Assembly: GCA_003971905.1 (NCBI GenBank)
Contig: RSEE01000010.1
Span: 372,001-436,000 of the forward strand
Direction of reading: 5' to 3'
From: Moniliella sp. 'wahieum'
Taxonomy: Eukaryota
Length of the DNA stretch: 64,000 bases
Part shown: piece by piece, positions 1 through 64,000 of the stretch
Numbering within the stretch: position 1 is the first letter of the stretch
Layout of the letters: the number at the start of each line of letters is the position of its first letter
The notes under the pieces: model-generated
The model's database searches: none
What the model saw: only the letters and a program-made list of their open reading frames with translations
Told to the model about the DNA's origin: nothing
Position numbers and translations under genes: made by a program

Positions 1-483
1 GGTGCCGTTCGTCCAACGTTGTACAGCCTGTGCTGCTGGCGGCAGGATAGGCAAACGAAATCGGAGAGACGAGACGGGCAGGCGTGTTTTGCCTTGGCCG
101 TGGCCGACGAGGCCACCTGAGAAGCGTGCTCCGCTAGGGGTGGCTTTCAAATTTCACTGGGGACGTGACGCATGATGGCCACGTGCGGCGCGTGACATGT
201 GACGTGCGGGTAGGCTGCGGCTTTCATTCCGATCGAAAGGGCGCGCGTGCGGCCACAACACAGGGCACGTGACTAGATGGGCACGGGGGCAGTGGCGTGC
301 GCGAATTGCGTCTGCGCGCGGGCGACAGGCCGCGACAGGAGGATGGCTGCGCGACGGAGGGTGAAGCTGAAGGCGAGCCGTCGCTTCAACTGGAAGCGCA
401 CGCGTGACGGCGGCGGCTGCCATCCTGCCACCGCTGCGCTCCGCTCGGCTGCCTCTGCACCCCGTCGGCTCCGTCGGCTAGCT

Positions 484-3069
484 ATGGCCCACCGCAGCGC
501 TGCGCTCATGCCCGACGCGCGCCATGCGCCCTCGGGCGCTGGCTCGTCCCCCCTGCAGCAGCGCCTGCGCGCCCTCCTGCCGCTCCTTGCCGCTGCCCAG
601 CACTGCGCAGCGGCGGGCATGTACGCCGCCGCCTACGTCTTCCTGCGCTGGATCCCCTCCTCCCTCGCCCTCCACGCCGTCCTGGCCGCCTTTCCCCTCT
701 GGGCCGCCCTCGCCCTCCTCACCCGCAGCCTCCGCCCCGCGCCCACCGCCACCGCCACCGCTCCTGCCCCCACCCAGGCCACCAGCAGATGCACCGCCCC
801 GCCTTGCTCGCCCGCCGCGCCCGCCGCTCCCTCTGGCTCCTCCACCTGGCCGTCTTCTTGTTTGTCTTTGACGCCGCCTTCTCCCCCTACCTCTTCCCCT
901 CCCACTGGGCCCGCCACCTCGACGTCTTCCGCTCCGTGCCCCTCGGCCCGACGCGCACACGTGTCCATGTCCGCTTCCCCTTCCCCTTTGGCGAAGAGCA
1001 GTACCTGGCCGCCCGCGGCGGCGCTGGCCCCGATCCCTTTTCCTCTTCCCCCAACCCCGACAGCTTGGATGCCGCCTTGATCCTCAACCCGTACCCGCTC
1101 CGCATTGTGTACCGCGAGTCGCCTCTGGCTGGGGACAGTCTTATTGATTCCCGCTGGGAGCGCGGGCCATTGCTCCATCTCACCGAAGCCCGCGATTGGA
1201 CTGCAACGGCTACCCTGTCCAACCTGTGGCCTGCGACCACGTACGAATGGACAGTGGCCTTTGCTCACAACCATACCCGTCCTCTGCGCGAACAAGTGCG
1301 TCAATTTACCACCTTCCCCGACCCCCGCATGCCCCGGCCCAAGCTTCCCTCGCCGTCTCAACAGGCACCTCCTGTGACTCCCGTTTCGGTTGCACCAGCA
1401 GCTACGGCTACGCTGACTGAACCTGCCCCCTCCTCTGCCGAAGCTTCTGGTGAAGAAGGAAACGAAGAAGAAGCGGGCACAGTGGAACCCCCCTCGACCG
1501 AGCCTACGGCAGTTCTGGAGACGGTTATTGTGGAACCGGTGGATGAATGGACAGTGGATCGTCCCTATCCGATTGTGCCACGCCCCCTGCCAACTGGGCC
1601 GGCTTCGGTGCCGGACGACGACCCTTACCACTTTACCTTTGGGTCGGCCTCATGCGTCAAGGCTGATGTGCCGTGGAACGTTGCTCAGTTCAAAGGGTGG
1701 GCGTGGGCGCTGCGCATGCTGGGCGTCTCGTCTGCAGGACGCAACCGGATCCGCGGCCTGGAGCTCTTGGCGGATCGAGCTGCTCAGGGTGGCCTCCGCT
1801 TCTTCCTCCAAGTAGGCGATTGGATCTATGCGGATGTGCCTTGGTTTACTTCCTCCCTCACACGAACGTCGTTGCTTTCGCACTACCCGCAATCTTTACC
1901 GCGGTGTGCATGCTTCGCTCGGGTGGCAACGGTTGGAACAAGTCGGTACACCCTTTTATGGCGCAGCCGACGATCACGAAGTCTTGAACAATTGGTCTGG
2001 CCACGACACGGATCCTAAGATGCGCAAAGCAGTCCGGTACGGCCTGCAAGCCTGGTTTGAGTATGTGGGGATGGCCAATCCGCGGGCTAGCTGGCCAGAT
2101 GGCCAAGCGGGTCCGGACGAGGATGAGGTGGATCAAGACGCTCTGGATGAAATGTGGAATGCGGAGGTGGTAGTGGAGAATCTACCTTTGGCCGATGTCG
2201 TTGCCATTGCCGAGGACGACATATCCCTCGATATGGATGGGGACATGGAGGAGAAGTTGGTGATCCCAGAGGAAGACAGTCCGCTTGTGCCAGCACCCTC
2301 GGTCCCCAAGCCCCATCCAGACGCAGCAGCGCCACTGCCCGAAGCTTGGTACGACTTCCGGTACGGCGACACGGCCTACTTTGTCTTTGATGCCCGGAGA
2401 CACCGCGAACCCCCTAAGGCCGATGGGAGTGGATCGGTGTTGGGGGCAGAGCAGACGGCCGCCTTCCTCAATTGGCTACAGGCGACCAACGACAGCTCCA
2501 CCACGTTCAAGTTTGTTGTTTCCTCCTTCCCCTTCACGTCGCTTTGGGCGGGGGGGATGGACGTGGATGCGCGAACCGACTCCTGGGCTGCCTATCTGGA
2601 CGAGCGCGATTTTCTCTTGGAAAAGATGGCGAGCGTACCCAACGTGATCGTTCTCTCTGGCGATCGACACGAGTTTGTGGCGGCTGCCCTGGCACCCAAG
2701 AAGACAGAAGAGCAAGAGGAGCAGGAGGGGTACAACCATTGGCCTGTGATCGAGCTGTCCACGTCCCCCCTCAACATGTTCTACCTCCCCGTCCGCACTG
2801 CCAAGCAAGAGCATGGCCGCGGTGCCAGTGGGCAAGAGCAGTTGGTCAAGTACCTACCGGATGGCAATATCAAATGGACTGAGTTTGAGGTCGACACGCG
2901 CGATCCTGCTCACCCAGTCGTGCATGCCGTCGTCTTTATTGACGGCAAGCCTGCTTGGGCTGCCGACATCTTGGGCACCCCCGTCTTTAAGGCCAAGCCA
3001 TCCGCAGCGGAAGCGCTGGGACAGGTGGCCAAGACGCTTCTAGAGTGGCTTGGCTTCCATTGGTTCTAA
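484..3069 (+). CDS. PhoD-like (alkaline phosphatase D family) phosphatase with N-terminal hydrophobic segments; split by about 2 apparent frameshifts
   Basis: Motifs FGSASC, GDWIYAD, DDHEVLNNW, FDARRHR, DSWAAY and LSGDRH across ORFs 277-1080, 789-2018 and 1828-3069; ATG at 484. Confidence 0.85.
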
Positions 3070-4162
3070 TAACCATGGTCTTTCTGGTTTCGTATTCTGG
3101 GTAGAGTGCTCAGAGCTCAGATCTCAGAGCCGCTCTGCTCCCCACCACCTTAGCCTTACACTCTTATGCCACCCTACCTCTTTTTTTCTTCGATGTATAC
3201 TGCCATCGATTCATCCTTCGTCCTCGACTCTGTTGTTCATGTCCTGAGCCACCTCCCTCTCCTGTACCAGGATGCCCCCTTGGGTGTTCGCCTTTCAGCT
3301 ACTGATATGCCCTAGTCTAACCCACTGGTCACCATGCACACCGTTGCCCCTACATCTGTGTTGCCCCGTCTGGTGGGGTTGGCGTAGACGATTATTACCG
3401 AGTGCACCATGCCTGCTTTCCTGCCTGGTGGTCGATTGTCGAAGGGTATATGAAATCGGTTGGGACGGGAGTGGACGTGACGCATATAATGCAAGGAGAG
3501 AGGGAGAGGTGCCTCCTGATGGCCTGCGTGAGCCCAGATGGGAATGTCAGCGAGAAGGATGCCAAACGTGCGTTCGGCCTCGTGACAATGACAATGGCGG
3601 GGCGAGGATGACCTATGGGTAATGATTGCACCAAGAACGAGCCTGCCAAGGCGAAGCTCGACCACTGGGAACAATCCAACGAGCCAACCCGTCCCGCTGG
3701 GAGACGGAGTACCTCTCCAAGGAAGCCCACGTCATCTGTCTCGCCACAGGACTCGGAGCCTCGTCGATCGTCCCTCTTCCTTGAAGGCCAAGGGGACCAA
3801 GCATTTCCTCGGTTTCTGCCACTGTGGTTGCCCCGCATCCCTATCTACATAGACCTATGGATTCAGTTCGTACCCCCTCGCCCACTCAGTTCTCCTCCTT
3901 CGTTATGATGCAACGCCAGGCGAAATGCGTAGTGGCGACTCGATTGCCACGTGCCCGAGAACGTATGAGACAATGGTTTTGGGTTTGGATTCAGGCTTGG
4001 GTTAGGTTTGGTTTTGGTACAAGGTCCTTATGCCCTGGAAACATGCTCGAGGGGAGGCGGGAGGGGGGGTTCAATTCCATCTCGAAACCGCGACAGAAGG
4101 AGGATGGGGTACTGGAGCCTATGCGGCCAAACGAGACGACTGTGCGGCTAGCTTAGGATGCA

Positions 4163-4926
4163 CTACAACGTGTCGAACAGCCGGTCGCCCGTGTCGCCGA
4201 GACCGGGCAGAATGTACCCCTTGGCATCGAGGTGGTCGTCGATCGCGGCCGTGTAGATGGTGAGGCCGGGAAAACTTTCAGCGAGATGGGTGAGGCCCGG
4301 GCTGGACCCGAGGATGGACAGGAAACTAATATCCTCCACCTTGAGACCCCAATCGAGAATCATGCGCACACACGCTACTGCCGTGTTACCGGTGGCGACG
4401 AGCGGGTCGAGGATGAGCACCTTGGCCACAGTCGGGTGGGAGGGGAGCTAGGACGACAGGCCACAGAGTCAGTTGGTACATTCCATCTCAACAGCCGTGC
4501 AGGAAATCTGCCACCAAGAAGACAGGACAGCGGACAGCTACATACCTTGTTGTAGTACTCGACTGGCTGCAGCGACACTTTTTCCCGGTACAGACCAATG
4601 TGAAGGACAGAAGTGTTATCGGGCAAAAGGTTGAGCGCTGCTTCGGTCATGCCGAGTCCGGCGCGCAGAATAGGAACGACACCCAGGCGCGGCGTCACTT
4701 CGCTGCCGGTGAACTGCGCCAGAGGGCCTGCGCCCTGGACTTGGTGGGTGGACAGGTCCTTGGTCGCCTCAATCACCAACACCGACGTAATCTGCCCAAT
4801 GAGGAAGCGCACGTCCCGAGCCGACGTCTCAGCCAGCCGGAGGTTGGCCAGATGGTGCTTGGCGAGCGGATGGTCGACGACCGTGACGCCCGGGACGGAC
4901 GAAGAAGCGGGCGCAGGGGTGCTCAT
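4163..4926 (-). CDS. upp: Uracil phosphoribosyltransferase (upp-type); 2 exons, intron about 4545-4448
   Basis: VPILRAGLGM, HIGLYRE, ILDPLVATGNT and GYILPGLGDTGDRLF; a GTATG..TAG intron joins YYNK to LPSHPTVAKVLILDP. Confidence 0.93.
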
Positions 4927-5550
4927 GATGTAGGAGGCCAGAGTGCGGGGCAGAACCCAAGAGGGAAGAGAGAAGGAGGCAGAACTGCCGGGCAAGCGGA
5001 TGCAAGAGCGGGCTTTTATACGCGGCGGGGAGGCAGCGCCGATTGCGATCGCACCGGTTGGGGCAGTGGCTAGTTGGGGCCAACCCAGTACCCCCCTTAA
5101 CCATTGCTGAGCCGTGCAGGGCCGAGTAGGAGCGCCGATTGATAAGCGCTATTACCAGATGCCTATCTAAGCGCTGAAGCAGGCAGGCGCCAAGCACCAC
5201 GCCGCTCTTATCTGGCGAGCTCCGTGGCGCCCCCCCCCCCACCTCGGCCACGGCGCCAGTGTCCGCCCCGCCTCCCGGCGTCGGGGGCCGCGTCATGCCG
5301 TCACGCGTGGTGTGTCACGCATCACGTGGGGCCACCCAGTCACGTGGCCAGCAGGCGCTGGGGCCAGCAGCCGAGGCAGTGGCTGCTGCCTGATGCTGCC
5401 TACCGCCGCACCCATCCCCTGCGCCCATCCACCCTCCCCATCTCAAGCATCGCACGCTCCGCATGGCTGCGACGGGGGACGGCATATGATAGCCCAGATC
5501 GGATTGGGTCCGAAGGGACCGGGTGGAATATATTGATTGAATGGACACGC

Positions 5551-5617
5551 GGATGGGATGGATGGAATGGATGGAATGGATGGGATGGATGGAATGGATG
5601 GATGGATGGGTGGATGA
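5551..5617 (+). repeat. GGAT / GGATGGAAT microsatellite
   Basis: Tandem ggatggaat and ggat units read directly. Confidence 0.85.
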
Positions 5618-5917
5618 TACAACAGCGGGGCAGAGCAGCGCCGCGTATTCTTTCTTACACACGCGGCAGCGGAGCGCAAGGTGCTTGATGCGGTCCTGTC
5701 GTCGTATACATCAACATGGTGGGCAGGGTCGGGGAGAGGGGAAAGAAGGGATGGGGCACGGGACACAGAACACAGAACACAGAACACAGGACGTAAACAT
5801 GGGACATGGGACATGGGATATGTGGGGCATGGCAGGCCATCGGCCCAGGGAAGGAGCAAAGCGAAAAGCGGGGCGCGGGACTGGCGTGACTGGCGGGGCC
5901 CAAGGTAGTTGCGCACC

Positions 5918-8078
5918 TCATGCGCCAACGGGTGCGGTGGACGACTTGGTCGGGCCCGGGCCTCGGCTCTGGCTGCCCTCCTCCTGGGTCGAGTCGCCAT
6001 CGGCCGCTGCCACGGCATCACCCTGTGCGGCTAGGACGTCAAGGGGCGCAGTCGGACTCACCGCGCGCACCACCCCAATCAGTCGCGTTTTCCCCTCACG
6101 CGTAATGAGTTTTTGCCCTGGCTTGCAGTACTCGGGGAACCGGATGAACCGGAGCCGCAAACGGGCGCGGTCGCCCGTACGAACCACATCTTTATGCACA
6201 CTTGCCACAGCGGTCGCTGTTGGGACAGCGGCGTTCGCGCCGTGCTTGGAGCCGCGGAGGTGAACAATGCCCATAATTCGCACCGTCTGGCGAACGGAAG
6301 CAGTGTGCAACACCATGCACGAGCCAACGCTTAACGTCGTAGAGTGGTACAGGCACAACACCTCCGCATCAAACTCGAGGTGGGCCTTAGCCACTGGCGC
6401 GGTAGCTGCAGCTCCAAGAGAGGTAGGCACAGGAGGCAACGTGGCACTGGGATCGTTTCGACCGAGGATGACCATACCCTTGCGCACATCTTTACGACGA
6501 ATCTTCTTGAGCGCAAAGCTAACGCTCTGCCCGGCCGCGCCGGCATCCACGTGCACTCGTTTCCTTTGGATGGAGCGGATGGTGGTGGGGAAAAAGTTGC
6601 CGAGCGAGTCGGGGCCTAGCAAGATGTGGTCGCCGGTCTGGACTCGTCCCGATACAATCACCCCCGACACGACGGTCCCCACAAACGGGACACTAAATAC
6701 ATCGCTAATCTGGTACTCGAGCGGGGCGTCAACACGGAACTTGGACCCGGGCGCCATGGGGAGAAGGTTGAGGAACGTTCTTAACAGTCCCATGCTCTGA
6801 CCCGTAACGTTGGATACTTGGAATATCGGGCACACCCGATCGCTGCCGTTCATCCGAAGAGCACAGTCGACCACTTGGTCGCGCGTGTGCATGAATATGG
6901 GCGTCTTGCGGCCTGATAAGAAAACAGTCAGAAATCACCAATCACCACCATCCAAGTAGGTGGAGGAGAGGGGGGAAACACGACATACTGCCTGGGCTAC
7001 GCAAAATCTTGACCAACTGTTTGATGGTCGCATCGAGAACGTGGGGCGGGGTCATATCAATCTTGGTGATGCAAACGATGACGGGCACGCTGAGAGCCAG
7101 GGCAATGCCAAGGTGCTCACGCGACATGCCCACCAAGCCTGCATTGGCACCCACCATAAGAATGGTATAGTCGGGCAAGCACCCCGTCATACCAAACAGA
7201 GTCGTCTTGAGGTAATTCTCGTGACCGGCCAAATCCTGATAAGCAGAAAGGATTAGTACTCTTCATCGGGGCGCCACGATGCGTAGAGGGGGAGAGGACC
7301 TACAATGAACGAGATGACCTTGGCCGAGTGTGCGCACACGTCCTCCCAGCTCAACTTGCGTGCGGTGACAGATGGGGCGGCGGAGGAAAAATCTTCGTCA
7401 GACAAGACTGATAATGGATCGGTAGCGGTGGCGGGAGTCCCAGTGGCAAGCCGAGCCAGGTGATCTGCGTTGACAGTCAGACCAGCTGCGTCAAAGCCCA
7501 TGATTTCCATTCCCACGCTCGAGGTACGGCCCGACTCGATCTCATGCTTGTGTCGGAACAGGTTGACCCGAGCTCGCCCACGGCCATCGTCCAACGAGCC
7601 CTTGGTCAACACCCCCAACAAGGTGGACTTGCCCGCATCGACATTGCCCACAACGGCAACACGCGTCTCAAGAAAGTCCTGGACGCTTTGCGGGACACGA
7701 CGAATGAGCAAGTGGGCCGATAACCTCCCGTCCGAGCGGGGGGGTGACAGGGGGGGTGGGAACGTGGGCAGCATTGCCACCCTGAAGTTCAGCAGGGGCC
7801 GGTAAGGGACCTTGGCGGAGGAGAGCAGTGTGGCAGCCGACATGGGAAGCTGCGTCAATCAGGGCAAGCAAGTCGGCTTGGAGGGCGTCGGGCGCGGTGT
7901 AGGCCTCCTCCTGGCCAACGTGGAGCACCACCTCGCCATTGTTGGCGGCCACCTCGGCGTCGAGCCAGTGCTGAAGCGTGGGGGCGCCCGCGGCGATGTG
8001 GGCACGCAGGGCGGGGGGGCGAGCGTGGCGGAGGCGAGGCTGGCAGTTAATGCGTCGACAGATGGGTGACTTGGACAT
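5918..8078 (-). CDS. GTPBP1: GTP-binding protein 1/2 (GTPBP1-like translational GTPase); introns about 7301-7238 and 6989-6913
   Basis: [39 protein letters not shown] and TKID, followed by EF-Tu-like domains II/III ([21 protein letters not shown]). Confidence 0.92.
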
Positions 8079-8771
8079 GGGGCGATGGGGGGGTGGTGGG
8101 GGGCTGGAGGGGACGAGCCACCGAGCCAGTCAGACCGGCTTTAAAGGGGGGGACTGGAGTCACTAGTCACACAGTCGGTGATCGCCTGGAGAGTGACGAG
8201 TACTTACTGGGCGTATGAATATGAGTCAAGCAGTCAGGCTTCACGCGACGCGTCACGCTTCAGGCTGCCAGCTGCCAGCTTGAAGCTTCAAGCTTGAAGA
8301 TTGAAGCTCAAGGGCTGTTGGAGTGCTGGCGGTCGCAATCGGGCGCACATGCTGGGGCAGCACAGCAGCAGCCGAGTCACTAGTCACTAGTCACTCACCA
8401 GCTGCCTGCCAGCCAGCCACGAGTCACAACCGCCGGCTGCGGTGTTGGGCAGTGAACTTGTACGTGGATGCGTCGTTAAGCACCCGACGCTTGCGCCTGC
8501 CATGGCACGCATAGCCTCTCAGCCGCCGTACTCGGCCCCCGCTCCCCCGCCCCCCGCCCCTGCCGATCAACCCCACCGGGACTCCGCCAACCCCGCCTAG
8601 TCGCATCCCATCCCCAGCCCGCCCATCTATCCCCCCAGAGCCCCATCCCACATCCAACATGCACTGGCAGTATTGACAAGAGAAGTAGCAATGCGAATAG
8701 TCCTATCGAATGCAGCGCACACCACCAGACACAAGGAGCAGTGATTTCATTGCCAAGCAGGCCACCCCCCC

Positions 8772-10426
8772 CTACCGCGGCTCCACCGCCAGACGCGTCG
8801 CCACGTCCTCAACCACCGCCTGGTGCAGCTCATTGACCACGTCGTGAGTCAGGTTGCTGTCCATGTGGCGGTACGTGATGCGGTAGCAGCGCGACGAGCG
8901 CTGCGTCTTGGGATGCGTAAACTCGTCCACCAGCTCCACCGATTCCACCAGGTCGCCCGCCCGGTCGCGAATCAGCTCGCAGAGGTCATTCTCATGGAAC
9001 ACCTTTTTGTCCTCGGCCGTGTCGGGCGAGCCAATCCAGAACGAAAAGTCCTTGAGCACGGGGGGGTATTTCGAGTAGGGCTGGTACGTTACCAGCATCT
9101 GCTTTGTCAGATCTGCCTCCTCCACCTCCTGGCCGGCGTCGGCCTTGTCCAGCGCGGTGGCTGCCGCCTCAAACTGTTTCAAGAAACGTTCATCCTGGGA
9201 CCAAAAGAGGCGAATGTCAGGGATGCTGTACAGCACCATGGCAATCCGTTCCAGGCCCAGACCAAACGCCCACCCCAACTTGCCCGGCTGGTGAGCGTTG
9301 TCGAGCTTTTTGCTTCACCACGCCCGTGCCCAAAATCTCAAGCCACTTGCCCCGGAACAACACCTCGATTTCAAACGAAGGCGCAGTAAAGGGGAACGTA
9401 GCTGCAATCCAGCGTACCTGCAGTGGCTCCGCCTCAGCGCCCTTTCCCGACGCGAGCACGTCGGCTTCGTGACGAGGACCAAACAGAGCCAAAACAAGCG
9501 TGTTGAGCGTTCCCTTGAGATGGCGCAGGGCTAGTTCGGCCTGTGCACGGTCCATGCCTGGCTGCCAGCCATCGGAAAGAGCAGGATCCACATGGTCCTC
9601 AATCTCAATGTTGGCCCCAGCAAGCTTGCGTTCGAGTTCTAGACATTCCCTCTCAACGACCCCGCCAGGGGCGAAGTCGCCATTGGGAATAGAGAACACA
9701 CGCGCACCCTCCATTTGGTGAAAGATGGGGTAGTGCGATGCGTCAATCTCGTCCCGCCGATACACGTCGGCGGTGAGCAGCCAGCTGTCGTTGCCGGCAG
9801 CAAACGAGGCCACCTCGTGGGCGCTGGTGTGGGTGCGGAGACATACGTCACGATTGGCATAGTACGTGTCGGTGGGGCTTCGGCCCGGATGGTCCATCGG
9901 GAACCCCAAGTCGTCAAAGTTGAGCTTGGAGGTGACAAGGGGAGATGGTGCGGGAAGAGGGGTCATACCTTTCAGGGTGCGCTCAATCGTACGACGAATC
10001 AAGCGCAGAGGACTGCGCTTGTTGCTCATGGCAAGGGGTACGTCCTTGAGACGAGCAGCCAAGACGGGAGAGATGTTGGTAAAATCGTCCCGAGGAAGGT
10101 CTTGTCCCAGCACCGTGATGGTGGCGGACTCGCCCTTGGGGGAGCGAGAAGGGGTGCATGAACAAAAAGAGCGTGGCGATGCCTTACAGCAAAGAGGGAG
10201 AGATACGTCAGAAGTAGTTCAAGCGGGGACAGAGGTGAAAAAGAAAAAAAGAAGGAATGCTCACTCCTGCCCAGATTGTTGGCTTGGGCCTGATTCCCCG
10301 CCAGAGCGATGCGGACGGAGACGGTGCACAGGCCCGCAGAGCAAGAGTGGACGCGGCCTGGGGGCGACCGCGAACGGGGGCCAGCGCGGCCCGAGACAAC
10401 GTGGTGAGGCGGCCTGGGAGTGGCAT
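8772..10426 (-). CDS. MSF1: Mitochondrial phenylalanyl-tRNA synthetase; 5' intron near 10264-10184 and frameshifts
   Basis: [49 protein letters not shown] and [13 protein letters not shown], with a C-terminal FDX-ACB domain; Arg/Ala-rich presequence [15 protein letters not shown]. Confidence 0.93.
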
Positions 10427-10816
10427 CGCGAGAGATGGTGGCTAGTTGGAAGAGGCGCAAGGAATGTGCTGTCGCCCTCGGATCTCCCGTTTAGCGTTGA
10501 ACGGAAGGCGATCCACGTAACAAAGCGTCCAGAGCGGGTGCTCTGTGCTTTGCGCGCAGCCAGCAGTGGCCATTGGGTCGATTCTTCTTGCGCGCACTGG
10601 GTAAAATGTTCATCTGTGGGGGAGATTGCCCTGCGCATCAGCGCTCCGGCGCTTTCCGAGCCGGTCGGCAGGCTTGCGGTCCATGTACTTCATGCTGACC
10701 TAATCTGCCCTTCGAACCTCTGGGCCTCAAGGCGCTACCCGGCTCGGCCCATCAGGTCTTCGAGCTTCACCAGTGCTCAGTACTCCGTCCTCAGTTGAGT
10801 GCTGCCCTCCAACGTC

Positions 10817-11395
10817 ATGTCGCTGCCGAAGCTCTTGGCCCAAGTGTTTTTCGTTGGCTCCCAGATCGTGGGCAAGGCCTTCATGGAGGCAGGCCGCCAG
10901 GCCGTGCGCAACATTCGCGCGACTCCTGAAACAGCTGCAGCAGGTGGAGCTGCTGCTGCTTCTGGCTCCAAGGCTGGTGGAGTCAGTGGCGAATTGACCC
11001 GCTCCCATCGCATGACCCCCGATGAGGCCATGCTCATCCTCAACTTTAAGCAGGCCGAACCAGGCAAGGTCCCATCACCAGAAGAGATCGAAAAGATGGT
11101 CCAAGTACGTGCTCATTCCCCCTTTACTTTCCGAAACCAAATGGGCCTGGGACCTGGGACGTTGCCGTGCTGACAATTTCCTGCGCTCATTTTCTCTTCA
11201 GACATACGAGCGTCTCTTCAAGATCAACGCGCCTCCCGCGCCTAAAGGCCGCCAGGGCGGTGGACAAGGAAGCTTTTACGTTCAAAGCAAGATTGTGCGG
11301 GCACGAGAACGTCTCGAGGCCGAGTGGGACGCTCTGCGTAAGCAATCTAATCCTCTCCTCCTTCTGATGGCCCTCAAGCGCCACCAACCGCATGA
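10817..11395 (+). CDS. PAM16: Mitochondrial import motor subunit Pam16/Tim16; intron 11106-11200
   Basis: GSQIVGKAFMEAGRQA, MTPDEAMLILN, YERLFKIN and GSFYVQSKIVRARERLEAE; likely native end PPSDGPQAPPTA* after a 1-bp slip. Confidence 0.9.
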
Positions 11396-11726
11396 TGCCC
11401 TGGGTAGGTATGGATGCCTTCCTGTTCTAGACCGAGTTCCATCCATTGTTCTCCCAACTCTCTGGGCCGTTGCGCACGGCACCGACACCTCCATCAATCT
11501 ATTCGCCACTACTACGTTCTTGCCTGCCCCATCCTCCGCCCCCACGCCCAATGCCGTAAAGTTGTGCAATCTTCGTTTCTGTAACTTGTCAGCTTGATGC
11601 TTGAAGCTTGATTTGAGTGCCGACGTCCACGGGAGCTTCGACTTATTGGGCTCAAGTTTAGGCAAAAGTCTGGGGGGGCAACAAACATCACAAAAGAGAG
11701 TTCTTGACAGAATGCGTAGCTGGAAG

Positions 11727-11953
11727 TGTAGCGACGACAGGACGCCAGAACACAATCGAGACACAGCAGTCTCGACGATGCAGACAGCGGATACAGTAGA
11801 GAGACAGAGGAAGAGGAACGGGTATAAGCGGCAGCGAGATACAGGTGGTGGGAAGGCAAATACAGGCGTTGCTACAAGAGGAAAAGAAACCTTTCGGAGT
11901 AGGTAAGCTAGCTAACTGAAGAAGGCCTAGCCAACCACCGGACCATAGAACCA
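11727..11953 (-). repeat. 3' LTR (227 bp), preceded on the - strand by a polypurine tract
   Basis: The + strand reads TGTAGCGAC...CCA; on the - strand AAGGGGGGG-CA sits immediately before the TG start. Confidence 0.78.
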
Positions 11954-11970
11954 TGCCCCCCCTTGCTTGC

Positions 11971-12430
11971 CTAGGAAAAGGCAACGGAAGACTCGATATC
12001 GTCAGGAGGGGAAGGAAGCGGACAGAGCCACCTGTCACGGTCCGTCTCGGTGGCAACGCGGCCGGACGTGTCACCCAACCTATACGTGGCGGTGCCTATC
12101 GCCCCATCAACCCGTAAAGGCGGAGTCCAGTTGGCGAACATGGCACCAACAGGGTCCGAAGTGCGCCGAACAAGCAGCTGTTGAACCCAGGAGCATAGTC
12201 CAGCCGCCGATGCGGAGCAGGCTGTGTATTGCGGATCCCGGAGCGCGCGGCTGAGAGAGCGCTTGATCCGCTTGATGCCTGCGTCTGCGGGCCCGTTTCT
12301 TTGAGGATTGTAAGCGCCAATGTGCATCTGCTGCACATCTTGCGAGACCAGATACCGAGACGCCATGTCGCTGCGAATGCCCCTTTCTGAGTCAGTGATA
12401 AGCGTCTCAGGCGGAGAAGGAGGTTCATTC
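11971..12430 (-). pseudogene. Truncated retrotransposon integrase (C-terminal core plus GPY/F-like segment)
   Basis: PETLITD...HIGAYNPQRNGPADAGIKRIKRSL resembles P..I.SD...AYHPQ.NG.AER; WTPPLRVDGAIGTATYRL resembles W.GPF.V...G..TY.L; stop codon next to the PPT. Confidence 0.75.
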
Positions 12431-14062
12431 GAGACGGGTAACCTTTTCTGCGCAGTACGGACCGTGAAGGTCACTCGCTGCGCTCGGGTCAGGGCCGCTG
12501 CTGGGGTGCGACTGCTGGGTCTGGAGGGCTGCAAAAGGTTCGCGGCGAATGCGCTGGGCAAGTTTCTTCTTCTTGGCCTGCATTTTCGACATGCCGCCAG
12601 GAACCGCGGGCGCAGGCGTCGACGGCGTCGGGGACGGCAATACAGCTGCCGCCGGGGCTGGGCGTGCAGCCGTAGACGCTTTGGAGCGGTTGACCCATGC
12701 TTGATTCGTCCGGACAGCTGCGCGAATCCCGCTGTTTAGCTTGGTGAACCAAGTATCCCAAGAGCAATGAGCGTCCACCAACTCCTGTAGAGCAGTGCCA
12801 AGGAAACCATCGACGGACGCAATGACGTTCTTCTGTATTTCATAGGCACTGGCTGCACCCAAGAGGGCGTAGTCTGCGCGAACGCGGTCCGGGAGCTCAC
12901 GTGGTGTAAGCCTCTGGTAGTGATTGCCGCTTCGAATCTTGGCCAGGTGGGCGGCGAATGCGTTGCGGGGACGGACAGCACGGAGGAGCCCTAACTTGAA
13001 GTTAATCCAGCAGTTCGCATGCGGGGGCAGCGTGGCGAGTCTAGCGGTCGCCAAGTAGGGGCCAACGACGAACTCTTTCGCGAGGGAGCCACTGGCCCTG
13101 GAGGCAGGGTCAATGTCGTAAGCTTCCAACAGTTGTTCGAATTCGAGGATCCATGCGGGGAGGCTGAGGGGATTCTCGTCCCATTTGGGCGGCCCGCGGA
13201 AGTCATTGCGGATTCGAAGAGGGGGCTCGGTGACGCGGCCTTGATCCGCTTGGGTAATCTCCTCAGGTTCGACAATCGCTGCTAGGAGGCTAGCCGATCC
13301 GAGAACGTCAACAGGATCCGGGGTCTTCTTCGAGCGGGGAACGGGGGCGTCGCCTACGGCCGCAATCGCGTTCTCCCGTATTTCATAGGTGCCGGCTGCG
13401 CCCACGAGGGAGTAGTCCGCGAGAACGCGATCCGGGAGGTCACGCGGTGTAAGGCTCCGGTAGTGGTTGCCGCTTCGAATCGAGGCCAGATGGTCGTCGA
13501 GCGCGGTGCGAGGTTGGACAGCTTCGAGAAGCCCTAACTTGAAGTTAATCCAGCAGTTCGCATGTGGGGGTAGCGTGGCCAGCCTAGCGGTCGCCAAGTA
13601 GGGGCCAACGACGAACTCTTTCGCGAGGGAACCACTGGCCTTGGAGGCAGGGTCAATGTCGTAAACTTGCAACAGTTCTTCGAATTCGAGGATCCATGCG
13701 GGGAGGCTGAGGGGATCCTCGTCCCATTTGGGTGGTCCGCGGAAGTCTGTGCGGACTCGAATAGGGGGCTCAGTAACGCCGAATTGGTCCTCGTGGGTAA
13801 TTTCCTTAGGTTCGGCAATCGCTGCGAGGAGGTAGGCTGCTCCGGGAGCGGCAACAGGAGCCAGGCTCGTGTTTGTAAGGGGAACGGGGGCTCCGCCTGG
13901 GGCCAGGACCAGCGCCTCGAGCGGGCAGTCAGCAAGCCATTGGCGAAGCGCAGCCTTGGATTCGCCATTCTCGGCGGCGAATTGCTCACCGCCGTTGAGA
14001 CGGACGATGTCCCTGAGGTGGTTGATAGCGAGGAGGTCGAGGAGCGAGGTCGGTTGGGACAT
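12425..14062 (-). CDS. Gag-like protein (about 545 aa) with a tandemly duplicated capsid-like domain
   Basis: Uninterrupted ORF from MSQPTSLL; two units of about 160 aa at a 543-bp offset, each with FRGPPKWDE.PLSLPAWILEFE.LL and CWINFKLGLL, resembling retrotransposon capsid helices; located between the PBS and the integrase stub. Confidence 0.7.
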   Translation of the reverse strand: MSQPTSLLDLLAINHLRDIVRLNGGEQFAAENGESKAALRQWLADCPLEALVLAPGGAPVPLTNTSLAPVAAPGAAYLLAAIAEPKEITHEDQFGVTEPPIRVRTDFRGPPKWDEDPLSLPAWILEFEELLQVYDIDPASKASGSLAKEFVVGPYLATARLATLPPHANCWINFKLGLLEAVQPRTALDDHLASIRSGNHYRSLTPRDLPDRVLADYSLVGAAGTYEIRENAIAAVGDAPVPRSKKTPDPVDVLGSASLLAAIVEPEEITQADQGRVTEPPLRIRNDFRGPPKWDENPLSLPAWILEFEQLLEAYDIDPASRASGSLAKEFVVGPYLATARLATLPPHANCWINFKLGLLRAVRPRNAFAAHLAKIRSGNHYQRLTPRELPDRVRADYALLGAASAYEIQKNVIASVDGFLGTALQELVDAHCSWDTWFTKLNSGIRAAVRTNQAWVNRSKASTAARPAPAAAVLPSPTPSTPAPAVPGGMSKMQAKKKKLAQRIRREPFAALQTQQSHPSSGPDPSAASDLHGPYCAEKVTRLE

Positions 14063-14122
14063 AGCGATTTGTTTTGAGGGAGCGATGGAGTCGATGGAGC
14101 GACGCCTCGGAGCGGAGATTAG

Positions 14123-14137
14123 CGCGTATACTCGATA
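14123..14137 (-). promoter_or_regulatory. Putative self-priming primer-binding site
   Basis: 15 nt, 4 nt downstream of the 5' LTR, exactly complementary to 14233-14247 inside the LTR. Confidence 0.7.
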
Positions 14138-14141
14138 ACTC

Positions 14142-14363
14142 TGTAGCGACGCAAGTATGCCAGAACGCAATCGAGACACAGCAACAGTGTCTACGATGCA
14201 GACAGCGGATACAGCGGAAGACAGATGAGGAGTATCGAGTATACGCGGGAGCAAGATACAGGTGGTGGGAAGGTAGATACAGGTGTGTCTGCAAGATGAA
14301 AAGAAACCCTTCTGAGTAGGGAAGCTCACTGAGGAAGGCGCAACCACCCACGTGGCAATAACA
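14142..14363 (-). repeat. 5' LTR (222 bp)
   Basis: The + strand reads TGTAGCGAC...AATAACA; shares blocks such as caatcgagacacagca, acgatgcagacagcggatacag, agatacaggtggtgggaagg and gaaaagaaacc with 11727-11953. Confidence 0.8.
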
Positions 14364-14511
14364 GGAGTGCATGTCGCAGTCCTCAGTAATTTCATGTCCA
14401 CTAAAGATGAAGATTAGGTAACCCACCCCATCAATCCCTTTTTTCCAGATGGCTCAACGACTTCCGCCTCTGCTGTGGTCTCCACCACCTCCATCTCACC
14501 GCACCATTACC

Positions 14512-15396
14512 ATGCCCATTATCCAGCCTTCGGGCAGATCAAGCTCACCAACGTGTCGGTTGTCCGGCTACGAAAAGGGGGAAAGGTATGTCACCCACTC
14601 TCTATTCCTCCGCCTGCAGGGTTACTGACGGCGCTCTCTGATATGGCAGCGCTTTGAGATTGCCTGTTATAAAAACAAGGTCCGCGAGTGGCGCACGGGC
14701 GTCGAGAAGGATATTGACGAAGTGGTGCAGATCCACTCGGTCTTCTTCAATGTTAGCAAAGGTCAGACAGCTCCCAATGGCGACCTGCAAAAGGCATTTG
14801 GCACGACGGACCAAGAGGAGATTGTGCTCCAGGTACGTCCTGTTTTCAGCGTGGTTTCTGTACGGGAGTGTATTGACTGGATTTGGGTTTGCATCCTAGA
14901 TCTTGAAGAAGGGCGAACTGCAAGTGGGAGAGAAGGAACGCAGTACAGAACTTGGAAACTTGTTCCGGGAAATTGCTACGCTTGTCTCGAACCAAGGTGT
15001 GGACCGTGTATCGCAACGGCCCTTCACGGTGGGTATGATTGAAAAGTCGATGACGGAGATTGGATACAGCGTCAAACCAGGAAAGAGCGCCAAGGCCCAA
15101 GCGCTTGACGTGATGCGCCAGTTGAAAGAAAAGAAGATTCTTGACTTAGAGCGGGTCAAGCTGCGTGTACGCGTGACAGCTGCCAACAAGGACGGTAGAA
15201 GCTCAAGGAGAAGGTGCACCCGCTGGTTGAGAAGATCGAGTCGGAAGAGTGGGATGATGGATGGGAGCTGATCGCGACCATTGATCCGGGAGCACTCAAG
15301 TCGCTCAATGAGCTGCTCGAGTCGGAAACCAAGGGCCGTGCTCGGGTAGAGACGCTCAACACGATTCGCAATGAAGGCGAGGAGAGTTTTGAGTAG
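14512..15396 (+). CDS. SDO1: Ribosome maturation factor SBDS/Sdo1; introns about 14586-14649 and 14833-14899, plus frameshifts
   Basis: [50 protein letters not shown] and IDPG. Confidence 0.93.
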
Positions 15397-15510
15397 ATCC
15401 ACTTTGCCCTCTCCTTCACACTTCTCTGTCGCTCTCCCCTCGTCTTGATACCCATCCATCTCGTTCATATCTGCTCCATTGTTTGGTGTGCACATCAGCA
15501 AGGGATACAT

Positions 15511-17371
15511 TTATTGTTGTCCCGTGGGGGGCATAAATGGAGGCCACATAGCGTGGGGGTAGGGTGCCGTCATGTGCATATACGGCATGGGATTGGGGTA
15601 GGCCATGCTGGGGGCCATTGCATAGGGGGCGTATGGCATTGGCGGCTGGCTGGGTTGGGTAGTAGAGGCTGAGGGAGGGTGTGGGGTAGATGGCTGCATA
15701 ATGGACGAAGGGCCTTGTGTAGGGGCCATGCCGGACCAATTAGTTGGCGCCTTGGAGGCGGAAGGGGCGGAGGGGGCAGGTGGGGCAGGTGGGGCAAGAG
15801 GGTGCTCACCGCCTTGACTGGATACATCGGCCAATGCACGATAATAACCAAAGTAGAACGAAGCGTACGAAAGATTTTGCATGATCTCGTCGTGGGTCAG
15901 GCCCATGGCACCTACACCGGTTCCAGGCTGAGAGGGTGGGACTGGTGGAAGAGTCAATCGTCCTGGCGGGCGGTGGGACATAGGAGGCTCGGGTTTCGCT
16001 AGTAAAGGCTCGATTGGTGGAACATGTGCCTGTTTCGTTTCGCCATCCTCTCGTGTAACTCGATCAGCCACAGCAGGAGCCATGGACGAAGCTTGAAATG
16101 CGCGAGTAGGAGAAGGTGCACCTTGATTCGGCAGACTAACCAAAGAGTGCGATGCTGGCACCTCATCCTTCGGGGCCTCGCGCTGTGCCTTGGCCCTGGT
16201 CTGTACCACCTTGGCCTTAAGCTGCAATAGCTCTCGATGTTTCTTGCGTCGCTCATGAAGAATAGCATACTCTGCCTCGGCTTGTTCCCAAGTATCGACC
16301 AGCTCAGAGTCGTCCCACACCTCGTTGTGGGGCCCAGAGACAAGATCGCCCCATGTGAGCTTCATCGGATCCTCTTCTTCCATCTCATCGAGATCGCTAG
16401 CGTACTCGCCTTCGTCTTGGTCGCCTTGGTGCTCGGCCTCTGGCAAATGCTCCCTTTTGGCCACGCCAACTTCTTCTGAAGCAGTAGCCTCCCCCATATC
16501 GCTTTCGGCCATGTCCGATGGCGAACGCAAAGAAATCCGGCCATCAGTTGCGAGGGGAGGGGACTGTGACTTTGTAGCTGTACCAGAATGTTGTATTCTG
16601 GACACAAGGTGGCCCAATGGTTTGTCCTCTCCGTCCTCGTCTTGAGCAGTTACCGCCATGTCTTCCGCTCCTGATGATCCACCATGCTCAGTATGATCAT
16701 GCTCAACATCATCATGGGTCCTGCGGTGGTTCTTCACACTGCTATGCTCTTTGTACCAATCCCCATCAGCAGGGTACGTCCCGTTTCGGGCAGCAGCGAC
16801 TTGCATATTGGTCGCCAGGGCCCGCGGACCGGCACGCGTCGCATTGACGATGCGAGATGTGCCATCGGAGACACGTTTGCGCTTAAGATGAAATGGCAAG
16901 CTCTCCTCGGACGCGTTCGTCTTGGTCCAGGAAGATGTGACCGGGGTCTGGGGGGACTGTTTTAAGGTCGTCGAGTTGGGGCGCTGGCGCTTCCGCCCTG
17001 AGCCTGAGGCAGAGCCCGAGGCAGAGCCCGGGGCAGGGCCTGGGGCATGGACCCGAGCAGGGCCCAAGGAGGCCTCGCGTGGAGTGAGAGGTGCGCGCAA
17101 GGGGCTCTCTTCGAGGGACTCCTGTTTGACGTGAACCAATTTGGCTGTAACTGGGGGAGAATGAGACGGGTCGAATGCTCGGGGAGTGGCCGTCGCGTCG
17201 TTCTGGCGCTGCATCTCGTCGTCGGTCTGGAGTAGAAAGAGGTCCATCTCGTCCGCATCGTCGTCTTCAACCACACGAGGATCCGCGACTGGGGCGCCGG
17301 CATGAAATCCAGAGGGAGCAGCAAGGCAGCGTGTGGGGTGAGGACTGCTTCGGGGGCGCGGGAGACGCCAT
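15511..17371 (-). CDS. Survival motor neuron (SMN)-like protein with a long disordered N-terminus
   Basis: VWDDSELVDTWEQAEAEY (Gemin2-binding-like) and MQNLSYASFYFGYYRA (YG-box-like); the start at ATG 17371 needs a 1-bp correction. Confidence 0.7.
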
Positions 17372-17598
17372 GATGGTAGCAGCTGGCTGCAGCAGAAACC
17401 GATGCGATTTCGATGGCCAAAAAGTGTACCCGACGTGCCGCAGCACAATGCGACGCGTTGTGGCTTATGTAACCCCCGGACTCGCGTTGCGGAGGCGCCG
17501 GCGCTTCCAATTAAACCCGAGGACCAAGCAGGCAAAGCGGCTCGGCCGGCCTGGGGCGAGTTGTTGGTCTGTACCCAACCACTGCGGCCTCCGCTCCG

Positions 17599-18384
17599 AT
17601 GGCCACCGGCTTCAATGCCGCCGAGTTCCACGAGCGTGTGTACGACGTGGTGCGCATGATCCCTCGCGGCCGCGTGACCACCTATGGCCATGTGGCCAAG
17701 CTCGCAGGGTACCCCGGCTATGCACGCGCCGTCGGCACCGCTCTCAAGGGACTCCCTTCCGATCCCAACGTATATGCCACCAACCTGGACGAGGACGCCG
17801 GCGTCGTCGATGATCAATTTCCGGATGTGGATGGAGCCGATGCGCCTCTTCCTTGGCAGCGGGTCCTCAGCGCAGGTGGTTGGATTGCAGAACGTGGGTT
17901 GGCCGATGGCGGTGTGGGAGCCAATCATCAAGCGGACGTTCTGCGAGCCGAAGGTATTCAAATTGTCGAGCCGCGCGGCGGAGGGATCAGCACACAACGC
18001 GGAGCACGACTGCGTGTGTCGCTTCATGGTGAGGAAGGTTATGGATGGTGTAAGTTGTTTCCCTCACATTGTCTAGCTCGGCCTGAACGGCGTTCTTGTT
18101 TGTCTGCAGTTCCATCCGCGGTGCGCACGTCCGTTTCCCCACAGTTGGAAAGCCCGCCGGCTCATTCACCAAGGCACTCGCCTGTTATTTCATCACAAAA
18201 CCCGACAAGCCCCAGCGCCTTCCACCCCATTGATGAACAACCTGCTAGCACATCCGAGCAAGACCATCCGTCCCGTCCCAATATCTCTAGACGAAGAAGG
18301 CCGTCTGGATCGGGATCGGAGGAACCCAGCCCACCTGTTCGGCGCAGCAAACGCCTTAAAGCCCGTCTTCCTTCTTCTGGCTAA
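17599..18384 (+). CDS. atl1: Alkyltransferase-like (ATL/MGMT family) DNA-damage-binding protein; probable intron about 18049-18108
   Basis: VYDVVRMIPRGRVTTYGHVAKLAG, ARAVG, PWQRV (Trp in place of the MGMT Cys) and Q..LRAEGI. Confidence 0.85.
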   Translation: MATGFNAAEFHERVYDVVRMIPRGRVTTYGHVAKLAGYPGYARAVGTALKGLPSDPNVYATNLDEDAGVVDDQFPDVDGADAPLPWQRVLSAGGWIAERGLADGGVGANHQADVLRAEGIQIVEPRGGGISTQRGARLRVSLHGEEGYGWCKLFPSHCLARPERRSCLSAVPSAVRTSVSPQLESPPAHSPRHSPVISSQNPTSPSAFHPIDEQPASTSEQDHPSRPNISRRRRPSGSGSEEPSPPVRRSKRLKARLPSSG

Positions 18385-18620
18385 CCCATTCCCCCCTCCC
18401 CTGTAACGACAGTCCGGGGCCAGGAGCATTGCATGAAAATGCGTGGTACTCAGGTCTGTATCTATCGTGGTCCTATCCACAGAGTAATGTCGTGCATGCA
18501 AACGCATCTCTCGCCATATGTGTGTTACCATGCCTAAGGACTAAGAAACCAGCAACGAACTACAAATAACAGGAGGTATGCAGCAGTGCCTTTTGAAAGT
18601 GACGGTGGAAGTCCACGACC

Positions 18621-19925
<1,305 letters not shown>

Positions 19926-21429
19926 CGCGCTGGACTGCTTGTGGTGGGTACAGAAGGTGGTAGTAGGCAACCTGAACCAAGGCTCGTAGCGCAGACTCGA
20001 CGGTGAAAGGATGAAGCGGTGAAGCTGGGGGCAGGAAGAACCATCGCTGAGAATCACCGATCATCGGCATCCACGTATTTAAAAGTGCCACTTTTCCTTT
20101 GGCTTCGATGCTGGAAAATTTGCCGTGACGCCGCGTGACATTATACACTGCTCCTGTGCTGCTCCGTCGTTTCAAATCCCTCTTTCGAGTAACGAGCATT
20201 GTCCGTGTATAATGACCTCACACAGAAAGCTTGAACTTGAAGCCAACTCTTGAAGGTTAAATGTGAAACGTAAAGGTCCTGAACGTCCTGAACGTCCTGA
20301 ACGGAGCACCTGCGTTTACAAAAGGCCTCAGGACCTCTCAGATCCCGTGACCAGTGAGCCCCCCAGCGGGTTTCAGCGCTCCAAAAGTGGAGCCGATCCA
20401 CAATATTCAATGCACCTATCTCCAGGGGCTCGCGGTTGTCGTCATTGACTAATAGCAAGGCGAGTACACGCCATGATATGCGTACCCGCTGCCTCTGTGG
20501 GCAGGCGCTAAAAAACACTCTCCGCATGCCAGGAAATCTATAGAGCCGCCCAGGATGGCCACTGAATTTTAGATGGCAGTCTCGGAACAACGCAACGGCT
20601 ATCTGCGGGGGCAAAAGCCCTGGCATAGGCCAGATCCGCGAAAAGGTGGAAAGAACCGATCGGCAGTACCTAACAAAGCAGACCTCCGCAGTCAACATAA
20701 TAGTACCTGAGACCAAAACAGAGAGACCACTAGAACGCAAAAAGTTGTATTGTACGTACCCACTAGGGTACCGCGGAACGGATGGCGGACCCAGAGGGTC
20801 CTGTGATATCCTGTGGTGATTCCCTGGTTCCTTAACAGGGGTGGCGCTACCAAGCAATACACGCAAGATTAACGGGGCGGTTTAGACGTACAGCCTTTCC
20901 CTTTCCCAACCTTAATCTCTGTCAATGATATGGATGCAGTATTGTATGCAAACGTAAGATAAAAGTGTCTGATCAGACGTTGGACTCGCTGTTGCACGCG
21001 TAAGCCACTTTTATTGATAGTTTATCGATTATCGATTATCCCACTCAATGTGTTGGATAACTGGAAATGGGTGGGGATAGATTTCTTGTAGAAGAAGCTA
21101 GCTTCCATAGGGTCGAGAGAAGGAGAGGCGTAGAAGGCATTACTTCATTATACGATACCCTCACCGGCCTCATCATCTTCTGTCCATGCCATTCCAGAGC
21201 TACACAAATATTTATGATGGGCACGGGATCTCAACAGCTCTGAGATCTGACTGCGGACAGAGAGCCGATGTTACGGGGTGCTCCGGTGATCCCCGGACGC
21301 TGAGCCCCGCAGGTCATAGACATCTCATCGGAACACGCGTCAGTCCTGTTAGACTAGCGAGAGAGAGCCAGTTGACGTCGTTGACACCTTTTATCCATGA
21401 TGCGGATATCATCCACGGCCCGCCGTGGC

Positions 21430-21930
21430 CGCATGGGCTCAGCGGTAGGATGCTTTGTGCCCCCATATCGCACCCAGTCTTGGCAGAACCCTTCCAGCGC
21501 TGCGCCCGACTGTGCAGCATCAGCGCGCATGCATCAGCGCCTTTGAGAGCACGGGTTGTGTATTAGTCTTTACCTCTCTGGAAAGTCCCCTACGCTCTGT
21601 TTACACCTGTCATCAGCACTTGAGGCCTGGTTCCTTCTGTATATAAAAGCAAAACAATGTCTAAGGCTTGCTAGCTGTGGTCCTTGTCGCCATCCTGTCC
21701 CTGTCGCTGGTCTCCCCCGACTTTCCGTTCCTCTCTCGCCCATCCACCTTCTACCACCCTTACGAATTTACGACTCACGTCGATCACGCTCCAAGCCGCG
21801 CTTACTCTCAGTAGCGCTTGCTCTTCTTTATTAGGACTGTCTGATTCCGCCTACTACAGAAGCGCGTCGAGTTTAGCAACGCTGCGGTCGCAGCGTTACC
21901 GGTTACCCCGCAGCTCCTGGACCCCTTCAA
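21430..21930 (+). repeat. Decayed dispersed repeat, LTR-like, related to 29990-30600
   Basis: tacgaatttacgac..cagtagc.cttgctctt..ttaggact..cgcc.acta.a at 21761-21859 and 30109-30209; gatgcttt..cagtcttggcaga.ccctt..gctgcgccc at about 21449-21508 and 30533-30591. Confidence 0.65.
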
Positions 21931-23123
21931 CTGCTCTGATGACCTAGGTACTACATGTGACAGCCAATGTGGGGAAAAAGCATATAAGATGAAGAGGTGT
22001 GTTGGGGCTAATAGACGAGCTCACGCTTGCCTTCTTGGCGTCTTGGCACCCTCTAGAAGATAACAGTCCGTGCGCCAACCATCTTCCGTTGGTTACGGCC
22101 CAACGCCAATCAGAGGGCGAGCCGGGCCAATCCTGATGAGGCGAAATCCCTTTCTTCTTGTGGCCGATTGTCGCGCTGAGGAAAAGTGGGGCCGGGGAGA
22201 GGGTGGAGCATCAACGTAAGTAAAACGATGGAGGCTGCCAGGAGCACAGCGCTACAATGCTCCATCTGCTCTGTTTCCATCCGCGCTGCAAGACTCACAC
22301 ACTTCATGAAGCGTTACGGGTATGGTTGAGATCAACAGCAAGTATATTGGTGAGGAAACGCAGAGAGAGGCCAACCCGAGGCCAGGCACAAGGTCAGACC
22401 AGGGCAAGCTGTGGAACACGTGATGCAGCACGTGTGTGAGATGGATGAATGATGCATGATGCATGATGTCAGCTCTCAGCATGCGGCCCTGTGCCAGTCT
22501 TGACGGGTGACGACGCGGTGACGCGTGACGCTTGCTCCCCGGACCTCCGGGGCATTGCCCGATGGGGAAGGATTAAGAAGCCCGCAGACAACCCATTGTG
22601 GCAGTCTGCCGCAGCTCGAACTTGGGCCGAGCAAGTGTGATGATGTGATGCTGGGATCGTCTCGAACCAGCGGCTGAGCACACGCTCATGTAGTAAGAGG
22701 GCCACCGCGGGCGTCAGGCTCAGCGCCTCTGCCCAGCATCGGTCAGTTTGGGATCGGAGGGCAGTGCTGGGTGGTGCTGCCGCCAAGCAGCCCAACGCAT
22801 GGGGCAACAAGATTCGCGCAACGATTGTGCGCAGGCACCGCTCCCCCCGTGCCTGTGTCGATCTCGCGGGGGGCACAGCGCCGCTTTGCCCTGCAACATC
22901 CCGGCGCCGCCACAGTGCCCGCGTGCGAGTCCCGCCTGGCGCCGCAGCGGCTGTGTTCGTGAGCGCGATGGAAAAAAGCGGTGGCGAATCAGGACTGCGG
23001 CGTGGTGCGGTGCGTGCAAGCGACCTGGTGACATCACCGGCCAGCGCCGGACCGGCAGCCGCCCGCAGGAGCCGGGGCAGTGTGGCGGCGTGTGCCCTGC
23101 GTGAGCCGTCGAACGCCGACTCC

Positions 23124-26100
23124 ATGGCGCTTCAGCGGCAGGTTGAAATCCGAACGCTACTCCCGCCCACCACGCTTGCTTGTGCCCCCCAGCACAGCCC
23201 CTGGCCTCCCCGCGCGCTGCCCCCCACCATGCGCATCCCCCTCGACGCCCGCCAGCACCACCGCCCTGCCAGCGGCAGCGACGACGACTCCAGCTCTGGC
23301 GGCGGCAGCAGCAGCTCCGGCTCTGGCTCTGGCTCCGCCCCCAACACGGGCTCCAGCCCCCCCTCCGGCTCCGGCTCCGGCTCCGGCTCCTCCACCTCTT
23401 CCACCCAGACCCTCGTCCTCAACCACATCAGCGGCGCCGGCTCATTGAGCTATACACTTGATGTTACAGTCGAGTCCCAGACGCTCCCTGTTCAGATCGA
23501 CACGGGCTCCAGCGATTTGTGGCTCGCTTCGTCGCGTTGCACCTCAGCACCCTGCCAAGGTGGCGCCAACGGCGAAGTCACCCTCTTCAACCCTCGCGGG
23601 GTCCGCAACGAGGACGCCAACGCCAACGTGACCTACCCCCAGGGCTCTGCCAATGGACCCATCGTTTCTGCCTCGTCTCTTTACGTCGGGCCGGGTCAGG
23701 CGCTACGGATCGACGGCCAGACATTCGTTTCAGCATCCGATGTCGACAACCTCCAGATGGGACCAGGCAACTTTACCGGTATGTTGGGGCTCGGGCCGCC
23801 CGCTGGATCCGTCGTCCAGACCGAGTTGTATGCGCAATCGGGCAACACGAACCAGGGCAACAATGTGAACGACTATGGCTCCACTGGCAGCGTTCTTCCT
23901 GCCTTGTTTCATGGCTTGCCTATCGGCTCCCGCTATATCAGTCTTGGTCTTCGCCGTCTTCCCTCCGAGGGCGGACAAGGCGACAGTACCCTTGCTCTCG
24001 GTGGTGTGGATGCCTCTTTTGTCCCGCCATTTCGGCTATTCACACCGAGGCAGTCGCGCCGGGGCCGGCTCTCAAGATGGGCTCAAGTTCGGACTCGGAC
24101 GACAATTCGGGGGAGATGGTATCCAGCGCGAGACAAGAACCGCGGTGGCGCACCTTTGTTCGTGGCTTGAGCATCGATGTGCAGGGAAGCAATACGAGTA
24201 TCCCTTTGCAGAGCACAGTGGGTGCACAGTACCCTCTTGCTCTTTTCTCTTCAGCTGTTCCCTACTCATTGGCCTCCTCCCATATGCTAGACGCTTTCTA
24301 TGGCGCGTATGGGTTCCAACCTTCGTCCGATGGGGGTTATTATGTGCCATGCAAAACGATGCTCAATGTGACGCTTCAGTTGGGCAACGGCCAAATCTCG
24401 ATCCCCATTCATCCGCTCGATCTCAACTTGGTTCAACAGAATAACGGTGCATCCGACTCGTCCTACTGTCTTGGCGGATTCCAAGCCATCGACGGACCCC
24501 AGGGTACTTTGGATGGAACCGGGATGGAGGGGGCTGACATGGTCATTGGTGCTGCTATGTACGTTTTGTCTTACTTTGGAAAGCGTTGGGATACTGACTC
24601 GAGCGCTCATTCCCAGGATGCGGAGTATTTACAGTGTTTTCAGTTGTGACCCGCTCAACGGCACAGTGGCCAGTTCCTCGGGGTGCAACCCGCAGATTGG
24701 CTTTTACCCTCTGGTGACCAATATCTCAGCAGCCCAAGATCAATTTAACCAAGTACGCGTCCAAAAGCACTCCCTTGGTCCTGATCCCAAGGCAAAGTCG
24801 AGCAGCAAGGGTCTGTCGGCCGGCATCAAGGCGCTGATTGGGGTTCTGTGTGCAGTGGCCGGCATTGTGCTCATCATGTTGGCCGTGCTGCTTTGGATGC
24901 GCCGGCAACGCAAGCAACGCCAGGCTCATGTTATGGCTATGAAGCTTCAATCGCGCGAGCCCAAACCGGGCGAATCTGGTCTGGCTAGCTCAGCTGGGCT
25001 TGGGGCAGCGGGCATGTCGCATACCATGTCGGACAAGACCCCAGGCCCGCTGGAAGGGTTGATGCCAACGGTTTCACGGTCGGGCCGCATTTCGGCTGAC
25101 TCGTTCCACTCGCCAGCGGAGAGTATGCGGTCCAACTGGACGGGCAATCAGCTGGAGCATGCACGTCAGGTCAACTTGATGAACGGTGTATTTGACGAAG
25201 ATGTCGGCCAGCCGGGAGACGAGGACCCGACAACCCCCGCGGCCGCGGGAGTAGCAGCCAACTTTGGTTCACATTTGTCTCCCACCGATCCGGCCGGGGC
25301 AACTTCTTCCGTCGGCCTTACCTCCTCCAACCTGGACCCTAACGATCCGTATCGCGATGCCAAAAATCAAGGGAGCCTACCTCAAGAAGCATCCCTCGTT
25401 TGAGCGCCACCCTCCTCCTCCAGCAAGTACGGATCCCTTTGCCTCGGACTCGTCTCCAATCGAGGGTCCTCCGTCGGCACAATCGCCACCGGCCGCTGCA
25501 GACGCTGAGGTCGCTGGGACGGCTAGGGCAGGCGCTTCAGCTTCGAACTTGGCCAATTCGGACGTTTTGGACCCCTTTGCGTCTCATCCGCCGTCTCATC
25601 CCCCACGTCGAGTGCTAGCGACGAAGGAAGCGGGAGCGACCACCTCTTCCACCCATCAAAGCCGAACCCCCCCATCCCTTCCCAGGGACCTTCTCCCCGG
25701 GCGGAGTTGGTGTCGGCCCCGGCAATGGAAGCTCGGGCACCGTCATCTACCTCTGGGCACACAGCCTACGAGTCACTGGACGAGATGCAAGACCTGGCCG
25801 CGCTGCCTGGTGCGCAGGCAGCTGTGCTCGGAACGGAGCAGGTGCCTACCCAGCGTGGACATAGCCCTACCTCTTCTGCTTCCCCCCCCGCCCCGCAGCA
25901 GCCGAGGCGTTGGTGCGCACAGGATCTCACTCCCCGCCCCCGAGGAAACCCGTGCCTACCACCCCGACGGCGTTGAAGCGCACTTCGCCCACCGCCCCGC
26001 ATGCATCAGCCCCGCCCACCGACGTCACGACGACTCCCATTGTGGATACCACCACTACGGGCACCGGCCCTGTTGCTACGATGGCCGCCGCGCATAACTC

Positions 26101-27013
26101 TACCAATGCTCCCGCCCCCACCCCGGCTTCGGCTCCCAAGCCCGCACCTGCACCAGCACCTGTTCCTATTCCTGCTCCTGTCCCTGAAACGGTTCCTGCT
26201 CATCCCGTATCTGTTCCCGTATCTGTTCCCGCCCCGACTCCCGCTTTTGTTCCCGCCCCTGCTCCTGCTCCTGCCTCGATCCCTGCACCCACTCCCACTT
26301 TCACCGCTGCGCCGGCTCCGGCAACCACCCCTGTTATTGATTCGGCTCGTGCCCTCGGCACGGCTCCTCCCGCCACTGCACCTCCCAAAGCCACAGCCCC
26401 CACTCCTGTGTCTCCCCCCGAGTCGGACCTCGCGGCATCTGCCCCGTCGGCGCCTATCTCTACGGCCAAGGTACCCCGCACCACTCTACCTCCTGTTACC
26501 ACGCAATCGTCGACCGGACACAGTGCACCAATTGTTCCTTCTCCTTTGGGGCCGGTTGGACGTCCCTCCCAAACGCTGCCCTCGCGCTCTCCCGCTGCGT
26601 CATTGCGAATGGCCTCTGGCCCTGCTCCGCCTCGTGCAAGCATGATGTCCCCTCCATCTATGCGGGCCGCTTCGACGGGCGGGCCGCCTGCTGGGGCCGC
26701 ACCGATGATGGCACCCGACTTGTTCTTCGACCCTAGCCTGCTTCCCCCTCCCCTGCCCGCCGGAGGGAAGGGTGGGCTCAATGCTCTGGCTCACCAGCTC
26801 CACCGTGCCACAGCCGGAACCAGTTCCGCGTTCAACCCGTCGGGCTCGGTGTCGGGTCATGCCACACCTTCGCAATGGTCGCCTACCTCATCCTGGACGT
26901 CTCCGACGCAGAGCTTCGTGCCGGCGCCTCATGTACGGATGCAGCCTGCGTTCATGCAACAGCAGCAGCAGCAGGACCGGCAGGACGATAGCGATGATAA
27001 CGGACATCTGTGA
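23124..27013 (+). CDS. Pepsin-like (peptidase A1) single-pass membrane protein with a long Pro/Ala/Ser-rich tail; intron about 24558-24617; several frameshifts; start uncertain
   Basis: QIDTGSSDLW, GMLGLG, YYVPC, IPIHPLDL and CLGGFQ; TM helix ALIGVLCAVAGIVLIMLAVLLW followed by basic residues. Joining the tail ORFs (25264-27013) is inferred. Confidence 0.75.
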
Positions 27014-28324
27014 TCCTACCATTTCTCCAGACCCCTCTTTTGCTTCCCCTTCTTGCCTCTGTTCCCTTTTTTTCTTTGGTTCTCCCGTCCTTGCCGTTGT
27101 CACCAGCCTGGCCCGCATTTCCATGCCCCCGCTTTGGCTTTGGGTCTTGGCCCCTTTGAATTGCCCGGGAGCAGGAGATGCGGTGTAGGGCGAGGATATA
27201 ACAGCGACAAAGGTGCGCCTTTCTCTGTACCTCGTTCATTACATGTCTGTTTGATGTCCCGTCTCCCTTCGCGTGTTTTGTCCTGGCGTCGACATGCGCC
27301 CGAGCCCCTGAAACTATATCTTGGTAAAAGCCATGTAGCATGAAAGAACGATGATCGATGATGTGGATGACGCTGGCGTGCAAAAGCACAGGAGACCGGG
27401 CGATGTTTTAAACTCGATTCACTTCGCGACTTTCTCGGCCTTTCGATCGCCTCCGTCGATCTCCAAACTTTCTTCTTCGGTGGTGTCTTCCGCGCTCACG
27501 CGCTCACCCTCCAACCTTCCGCAACTTGCAGGTATACACCGATATTGACACCGACACCGATGAGCCCGGCCCTACAACTTCAGCCACACCCTTCCGCTCG
27601 CGGCGCGTCGACGAAAAAACACGAGATGAGACACAATTCCTTGATCCATTCCCTGCAAGTGACGGCACTTCCTCCTACCTCCTATCCATCCTTTAATTAT
27701 CACCCCGTTCCAGCACCCGTAACGCGTCAGCTCAGTGGGCGCTGTCCCACCTCCACTATCCGTGGGTTGGGTTCATGGTAACCAAATACCCTCCTGTGGT
27801 CTGAATTATGATGTGGATGGCCTCTTAGTATAGTCATCACTACCGACCCCTTTTTGATAGTGTACACGTCATCAATATCCATGGTGGCAGTGATGTCGCT
27901 GATGTCAGAAACCTTAATTATTCTGACATCGAGGATGTCAGCGCCATCTCGGCTCTCCCTAGCGATCCTGAGGTCAAGGACGCGAGTGAGGTCAAATCTG
28001 TTGTCGGCGATCACAACGACATCAGTGCCATCAGTCTTCAAGCTTCAACGTTCAAAAGCAAAAGGCAATGGTCCCTGGATCTGCTTATGCAACCTCGATG
28101 GTGGCCGGTCAGAGGGGCACCCTCGCATCGTATCTTTGTGCGGGGCGATGGCCCCGTGTTCCGCCGCTGTTCCGCCTCCTTGGGTGTGTTTGCCGCGTAT
28201 TCGCTGCTTCGCCACAGTTGACCAGCGATGGGCCAGACATTCATCAATCACACCACTACTTTTCTTTGCATCTCGTCCAACTGAGCGATCTGTGGGTGAC
28301 CGCTATGCGCTTCTCACTAGGAAA

Positions 28325-28552
28325 CCACCGGGCCCACGGCCCGGTCTGCTGAGGCTTCGCCCCAGCCTGTTGGGCTGGGTCTCCGTTGCCACCGTAGCCG
28401 CCGTTCCACTGGTCCACCGGTCCACACCGTTCCACGCTGGAGAGACGAAATAATATCACCAACGAGGAGACCACCGGGCCTACGGCCCGGTCAGCTCTTC
28501 GCCCCAGCTCGGTGCTTGGCCGCCCCTTAGCCACCGTTCCCCCTAGAGATAC
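28325..28552 (+). repeat. Local imperfect direct duplication
   Basis: ccaccgggcc.acggcccggtc.gct..cttcgccccagc at 28325 and 28471. Confidence 0.7.
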
Positions 28553-29039
28553 GCGCTGGCTTGGTGGACTGGAACGTGGCACGCGTCAGCTGATGTAAAA
28601 GTGTACAGGGCGTTTCCCACATTTCCCATTTTTTCACCCGGCCTCACGTAGTACGAAGAGTACTAGAGTATTGGTGGAGCTAGTGTAGCGGCTAGCGAAG
28701 CTTGAAGCTTGAAGAGCTAGTGAAGCGAAGCTTGAAGAGAGTAGAGATCTGAGAATCGCAGTAGGCGATCAGTCGATGGCGCCGCAGGCAGCAGGGTTGT
28801 ACTGGTGCTCTCGTGCGGCCCCGTGCGGCGCCAGTACAGAAGGGGCTGTGTAGTGTAAGGTGCATCCCAAAGCATCTAAATACGATGGGCGTGAGAAAAT
28901 GGTCTCGTCGGTCTGAGCAAACGAGCAACTCATGTAACGCCGCAGGCGCAGACCGCGTACCGGAAGGTGTTGAGCCATCAGGTGGCTCGTGCTTTGGCCA
29001 ATGTCCCTTCAGTTCCTCCTCAGGCCTAGGAGTTCCGTT

Positions 29040-29220
29040 GTTTTTCTCTCCTGTTTTTCCTTGTTCCGCAGCTTAGCCCCTGGTGGCGACTCGCTGCTTA
29101 ATGTTCCTCTGTAGTAGGCGTTGTTGGTTGGCTTAGACCACCACCACCACCATCAGTGCGATTGCATCACCTTCGAGGACCATCTGGACTCCAGCTCTCA
29201 TCAGAAGGCGGTACATGAGA
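29040..29220 (+). repeat. Dispersed repeat copy, homologous to 37075-37245
   Basis: Shared cctgttttccttgttc..gcttagcccct..gcgact.gctgc..ctctgtag..tggttgg.ttaga..ccaccaccacca..tcgaggaccatc. Confidence 0.75.
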
Positions 29221-29340
29221 GCACCGCGACGCCTTTAAAGCTCTGTCAATGATAGGGATGCAGTATAGAGAAAACTAGTAACTCCGCTCCTCCTCTCACT
29301 GGCATGGTTCGGTGTAAGTAATCTAATGTCCTTGACCCAA

Positions 29341-31056
29341 GTTGCAACACGGTGGTTGAGCTCCGTTGTTTTGGCCAACGTCTCTAATCGCCAAGTGGCA
29401 CCCCAGTAGGGTAAAGACGTAGTGCAAAAGCGCCGAACCTTCCTGGTCATTCCTTCCAATATACTCCTTCCTGGAAGGCACAGGAGTATTCTCTAGCCTG
29501 TGTATTTTCTTGACTCTTGTTACGAGGCACTCCGGTGTCTCCCGACGCAGAGCCCCGCATGTCATAGGCATCTCTTACTAGCACGTCAGTCTCTACATAG
29601 GCTAGCAAGAGAGAGCTTATCTATCCATGCAGCTGGGATCCTTCGCAGCCCGCTCAATATGGGCGCATGGGTACTGTTATGGGCGCTCCGGTCATCTCTC
29701 CGGAGACCACCCCGCATGTCGTAGAACCCTCATCGACGCACACGCCATTCCCACGACACTTGTGAGTAAAAGCCAGCACGGACGACTTGCCACGGATGTT
29801 TTCCGCGGAGTGCCAGGAGAGGACCGGACTTAACGGTACGATGCTTCGTATCAGCGGCATCCGGTCTTGATAGAACTCCACATCGACTGCGCCCCCCCGG
29901 CTCGCAGTCTGGACAGAACATGCCGCCCTTTTCCGTTTACTACTGTAGATTCCCCTTCCTTCTGTTGACGCCTGTTGTGATGTTACGATATATAAGCAGT
30001 CGGTCGGAGGCTCGCTGGCGGTGATCCTCACCGTTGGGCCCCCACGTCAAAACCCCCGTCTATACTCCCGACTTCCCTCTTCAAGCTTCACTCCTCACCG
30101 TTATATGCTTACGAATTTACGACTTACGTCGAGCACTCTGCAATAAGTCGCGGTTACTATATCAGTAGCACTTGCTCTTATTTAGGACTCTGTCTGTTCC
30201 CGCCAACTATAGCGTACCAAGTGTGGTAACCAACTATAGCGTACCAAGTGTGGTAACCCGCGAGGAACGGAGTAACTTCGGAGATCTTGCACCCCTCCAA
30301 TTGGTCTTACGACTTACGAACACGGCTCCTACCTCGGAGGGTCTGAGCTGCGGCCTTTGCACGCAGGCAGCTACCCAAACTAGAGGGTCTCTCCCTTGCC
30401 TCTATACCCGCTCGGTTCAACCAGGATCTGAAGCAGGACCTAACGTACGCAACTTTAATGCCATGTCCAAGGGCTTTCACCCCTGAATTCTGGGGTCGAG
30501 CTCCGTCTCGGGGCTCGCCCCATGACAGGTACGATGCTTTTTGTTCCCATTGCGCCCACAGTCTTGGCAGAGCCCTTTGTCTGCTGCGCCCCCTACCGGA
30601 CCGCGGACTTGACAGAACAAACTGCGCTTTATGCCTTACTACTGTAGCTCTCTCTTGCTAGGCATGTAGAGACTGATGACGTGTTTGGAAGAGATGCCTA
30701 TGACATGTGTGGCTCCCCGTCGAGAGACACCGGAGCGTCCCATAACAGCTCTGTAGCTCACCCGCTCATGTGCAAAATGCAATACACCGTCAACTGCCTG
30801 CTCTCTGGTCTTTCACATCATTATTCAGCCACCGGACACGGTTCCATGCGCTAGTATGTCCGTCGAAGCGGACGGTGCACTACACAGTGCAAGTACTTGC
30901 GCTATGTGTGGCAGTTGCAGCACGGTTCCATGTGGCGTATACCAGGCCAAGTGCCAGTCGCCAAGTGGCACCACAGTAGGGTAAAAGGGCAGCCTAAGGG
31001 ACCCTTCCTTATCATTCCTTCCAACATTCCTTCCTGGAGGGAGTATTCTCTAGCCT
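29341..31056. repeat. Nested repeat relic: direct repeats 29341-29499 / 30913-31056, inverted repeats 29530-29617 / 30646-30734, and a 27-bp tandem pair at about 30203-30257
   Basis: tcgccaagtggcacc.cagtagggtaaa..tcattccttccaa..ggagtattctctagcct occurs twice; catgtcataggcatctctt..tcagtctctacat..ctagcaagagagagct pairs with its reverse complement; (caactatagcgtaccaagtgtggtaac)2. Confidence 0.75.
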
Positions 31057-32589
31057 CTACTGTAGCTCTCATGTGCAAATGTTTAGTAGCACTCGTAGCA
31101 GTTATTAAAGGCGAGGCCAGCTCTTACTCCCCACCTCCTGAACGCTTTCGGACCCCGCAAGTCTCGATATGACTCCCATCAGACCCGGTGTGGGATTTTG
31201 ATGACAGCCAGTGGCCTAGCGAGGCAACCAGACTGCATCCAGGACCAGCAGGACGACATCCGCCCACACCCCGGCCATACGTTTGTTCACCTCCAAGCCG
31301 ACTTCCAAGCCGGGGCCAGCCGCCTGTTGGAGAGCATGACGTGCCCGGCACCCCATGTGGAGGGCCATGATCCGACTCCAAGATCAGGTCTCGCAGGCGT
31401 CCGCGAAGCCCTAAGTGGAGTAAACGAAATGCAACATGAACTCCATGAAGCCCAAAACGGAAAGTTCTTCATGAGATCATGACGCGGACGGCCACGACGC
31501 AGGCCAGTGCGAGTCAAGATGAAGAAACGCGGACTGGAGATGATGTTGGCCAAGTCCGCAGCCCTATGTCTGTAAGCCTCCAACATTTTTCATCTTCAGA
31601 TGATTAAGGCTGACCACAGCATCTTTTCCGTTTAACCGCATTTTGGTTTTGCAACGCAAAAACAGCTAGTCATGTGTTGAATGAAGGCGCCTGAGAAGCG
31701 TCTCATCTCTAGGAGCCTTCTGTGCGGTGTGTACTATCTATCTTAACCGCTCGAGACCCAGCTTTCTCTCTGACAAAAGGAAGAAAGGAAGATTGGGCTG
31801 AACAGGAATGGGCCAAAACTCACGCTGTCAGACCGAGGCCTCCTGGCACCGTTATCGATGCTGTAAAGGGTGCCTAGGCCAAGAAAAGTACGGGCAAGGA
31901 TACCGCTAGCGATAGCGGCAGCTATCCGCTACGAGATCGTAACTAATGTGCGTATCTTCATTTGGTTCCTTTCCTCTTCACGGTACGTTCTGAACGCTTC
32001 TACCCGAACCCACTTGCAGGTGTGGAGCCGCACCACTGGGTACGTAAGGCCCGCGGGCCCACGTTGGGTGTCGCCAGTGTCGCCTCATTTCGTAAGAAGG
32101 TTGTCAAACATGACCTGGGATACTATGACCGCAACCTCAAAACGGCGTGGAGGGCAGGATCCGTCCGATGCGCATTCCCATCCTCCTTCATCTCTGTCTC
32201 GATTTGCTGAATATACAACCAGGTGGAGAAGCTGTCTAACGGACTTTGAAACCAGTGGGACATTTCACTGGATGTCATCCCTGAGACTCCGATGCAACTG
32301 TACCCGCTGAGCCTCGTTGCAGCGCCTGTGATACTAACCCTTCGAACACATGTGGTGACCGGCCCGATATGCAATACCAATCTATCCAAATACCAGATCT
32401 CCTCTTTTGTGGTTTAATTATAGGATTAGCCATTATTATTGGATAGTCCCCCCCATTGGCAAGGAACGTGTACGCAGCAGGAGCAGTCATAGTCCTCGAT
32501 GTCGACAGTGTCATCGGGAGACATTGATGTCGGGGTACCCGGGGACATCTATGCCATCGTTGGAGACCTATTACCCCTATGGTATCACC

Positions 32590-32780
32590 CACGTCAATGA
32601 CACCCCCGACGTCTAAGCCTCCCCCGACGTCAATGACACCCCCGACGTCTAAGCCTCCCCCGGCGTCAATGACACCCCCGACGTCTAAGCCCCCTCCGAC
32701 GTCTAAGGAACTCACGACGTCAATGACACCCCCGACGTCAATGACATCCCCGACGTCTAAGGCACCCCCGACGTCTAAGG
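32590..32780. repeat. 18-bp minisatellite of about 10 units
   Basis: Alternating gacgtcaatgacaccccc and gacgtctaagcctccccc units. Confidence 0.9.
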
Positions 32781-33340
32781 CATCATTGGTAGTGCTGTCA
32801 TCGCCGACATATTTGACGTGAACCCTATCATTGATAGCGCGTAACCCTTTGATGTTTTCCCCGTCCCTGATGTCTTTGATACATTGAGCGAGTCTGATAT
32901 CCATGTCGCCAGTGACACCCATTTCGTATCTGACATCATGGACATCACTACCGTCCCCGTCATCGAGAACAGCTGCGTTATTTACTTGATTTCTATGAAA
33001 CCAAAGTTCTCGTCCTATATCCATGATAATCATAGATATCCACGACATCAATGGACGTCAGAAAGGGGTCCGTAGTGATAGTAGGAAAAATGTGTTCTGC
33101 AAAGGATGCTTAAATATGGAATAAGAGAATGAGAGTAGGTTGGCCAAAGCAAGGACAAGGCAAGGGAGAATCGCAGCAAAAATCAACTGAATAAAATATC
33201 CGAAGGCTGGAAATGTAAAGACAGGGATCGCAGGGTGGCTAGGAATGATAAGTAGAAGGAAATGGACTCGGCTGGCAGATAGAACCAAGGGCAAAGAAAA
33301 AAGGCAAAAAAGGCAAATATCCGGGAAAGAATGGAAATAG

Positions 33341-35477
33341 TTACATCAGGCTGGCCCATCCGACCAGCAAGGCTGCCCCCAGAGCTGCCAACGAGGGCAA
33401 GGTGTGCGCAGAGGCACTGGTACGGCCTTTGCTCGTTTCCGCACCTTGTGGGGGTGAGGTGGCCGTTTGAGGTCCCGTGCCAGTGTAGATGGTCATTGGC
33501 GGCTGGTCAAAGCCGGAATTGTTGCGGGGAACGGGGAGAGGGGAGAGGGTGCCAATGTCTGGCTTGACGGGCACCATGCCGATCGTGCTCATGTCGCCCC
33601 CAATCGAGACAAACTTGCCCTGGGAAGGGACACCGGCGATGGTCACAAATAGCAGCGCTGGGCCCTGGGTAACTAGGTTCGGGTTGGGGGTGGTAAAGGG
33701 TTTACCGTGTAGACCACGCTTCCATCTTCCTGTACGTCCCACGTATGTTCGAGTTGGAGCGCGCGCTGGCCCATGTGCATGGCGTGGGTGGCAAAGCCAG
33801 GACGAATGACCATGAACTTGGTCGACGCCGCGAGGGCATTGGATGATTTGTTGAAATAGCGAGCGGGGACGGTGACGTTGAAACTGGGGCCACCATAGGG
33901 TAAGACGGTTGGCAAGCCTTGGGGTTCGGGCCGAGGCGCAAAGAAGTAGTCCGGGTACCAACGTTCCAAGACATATGTGGTGTTGTACCCCGGCTTGCTA
34001 GATGCGAGAGGCATGCTGAGGCTCACATCTTGGTGCGGGTTGCTACCACCGATCAGGACCGAGCCATCGGGAATGAGCAAGGCAGTGGAATGGTACAGCC
34101 GGGCATATTGGGAGGAAGAAAAGTTGGCGCGGCGAAGCGCTTGCCCATGGGTGCTTCGGGAGTATACAGCAGAAGTGTGGTGACTGGTCCAGCCGCAAAT
34201 CCCTCCAAGTTGATTGTCTGGCCATTGTGCTGAATCGTGTTCCACGACGTATTGCCATAGCCCGACGTACCGTTCTCGGCACCATTAACAATCAGCATCT
34301 GGCCTGTGGGCAGAAGGACAAACTCGCCCATGGTCCAACCGTGGGGCAGAGGGTCTTCTTGGACAAACTGCGGGTTGGCCATTGGCGAGCCATCGGCATT
34401 TTCAGGTATGATTGACGCACAATTTGTGGAGGCTGGGGTTTCATACATGTTGATGTTGGGCGCCGTGTAGTTACCCCATTGGTCATCATCATCAAGTACA
34501 GTACCTCCACAGAAGAGAATTTCCGGTGTGTATTTGTTGGCCGGCGTGAGCGGCTTCATGGCAGTCGCTGCCGATGCAGGGTACACCCTGACCACTCCAC
34601 CAGGTGTGTCGGGTAGGGGGGTTTCCACGTTTTGGTCATGGTCCCAAATGATGTTGGAAATGTTGGCGTTCATAAAGATCTTGCCACTGGGGAGAAGGAA
34701 CATATGAGGGTACATATTGAGGCCACTGGTGGTGGTCATGAACTGGGACATCTGCATGCCTTGGTAAGAGCCGGGGGCGCTGATGTTGGTACGGTTAGGG
34801 AAGTACTCGTAGGTCGGGTTGGCTCCGCCCACATCGAGGTTATAGATGGATCCGCCACCAGTTGCGGTGGCAAATGTGGGGTCCGTATTGGGCGTGTTTC
34901 GGTTGATGTATCCGCCACCTGTAGCGCCTCCAACGATCACGGCCTCCCCGGAAGCGAGCGTCTCGACTGTGGGGTACCAACGTTTGCTTGCCATGGCCAA
35001 ATGGCCATCGTCGTCCCAGTTGAGGTTGGAGGCGGGCACATTGATATCCAAGAGACGGATGGCCTTGCGCCCATCGAGATTTTGGTATGGGTTGGCATCG
35101 CCTTGGAGAGCGGCACCCCCGTATTGTACGGCCTGGTTGCCACCAACGACGATCCAGGAGCCATTAGGCATGGTAGCGCCAGCAGCACAAAATGTGTTGG
35201 TCTGAACATCCATCGCTCGGGCCGAGCCATCGGTGAGGTCAATCAGCGACGCCCAGACGGGTTTTCCGCTGGGTAGCTTGGCGGGGTTGCCCTCGACCTT
35301 GTCAAGGACAAAAACAGTTTGGTTGTCGACGAGACCGAGCATCATGGCTGAAGCAAGAGAGTCTTTGGTGAAGACCTCGTACGTCAGCGGGGCCGCACCC
35401 TGGGCGTGAGGGACGGCAGAGAGGGAGAGAGCGAGGCCGGCGATGAAGGCCGCCTTCACAGCCGAGCGGCGCATCAT
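33341..35477 (-). CDS. Copper radical oxidase / glyoxal oxidase (AA5_1), secreted, probable GPI-like C-terminus; frameshifts near 34120 and 33700
   Basis: Signal peptide MMRRSAVKAAFIAGLAL; NTFCAAG, RWYPT, MYPHMFLLPSG, RVYPASAA, RLYHSTALLIPDGSVLIGGSNP, GFATHAMHMGQR and PGP-like ALLFV; hydrophobic end ALGAALLVGWASLM. Resembles the Ustilago Glo1 type. Confidence 0.92.
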
Positions 35478-35509
35478 GGGCAGATGTGAGAGGAAATTAT
35501 CAAGGAATG

Positions 35510-35615
35510 AGGGGGAAGAGAGGAGGAGGCGAGGAAGAGAGGAGGAGGAGAGGAAGAGAGGAGGAGGAGGCGAAGAGAGGAGGAGGAAAGGAAGAGAGGA
35601 TGAAGAGGATGAAGA
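35510..35615 (+). repeat. Purine-rich (GAG/GAA)n tract, reading as a pyrimidine-rich 5' UTR of the oxidase gene
   Basis: gaggaggaggagaggaagagag... read directly. Confidence 0.7.
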
Positions 35616-37074
35616 GACGCAGTTCACAGTATAACAGCGACTCCGAGAAGCAGCTATAGGACCTGCAACAGGGTTGCACGCCAAAGTCGCGAGGGGATGG
35701 GTACAGTGCGTGGGTGCTGGCTGCGGTGCCAAGCAACGAGGCTCGGCCACCCACACCACACAGTGCTCCAGTGCCCAGGCGGTGTGCTCAGAATGGAAAC
35801 CCAGGCGCCGTGCCTCGGCGGCTGACATGACGCGCATGATGCATGATGCATGACGGTGGTGGCCGAGCGTGGGTGTGTAGTCTTTTTGCTGTGACGATCA
35901 GGTCGACACGACCCGGTGGCATATAGACCCTAGGCCCTAGGTACGAGCATTGGCACACTCGTTGTCCGTCGGATCGTGAGGGAGGGCTTGGCACTTGACC
36001 TTGACGCTCTTGACATGTACGATAGTAGCTGGCGTGTGGGGCAACAGGCAGCAGCAGCAGGCTGTAGCAAGTTCTGCAGAGTGAATCTCTCACAATGTCA
36101 CTAATCCCTTATTGACTAGTCACCAGAAGCTTGAAGAAGAACGCCTTGGGTGTAACGTGTATCCCTCCACCAGAATGTAGAAATGATCGGCGATCGTCCT
36201 GTAAGCCGGTCTCCAGCGATCGGCGACCGGTCTCCCCCAACGCGCAACGTCTGTCGCGCGTCACTGTTTCAACGAATTGCGCAGCATCTTCCACTGTGTT
36301 TTGCTGGACTTTTGCAATTCATCTTGGTTTTCTCCTCGTCTTTCTTCTTCCTACAAACACTCATACGAAACATACGAATTTACGGATCCCGACTTAACGT
36401 TTAACACCTTAACCCCACGGCCGGTCGACTCACCAGTGCCTCACGAAGAACGCTTTCTAGATCTTCCCGTGGCGACGACCGCAGCGCCTCTTCCTGCTCC
36501 TCGGCTCGATGATACGAGCATATCCACGTAAACTATGCTCCGTTCCGGCTTATCTGCGGACCGTCTCATGGATGTTACCGAGACACAATAGGGAGAAATG
36601 ACATATAGGCATCCTCGCTGCCGTTGCGGTTCTAAAGGCTCGCGCATGTTCGGGAACACCTGCCGGAAACCGTCTTTTGTTAGTGTACGGACGGTAGTTA
36701 TAAAATCTTTGTCGAACCCCTTCCACCCTTTTCGTCTTCCTTCCCAATAGCACTCTTGTCATTGAGCTCTCTGCCGTTTTGGACAAGGTCCACCAAGTCC
36801 ATGAGCGATGGAACCACATATATCTCCCTTGACCAGCTGACACACACACGAGAGACGAGAGGACACGATTCTCCTCATATCCGATGGTGTTTCCTTGACG
36901 CCCAAATCCGCCCGGGATCTCGTTGGCTACCCTCTGCCTTGGACGATGTCCTTCTTACTGCCATACGGTTGAGCTGAAACGTTTTGAATCTCGGAAAGTG
37001 AAGGAAGTCGTGGCCATCCCTCCGGGGGTGCGCGTATTATGGGATGTCTCTCATGCCGTAACGTCCCTGCAGTC

Positions 37075-37245
37075 CCCCCTGTTTTCCTTGTTCATCCGCT
37101 TAGCCCCTAACCGCGACTGGCTGCGTGATGTTGGGCCTCTGTAGGCGCGTCGTCATGGTTGGTTTAGATCTCCACCACCACCACTAGTGTGATCGCGCCG
37201 CCCTCGAGGACCATCACGACACCGTCGGGTCTCATCAAACAGGCA
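37075..37245 (+). repeat. Dispersed repeat copy, homologous to 29040-29220
   Basis: Same shared blocks as 29040-29220. Confidence 0.75.
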
Positions 37246-37876
37246 CAGCGGCGATATATTATTAGTGACTGTGCGCGGTGGAGAGTTTTATGGCTTTGGG
37301 GGCAGAGAGTGGGGGGACAAACAAGACGGTGTGCGCTCGGCGGGGGGGGATTTTTGCTGGCTCTCCTTTTCCCCCCTCCCCTTCTCGCGTCTAGTGTGCA
37401 TGTCCCGCGCGTCGTGGACTAATCGATCGATGCCGGTGATCCCTCCTTGCGTTTGGCTCCAGCCTCACGGCCTGAGGCCCTTGAGGGCCTCATGCACATG
37501 TCCTCCCACGATCCCATCGTGCTCCGTTGAATCGACGTCACGTGACGCTGGAGGACATCTCACAACCGATTAGTGACTGCTTCGAGTCATCAGCCACACC
37601 AGTCGATCTCAGACCACGTGGCCCCAGCAGAAATGGAACATTTCAATTGACGTCGCCGCTGGGTTTGTTCGGAGGGCGTCTGAAAAATTCGACGTGATGA
37701 TCGATGATTTCGATGATTAGCGAGAGTGTGCCTGCACTCGGCCAGTGTTGGCACATGCAATTGCAATCCGCGTTAATACAACAGACCAACCTCCGCCACA
37801 CGACACCACGCCGTCATTTGCACCTTGCCCAACTACCGCCACCACCACCCTCACCACACTTTCCCGTTTCTCGTCC

Positions 37877-40800
37877 ATGGAAACACCCACGTCGGCTCTC
37901 AACGCCGGCACACCTGCCTTCATTCCCGCCACAGCAGCCGGATCGCTGTCTTCGACACCGGCCAACGCGCAACCTAAGCGACACGCTAAGAAGAAGCCGC
38001 CTTCCGCTGCGAATGCCCGTCCACAGTCTCACGCCAGTGGGTCTACCCCTTCCCAAGGAAAGGCTCAGCCCAGGGGACAGGGTAAGTCCAAAGCGAAGAG
38101 TGCTCCTGCCAACCAGTCCACCACAGCCGATCCACATTCTGGCGACTCTGTTCCTTCACCCCCGCGCTCCGACCAGGGCAAGCCGAATGGCCGGCGCAAC
38201 GCCAAGGGCAAGGGCAAAGGCAAGGGCAAGGGCAAGGCTGTTGCCTCTCTAGGAGACGACCAGCCCTCGGATCCATCCTCATTCCCTGCCACTCCACGGG
38301 AATCACATCCATCCTCAGCCCCGCGCCTGTTCGGTCGGGCCGCAACAAAATGAACACCAAGCTAACATCAGTTTCCCAGAACAAGGATGGCAAGACGGGG
38401 GCCACTTCGTCGCTAACTGCCCCCCTACAAGATGACTATCCCGACTTGCGATCCCGCCTTGTGGCAGAGCTGAGCAATGGAGCGTACGAGTGCGCCATTT
38501 GCTGTGCAGTGGTAGGTGTCCGAGCGCCGGTATGGTCCTGCTCGAGGTGCAGCACAGTTCTTCATCTCAAATGCGCCCAGATGTGGGCGAAAACCAACTT
38601 GGAACAGGCCAAAGCGACCTGGAGGGCGACTCATCCGGGTGAAAACCCATCCACTGCTGCTGAGGGCGAGCTGGCTTGGCGCTGTCCCGGGTGCCAGGCG
38701 ACGAACAGCGCAGTTCCCACGACGTACACTTGCTGGTGCGGTAGCCAGGTCAACCCCAACCCCAGCACTGCATCCCATCCCCCCGGAGCGATCCGCGTGC
38801 CCCATGGATGTGGGAAGCCCTGTCCCAAGGGGGAATGTGAGCATGGTTGTCCCTCCCTCTGCCACCCGGCCGCGTGCCCGCCGTGCCCGATAGTCGTGAC
38901 AAGGGAATGCTTCTGCGGGGCCAAGACCATCTCGGCCCGCTGCAGCCAGTTGAGCCACCACCAAACAGGCAAAGGGGGCATTTCGTGCGGTGCCCCCTGT
39001 AATAAACCCCTGGCCTGCGGGGTGCACACCTGCTCTCGTCCTTGTCACGCTGGCCCATGCGGCGGATGCCAAGAGACATATGTTCGCGCCTGCTACTGCG
39101 GCCGGCACACCCGTTCCATGGTGTGCGGCCTTGGCCAGCCTGTGCACAATGCATGCCCCTCTTCAGAGGGGCAAGAGGCCGCGGAATGGGACGGGTACTT
39201 CGTGTGCGATGAGCGCTGCGCACGCCCCTTCGCATGCGGCGTACATACCTGCGATGAGGGTTGCCATGCCCATGGGCTTGATGCTGGAGTATGCCCGCGC
39301 GATCCATCCAGCGTGACTTCTTGCCCCTGTGGGGCATCAAAGCATTCCTCGGATGCGGGGCTCAGAGCCGTTCAAGATGCTGTTCTGGCCCGCACAAAAT
39401 GCAGCGACCCAATTCCAACCTGCACCCAACCATGCGGTAAGGCTCTTTCTTGTGGCCACACGTGCTCCTCCACATGCCATGAGGGAACTTGCCCTGCATG
39501 CACAGTTCCTACCACCCGTCCTTGCCGTTGCGGGGCCTCTACGGCCACAAGACCTTGTGCACAATGGTCTATCTCCTCGGAGACGGACGTGGTGGATCCT
39601 TCCACGGGTGACGTCCAACCCACCTGCAAGGTCGTGTGTGGGACGCCACTTTCGTGTGTCAAGCACACATGTGCTCGTACCTGTTGCCCATTGGCCTTCC
39701 TCAACCCAGATAGAGCAAAGGAGGCGAGCTCTCATGCCAAACGCCCCACCTCGGCTCGAGCCGCCATCGCCGCTGCTGAGCGGCACGCCTTACTTGAGGA
39801 AGCCTCGGCGGCCGAGCGTGAATTGGCTGACTCACTGGGCCTGCACAATTGTCCCGCCATATGCGGGAAGCCACTCGCCTGCGGCTCACACAGATGCGAA
39901 AGGCAGTGCCACCGTGGCGCTTGTGGGCGGTGCCTCAATGCCTCATTCGAGGAGATCACATGCGCTTGTGGAGGAACCGTGATGGAGCCGCCTGTTCCGT
40001 GCGGAACCAAAGTCGAATGTCGGTTGTCCTGCCACCGTCCTGGTCCCGCATGTGGTCACCCCAAGGTGGCTCATGCCTGTCACGAAGACGATGTCCCCTG
40101 TCCCCCGTGCGTATACCTCACCACCAAAACATGTCATTGCGGCAAGACGCGCATGGCCAACATCCCTTGTTCTCGCGACCCCACGCATTATTTGTGGGAG
40201 CCCTTGCGATGCGACCCTCAACTGTGGTTACCAGTACGTCTCTTTTCTTTTTTCTGTTTTCCTGAGCTCACCCTGAATGATGTCCAGTCGCTGTACCGGA
40301 AAGTGCCATATTGAGGGGGAGGATTGTGAACATTGCACCCAACGGTGTGGCAAGCCTCGTCCATCTTGTGGGCACGCTTGCACATTGCCGTGCCACGCTC
40401 CTTCGGTGTGTAGCGAAGAGGAGGCCTGCACTGCGCCTATTGAGCTGCGGTGCTCATGTGGGCACATGTCGCAGACGGTGCGCTGTGGTGTGTCCACACA
40501 TTCCAAAGGTCGGTCCAAGGACCGAGAGCTGAAGTGCACGGACGCTTGCGCGATCGCTCAGCGCAATACTCGCTTGGCAGAAGCCTTGGGCCTGCCTGTT
40601 CCCACGAAGGCAGACGGAAATGGCTCCTTGACCCCACGCGGACCCAAGATTGTCTACCCTAGCAACTTGCTGGACTTTTACCGGTCGCGTACAATGGAGG
40701 GAGACAAGATTGAGAAGGCCCTTCGTGATTTTTATCTTCTGCCCCCCACGTCGGGTGGCAGTGCCTCCACCGTTCTCCCCCCCCCAAACCGGATGTGCGG

Positions 40801-41526
40801 GAGTTTACCCGTCTTCTTGCACGTCTCTATCGTCTCGACGCAAGGGATGTGGATCGTGATCCTAAGCGGTCGGTGATGATTAGTCGCCCGTCTGGGATGC
40901 AAGGCAGTGCCAACACCCTTCCTCCCCGTCCCACACTTCGAGAGGCATTGGCGGAGCAGGTCCAAGCCGCGGCTCCGTCCTTGACGTTTGGGACACAAGT
41001 GCGTAGCCAACCAAATGGCTATGTGCTGGACGGTCTGTTTGGTGTGGCGGAAGAGGAGATCCGTGCCGCGCTTCCGGTGTTGGCCAAACCTCGCACTCAA
41101 CTGGTTTGGCTCTCGGATTCGCGCTTGCTTATAGCCCGTCCGCAGCACAGCGACTGGCACGCCGACGCCCAAGCCGCTCTCCATGCCCGCGCCGCCTTTG
41201 GTTCGCCTCGCATCTTTCCGGCTCGGGTCGAGTGGAGCTTAGCTTCCGACAAACCCAGACTCAAATCCATGGCGGCTACGCCACTGACTACTTCGTCGTG
41301 GCCTGCCCAGTCAGCCACAGCCTCGGCCATGAGCCCTGCGGCCAATGCACCCGCTGCTCCCTGGGGATCTGCTCGCCCCACAGGCGGCACTTCGGCTTGG
41401 TCTGCCGTGGCGAAGCGGGCCGCCACCTCTGTCCCCCCAGCTCTGTCCACGGTCGCTACTCGCACATCCGAAGCCAGGGCCATGCGACATGCCACAGAGC
41501 ATGTGCCTGATACTTGGGACGCTTGA
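37877..41526 (+). CDS. FAP1: NF-X1-type zinc finger protein (FAP1/NFX1/shuttle craft) with RING, repeated NF-X1 fingers and an R3H-like region; intron about 40235-40288; frameshifts
   Basis: YECAICC..VWSCSRC..HLKC, WRCPGCQ, many CGxHxCxxxCHxGxC units, CTDACAIAQRNTRLAEALG and D.DPKRSV. Confidence 0.9.
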
Positions 41527-43591
41527 ATCCATTGGACTGAGGCCACGTGCTTACCGCACCGCCCATAACCTTACTTGCTCGATCTTAGTTTTCTAGTCAT
41601 GACTTTAGTCCCTGGCCGGAATAGCCGGAAATGTTATAGGTTCCGGGGCCGGCTCAGTGCACCCACACGTGTCAGCGTCAATGGGATGCCAGTAATCCTA
41701 CTGTAGTCAACACCCTCTTGTGACAAGTCGTCGTGCTAGGTATTAGCCGGATGAATATTGAATGGCCACCGGCCACAACCCGTCACCTCATAGGAAGCTC
41801 TTCGCTTGGTCGGTTGGGGTCCGGCAGCCGCGGTCTTTGGCCTTCTCTGGCTCTATGCACCCCGTAGGTTTCTTATTCAGAGGCCACAGGTGTGTGACAT
41901 GTGAAGGACAGTGACTCTAGTGACTAGTGACTAGTGATGCCATCGTTGAAGAATACATCCTGGTCTGATGAGGTCCCGGTCAGGTCTGAGGCCCTGAAGG
42001 CCCTGAGGCCTTAAACCCTTCAACGTTTTCAAGTTGAACTTCACCACCAGCTTCAGTGACTAGTGACTCCGTACTACACCGTCCCATTCCGGAGAACTGC
42101 ACGAGGGAGCGCGGGGACAGCCATCCGCAGAAGCTGATGTGCTCCAGGAGGGAGAAACACATCTATTCTCACAGTCATGAACCGGTTTTGTGCAAGAAAA
42201 GAGGAGAGGAAAAAAATCTCAAACGTGCCACGCGCGGAGAAGAGCGAATACAGAATGACGAGAGGGGAATTAGTAGAGTAGTCGAGAGAGTCGAGAGAAC
42301 GTCGGGGACTGTTGCACTTCGTGGGGAAAAGCAAGAGCAGAGGACATGCGGGGGACAAAGGGATAGGGGAAAGAGAAAGAGACGAGAGCGAAGCAGAGAA
42401 GATGGGAATGGGAGTCAGAGTATATATAGTAGACCGCAGTGACTAGTGACTAGGGACTAGGACCAGTGACCGTGACGAGTTCCTGGGTCTTTGGGGACAG
42501 GGACACGGGACAGGTGATGGAATAGGACATGGCATAGTGACTAGTGACAGGAACTGGCGCAAACGGGAAAATTGCGTGCGACATGCATGAGTGCCGTGGG
42601 ACACAGCAGGGGACAGCCTTGGTATTCCGGTGACATGTGACATGTGCCATGGAAGTGCATGAAGCGTGTGAGCGTCTGAGGGGTGCCAGGGGTTACCGGT
42701 TCATCCCGGTTACCAGCGTTGTCGGCAACTGGTTTCCCGGTTACAGCATGGTAGGGGATTACGGGTTGGAGGGCCAGTCCAGTTAGTACTTTTGGTACTT
42801 CTTGGTCTAGGTTATTCGTCCGGATCCTCCGCGGCCGGTGACCGGTTGGTCATGATGTGCATGATGCATGATGCATGATGATGATGATGATGTGCGTGAT
42901 GCACGCAGTACGCACCAACGCATCAACGTACGCTCAACATACCAGCGTACTTGGCAACAGCAGCAGCGTTAGTCTTGCCAAGGTAGGTGGCCGACGGAGT
43001 AGCCGGCTGTGTCTGGATACAAGCAAAAAATCCCCAGTGCCTCAATGCCTCAGGCTGGCGGTGGGTGCGAGTACATGTGAGTGGCCTCCGAGAGGTCAGT
43101 CTGACCGGTGACCCGGTTACCCGGGTACGGGGGGAGAGATGGGTGGGCGGCACGGGCCCTAAGGCCCAGGTGTCTGAGGCCCTGTGCCTAAGGACGTGAC
43201 GCGTGATGCCCACAACAGAACTCAGATGCAGTCATCAAGGGGATGGATGACGAAGCGGTGATGGGTGGGTGCCCCCGTCGGAATAGTGCGACACTGCGAT
43301 GGGAACAGAGCTGGGTGGCTGGCCTAGTGCCCTGCGCTTCTGCCCGGTCGCTGCTGCGGGCCAAGCGGTTAAAGCTTAAAGGTCCCCTCGCTCTCTTCGC
43401 AGCCCCTCGAAACCTGGCGAACGAACGAACGTACGCTGCCCCTCCCTTCTGGCCCTTCGTCCCAGCTTCAGCCCCTGTCCCCCTCCCACCACACCCACCG
43501 TCCCGAGTCACCAGTCAGAACTCCGAAGACGCGGCAACTCGATCCTCAGGCTTCAGTGTGCTCGCTGATCGATCGACCCTCCAAACCCATT

Positions 43592-44244
43592 ATGCGGCGC
43601 ATCAAGCATTTTCCCATGCTCAAGGAGCACGGCATGGCGACCAAAATGGCCACCTGTGTCTCCTTTCCGGTCAGACACCCTCCGTCCAACTCCTTGGTCA
43701 GCTCGCCCCCGATTTCATCTTACCCGACCACGAGGGGCAGATGCATCGTCTGTATGACTATCTGGCGCACGGTCCCGTCTGTCTCTTTATTTTTCCCATT
43801 TCCGGCAGTCCATTTTGTGTCAAGGAGGCATGTGCCTTTCGCAGCGCCCAGGAAAACCTGCCCGCATTTTCAACGGTTCGCTCTACCATCATTGGCCTCT
43901 CCCAAGATACACCGGAACGCCTCCGCAAATTCGTGGAACAGCACGACTTGACCTATCCCGTCTTGTCGGACTGTGAACGCCAAGTGCACAAGGAATGGAA
44001 CGTTGGAACGCGCCTTTTTGGACTGATGAACAGTATGCACGCTCTCTTTTTCTCTCCTATCCGCCTTCCGTTAACCCCTTGTGTCTTTGCAGAACGCGTG
44101 ACTTTCATTATCGACTCTCACGGTGTGGTTCGTGGATGCGCTGAAGGGGTGAACTATCGCGGGCACTTGCGTTATGCCCAGTCATGGCTTGACCGACTCG
44201 AGTCGGAGGATGCATTGCAGCAGGAGAGGAAGGTGCTGCTGTGA
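43592..44244 (+). CDS. Peroxiredoxin Q/BCP family protein; intron about 44033-44091; start and end uncertain
   Basis: APDFILPD, PISGSPFCVKEACAFR (PxxxSxxC plus CxxxxC), IIGLSQD, YPVLSD and RVTFIIDSHGVVR. Confidence 0.82.
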
Positions 44245-46455
44245 TGACCAACCAGGTCGGCCTTATGACACCCCCCAGCTCTCCTCTTTCCAGACACTAA
44301 GTATGAACGGGGGGCCAGAAGCGGAAGCGGGGTTGGCATTCTCGGAGTTGCATGACCCTCCACCCTCTTCGTTCGGGTCAGATCGCCATTCCACTAACAT
44401 TGGGTCCATGGAGCAAGATCGAGGGGAAGGTGGATATCATCCTCCGCATCCCCGTAATTCCCCCTACCTTCCTCCCGAAACCATCCTATCAAAACGTGGA
44501 TCTACTCAACTCGACTCCAACGACTCGTTCCCAGGTCTCTGTCATATCCGCACCTGTCGGAGCGGACCCTGCCTCGCGCAGTGCAAACCATTCTGCAGTT
44601 ACCATTCCGGCGCAACAATCTCTGCGATGTCCGTCCGTCGTCTCACATCCTTCCGAGCCATTCTCTGTTGGGGGGTTCGTCCTTCTGTTGCTGCTGTTCC
44701 TGCCTCAGTTGCGGAACACTCGACCGATTCGTCCTTCCGCACCCGATCTTCCGTTTCTCCTAGTCTTCGAGTATCGGAGGAGGGTCTGTCGAACACGCCC
44801 CAGAGCACGCCCCCAGAGTATCCGACACTTACGACATCTTGGTTAAAACCTGCTGCGGATGCACAGGCTGCAGTAGCAGGACCGAGAATGAGCCCAGACG
44901 ACGATGCGATGATGGACCACGCCATGGCCCTCTACCCTAATGTGCGAAAAGTTATGCGTCCTCGGTTGCTCAAGCCGTGTCCCATCCGTGGGTTTTCTGC
45001 CACAGAGGCCGACCTGGTGGGATGACGAATTGGACCATATTCGGTCCCAACAGAACCCCGTTTGTCGCGCGAATCCGACTCACGGGCTTCGACCACATCC
45101 CATGACACGCTCCTTCCAGGTCCCAACCCTGACAGCACAACCACTGCCACCAGCACCTCAATCGGACGGGCGCTCCTGCGCACGACCTTCCCGCACTCTC
45201 CAAACAGCACCATACCATCGCACCTCCTTGCACAACCATCCCTCTCATTCTCCCGTTATATTGCCTCCACGCCATCAACACAACCTATCTGATTGGGGTC
45301 ATGAAGATATGCTGAACCTTGCTTCCGCCATGCCGCTTACTCTCCCCACCTTTCGCCCTGAAGACTTTCGCAGCCCGCGCGCACGGGCCCGGGAGCGCCC
45401 ACCACTGCAGCTTTACCCCAAGGAGAGTACGCCCACAATTACCCGTCATAGGCCCTCTGGCTGGCTGGCAGAGAGAACCAAGTTGAATCACACCCAGTCC
45501 ACACCCCAGCTTGGCCAGTATCCTCGGCACGCCCTATCTGCTGACGTGTACCGTTGACCACATTGGCCCCTCTACCCCTTCTCACATTCCCACCCATCTC
45601 CGCATAACGCTTGTGTATCGCCTGTAGACCTGTGGTCCGTGGTCCCAAGCTCCATATTAACCCTTTCTAACTAAATGCCCATTCAATATGCACACTAGCG
45701 ATGATATTTGATCCAACTTTCATCGTATGCAATCAGCCCTACGCCCTCCGCCTCTCCTTTCTGCCCTTTGCTGCCCCATTCACTCGGGAGTCCCTCAGAT
45801 CTACACGACGGAGGAATGGGCCCTGGAACACGACCGACCGCATCTGTACCTGATCCCAGTCCCACGGGAGGGTTGCATCCTGCTGGCAACTCTACAGGAA
45901 CCTATCCACATGGGATGGAGACGCAGGCGAGCATGGATGGATAGGTGGATGGGTGGTAACGGGGGGTGACGCGGCGTGGGATCAACTAAAAGTGGGGCAA
46001 AAGAGAATAAAAACAAAGCCAGCCAAAGGAGTGGCGGCTTGCGGACTCGGCAGAGAGCGCAGAGGTGACGTCACACCGGGCTGGCGGGTGCCGGTGGCCC
46101 GGGCGGGGGGCAGGGGGTGGCAGACGGCGGGGGGCGGCAGGGTGCCGGCGGCTTAATTCCGCACCCGCTCTGGCTTTTCACCCGAGCGCGCTGGCTGAGC
46201 TGGCCGTCCGGGGCAGGTGGGCGAGGCAGCTGCCAGCGCGTCTGCTGGCCCAGAGCCGCGCGATGCGTGAAACGAGGGGCCAGCGTTTAATGCCCGGCAC
46301 TGCAGCGCTGTGCGCCCACACGTCGGCCATGTGGGCCAGCTTCGATCTAGCACGCCGACGCCTGCCGAAGGACGCCGCCCACCCAGCGCTTTTAAGAAGG
46401 CCCCGCCGCCACTGCCACCATCACCGCTCCCCCCATCCCCACCTCTTCCTCCACC

Positions 46456-47715
46456 ATGTCGCCCATCCCCAAGGAAAGACTGCCATCCTCGCCAAGAACG
46501 ACGACGATGGTGCGTATGCTGCGCGCGTGGAGCCTCTGCTCTTGGTACTGACGTCTTCCTCTCTCCAGTCGTCATCGTCTCGGCCCTGCGCACGGCCATT
46601 ACCCGCGCCAAGAAGGGCGGGCTCGCCCAGGCGTGCCCTGAGGAGATGCTCGGCAACGTTCTCAAGGCTGTCATTGCCCAATCGGGCGTTGACCCCAAGC
46701 TGATCCAGGACGTGGCTGTGGGCAATGTGCTCCCCCCGGCGGCGGTGCCACTGTGGCTCGCATGGCTGTCCTCTGGGCTGGCATCCCGACACGTCGGCTG
46801 TCAACACGATCAACCGCCAGTGCTCGTCCGGTCTGGCTTCCGTTAACCAGATTGCCAACGAGATTTCCATGGGCCAGATCGACATTGGCATTGGCGCCGG
46901 TGTGGAGTCTATGACGCAGAACTACGGCGCTGGCGTGATGCCCGAGAAGATGTCGGACGCGGTTTTGGAGAATGAGCAGGCGAGCGACTGCCTTCTCCCT
47001 ATGGGCATCACGTCGGAGAATGTGGCCAAGAAGTACCATGTCTCGCGCGAGGTGCAAGACGAGTTTGCGGCAAAGAGCCAACAGAAGGCGTTTGCCGCCC
47101 AAAAGGCTGGCAAGTTTGTGTCGGAGATTGTCCCTGTCACCTACGAGGATGACGATGGCAACACGCGCACCATTTCGGCTGATGACGGGATCCGCGAGGG
47201 TGTCACGGCAGAGGGGCTCAAGAAGTTGAAGCCTGCCTTGACAAGAATGGTGCTACCATGCCGGCAATGCGTCGCAGGTGTCGGATGGTGCTGCGGCGGT
47301 GCTCTTGGCCCGCCGGAGTGTTGCCAAGAAACTCGGCTTGCCTATCCTGGGCAAGTTCGTTACTGCGGCTGTCGTTGGCGTGCCCCCCAATGTGATGGGC
47401 ATTGGCCCAGCCTTTGCCATCCCCCGTGTTCTCGAGCTGACCGGCCTCAAGAAGGAGGACATTGACATTTACGAAATCAACGAGGCGTTTGCTTCGCAGG
47501 CCGTGATGAGCATTGACACGATTGGCCTTCCCTACGAAAAGGTGAACCCCAATGGTGGTGCTATTGCTCTGGGCCACCCCTTGGGCGCCACTGGCTCGCG
47601 CCAAATCGCCACTGCCCTGGCTGAGGCTAAGCGCTCGAAGGCCAAGCTGATTGTGACGTCCATGTGCATTGGCACGGGCATGGGCATGGCTTCGGTCATT
47701 GTTTCGGAGCAGTAA
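46456..47715 (+). CDS. POT1: 3-ketoacyl-CoA thiolase (POT1/FOX3 type); intron about 46511-46568; frameshifts
   Basis: INRQCSSGL, GAGVESM, MGITSENVA, SDGAAAV, EINEAFASQ, GGAIALGHPLGATG and SMCIGTGMG. Confidence 0.93.
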
Positions 47716-48187
47716 GATACAAAAACGAGGATAAAGCTTGCCATGAACCTTCTATGTACTATTCCTAGTTCTTTTGTGCTGTGTAGAGGAGAGGAAGCGA
47801 AGCGAAATGCGGGATTTGGAAAGAGCGTGTTGGGACAAGGTGATGATAGCTTGGCCTAGACGAACCTTGTGCGGTGCTGGCAGTAGGCCAGTGCACTGGT
47901 CACGCGCCTGCGCCTTCCCTTTGTGATCCTGCATTTGCGTTCCTTCCTGTCTTCTCTCCACGACCGACACCGCTTCCACTGGATACTTCTTTCACCCTTG
48001 CTCGTGATCAGCTCCTTAGCTCTTTCAGTGAGCAGGGGCCATCTGACTGCGACCAGTTGGTCACAGTGCAGCAAATGTAGAGCAGGTAGGCGCGGAACTG
48101 ACTATCTGTCAAGCCCATTGGTGGGAGAAGGTAAGGTAGGAGCAGCGTGTGCGGGGCAGGGCAGGAAAAGAGAACCTGTTTCAGGCC

Positions 48188-50009
48188 TCAGGGCTGAGGC
48201 TGGGGTTGAAGGTTGAGTAGGCTTGTTGCCTGCACTAGCTCTTCAGGGTCAGCACGAGATGGGCGAAGGGGCTCCTTTGATCCGGCTTGGCAATCCAAGC
48301 CCCGACAGCGCCCAAGTACCCCTCGTGGGGAGGAATAGGGCCGCTTGGTTCCCTTGGACCAGAAGCGGATGGCGTACGACAAGGTCGAGATGGTGCTCAT
48401 GTGGGCCCGGATGAAGTACCCGCCAAAGTAGATCCGATCCAGCTTATACTTCTCAGCGTTCATGTACCTGTAGTGAAAAATCGTTAAAAACCGCTATCGG
48501 GGGTGAAGGGGGGAGTCAAGTACGTACGCGATCTGCCCAATATTGTTCGAAATGGCGTAGAGCAAAGAAAGACAAATGTCCTCCTGGGCAAACCGACGCC
48601 GCCTCTGTTCAGCCAAGGGCGCAGGAGAGCCCGAAGTCGAGGCAGGCAGAGGCGGTGGGTCTGTTGCTTTGCGGAAGACCTTGCCAAAGGAAGAGGCAAT
48701 CGTGGTCGACTTGAGTCCAAACGCATTGTACCCGACATTGCCATAAATGTCGCCAACCATCATGTCGACGTTGGAATTGTCGCCCTTTTCGGATAGGGCA
48801 AGCATCTCGTCAAAGTCTTGTGCGTCGGTCAAAAGACTAAGCAGGCCCCAAAGGGTTCCTCCCCCTAGTGACGTGCCAGATACTCGCTCAAACTTGCCGT
48901 GGTCATCCACCTTGATGATACTGACGCCAGATCCAATGTTGACAAGCAAGCAGGGCAGTTTGGGCGAAGGGTGCGAGTCAAATACTGGTTTGTACAAGGG
49001 AGGGTTCGCGGACGGACGTGGCAACGGCTCCTGCACGGGAGGAGGCGGATGGGCGCCTGCATCGGCCGCGGCTCCCGACGCAGAGGAGTGTTCTCCCGGG
49101 GGTCGTGGTCGTGGGTGAGGCGCATGGAGAGCGGAGACAAGCTCGTCGGAGTACCAGTAGACTTCATCCGGAATGAGGGTGATGAAGTTCAAGCCCGTGA
49201 TGAGGCAGGCCATCTCGTCCGCCTTGCACACTTCGACACCCAGACGCTGATGGAACACATGCTCGAACTTGTGCGCTCCTCCCCCCGTAGCCATCAGGCG
49301 CACCCGTCCCGCATTTGTTCCACAGGAATACAATGCGCCTGGGCCGAGCGTTCAATCAGTCCATTCAGAAAGGCAATGCACTCGTCAATCTTGTCGGTTT
49401 CGAACTTGAAAGTTCAGCCGCCCTCCCGGCAGAGGGGCGGGTAGGCTTCTTCTTCGCAAGAGGGAGAGATCCATGGAGGCACTGCGGCTTGCTCGATGTC
49501 TCGAGCTCCCACGAGGCGCTTTGTCTTCAGCTACTGCGGTGTCGCCGTCATTGGGCAGATCGGTGCGAGAGGAGACAAGGGCGGCACTGGCTGATGCCAA
49601 GTCAGCCGCGGTGGGCGGAGGGCTCGGCTGACGGCTGCCCGAGGGGGATGAAAGTACTGAGCCGTACGGTGCTTGCGGTGCCGGGACAGATGCAGATGAT
49701 AACGCAGAGGTGGGATCAGGCAGAGGCACATGGCTAGACGAGGAGCGGGGCAAGGTGTGAGTAAAATAGACGACCTTGGCTAAGGACCCCCCCACGTCGA
49801 TCGCAATGTGCGATACATTCTCGACGTGGTACGGGAGGTAGATGTCGCGGCCATCGGGAGGTGGAGAAAGGGACATCTTGGCTGGTGCCCGACGAGGCAG
49901 CCTCGGCCTCGTCCTCCTCTTCCTCCACAATGCGGGCGTCGCGGGTGTCGACGAAAAGGTCAACAGGCGCCGCCGTGGGTGTCTCGAGCGTGCTGGCACG
50001 GCTTCGCAT
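48188..50009 (-). CDS. CAB1: Pantothenate kinase, type II (fumble); intron about 48525-48468; frameshifts
   Basis: AIDVGGSLAKVVYF, ATGGGAHKF, LLVNIGSGVS, GTSLGGGTLWGL, ASSFGK, ISNNIGQIA and HEGYLGAVGA. Confidence 0.93.
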
Positions 50010-50932
50010 GGCAAGCGTGCAAGCGGTGTGTATGAGGAGAGGGGGCGGGGGATGGGCACGGCCGAAGAAGAGGCGGTGCGCCAGATGGCGTGGTTTGGTG
50101 GGCCAACGTCGCAAGCGAGCTCTCACGGCGAGCACTTAGGCTGGGCCCTGGTAGGCCGGGTGAGCCATGCGGCCGGGGCGCAATTGGAAGCAGCCGGTCG
50201 TGCCCAAGTCCGAGGCCTCGGAAACCCTGTCACGCTCAGCCACAGCTGGCGCATGAGCATGACCGCGTGACCCAGCCTTCAATTTCAGGCCGCCGTTTCA
50301 CTCGCCGCTTGCCGCTGTCCCGCCCCAGTGCGATGCCCTGGGATGTCAAGCGTCGCTTCCCGCGGCCGCGGCGCCGCCTTGAGCATCCCCGTCCGCCCGC
50401 AGCACCATCCCAGAATAATCTTCTTGTTGCTGGCGCTCACGGGCTGGAGCACCCTCATTCCATTGGTTCCAAGGCTCTTGTTGGCCTCATCTCCGAGGGC
50501 AGTTAGCCCAACAACGCCGAAAAAGTTTTGGGCATCCTCGGCGCGCTCTTTGGTGGCCTCGGGGCGGAGATGCCAGCCGCGGGTGTCAGTACTTGGCATG
50601 GCGGACGGAGAGCAGCGCAGCCCAGACGCAGGCCTGCGCAGACAGGCACAGACCCGCATAGAACCCCGGCGCACCCCAGTGTTGTCCGGGACCCTTCCGC
50701 CTCATGTGAATCCCGTCACGTGACGCGTCACTAGCCTCCAAGGCGCTTTTTAGATTTCGCCTCTCGCGGGTTCGACCGGCTCATAATAATTCCGCACCAA
50801 CCACGACGAGGGACGATCCTCCACCTTGTCTGTTTACCCCGTCCACCGTGGCTGCCATCCCGACCGTCCGCATCGCAGCCCGGCCGCAGCTGCGCGCATG
50901 GCCCCGGCACGTGGTGCGCGATGCCGTCCAGC

Positions 50933-53900
50933 ATGACCTCTGCATCGACAGATGCCGCCGGTGCTGTCGCCCCCGACGGCCCTGCTGCTCGGCCTCCAGT
51001 TGCGGAAGGTCGTGCCGTACTGGCACGAGTATGCCACCCACGCCAAGGCGCGCTGGATCAGCCGCGAGCTGCTCGAGGTGTATACCAATGAGTTCCGCGA
51101 CCGTACCAGAGAATACTACCTCTGGGCCATCCACAGCGGCGTCTGTACCGTCAATGGTCAAAAGGCGGGTCCCCGACACATTATCCGTGGCAACGACTGC
51201 ATCGTCACCCGCGTGCACCGCCACGAAGCCCCCGTCACTGCTGCCCCGATTCGCGTCCTTTATCGCAATGACGCGGAGGGGCGTCTAGTGGTGGTCAAGC
51301 CTGGATCCATCCCCGTTCACTCGGCCGGGCGATACCACCACTCGACGCTGGTCGAGATGCTTCGGCGCCAGCTTGACTTGCCCAAGATTTATACAGCCAA
51401 CCGTCTGGACCGCCTCACCAGTGGTGTCATGGTTCTCTCTTCTACCCCACACGCAGCCAAGGAGCTTGCCAGCGACTTTGCGCACAATAGGGTGCGCAAG
51501 TTCTACGTGGCCCGTGTCCGAGGCGAGTTCCCTCCCGAGCGCATTGTCTGTGCGCAGCCGATCCTTCCTGTCGATGCCCAGAGCGGTGTCAACATTGTCC
51601 ACCCACTTGGAAAACCGTGCGAGACGATATTTGAGCGAATCGCATACCACGCCTCCACCGATACAAGTGTGGTGCGGTGCCAGCCCATCACTGGACGCAC
51701 GCACCAGATCCGTGTCCATTGCCAGTTTCTCGGACACCCCATTGTCAATGACCCTGTCTATGGGCATCCGATCTCGTCTCAACAACCCGTTCCAACAGGG
51801 GGGGGGAAAGATATCGACCCTTCGGTCGCGCTGCAATCTAGTGGAACTGGATTGACGGGATCAGCCGCTGTCGACGCGGTGATTGCGGCTGCCCAGAAAC
51901 GGCGAGATGGGACGGAGGATTGGGTACGATGGAAAGACGAGGTGACGTTTGGCCGGTTGCTGCAACAGAGCGGGCACGAAATCCCGGCGCATCTCCCAGG
52001 TGTCAATGCTTCATCTGTTATCCCGAGTGATGCGAGCGAGACGCGAGATGAGGTCCTTGCTCAACTAGGGTTTCACAATCAGTCGAAGAACCGGTTTACA
52101 GATCGGATCAAGAATGGCGAGCAGACGGGGTTTTGCCCAGAATGCAAAGTACCCCTTTTGCCTGACCCGGATCCCGAGACTCTGTTCATCTTCCTCCATG
52201 CCTTCAAATACGAAACAGATCAATGGGCCTTCGAGGATACATTCCCTTGGTGGACAAAAGATGATTGGCAGGAACAAATCCTTCGTGCCCGGGAGGCTAG
52301 GCGTAATGCTGCCCAGAATGGGGAAGATCAATCAGTCTATGTCCAAATCCCCCAGGAAGAGCAAGCTCCCGCTTTGCAACGCGACACTATTGGTCAATCG
52401 ACCAAGAACGGCGCCCTTTCCGGCCAGCAGGGCGAAATGGCGCATACCTACCTCGACCCTTTGGCTGCTGCCGACGTCTCAGTTACTCCAACTGAAGAAA
52501 TTGGAGTGTTAAGCCAACTTGGGACAGGACCCGGTTGGACTCGACTTGTCACTCGTCCCGTGCTACGACTCGCTCCTGGGCGTCCTGCCCTCATTCCTTG
52601 TTCCATGGCCCTAGCCTTTTCCGTATTTGAAGGGATGGAAGACGTGGCTGAAACGGATGTGCGTCGTGTGGCAAGCCTACCGAAGCAAGTACTCCGCCGA
52701 CTCCCTCCTTCCTCCATATCAGGGGTGGGACACGATGGCATTCCTTCACTCGGGCCAGGTCGTAGTGTCGGGCGGAGAAGTGGCCACCCTCCTACTGCGT
52801 GCCTGGCTAGACGGAGAGCTCCGGGGCGCTGACCAGGCTCATCTCGTCCTTCATGAAATTGAGCTTTCACGAGTGATGGCACGGGCACTATTAACTGAGC
52901 GCCATTTTGTGGGAACGACGGGGCCCAGTGACGGTAAACGCAAGACCCCATCATCTCCCAAACAGAAGACTATCCCTACCCTCATGGAGATTGTCGGGGG
53001 TGTACACGAGCTGAACATGCAGGATCACCCGCCGCTACTTGGATCGGCACAAATCGAGTCTATTGATGAGGACCTGAGGGCCCTACCAATATCAGAGGGT
53101 GCTCTTCTCCAGAAGATGCGGGACGTATGGACCAGCCCGGAAGCCAAAGCGAGGAGGGATGCCGCCTTGGACGTATGGGCCAATGCTTTTAATGCTCGGG
53201 ATGGGGAGAAAGCGGGAGCGATTGAACCCAAGCCCGATGCAGTACAAGATACTTCATTTAAGCTATCCTTCGACCGTGGAGGATATATGCTTCCCTCGCT
53301 CAAACCGGCGGAAGTAGAGCCGTTTCTGAAAGAGGCCGTGTCGTCCTGGCTCAATGACTCGATCAAGCCTAGCGACCCTCGAATGAACTGTCCGGTCAAC
53401 TTGCACGCCGCTCAAATGACAGTTGCCCTTCGCATGGTCCCCTCTTGGCTCCAGATACCCCCAAAGTGGTCATCCGACCAAACAGACGAGCTTCGCCGTT
53501 TAGCTGCTGACCCCATCACTCAAACCGCATCGGCTTCCCCTCCCCCAGGGTCGATTTTTGCCACGATTCAGCTTCCTTCCCCACAGGACATGCCATTCCG
53601 CCGCGCACTCCCTCTCGACACAGTTGGTGGACAGGTACCTCTCCACCCCCACCGGGCTTCTACACTGTCATCGCTGGTCTGCCTCCCGATTGAGGGGCCA
53701 TCCTCAATCATTGATCCTTGTGCAGGCTGGGGCCAAATTCCCGCGGAGCTGCGCGAGGCTCTGAGAGCTACAAAGACACCAGCACGTCTCTATACTAGCG
53801 ACTTGGATCCTCACGCGGTAGTCATCGCTTCGGATCTGCTATTGCGGACCGGAACAGGTCGGGCCCTTAATCCCAGTATGACAAAGGTGGTAGATGCGAC

Positions 53901-54555
53901 CGACCCTGCGGCACTCCGTTCGTGGCTTGGGCTTCCCCATGACGAAGATGGGGGGTTGATGCAGTTGTAACCGAACTGCCATGGGGTCAGAAAGCAATGA
54001 GCGCCTCCCAATTACGAAAGTTCTACAAGGACTTTCTCCCCTCGCTCTTGCGCATCCTTCGTCCAGGTGGTCGCGCCATTGTGATGACTGTCCAGCATGG
54101 GCTGTTTGACCGAACCCTTATCGACTTCCAACTGACCCAAGCGGGCAAGGAGCCTTTGCCCACTCGCCAGCGGAAATCACGACGTGGCGCACCTCCCTCC
54201 CCCCCGTCGTTCGCCCACGACAAAGTGGACGCTGGAAAAGACATTTCTGGCCTTGCCGCCCTTGGGACACCGCGAGATGGAGCCGTCATGCAGGCTGGTA
54301 GGTGGTGCCGGTCCGGAGTCTGTCTCGGTTCAGTACTCCTCGTCTGAGGCGGATGAGCTCGGGGTGCACGCGATTGGTTACGAGGGATCCCCAGCCCGTG
54401 CTCAGGGCGTGTGGAACGCGGAGCAGCATGGCGGTCATCGCACCGCTCGCTCGGGCTACACGGTGGGAGTGTATGAGCTTCGCCGGGTTCGGCTCGAGGA
54501 CTGCGATGCTGAGAAGCCGTCGAAGCTTGAGAGCACGGCCGAGTCGGAGGCTTGA
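50933..54555 (+). CDS. RluA-family (RIB2/PUS9-like) pseudouridine synthase fused to a THUMP plus class I SAM-dependent methyltransferase; about 3-4 frameshifts
   Basis: LRKVVPYW, KPGSIPVH, NRLDRLTSG, TGRTHQIRVH and LHAFKY; then FEGMEDVAETDV, IIDPCAGWGQIPAE, YTSDLD, VVDAT and (adding 1 G) VDAVVTELPWG..RILRPGGRAIVMT. Confidence 0.8.
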
Positions 54556-55325
54556 GCTGCAACATGCAACGTTTTCCCCCTCCGTCATTGTCTGCCCGTG
54601 ATTCGCCGTCTGCCATAGATCGACTTGCCAAATTGGGGACAATACATCGTATTCTTCACAATACATCTATTCATCAGCACTGCGATGTTGCCGTGCAAGT
54701 GTCGGAAATGGTTGAGCACGTACCGTAATAGTAGCATACACACCCAGGAGGCGACTTTATAATCTCATCGCGCCGGATGGGAGAGGGAGACAAGAGATCG
54801 CAAGTGAACATGAAGTATGCGCTCCCATAAGAACTCGCAGTACGGCTCTCTGCTATTAAAGAGGGCACGATGAGCAAAGGAAAACTCGACGGGCCACAAA
54901 ATGAAGTGGGCGAGCTGGAGACTGTGAGATTTTGCAAACATGCCCATCGAAAGCAGAAGAAAAATGGATGGAACGGAAGATGAGTTGTTGGTAATGAAAC
55001 AGACGGTTGATGAATATTAGTAGCTTTTTGATGTGGCCGACAAATCAAGTTGACAATCGTGTCGCCCACATCAGTAGCGTGACTTCCATTTCGGAAGTGG
55101 AAACATGGTTGGGGCAGCGGGATTATATGGCAAAAAGCAACGTGGAGGGTGGGGGGAATCAAGCAAGGTAGGAGAGGGGTGTCTTGCTGATGGCGAAAGG
55201 ATAAGAGTAATAATGAGTAGTTAGCGGACAGAGAGTTGATGAGACTGACGCCTCATCGATCATTGATCATCATCATTTTACGACCGCCATCGACCTCGAT
55301 TGTGCTACACTTCTGCTAAGCAGGG

Positions 55326-57771
55326 TCATGCAGGCCATAAGATAGACTTGGCGAAAGGGCAGGCGCTCCACCCATGGATTTCGGACTCAAGAAGCTTCAA
55401 CGTGCACTGTTCTCGCCTCTTTTCGTTAGGGGCTGCGAGCCTTCTTCCGGGGCCGCGGACTCCAGATGTGTGGTTGCCGAACACACCAAAACTGGTATCT
55501 TCCGAACCAGAGAGAGCATAGTTGTGAAGTATAGCGGTCATGTAACGAGGCGAGTGCCCCACCCCAGCAGCAGTATAATGGCTGGAAACCAAACGGGGGT
55601 GGTTGTTACACAACACAACAACCACGATCATCTCAACGGTGACCTGCAAGTGGAGTCGACGGATTGCAGGCCAGTCAGGAGCTGCATTCTTTTCTGGGCC
55701 AAGATTGTCATGTCCGCCAAACGATCCTGAACCAAAACGAGCGCGTGTCGCTTTTCCCTGAGCCTGAACAAGGGCTGGCAGAAGTAAACGAGCGACGGCG
55801 AGGCGCTTGCGCTCAAAGGCGCCGCGGTGCCATCGCCCTACGGTAGGTGGCAGCGCCACCAGCTTATACAGCCACATGGACCCCCATTGCACCGCTGGGG
55901 TACATCAGGCAAATTAAGAAGCTGAGAAAGCTCCGGCCCAGCCAAATAACGGACCAACGCAATATGCGAGTTGAGTGAAGACTTTGTGGGGGGGCGATTT
56001 GCCACGGATCGTAAGAGACGAACGGCGATAGAGGCGTTGTTCTTGCCTGCCGAGGGATCCACAGGTAATGGCGGGAGAGAGGCAAGGTGCATGGCGGTTG
56101 AAATGGTAAAGGCCTGAGAAGCGGCAGCCGAACTAAAATACCGTTGCACAATATCGCCACGCACACCAGAGTAGTATCCCACCAAACGCCAAACGGCAAC
56201 AAACGCTTCAGCCTGGTCGGGCGGGATAGTTAGGCCCAACTGAGCTAAAGACACGAGTGGGACAGCGCAGAAGGCACCCAATGTAGCAGCCATGTCGGCC
56301 TGATTGATCGGTGTATACCATCACGGGGTGGATAAAACCCACGGTCGTCAGAGGAACTGCGCGAAGAAGCACGAGAAAGTACGAATCGGCGGACGCGGGC
56401 GTGAATCAGGCGCACTTTTACTATAGCCCGCCATCCTTTCCCCCCATCGCTCCATCCACCTGCGAACGGGGCAGCGGAGGCAACAGGCCCTCCGGTCCGG
56501 ATTGCATCACGTCAACCACCCAACCAGTCGTATGCATCAGGCGGTCCCACGTCTTATCCTCCTGTGATGGTTGATGCGCATTGGGCTGCGTTTGGCCATG
56601 CACTGGGCGCCCAAGGAGGTACCCGTTGTCTCCAACACTCGTACCATTCGTGGAAGAGCAAAACCAGTAGCGAGGGAGGCATGAAGCAAGGATGTCTGAC
56701 GGAAAAATAGTACGGGTCAGATGATGGGCAAGCAAAATGACGCCAATCAGCGTACCAAGATGCCAGTAGAATAGCGGAAAAACATCTGCTGGCCAGCTTC
56801 AATCGTCTTCTTTTCTTCCGCCGTCCATGAATGCAAATCAAGCTGATCCCCTCTAGCAGAGCGTAATTCCATCGATGGAAGGGATATACAGGAGGCCCAG
56901 AATTTTTGGCAGGCTGCAAAGCCAGAACGACCCGCTAGAACGGAAACAGCTTCAAGATGGTCCTGAGGAAGACCTGGATCGTCCTCCCTTGCCCGCATCA
57001 CCTCGTCCAAAGCTGCATCAGCCTCATCGTCCGACTGGTGTGCCCACAAATCGAGTGTAGCCCGTGACGACTTGATCAGGCCCAACAATCAGGTTACCCC
57101 AGATCCTCGTTACACCGAGTGTGCGTTTGGCATCAAAATCGGGCTTGAGGGTAGCGAGCAAAAAGCTGTGAATGGAGGTGTAGCCACGGTCATGCGCAGC
57201 TGCAGAAGAATGTGTGGATAGACAAATGCTTCCAACGCAGGAAAACGGCGAGTCAACGCCCGTGTTAGTCGGGTTCGGCGGTGAAGCAGAATAACTGAAC
57301 TGGCTGTCGCGGGTGGAGCGGAACTGAAGACGGTCCAGAGGGCGGCTGCACAGACGAAGCCAAAGCCCATCGCGGTCGCAGTAACATCCCCACAGAGTAC
57401 GCAGGAGGCCAATCCTACAATGCTAGCGGCGAACATCATGACCTGCGGAGACAACGCGGTTCTCCATTGCGGGGGGGATTGCTCAAAAGACAAAGGCGTG
57501 GCTGACGGGGGCAGGATTATGCCGCGAACATCGTAGGGCTCGTACCCCGTGCCGTATATGTGCTGGTCCAGGTGGGCGCCGAGCCAGCACACTCCGTACC
57601 GCACCCTGGGTACGAACACGAGGGATACAATCGCCGCTCCCCCAAGTATTGCAAACCCCACCAGAGCGAGGGCAAGAGTGACGGGTCCACAGGCGCTTGC
57701 ATCCCCACGGTGGTGTTGGTGGTTCGGCTGGAAGGTGGTGCGATAATCGCGATAGTCCAAGTTATTACCAT
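55326..57771 (-). CDS. mpaB-like / rubber-oxygenase catalytic-domain (DUF2236) protein with N-terminal hydrophobic helices; several introns and frameshifts
   Basis: DDEADAAL, IEAGQQMFFRYS, RLMHTTGWVVDVM, PINQADMAATLGAF and VWRLVGYYSGV. Confidence 0.75.
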
Positions 57772-58744
57772 GTCATTTCCAATTGTGGCCCATTTTCAAT
57801 TTCATTTCTTCGTCTGTTCGGGCGGCCTCTCGGCCACATCGGCTTGCCTCTTGCTGAACAGAAAAAGCCTGTGGGTTGGCTCAACGGGATGGTTGTCCAC
57901 AGAATGCTATCCGTTGAACGCTTGCCCGGAGAGAAAGCTTGACCTCCTGGTTTGTCCGATGAAGCTCCCTGCCCCCAGTGCGCTCTACTTGTCCATATGG
58001 GCCCTTTCCGTCTGCTTCAGTGGAGGCGACCACGGCGACACTCTTGCGATGATATGATAGGAAAAGATCCGTACCAATAGGCAATCTCTCTTTTGTATTA
58101 AACGCGAATACAGCACCGACTGAAGCATGCACCCGTCGAGTCCACTCTCTCGAAGCACCCTTCCATCTTCTTAGTTAATACACTGATACAAAAAGGCGGG
58201 ATAGGAATACGGCTGGTATGGCTGTGTCGAGGAATAAGGCACACACCTCACGCCGTCTCTGTTTTTCTTCTGATCTTTGTCGGTGGGTTCTTGCGGGGGC
58301 GGTGAGACGGAGACGTGACTTTTGACTGTAGTGAGATGCGTGTGACGTGCCACCGCTGCCGCCGCTCCATCGCTGAGGCGCTGGGGGCGGGCGGGGGCTC
58401 AGCTCGTGTGTTAGTGGCGGCGCTCAACTCGGCTCAGAGTGAGCCGGCAGGTTATACGAGCAGGCTTGCCGTTTTTGCAATTTCACAGTCGGGCAGCGCA
58501 CTAGCCTGCACTAACCCAGTACCAACCCCAGTCGGATGTGCTAAGGCCCTGACGTTGCCAGCCGGCAGGCGTCGTGCACCTGGCCTGTGCACGGACGGAT
58601 GGTTGCGCTGATTTGCCTCCGTGCTGTGCCTCCGTGCTTGATGCGCAGTCCCCCAGGCCGCCCCACTCGCTGCCCGAACTCTTTCCTCCTCAGTGCCTCG
58701 CTGCCTCTCCTCCCTGCTGACCCCCACCACCCCCTCCGCTTGAC

Positions 58745-60267
58745 ATGCTTGCTGCTGCTGCCCTCCGCTTCACTGTCACCGCGTCCCGCCCGCATCTGGC
58801 CCGTGGGCTGGCCACCACCCCCCCGCTCCCTGGCACTCCAGAAGTTCGCCTTCCCGCCATGTCGCCCACCATGACCGAGGGCGGCATCGCCAAGTGGCAT
58901 GTCAAGCCTGGCGACAAGTTTTCCTCGGGCGATGTGCTGCTTGAGATCGAGACGGATAAGGCGACCATGGACGTTGAGGCTCCTGATGATGGTCATGGCT
59001 AAGATCATTGTGCGTTGCTTACCCCGCATCTGATCGTTCACATCTAACCCCTTCGCCATCGGCCTTTTCCCTCCAGGTTGGTGATGGCGCAAAGGATGTC
59101 CAGGTGAACAGCGTTATTGCCATCACTGCTGACGAGGGTGACGACCTGAGCGGTGTGGATGCCTTTGCCGCCGAGGCAGTCAAGGAGGGCCCTTCTCAAC
59201 CCGAGGAGCCCAAGTCGCCCGAGGACACCCCGAGCACTCCACCCCCTGCCACCCTCCTCCTAAGGCTGAGGAGGCACCCGCTGAACCAGAAAGCAAGGCT
59301 GCGCCTTCTGCAGTTGCGCCATCGGGTGGGCGGATCTTCGCCTCACCTCTAGCCCGCAAGCTTGCGCAAGAGAAGGGAATTCCTCTGGCCCAAATCAAGG
59401 GGACTGGTCCCAATGGCCGCATCATCAAAACCGATGTAGAAGGCTATACCCCCCGCAGCGGCCCCTGCACCTGCTGCAGCCCCCGCTGCGGCTACAGCTC
59501 CATCCAAGAGCGTGCCTCCTCCGCCCCCTGCCGCCCCGGGCCAGGAAGCTACCTTTACTGACATTCCCGTCAGCAACATGCGGCGAACCATTGCCGCTCG
59601 CTTGTCGGAAAGCAACAGCAGCTACCTCATTACTACGTATCGATCGACGTGGAATGGACCGTGTTCTGCAACTGCGTGAGCTCTTCATGCTGCTTCGGCA
59701 GAGAGGCGCGTGGTGACAAGGATGCTATCAAAGCCGCCAAGCTGTCGGTAGGTGACTTTATCACCAAGGCTGCGTCGATTGCGTTGCAGCAGGTGCCCGA
59801 AGTCAACTCAGCCTGGTACGGCGACATTATTCGGCAACACAATGTGGCCGATATTTCGATTGCGGTAGCCACGCCGTCGGGCCTGATCACGCCCCCATTG
59901 TGCACAATGTGGGCGGCAAGGGTCTGGCCTCGATTTCTGCACGCACCAAGGAGTTGGCAGCCAAGGCTCGTGCCGGCAAGCTCGCCCCGAGCGAATACCA
60001 GGGTGGCACTTTCAACATTTCCAACATGGGCATGTTTGGCATCAGTCACTTAACCGCCATCATCAACACCACCCAGAGTGCCACTTGGCCATTGGCGGAA
60101 CCGATACGCGCATTGTTCGGACCCTTCTTCTGAAAGGGATGGAAGAAGGTGAATGTGATGCAGGCTACCCTCTCGTCTGACCACCGTGTGATCGATGGCG
60201 CAACGGCAGCCCGTGGATGAAAGCGTTCAAGGATACACTCGAAAATCCGCTGTCCTTCATGCTGTGA
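58745..60267 (+). CDS. LAT1: Pyruvate dehydrogenase E2, dihydrolipoamide acetyltransferase; intron about 59009-59076; frameshifts
   Basis: [63 protein letters not shown] and ENPLSFML*. Confidence 0.95.
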
Positions 60268-63200
60268 TGAGACCATCAGAATACCCTTGCCTTGCCGACA
60301 TCGGACCCGTGCGTTTGGGCTCCTGCCCGCGTCATCGACGTCACCAATTGCAATGCTGTTCTGTGCTCTCCCTCACCTACATGCTTGTCTAAGGCCATAT
60401 CTTCTGTTGCACCCTCTGCTCAGCTCCGCTCATTTACAACACTTGAGCTAGATCAGGGGATAGCTGGCTATGCACGCCCCCCCTCGGCTCGTTGAACCGC
60501 TTTGAAAAGAGTTGCAACCCAAAACTTGGAGCTGGAATTGGGGGGTGCTGCCGGTTTCCATCCTGGAAACCCTTCAAATTCACATGTAGTCCTAAACGGA
60601 AGAAGTAGAATCCGTCGCGATTGTGCCATTACGCGTTACGCGTCACGGGTTAGAGCGTCGAGTTGAGTGTAGCCGTTGAGTGCTGAGTAGTAGCTGTAGT
60701 ATACTCTGGGTCCTCATCCGCATCGGACACCAGTTCAAGTTCGGTTGAACAACGCAGCTTTTTCACCACCCCCTGTTCCAGGCTGTCGTGTCGGATGTAT
60801 CCAGCGCAAACAGGAAGCCGACTTTGCCAGTGAGGTCGATGCCCTCACGGGCCTGTCCCCGCGCTCGCCGAGTTACTATTGAAGTCCGGTTGTCTGACGA
60901 GCGCCCTGGAGCAGTTAGCGGCGTTGAAGCAGCAACACCTTCGCAATGCAGCCGATATGACCAGCACCACCCGTATGCTTCTTTCCTCGCGCCTTGTGAC
61001 CACGAATCCCCTCACCGAGCAAAACAGATTGGCCGTCGCTGTCATGTGAAATGACCATTTTCTTAGCAAGAGACACCCCCAACTCAAGTCACAATTGCAC
61101 GTATGGTGTAACTCGCTGCCTTTCTCCAAACAGTGTCCGAGCAGCCGGATAAGGGCACCAAGATGCCAGAGGAACTTGGCGATGCTCCGTCCACTGCACT
61201 AACGAGGGATGGATGAGAACAGGAGGGGGCAAACAAGTCAAGACTTTTATGACGCAGGGGAAGGAGATTGGCAGGCAAGGGAAAAAAACGATTGCTGACG
61301 GGAAATTCTGAACACAGAAACTGTTGCTCAAGACGACTCGAGAGGCGGGGTGTTCAACCCCATCCTGTGGGACTTGCGGTGTTTGGTTCTGGGCTAATTG
61401 GGGCGGAGCGGTGAGAGATTTTGCACAAGCGGCCATAGTGGTCGAATACCACATAACAAGTGCTTTTACTAGTACACATGTGCCACATCTCCGTCTTCCT
61501 CGGTTGGACCAGTTGCTGGACTTGGGCCAAGACAAGACGCGCGTTGGCGGACCTGTAGCCGCGGGCAAGGTGTGCTCATTGCAATAATGGCAGTGCCATA
61601 GTATGCGAGCAATGAACCGTGTTCAATCAGAGATCTTCTACAAAAGTTCTTTCCAGTGCGCAAACATCTTTTGTCGGCAAAACAGTCTTGGTGGCTACCA
61701 TTTGCTGTTACTTCTCTACTGTGTTAATTTTGATGAACGATGCGTTGTTGATTGTGTTTTGTGATACGTGAGGTGACCGGTGACCGGTGAAGGCGCTGAA
61801 GCTGAGCGTTGAAGTCAGGCTTGCCAAGACGATAACGAACAGAACGTGAGGTGGATTCGCGCGCGTGTAGGGTGCGTACTCAAGTTGAGTGCGAGAAGGG
61901 TATACTATCGTCGGACGTTGGACGTTGAACGTTTTGATACATTGATAACGTCGATACATATATTTGCCGAGCTGGACCGTCCAAGTCCGTCGCGCAACTC
62001 CGACCCTTTCTGGCGACCTAGTATGTGCGAGGAGCGCGGAGCAGCATGCATAGGCACGTGCGCTGGAGCGACGCAAGCGATATGGTATTAGCAGCAGGAC
62101 AGAAACTACAGAAGCAATAGGTGAGCTTTGCCACGCATGCTAAGCGCTTAGGCTAAGCTTAGCGCTAATGGGCGAGACAGCGGCGGGACTGACAACATAG
62201 GACAAGTATACGGCGTATCGAGTACAACTGGCTAATCCTTGCCTGTTATGCGTTACGCGTTACGCGTTACACCGCAGGGATTAAGCGCCAACAAGCCCAC
62301 ACCTGTGGCACAGACACTGTGCCTAGGACTGGAACGACTTTTCTAGGCAGACGGCATGGTGGCGATCGCTTGTCGCATGCCCATGTCAGCCTCAGGCGAG
62401 GGGCGGTGGGTGCGTACAAGCTGAGAATTCTACTGTGCTAGCAGGCGCCGTCCCACACTATATCGGGGAAGCTAGTGCCAGCTAACGTCTAACGCTCGTG
62501 CAGGTCCCTATGTATCAGCCACAGCAACAAGCGCATCACATACATCAGGCCTCAGGCTCAGGGGCAGGCATCATGCATCATGCATCATGCATCAAGTGAT
62601 TCTCCAGATCGAGCCCCCAGCGCCTGAGCGCTCCGCGAGCGCCTCAGCCAACGCATCCTCAGACTGGCCAGAGGCCGAGTGCTCAGTCTCAAGAACGAGC
62701 GCCTGGGGAGAGAACTACTGACACTGACTTCCTAATCAAGTCATCGATGACTGGTATCGGTGAGCCGGAACGGAGCAAGATGGCGTTCGGTGCCAGTGGT
62801 GCAAGCTGGTGCAAGACGGCGGGTGCACACGGTCGGATGTGCAAGACGATCGCAGGGTGCAAGAAGCGACACTCGGTTCTAGACAACCCTTTGATCCGCC
62901 CCACTCCCGCCTCGCACAGCGGCCAACCGCGCCGGCGTATCCCTCGCCGCCCAGCCACAACCGGCCACTGATGATCGATGAGATCGATGAGACTATCCTT
63001 TCCCGCGCGTCCACGCTGTCCATGCACTCCCGCCTGTGCCCCGCCCGCATCGAGTACTGAGTGCTAGTACCGACTGACCACTTTGCTCCGAACCAATGCA
63101 GGTGCGCTGTCAAATGCCAGACAGGAGAAGTAATGTTGGACTTAGCCTCAACGTCTTCGACGTTGCTACTGCACTGATGCGATCGCTGACAAGAGCAGAG

Positions 63201-63408
63201 CAGCAAAGCGGCTATACTCCCGTCACGCATCACGTCATGATACCGACCAGACGACTACCAAGCCCACTAGTCCTGTACGCAATGCCACGCCCTACAGCCG
63301 GTTGGGCGGCAAGCTAGGACAACAGAGGAGCACAGCTGGACGAAAGGAATTGTTGCTTGTTCTTCACTCCCTCCAGTTACCACCCCCTCGCCCCCACACA
63401 CGCCTTTC

Positions 63409-64000
63409 ATGGACTCCGTAAACGATCTCTCCAAAACGCCCGACTCGATGCGCCTGATGCCCCGCCCGGGTACAGGCGCCAATCGTTCCGCCAGCACTAC
63501 TACTGGGTGGGGAGCCTCTGACTCAGTCTTTAACCTTGATCCCAACTCCAGCAAACAGGCGCTCACGGGTAATCCCACGTCCTTGGATGGGGTGCTCCAC
63601 CATCCTTATTCCCTCCCTGGCGGGCCCAGGGAAAAGCCTCAATCTTGGCTGGCAGCTCACAAAAAACTGCTGTTAACACTGGTCGGGGTGCTGGTCGCCC
63701 TCGCTGTAGCCCTTCCCGTTGGTCTTGGTGTCGGTCTGAGCAAAAAGAATACTCATGGAAGCGGAAATACCTCCAAGCCCAACAGCCCAGCACTCGACAG
63801 TAGCGGCAACGACCCCAGCAAAATTACCCCCCTGCCGTTTTGGGACTGGGCTGACAACAATCGAAAAGTCATGGGTGTATCTCTTGGGGGTGGCTGATTC
63901 TTGAACGTTGGATCGATGAGGATTGGTTCACCCAATATGCTCCTAATGATTGGGACGAGTGGCACTTTACCCAAACTATCGGCTCCAATGCGTCTCAAGT
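63409..64000 (+). CDS. Membrane-anchored GH5 exo-beta-1,3-glucanase-like protein, 5' part, truncated by the window edge
   Basis: TM helix LLLTLVGVLVALAVALPVGLGVGL; KVMGVSLGG then (frameshift in a G run) WLILERW and DEWHFTQ, matching the GH5 GVNLGGWL.LE.W motif. Confidence 0.8.

Follow-up and report, generated by a model that had tools for sequence, protein, structure and literature searches.

An intact, internally duplicated gag-like open reading frame in a decayed LTR retrotransposon of Moniliella

The element and its flanking genes

The stretch of DNA analysed here (the window) comprises 64 kb of contig RSEE01000010.1 from Moniliella sp. 'wahieum', and within it an LTR element of 2.6 kb (2637 bp, 11727-14363) lies on the minus strand in the spacer between PAM16 and SDO1, an insertion site that is a few hundred bp long (Table 1). 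The coding end of PAM16 falls somewhere between 11346 and 11597, and on the other side the start codon of SDO1 lies 148 bp from the outer edge of the 5' LTR, with the two in divergent orientation. It represents what is left of an old LTR retrotransposon after internal deletion. A single long ORF, gag-like by its position, begins 80 nt past the 5' LTR, and only some 450 nt separate its stop codon from the 3' LTR; Pfam detected no PR, RT or RNase H domain in the element, as had already been noted in a first-pass annotation of this DNA. At the putative deletion junction, the gag-like frame contains a lone Cys and then, 8 codons further on, its stop, and the integrase-like stretch opens there in a different frame.

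Table 1. Features of the element and of the flanking host genes, in order of position within the window
Feature	Position	Strand	Remarks and basis
PAM16, flanking host gene	10817-11597	+	Pfam Pam16, E = 1.7e-06, 28.5 bits (below the curated cut-off of 30.3)
3' LTR	11727-11953	-	227 nt, TG...CA ends; self-BLAST, LTR alignment
Polypurine tract AAGGGGGGG	11956-11964	-	2 nt from 3' LTR; sequence
Degenerate integrase-like remnant, end of pol (putative)	11974-12408	-	open in its own frame; translation, motifs, position
Internal deletion junction (putative, approximate)	12410-12450	-	deduced from reading frames
Intact ORF, gag-like by position	12425-14062	-	545 codons + stop; translation
Tandem unit B	12813-13361	-	aa 235-417; self-BLAST, repeat search
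Invariant 38-aa core, unit B	12983-13096	-	aa 323-360
Tandem unit A	13356-13904	-	aa 54-236; self-BLAST, repeat search
Invariant 38-aa core, unit A	13526-13639	-	aa 142-179
Leader, 5' LTR to ORF start	14063-14141	-	sequence
5' LTR	14142-14363	-	222 nt, TG...CA ends; alignment of both LTRs, sequence
SDO1/SBDS, flanking host gene with introns	14512-15400	+	start codon 14512; SBDS_N, E = 3.7e-22

Ahead of the purine tract lie motifs that we take to be integrase-like; the remnant bearing them ends in a stop codon (11971-11973) immediately before the tract, and the pol-like frame is open over 254 codons. Pfam returned no rve domain in this remnant at E ≤ 10, a PDB search gave 10 chance matches, all of them to the vitamin D receptor (E ~0.2), and comparison with longer proteins in the protein database retained none of 2201 candidates. 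The first-pass annotation had spoken of a dead gypsy element: the LTR element is upheld, whilst the gypsy order was left unconfirmed by Pfam, PDB and the protein database. On the strength of the integrase-like motifs and their position, the element probably belongs to the Ty3/gypsy order.

After the 5' LTR no tRNA-type primer-binding site (TGG-type) was recognised, and the 64-kb window has no tRNA gene for comparison. The 301 nt of LTR and leader are free of ATG triplets, with 3.1 expected from shuffled sequences (P = 0.034). Read on the plus strand, the flanking pentamers are GGAAG (11722-11726) and GGAGT (14364-14368), which reproduces the earlier observation that there is no clean TSD; a match at three of five positions would fit decay at about 10% per site, or else two different insertions. 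Self-BLAST found neither a second copy nor a solo LTR elsewhere in the 64-kb window, and the element may be single copy.

An ORF containing two in-frame units

The ORF translates into 545 aa without interruption, in keeping with the earlier description, and reaches 656 aa when extended to the first upstream ATG (14395). It consists of an N-terminal part of 53 aa, two units of 181 aa each and a C-terminal part of 128 aa, the latter exhibiting a proline-rich stretch and a lysine/arginine patch. Self-BLAST aligns the units (549 nt each) in frame and without a gap at an offset of 543 nt, with 84.88% identity, and a separate repeat search returned the same spacing: the exact in-frame offset of 543 bp that had been read from the letters is hence borne out. 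The 6 nt by which units A and B overlap reflect an imperfect microhomology at their junction. At the protein level 47 of the 183 residues differ (74% identical), and over the narrower range of aa 76-236 the count is 34 of 161, close to the initial hand count of about 33 differences in 159 residues. Equally, the claim of a 38-residue stretch that is identical in both units despite synonymous changes in its DNA proved correct, with 6 of 114 bases differing and all six differences synonymous. Every coordinate and count of the first-pass annotation could be reproduced.

An 85%-identical in-frame repeat of 549 nt within a 545-codon ORF cannot be a product of chance in DNA of 61% G+C, as estimated from base composition. 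Since the units differ by 15%, the duplication is also not a simple assembly collapse or expansion. Two further candidate repeats were rejected: a third, older partial copy at the N-terminus in the 181-aa register (55 of 159 nt identical, rank 12 of 438 offsets; shuffle P = 0.57 by local alignment) and a repeat inside a single unit (P = 0.54). In the literature, judged by titles and the openings of abstracts, we found no internal or tandem duplication within the gag of an LTR retrotransposon.

Relative age of insertion and duplication

Both LTRs of an element are identical at the time of any new insertion. Those of the Moniliella element now differ by 38 substitutions in 219 aligned bases (82.6% identical) and by 4 indel events that together span 11 nt. 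Their JC divergence is 0.197 ± 0.033; the LTRs are thus clearly diverged and the element old, as the first-pass annotation had maintained. Between units A and B, 17 of 82 fourfold sites differ (JC 0.243 ± 0.062). Because the fourfold divergence of the units (0.24) matches that of the LTRs (0.20), duplication and insertion are of roughly the same age, and the units acquired most of their divergence after integration. RIP-like mutation of the repeat is not supported by the spectrum of changes, with transitions and transversions numbering 45 and 39 between units A and B, and 17 and 21 between the LTRs.

The main rival explanation bears directly on this clock. It holds that the element belongs to a gag-only, non-autonomous LTR family of the TR-GAG kind, a multicopy family moved in trans by a full-length partner: the constraint on the ORF would then derive from the transposing lineage or from gene conversion, and the unequal LTRs from recombination between two family members instead of from age. 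The layout of the element is the one published for such elements (PMC4350172), which have LTRs, a purine tract and a single gag-like ORF within less than 4 kb, and pentamers matching at three of five positions are what a recombinant would show. If the element did arise by recombination between two others, as the mismatch between the pentamers would also allow, LTR divergence could not serve as a clock. Recombination of this kind would nevertheless have deleted the DNA between the two elements, yet the PAM16-SDO1 spacer is only a few hundred bp long; the agreement between the fourfold divergence of the units and the LTR divergence would have to be a coincidence, and the family would be represented in the 64-kb window by neither a second copy nor a solo LTR. 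Overall, we regard membership in such a family as rather unlikely.

Constraint between the units and survival of the reading frame

Comparison of units A and B by four methods gave dN/dS values of 0.48-0.60, which describe the constraint between two units of one copy and not between orthologs. Values of about 0.5 would indicate only mild constraint; they would also be expected in a member of a gag-only family, from selection at the level of the lineage plus later drift. In the first 22 residues of the unit dN/dS exceeds 1. Simulation of the null case gave 54.7 ± 3.7 replaced residues, against the 47 of 183 observed (P = 0.027). The 38-codon block departs further from expectation: six random changes within it would all be synonymous with P = 0.0005, and a run of at least 38 codons without replacement has P = 0.0001. 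Where replacements did occur they are conservative, with a mean BLOSUM62 score of -0.13 against -0.67 ± 0.21 under the null (P = 0.006). The frame of the ORF has no stops, whilst the only frame with fewer replacements (45, on the opposite strand) has 6 and 7. Gene conversion is an unlikely source of the invariant block, as synonymous change within it is not lowered (6 differences in 38 codons), which argues against such an origin.

The survival of the frame points in the same direction. Of 5000 ORFs simulated with 10% change per site, only 1.0% escaped a new stop. At the indel rate of the LTRs, the two units should have gathered 10 indels and the whole ORF 15, with none observed; a neutral ORF would be expected to escape indels far more rarely still than stops. 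The indel expectation derives from 4 LTR events only, and LTRs may be more indel-prone than coding-like DNA. With duplication and insertion of similar age, a frame free of constraint should have been broken in that time. The GC3 of the ORF is 0.665, and that of eight host ORFs lies between 0.59 and 0.68.

These results also have to be set against the view that the ORF is a neutral relic, open by luck in G+C-rich DNA, its constraint being noise and the LTRs overstating its age. Long frames are indeed common (83 stop-to-stop ORFs of at least 170 aa in the window, besides the long pol-like frame), the test over the whole unit reaches merely P = 0.027, dN/dS is not far below 1 and the indel rate comes from 4 events only. 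Such a relic would, however, have had to avoid new stops as 1.0% of the simulated ORFs did, to remain without any of the 10-15 expected indels, to acquire its synonymous-only block and the long run by chance and to undergo conservative replacements; the tests of constraint are partly independent and all agree in direction. We consider a neutral relic improbable.

The pattern of mutation suggests that the fungus has kept a duplicated gag-like gene. An intact and constrained ORF amid a decaying element, a feature of exapted Gag restriction factors of the DRT2/Fv1 type, is what the comparison of the two units of this one copy reveals. The first-pass annotation had proposed a capsid gene that was duplicated and then kept under purifying selection: here the duplication is upheld, as is the constraint between the units (dN/dS and simulations), whilst the capsid identity is not.

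Searches for a Gag or capsid identity

Pfam was searched with the whole ORF at E ≤ 1 and with each unit and the N-terminal and C-terminal parts at E ≤ 10, and no family was returned, PF03732 and PF19259 included. A PDB sequence search with the ORF gave no match, and a profile of the unit gave 4 chance matches to a plant C2-domain protein (E = 1.2-1.8). AlphaFold2 was run on the whole ORF and, with the other unit supplied as sole extra row, on aa 270-470; the models reached mean pLDDT values of 38.9 and 38.6, with secondary structure that is all helical and no reliable fold. The initial assignment of the repeated unit as a capsid domain thus found no support in Pfam or PDB, and the AlphaFold models (pLDDT ~39) offer no usable fold on which to base it.

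Searches for relatives were similarly empty. An exhaustive phmmer search with the ORF found none among 1,835,955,588 representatives at E ≤ 0.001; in the protein database, none of 8000 scored candidates of near length was homologous to the whole ORF, and a profile of the unit retained none of 8000 candidates among longer proteins at E ≤ 10. Pattern searches gave 152 matches in metagenome contigs and 5 in viral contigs, with none confirmed in either. An exact look-up in the protein collection found none of 8 ORF products of the window, although the ORF models may differ from the called genes. As the proteins of this genome thus seem to be missing from the collection, the absence of orthologs is weak evidence. 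The same holds for the argument that a long-lived family with a doubled unit should have left relatives: none was found, which speaks against the TR-GAG-type explanation, weakly so given a collection with 0 of 8.

Gag-like proteins do emerge from the ESM Atlas. For aa 235-545 the nearest named cluster, at 0.92, is annotated as Retrotrans_gag (100% of members) and zf-CCHC (34%), and the ten best named matches all belong to the same family or clan; for the whole protein, Fv1 (0.86), Arc and Retrotrans_gag entries appear, all below 0.9. These scores serve as leads, since a score of 0.9 is attained by 4-10 of 100 shuffled proteins. From the position of the ORF in the element and from these language-model look-alikes we infer a Gag or capsid identity, which is not proven.

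This matters for a further possibility, namely that the host has kept the ORF for another role, either in forming particles as Arc and PEG10 do or as a duplicated helical module that is not a capsid. It shares all of the selection evidence with the explanation favoured below, and it would accommodate both the lack of capsid homology in the Pfam and PDB searches and the fact that no active relative to be restricted was found, neither in the 64-kb window nor among the representatives searched with phmmer. Fungal Gag co-options to which no function has been assigned do exist, in the form of Crtg12-14 (PMC8321522). The language-model look-alikes are nonetheless Gag families, the sole functionally characterised exapted fungal Gag that we found in the literature, DRT2, is a restriction factor, and no particular alternative role is indicated by the data. 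We consider a different host role distinctly unlikely.

A proposed history of the element

The explanation that we favour is the following. In the distant past, the short PAM16-SDO1 spacer would have received an LTR retrotransposon, probably a member of the Ty3/gypsy order. During reverse transcription of this copy, or soon after, nearly all of pol may have been deleted, and in the same period a 543-bp piece of gag would have been doubled in frame at the short imperfect microhomology. Afterwards the LTRs would have drifted, with the gag-like ORF staying open and the cores of both units remaining under purifying selection. Retention by the host as an exapted Gag-derived gene appears to be the likeliest reason for the open ORF. 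Whether the ORF is kept by selection at the level of the host at all we judge to be a nearly even question.

By analogy to DRT2, p22 and Fv1, the protein could be expressed from the 5' LTR, co-assemble with Gag from active elements related to it and spoil their particle lattice, with the two linked units providing two binding surfaces per chain. Taken as a whole, an exapted Gag-derived gene including interference with related elements is a tentative proposal that we hold to be on the doubtful side. Still less likely is the more specific version in which a gypsy-type Gag, kept by a basidiomycete-type fungus since the ancient insertion, carries a doubled capsid-like region as a covalent capsid dimer, be it a dedicated poison of particles or a builder of particles used by the host.

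Significance and comparison with known systems

Host-kept Gag genes are well known in animals. For fungi, few Gag co-options have been described: DRT2 (PMC13709905) and three deep cases, none of which stems from Ty3/gypsy (PMC8321522). If the Moniliella ORF is host-kept, it would add a co-option of a gypsy-type Gag in another fungal group; if the full reading is true, it would be, among the cases found in the literature, the first gag that fungi have co-opted from Ty3/gypsy as well as the first Gag with a doubled capsid. A host-kept ORF would moreover constitute a natural experiment in which a capsid-like region has been doubled in one chain with both halves constrained. The arrangement raises a question that can be tested: does the linking of two assembly domains yield a poison of retroelement particles that is more potent, or broader in its action? 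Membership in a multicopy gag-only family would instead mean that the TR-GAG concept of plants can be carried over to fungi, a result useful for annotation and otherwise ordinary.

The TR-GAG elements of plants are defined as families that have two or more copies in a genome and are flanked by 5-bp repeats (PMC4350172). Like them, the Moniliella element is short (2637 bp, below 4 kb), has LTRs and a purine tract, and contains one long ORF where gag is expected (of putative Gag identity). In contrast to TR-GAG, it retains a piece of pol, contains a tandem duplication inside gag and has flanks that agree at three of five positions. By a word search, the TR-GAG paper makes no mention of fungi (0 occurrences; PMC4350172).

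Fv1 of mice and Crtg12-14 resemble the proposed gene in that they are gag-only, stem from retroelements and have been kept by the host. None of the three fungal genes is of Ty3/Gypsy origin: Crtg12 and Crtg13 come from Ty1/Copia, Crtg14 from Bel-Pao. They are single-copy genes common to whole families of species, and their LTRs have been lost (PMC8321522), unlike the Moniliella element, in which the LTRs are still recognisable. We found no sequence similarity between the ORF and Fv1 or Crtg12-14.

That covalently doubled capsid proteins can build shells has a precedent in the dsRNA viruses of fungi (PMC6164181). The Penicillium chrysogenum virus (Chrysoviridae) capsid protein contains one helical domain twice, with a linker between the copies, and is a covalent dimer produced by gene duplication (PMC6164181), and the likeness to the Moniliella ORF lies in the presence of two copies of one domain in a single chain. 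The comparison extends no further than this architecture: the former belongs to a dsRNA virus, with an unrelated fold and halves that have lost their sequence similarity, whereas the halves of the Moniliella ORF are 74% identical, and for this ORF no particle is known.

A close parallel is DRT2 of S. cerevisiae, a gag ORF under purifying selection in a decayed Ty1' insertion, the product of which poisons the particle lattice (PMC13709905). DRT2 is of Ty1/copia origin, comprises only the C-terminal part of the capsid (169 aa), is 91.5% identical to the Gag of the living element and is fixed across lineages, transcribed and active (PMC13709905). The Moniliella ORF differs from it in being full length, in its doubled unit, in the apparently gypsy-like order of its element and in having no known living relative. 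What it has in common with DRT2, together with p22/p18 of Ty1, is a decayed fungal insertion with an intact gag ORF and a proposed co-assembly of its product with related Gag.

Anatomy and genomic setting of the element

The LTR element is inserted between PAM16 (Pfam Pam16 match, E = 1.7e-06, under the curated cut-off) and SDO1 (SBDS_N, E = 3.7e-22) in gene-dense fungal DNA: the window holds 83 stop-to-stop ORFs of at least 170 aa, and the 56 of these that were scanned against Pfam returned housekeeping domains only and no retroelement domain. Since no second transposable element domain is found among these 56 ORFs, the relic stands alone within a block of housekeeping genes. ARAGORN detected no tRNA gene in the whole window. 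Alignment of the two LTRs over 219 positions shows 38 substitutions, plus 4 indel events, and the flanking pentamers agree at 3 of 5 positions, in line with the first-pass annotation, which had described diverged LTRs and no clean TSD. The 301 nt of the 5' LTR and leader (minus strand) contain no ATG, compared to 3.1 expected from shuffles (P = 0.034), while one ATG is present in the 3' LTR. GC3 of the gag-like ORF is 0.665, with eight host ORFs ranging from 0.59 to 0.68.

Features of the element and its surroundings (window positions)
Feature	Position	Strand	Description
LTR element	11727-14363	-	2637 bp
5' LTR	14363-14142	-	starts TG, ends CA
Leader	14063-14141	-	79 nt between 5' LTR and ORF
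Gag-like ORF	14062-12425	-	single ORF, 545 aa
Unit A	13356-13904		repeat copy; aa 54-236
Linker of unit A	13838-13903		aa 54-75
Unit B	12813-13361		repeat copy; aa 235-417
Linker of unit B	13295-13360		aa 235-256
Pol-like frame	11974-12735	-	open for 254 codons; overlaps last 310 nt of gag-like ORF
Pol-like stretch	stop at 11971-11973	-	~450 nt open in other frame
Purine tract AAGGGGGGG	11964-11956	-	2 nt from 3' LTR
3' LTR	11953-11727	-	starts TG, ends CA
SDO1 start codon	14512
838-aa ORF	15511-18027	-	Pro/Ser/Ala-rich
Methyltransferase-domain ORF	17515-18381

The stretch before the purine tract resembles, in our reading, the last part of an integrase core with the integrase C-terminal module behind it, which would imply the gypsy/Bel domain order. 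The gypsy affiliation proposed in the first-pass annotation draws support from this appearance but not from Pfam, PDB and protein database searches, none of which confirmed the integrase-like stretch, and is hence unproven. That part of the pol-like frame overlapping the gag-like ORF is arginine-rich, displays no recognisable motif and is probably just a consequence of high G+C.

On the other side, the 5' LTR reaches to within 148 bp upstream of the start codon of SDO1, an essential ribosome-biogenesis gene in yeast, and runs in the opposite orientation (14363-14512). The SDO1 promoter region now adjoins or takes in LTR sequence, and a bidirectional promoter may serve both. Beyond SDO1 lies an 838-aa ORF with a Gly-Ser-Ala repeat and no Pfam domain, the first ~430 nt of which are antisense to an ORF encoding a 6-O-methylguanine-DNA methyltransferase DNA-binding domain (Pfam, E = 1.9e-18): one of these two start assignments is probably wrong.

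Tandem duplication within the gag-like ORF

Self-BLAST revealed an in-frame, gapless tandem repeat of 549 nt within the ORF (offset 543 nt, 84.88% identity), and the 543-nt spacing also emerged from repeat finding. Because the copies are 15% apart, the duplication is not a trivial assembly artefact. The duplication junction shares an imperfect microhomology of ~12 nt with both outer edges of the repeat, which fits template switching or slippage. Units A and B, the two copies, differ at 47 of 183 residues overall and at 34 of 161 over aa 76-236, close to the hand count made previously (about 33 of 159). A block of 38 residues (aa 142-179 in unit A) is identical in both units whilst 6 of its 114 bases differ, all synonymously; the duplicated unit, its offset and this identical stretch had all been described beforehand and were reproduced here, as was every other feature seen in the first-pass annotation.

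Identity of the ORF

The interpretation of the unit as a capsid has proven harder to substantiate. Pfam contains no family matching the ORF at E ≤ 1, nor either unit or either ORF end at E ≤ 10, and phmmer found no match to the ORF among all PDB chains at E ≤ 10; a two-unit profile gave only 4 PDB matches, all at chance level (E = 1.2-1.8) and all involving a plant C2-domain protein. An exhaustive search of 1,835,955,588 representative proteins yielded 0 homologs at E ≤ 0.001, word-indexed protein searches with the ORF, the unit profile and the integrase-like remnant found no homolog, and scans of metagenome and viral contigs returned no relative. AlphaFold2 predicted helices throughout each unit but no usable fold (mean pLDDT of 38.9 and 38.6 in two runs). 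In favour of Gag, the ORF is the first downstream of the 5' LTR and, towards its end, is rich in proline over one stretch and has a Lys/Arg patch. In the ESM Atlas, the nearest cluster to aa 235-545 (score 0.92) carries Retrotrans_gag in 100% and zf-CCHC in 34% of members, the ten best named matches all belonging to the same family or clan, and the whole protein retrieves rows for Fv1, Arc, Retrotrans_gag and zf-CCHC, none of which reaches 0.9; such scores serve as leads only, given that shuffled proteins attain 0.9 in 4-10 of 100 cases. Thus, homology leaves the gag or capsid identity unproven, whilst position and protein-language features favour Gag, and our best guess is a fast-evolving Gag. 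As Pfam does not recognise the ORF, we do not file it under Retrotrans_gag.

Age and selective constraint

The LTR pair shows a Jukes-Cantor (JC) distance of 0.197 ± 0.033, which together with the indels supports the earlier view of an old relic, and 17 of 82 fourfold-degenerate sites differ between the units (JC 0.243 ± 0.062): duplication and integration are equally old within error, and therefore most change between the units must have happened at this locus, which is central to how the selection tests are interpreted. Four methods returned an inter-unit dN/dS of 0.57, 0.52, 0.48 and 0.60 for the whole unit, and of 0.43-0.47 over aa 76-236. Random placement of 84 substitutions at the observed proportion of transitions yields 54.7 ± 3.7 replacements, against 47 in the actual comparison (P = 0.027), and those 47 are milder than random (mean BLOSUM62 of -0.13 vs -0.67 ± 0.21, P = 0.006). 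The purifying constraint suggested in the first-pass annotation is supported, albeit unevenly along the unit. For the identical block, chosen post hoc, random scattering of the 47 replaced codons would give so long a replacement-free run with P = 0.0001, and six random changes would be solely synonymous with P = 0.0005; synonymous change there (6 in 38 codons) equals the level found elsewhere, which favours protein-level selection over gene conversion. The first 22 residues of the unit, a Pro/Ala-rich linker, have a dN/dS above 2, with differences at 13 of these residues and at 18 of the 66 bases. This linker changes much faster than the remainder of the unit, as would a new inter-unit connection that is free or adapting.

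The reading frame is also stop-free in both units; the sole frame with fewer replacements (45) lies on the opposite strand and has 6 and 7 stops. Of 5000 simulated ORFs, 1.0% gained no stop at 10% change per site (half the LTR distance) and 3.1% at 8%. Applied to the ORF, the LTR indel rate predicts 15 events, 10 of them in the two units, and none is seen. That rate may be too high, resting on 4 events and on LTR sequence; even if it were fivefold lower, the joint chance of ORF survival would be small. The selection signal is real, and a neutral relic, against which several partly independent tests speak, is quite improbable.

The constraint could alternatively stem from an active lineage, or be renewed by conversion, if the element belonged to a gag-only, non-autonomous family resembling TR-GAG and its LTRs were unequal as a recombinant of two copies. 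The imperfect flanking repeats are compatible with this, but the matching distances at LTRs and fourfold sites argue against it, as does the narrow PAM16-SDO1 spacer, and we regard it as rather unlikely. A copy at a fixed site cannot be kept intact by selection among transposing lineages, which places the constraint at host level provided that the LTR clock holds. That the host has kept the ORF as a Gag-derived gene has, in our estimation, a little under an even chance, and domestication is unproven. Among host roles, interference is favoured because it has a direct fungal precedent in DRT2: the host-kept protein would disturb the assembly of related elements, with the two-unit chain offering two surfaces, an arrangement that could help, hinder or be irrelevant. 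This full account, interference included, we hold at well below even odds, and a different host role appears less probable still; the remainder falls to explanations we have not thought of.

Comparison with known systems

As described in PMC13709905, DRT2 of S. cerevisiae is a Gag ORF that purifying selection has preserved within a decayed Ty1' insertion, and binds the Gag of the living element via a common capsid surface, poisoning the lattice. Any likeness in action between our ORF and DRT2 or Fv1 would be by analogy. The element agrees with the structural part of the TR-GAG definition (PMC4350172), the other part of which concerns copy number. Among titles and opening lines of abstracts, subscription journals aside, we found no gag-internal duplication in an LTR retrotransposon, and the doubled unit is unusual. 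Doubled or serial capsids do occur in two further reports: yeasts are reported to carry totivirus-like capsid ORFs in a tandem array that has been domesticated (PMC13756089), and chrysoviruses of fungi have a covalently doubled helical capsid protein (PMC6164181), which is unrelated to the unit described here but shows that a doubled design can assemble. The fungal gag co-options Crtg12-14 are single copy and of Copia and Bel-Pao origin (PMC8321522).

Follow-up and report, generated by a model that had tools for sequence, protein, structure and literature searches.

A predicted fusion of a pseudouridine synthase to a THUMP-type methyltransferase, shared by Moniliella sp. 'wahieum' and other fungi

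Gene layout and conserved features

The gene described here lies on the forward (+) strand of a window of 64,000 nucleotides from Moniliella sp. 'wahieum' (the window being the whole stretch of DNA that was analysed) and spans 50952..54555, as delimited by tblastn of its orthologs P0001 and P0002. It is read in four frame pieces (50952-52670, 52675-53949, 53958-54194 and 54223-54552, with the stop codon at 54553-54555), which contain no internal stop, are 68-69% identical to P0002 and P0001 and add up to 1187 aa, in line with the polypeptide of about 1200 aa that had been postulated in the initial annotation. The ORF that carries the synthase extends from stop to stop over 50937-52832 (631 aa) and has its earliest in-frame ATG at 50952, whereas the ATG at 50933 that had been taken as the start lies in a different frame. 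As had been noticed before, this ORF stays open, with no stop in frame, into the stretch resembling the start of THUMP proteins. Scans of the window for Rfam families and tRNA genes found none.

The first frame change (52666..52679, frame 3 to frame 1) is marked by overlapping HSPs and involves no homopolymer, and the orthologs are uninterrupted at this position. The second (53950..53955, frame 1 to frame 3) became apparent from comparison with the orthologs and coincides with a run of six G, and the third (54199..54205, frame 3 to frame 1) with a run of seven C in a Pro-rich, poorly conserved loop. The initial annotation had named one repair, a G added at about 53950, which corresponds to the second of these three frame changes. 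SAM motif I, the DAT stretch and the Asp of motif II (53800-53802) lie in frame 1, from 52666 to about 53950, motif IV and the match to PF01170 in frame 3 (53958-54194), and the conserved C-terminal tail again in frame 1 (54223-54552). These later pieces agree with the initial description. The tail, which together with the stop codon occupies 54223..54555 according to tblastn, includes an invariant residue (R1177) and one conserved in at least 90% (G1182), both of which are present in the window. These and the following column assignments refer to an alignment of 39 orthologs, the invariant columns of which were mapped onto the window.

The N-terminal half is a pseudouridine synthase of the RluA family. 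Its catalytic domain (PF00849, 51285..51725, residues 117-263 of the 631-aa ORF) scores 96.6 bits against a Pfam cut-off of 26.8, and the more specific model TIGR00005 (rluA_subfam) is passed by all five orthologs compared with it (204-224.5 bits, 213.7 among them, cut-off 192.7). The codon of the catalytic Asp (51408..51410) resides in an N-R-L-D-R-L-T-S-G block, all of which is invariant in 39/39 aligned orthologs. Further downstream, a conserved block (52134..52253) reaches from a C-x-x-C pair to P-W-W and includes the invariant columns C407, C410 and W445-446. For the first half of the protein, a profile search of the PDB returned RluC, RluA and RluD. No deaminase family was detected by Pfam in the window pieces or in the orthologs, the C-terminal half being occupied by PF01170 instead.

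Between the two halves lies a poorly conserved linker of 117 codons (52254..52604) that is open in the coding frame, with no stop as compared to one and four in the other two frames; given the base composition, the probability of such a stop-free stretch arising by chance is 0.013. Among the 39 orthologs its length varies from 65 to 122 aa at a median identity of 13%.

The identity of the C-terminal part as a methyltransferase of the UPF0020 type is firmly supported by sequence comparison, as had been proposed. Together with a preceding helix, the Rossmann-fold domain (PF01170) occupies 53653..54144, where it is broken by the second frame change. The window piece 53943-54347 nevertheless scores 35.1 bits against a cut-off of 22.3, and six of six orthologs score 34.3-54.2 bits (48.6 in Ustilago maydis), while the Malassezia proteins P0060 and P0024 yield no score for this family. 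For the second half of the protein, the PDB profile search found TrmN (3tma, 2.6e-9) and Trm14 (3tlj, 5.1e-6), and hhalign against bacterial THUMP-UPF0020 proteins matched the methyltransferase domain with a probability of 97.6% (E 3.3e-12). SAM motif I (D-P-C-x-G-x-G, 53713..53733; columns 936-942, conserved in at least 90%) aligns with motif I of RlmL-type enzymes, and motif IV (E-L-P-W-G, 53973..53987; columns 1021-1025) with their N-P-P-Y-G. Most orthologs have D-L-P-W-G at the latter position, and E-L-P-W is found in the window, P0001 and P0002. Compared to the motif IV consensus D/N-P/L-P-Y/F/H as given in PMC3367198, the E in the first and the W in the fourth place fall outside, though they are chemically similar. 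As to the more specific families, the Trm14 equivalog models NF040721 and NF040850 matched four of five orthologs at all and reached 16.7-37.1 bits, far from their cut-offs of 280 and 480.

Whether the module also has a THUMP part, as had been supposed, is less clear-cut. It starts with a strand, G-x-E-D and a helix (52605..52665; G573, E575 and D576 invariant), resembling the beginning of the NFLD, the ferredoxin-like subdomain at the N-terminus of THUMP proteins. The similarity to RlmL-type proteins over their first 20 positions is weak (hhalign E 0.023), with one of 30 shuffles reaching the same score. A THUMP-like core is located at 53086..53451, based on an hhalign comparison in which the ortholog alignment, over residues 725-848 of P0002, was matched to THUMP domains from 32 proteobacterial sequences at a score of 33.0 (E 5.6e-4, probability only 29.8%). 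The reversed query scored 10.8, and 40 column shuffles and 40 block shuffles reached 15.0 and 24.8 at most, so that none of the 80 attained the observed score. Pfam THUMP (PF02926), however, is absent at E values up to 10 in six of six orthologs as well as from the precomputed domain lists of the long matches. The middle region alone gave chance-level matches in the PDB profile search (E 0.18 and 0.29) and no hhalign match to the single E. coli RlmL; a search for loci related to the latter returned Enterobacteriaceae only (82-100% identity), which were of no use as a diverse template. Against 30 RlmL-type N-terminal halves and eight short THUMP-UPF0020 proteins it scored 19.2 and 18.2, which is not significant since column shuffles (12 each) reached 20.9 and 19.9. 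In a feature search of a protein atlas, the same region was placed with THUMP, Trm11_N and RlmL_1st clusters at 0.90-0.93, which we regard as a lead only. A forced global alignment was uninformative. Overall, the profile comparisons lend moderate support to the presence of a divergent THUMP core.

Distribution of the fusion

Both Pfam families, PF00849 and PF01170, occur together in 36 of 56 long matches, and both score above cut-off in all six orthologs scanned. The intact two-domain orthologs measure 1000-1320 aa and span Ustilaginomycetes, Exobasidiomycetes and Malassezia, with carriers including U. maydis (UMAG_02177), Moesziomyces and Meira. The Malassezia protein P0060 matches the family profile from end to end, and a metagenome contig (locus L124) holds a continuous ORF of 912 aa that spans the entire Malassezia-type protein. 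A synthase-only form was found in the gene models of Tilletia (333-460 aa). The idea of a single polypeptide combining synthase and methyltransferase is hence supported by this ORF and by orthologs in which the parts follow each other in the same way, and since these are intact from Ustilaginomycetes to Malassezia we conclude that the predicted fusion is real and conserved across Ustilaginomycotina.

In the databases these proteins are named 'uncharacterized', 'related to RIB2' or 'related to DRAP deaminase RIB2', or 'tRNA pseudouridine(32) synthase'. Our literature search found no paper in which a pseudouridine synthase is described as fused to a guanine-N2 methyltransferase of the THUMP type, in agreement with the initial view that the architecture has not been characterised. 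It is, however, not new to databases, because many annotated gene models already have it.

Proposed activity and alternative explanations

From our point of view, the locus probably encodes a polypeptide of about 1190 aa in which a synthase, a THUMP module and a methyltransferase are joined, which is conserved in Ustilaginomycotina, is predicted to act on tRNA and appears interrupted in the window because of assembly errors. Its N-terminus would be a pseudouridine synthase of the Pus8(Rib2)/Pus9 kind, followed by a flexible linker of 65-122 aa and an RNA-binding module of a divergent THUMP type that contains a Lys-rich insert, and its C-terminus a guanine-N2 methyltransferase of the Trm14/TrmN/THUMPD3/RlmL kind. 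Both halves would be active on tRNA. By analogy to these enzymes, the synthase may form pseudouridine at position 32, as Pus8 and Pus9 do, and the THUMP-methyltransferase may convert a guanine to m2G within the acceptor stem or close to it, like Trm14, TrmN and THUMPD3. One could further speculate that the THUMP module grips the 3' end of the tRNA, whereas the long linker would give the synthase access to the anticodon arm. That the enzyme works as a two-site machine, with THUMP on the acceptor/CCA end, m2G at position 6/7 (or 67) and the tethered synthase forming pseudouridine 32 on the same tRNA, is a rather unlikely extension of this proposal. If true, this would be without precedent, as a single polypeptide would couple two tRNA modifications that differ in their chemistry and are placed at either end of the tRNA.

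The methyltransferase half could also target an RNA other than the tRNA acceptor stem, such as U6 snRNA, which is the target of THUMPD2, or mitochondrial rRNA, rRNA being the target of RlmL. This alternative is compatible with the observation that the Trm11-like model TIGR01177 and the Trm14 and RlmL models match the methyltransferase domain about equally well, all of them far below cut-off, and that the THUMPD2 and THUMPD3 clusters adjoin in the feature search. The best matching solved relatives, however, are the tRNA m2G6 enzymes TrmN and Trm14, and the lineage of the partner synthase works on tRNA, as described in PMC5699540, so that we consider a different target somewhat unlikely.

The frame changes could, in principle, be real mutations in a decaying local copy. 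Three of them within 3.6 kb, one of which is off a homopolymer, would be in keeping with a pseudogene, as would the replacement of one invariant Pro (P899 to R) and the deviation of the C-terminal half at 10 of 31 columns that are conserved in at least 90%. Yet six comparable frame changes without an intron were found in three further window genes when coordinates in the Pfam models were compared with those in the genome (three in a DAHP synthase, two in a thiolase, one in a glyoxal oxidase), pointing to a property of the assembly; in the fusion gene, two of the three changes sit on the G6 and C7 runs. Moreover, the 1187 codons are free of nonsense codons, and 94 of 97 invariant columns are kept (79/81 in the synthase half, 15/16 in the C-terminal half) at 68-69% identity to the nearest orthologs. 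Decay is thus improbable. Introns were not found in the orthologs at any of the three frame-change positions. A frame-restoring GT...AG intron of 64 nt (52659-52722) was considered as well and rejected, as the orthologs encode residues there that match frame 1 of the window. Because the orthologs are free of introns at these positions and similar breaks occur six times in three other window genes, the frame changes are most likely single-base assembly errors.

There is also a small chance that the fusion is real and the methyltransferase half catalytically dead in the clade to which the window belongs, serving the synthase in RNA binding or targeting only. That motif IV opens with E rather than D/N in the window copy as well as in P0001 and P0002 could be taken as a sign of this, as could the blindness of PF01170 to the Malassezia proteins. 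However, the exchange of D for E is conservative, this clade retains L-P-W-G as well as motif I and the Asp of motif II, and the remaining domain is conserved to the same degree as in the orthologs bearing D.

Finally, we regard it as highly improbable that a synthase gene and an adjacent THUMP-methyltransferase gene were merely joined by gene callers and ORF finders. In favour of two genes, an ATG stands directly ahead of the second module in the window, the Tilletia models stop immediately past the synthase, and the fusion is seen in predicted proteins and ORFs throughout. However, the linker lacks a stop in the window and in 39/39 aligned orthologs, and the Met ahead of the second module is not a conserved feature, being absent from P0002. 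Two genes would, moreover, need to fit a stop codon and the 3' end of the first as well as the promoter and 5' UTR of the second into a gap of 117 codons. A search, weak as such, for stand-alone relatives of the C-terminal module found none among 8000 candidates that share words with it and measure less than 659 aa.

Relation to known enzymes and significance

Pus8 (Rib2) and Pus9 of Saccharomyces cerevisiae are, like the fusion protein, RluA-family synthases with an N-terminal extension, and the orthology of the fusion's synthase to them is taken from the names given by annotators. In Pus8, too, a synthase of this lineage is fused to another enzyme (as described in PMC5699540). The C-terminal partner in Pus8 is the DRAP deaminase, whereas that of the fusion protein is a THUMP-like module with a UPF0020 methyltransferase; as the partner is of this kind and not a deaminase, both fused halves would act on RNA.

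The tRNA m2G6/7 methyltransferases Trm14 (archaea), TrmN (Thermus thermophilus) and human THUMPD3-TRMT112, in which THUMP precedes a Rossmann-fold methyltransferase, have motif I in common with the fusion protein, along with what would be an exocyclic-amine type of motif IV. They are, however, stand-alone enzymes of about 330-500 aa, while the corresponding module of the fusion forms the C-terminal half of a synthase and differs by a divergent, putative THUMP part that is invisible to Pfam, a Lys-rich insert and D/E-L-P-W as motif IV. E. coli RlmKL (YcbY) is likewise a bifunctional RNA-modifying enzyme born by fusion and containing NFLD-THUMP-UPF0020 (according to PMC3367195), and its methyltransferase domain aligns with that of the fusion protein; it consists, though, of two fused methyltransferases that act on 23S rRNA and has no synthase part. 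Pus10 combines a pseudouridine synthase with a THUMP domain, as the fusion protein would (described in PMC5699540 and PMC3367198), but it belongs to another synthase family, has THUMP N-terminal to the synthase and lacks a methyltransferase.

Both domain families are hence well known, and fused RNA-modifying enzymes have precedents in Rib2 and RlmKL. The gene in the window is a member of an existing, uncharacterised database family and not an invention of this genome. In PMC8599901, m2G6 is stated to be absent from fungi, a statement that predates any look at Ustilaginomycotina. The sequence comparisons presented here suggest that m2G of the Trm14/THUMPD3 type may occur in some fungi, contrary to the generalisation derived from yeasts. 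The fusion has been kept across a fungal subphylum to which both Malassezia, a skin yeast, and U. maydis (UMAG_02177), a model amenable to genetics, belong. It also provides a natural test of whether the physical linkage of two tRNA-modifying activities matters.

Layout and continuity of the gene

The gene starts within a stop-to-stop open reading frame of 631 codons found by ORF scan (50937-52832, +), whose first in-frame ATG lies at 50952 and whose residues 117-263 match the synthase family PF00849 with 96.6 bits against a Pfam cut-off of 26.8. The catalytic Asp block, which is invariant in the orthologs, is present at 51408-51410, and the conserved end of the synthase is marked by C-x-x-C (52134-52145, +) and by P-W-W ending at 52253. 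Beyond P-W-W the synthase frame stays open for 117 codons, for which base composition gives a no-stop probability of 0.013, and the other two frames contain 1 and 4 stops over this stretch. Read past this linker in the synthase frame, the sequence reaches G-x-E-D between a strand and a helix (52632-52643, +), in the stretch that the initial annotation had quoted. The protein continues in other frames through two further ORFs on the same strand, one at 52615-53970, which has no Pfam match when taken alone, and one at 53943-54347, which matches the second half of the UPF0020 family PF01170 (35.1 bits vs. 22.3).

No stop interrupts the linker, either in the window or in any of the 39 orthologs aligned; it is weakly conserved (median identity 13%) and varies in length between 65 and 122 aa. 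In the window a methionine stands ahead of the second module; it is not conserved, and P0002, one of the two nearest long orthologs, has none there. On the metagenome contig L124, a continuous ORF of 912 aa spans the whole Malassezia-type protein. In the related Malassezia-like contig L125 (coverage about 4), a frame change lies between the synthase and the remainder at about 4681-4694, where L124 is continuous. A limited search among shorter proteins found no stand-alone relatives of the second module. Built on ORFs and gene models, the case for synthase and methyltransferase being one gene agrees with the single fused polypeptide proposed initially, as the open linker, the L124 ORF and the co-occurrence of both families in long proteins all point to it.

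Distribution of the fusion

The relatives of the middle piece found among longer proteins, P0001 (1255 aa) and P0002 (1199 aa), each carry PF00849 and PF01170, and a search with the synthase half returned 56 long proteins, 36 of which contain both families (19 NCBI-named, 2 JGI-named and 15 unnamed Logan proteins). A survey of Ustilaginomycotina orthologs had been suggested at the outset, and 18 of the 19 NCBI-named proteins with the fusion indeed belong to this group, namely from Tilletiaria, Thecaphora, Melanopsichium, Pseudozyma, Ustilago hordei, U. trichophora, Kalmanozyma, three Sporisorium, Testicularia, Violaceomyces, Ceraceosorus, Microstroma, Parajaminaea, Sympodiomycopsis and Jaminaea; the remaining one stands under a fern label. 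Cluster look-up added U. maydis UMAG_02177 (XP_011388527.1, 1145 aa, both Pfam domains present), Moesziomyces, Meira and Malassezia pachydermatis. The latter protein aligns over its full length to the family profile (hhalign 100%), and PF01170 is not matched in it by Pfam. The named species are spread over Ustilaginomycetes, Exobasidiomycetes and Malasseziomycetes.

The other 20 long proteins come from Malassezia (2), Agaricomycotina (4) and Aspergillus (14, with other partner domains). The Aspergillus proteins (P0043-P0056, 1008-1099 aa) combine PF00849 with PF01565 (FAD_binding_4), and represent either another recurrent fusion of the synthase lineage or a repeated merging of gene models. Ten Tilletia gene models (P0059, P0225-P0233; 333-460 aa) consist of the synthase and stop directly behind it, which could mean that Tilletia has lost the methyltransferase half or carries it separately, or that the models are incomplete. 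Two fused proteins deposited as plant sequences (P0022, Adiantum nelumboides; P0203, Cichorium endivia) are most likely fungal contamination of the respective plant assemblies.

Origin of the frame changes

In tblastn searches of the window, P0001 and P0002 gave colinear matches on the forward strand with three frame switches, that is, in frame 3 at 50988-52679, in frame 1 from 52666 to about 53950, in frame 3 at 53955-54194 and in frame 1 at 54223-54498. Since the orthologs are continuous across each switch, none of them is an intron; a 64-nt GT...AG candidate at 52659-52722 was ruled out, as frame-1 residues inside it match the orthologs. The initial annotation had repaired the gene with one added G at about 53950. 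A switch does lie at the G6 run at 53950, but there are three in total, with another at a C7 run (54199) and the first (52666-52679) away from any homopolymer.

Intron-less breaks, defined by Pfam model coordinates that run gapless across a frame change, are also present in the DAHP synthase (18624-20060, -; at about 19434, 19175 and 19070), the thiolase (46271-47712, +; at about 46760 and 47250) and the glyoxal oxidase (33344-34284, -; at about 33700), whereas the gaps in UPRTase and pantothenate kinase are of the size expected of ordinary introns. These breaks suggest an error rate of about one indel per kb of coding sequence for the assembly as a whole. None of the gene's four pieces contains a stop codon; together they are 68-69% identical to P0002/P0001 and 39% to UMAG_02177, and of the columns invariant among the orthologs they retain 79 of 81 for the synthase and 15 of 16 for the C-terminal half. 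Because of the similar breaks elsewhere, the stop-free pieces and the invariant columns kept, we read the three frame changes as assembly indels, and it appears improbable that they mark a real pseudogene.

P899 (P0002 numbering), which is invariant in 39 of 39 orthologs and sits in an R-P pair immediately before the methyltransferase domain, is Arg in the window (53602-53604), which may be a genuine substitution or an error in the sequence at this point. Elsewhere in the window, two long open frames (12428-14413, -, 662 aa; 15514-18063, -, 850 aa) gave no Pfam match with E up to 0.001, and a class II synthetase core of the PheRS type has an FDX-ACB domain behind it (8775-10218, -), a pairing typical of mitochondrial phenylalanyl-tRNA synthetase.

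Identity of the two halves and possible targets

The synthase half passed TIGR00005 (rluA_subfam) in five of five orthologs, and its best solved relatives in a PDB profile search are RluC, RluA and RluD. Ortholog annotations read RIB2-related or tRNA pseudouridine(32) synthase, and it is from these annotators' names that a putative orthology to Pus8/Pus9 is taken. Yeast Pus8/Rib2 and Pus9 are described as making pseudouridine 32, with a deaminase at the C terminus of Pus8 (PMC5699540).

For the methyltransferase half, PDB profiles returned TrmN (3tma, 2.6e-9), AviRa and Trm14 (3tlj, 5.1e-6), and hhalign against bacterial THUMP-UPF0020 proteins gave 97.6% probability (E 3.3e-12) over an alignment that covers motifs I and IV as well as the helix preceding motif I. 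Since it matches PF01170, PDB and hhalign profiles but scores far below every cut-off of the Trm14, TIGR01177 and RlmL models, profile comparison places it in the TrmN/Trm14/RlmL-type superfamily, outside these three families. Most orthologs have D-L-P-W-G as motif IV, and the clade of the window has E-L-P-W-G; the consensus reported in PMC3367198 is D/N-P/L-P-Y/F/H.

The THUMP-like region proposed in the initial annotation received moderate support. No ortholog matches PF02926 in Pfam, the middle region alone found nothing among PDB profiles, and whole RlmL-type N-terminal halves scored no higher than shuffles against the family profile. However, a THUMP-centered template built from 32 proteobacterial RlmL and ThiI proteins, each with its PF02926 match plus flanks, aligned over 99 columns to P0002 residues 725-848 (window 53086-53451) with a score of 33.0 (E 5.6e-4, probability 29.8%), above the reversed query (10.8) and all 80 shuffles (40 column shuffles, maximum 15.0; 40 block shuffles, maximum 24.8). 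Searched by features, the middle region alone pointed to clusters of THUMP, Trm11_N, RlmM_FDX and RlmL_1st (0.90-0.93); this serves as a lead only. A divergent THUMP core in the C-terminal module is thus likely at the level of sequence profiles. A ferredoxin-like subdomain at the module start is plausible, where the resemblance to the first strand, G-x-E and helix of RlmL-type proteins is weak (E 0.023, score reached in one of 30 shuffles).

Public protein records already show the architecture, under the names "uncharacterized", "pseudouridine synthase" or "related to DRAP deaminase RIB2". Searches of the openly accessible literature found no paper describing the fusion.

THUMP enzymes are reported to bind the acceptor/CCA end of tRNA, and Trm14, TrmN and THUMPD3 to methylate G6/7 (PMC3367198, PMC8599901). 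With U32 as the site of the synthase lineage and G6/7 as that suggested by relatives of the methyltransferase, the linker, flexible and about 100 aa long, could allow a single bound tRNA to be modified at both sites. Another possibility is that the fusion serves only to co-regulate both activities, and U6 snRNA or rRNA is a possible methyl acceptor in place of tRNA. According to PMC8599901, fungi lack m2G6, and THUMPD2/3 are not conserved in them; the fused Ustilaginomycotina family would possibly represent an exception.
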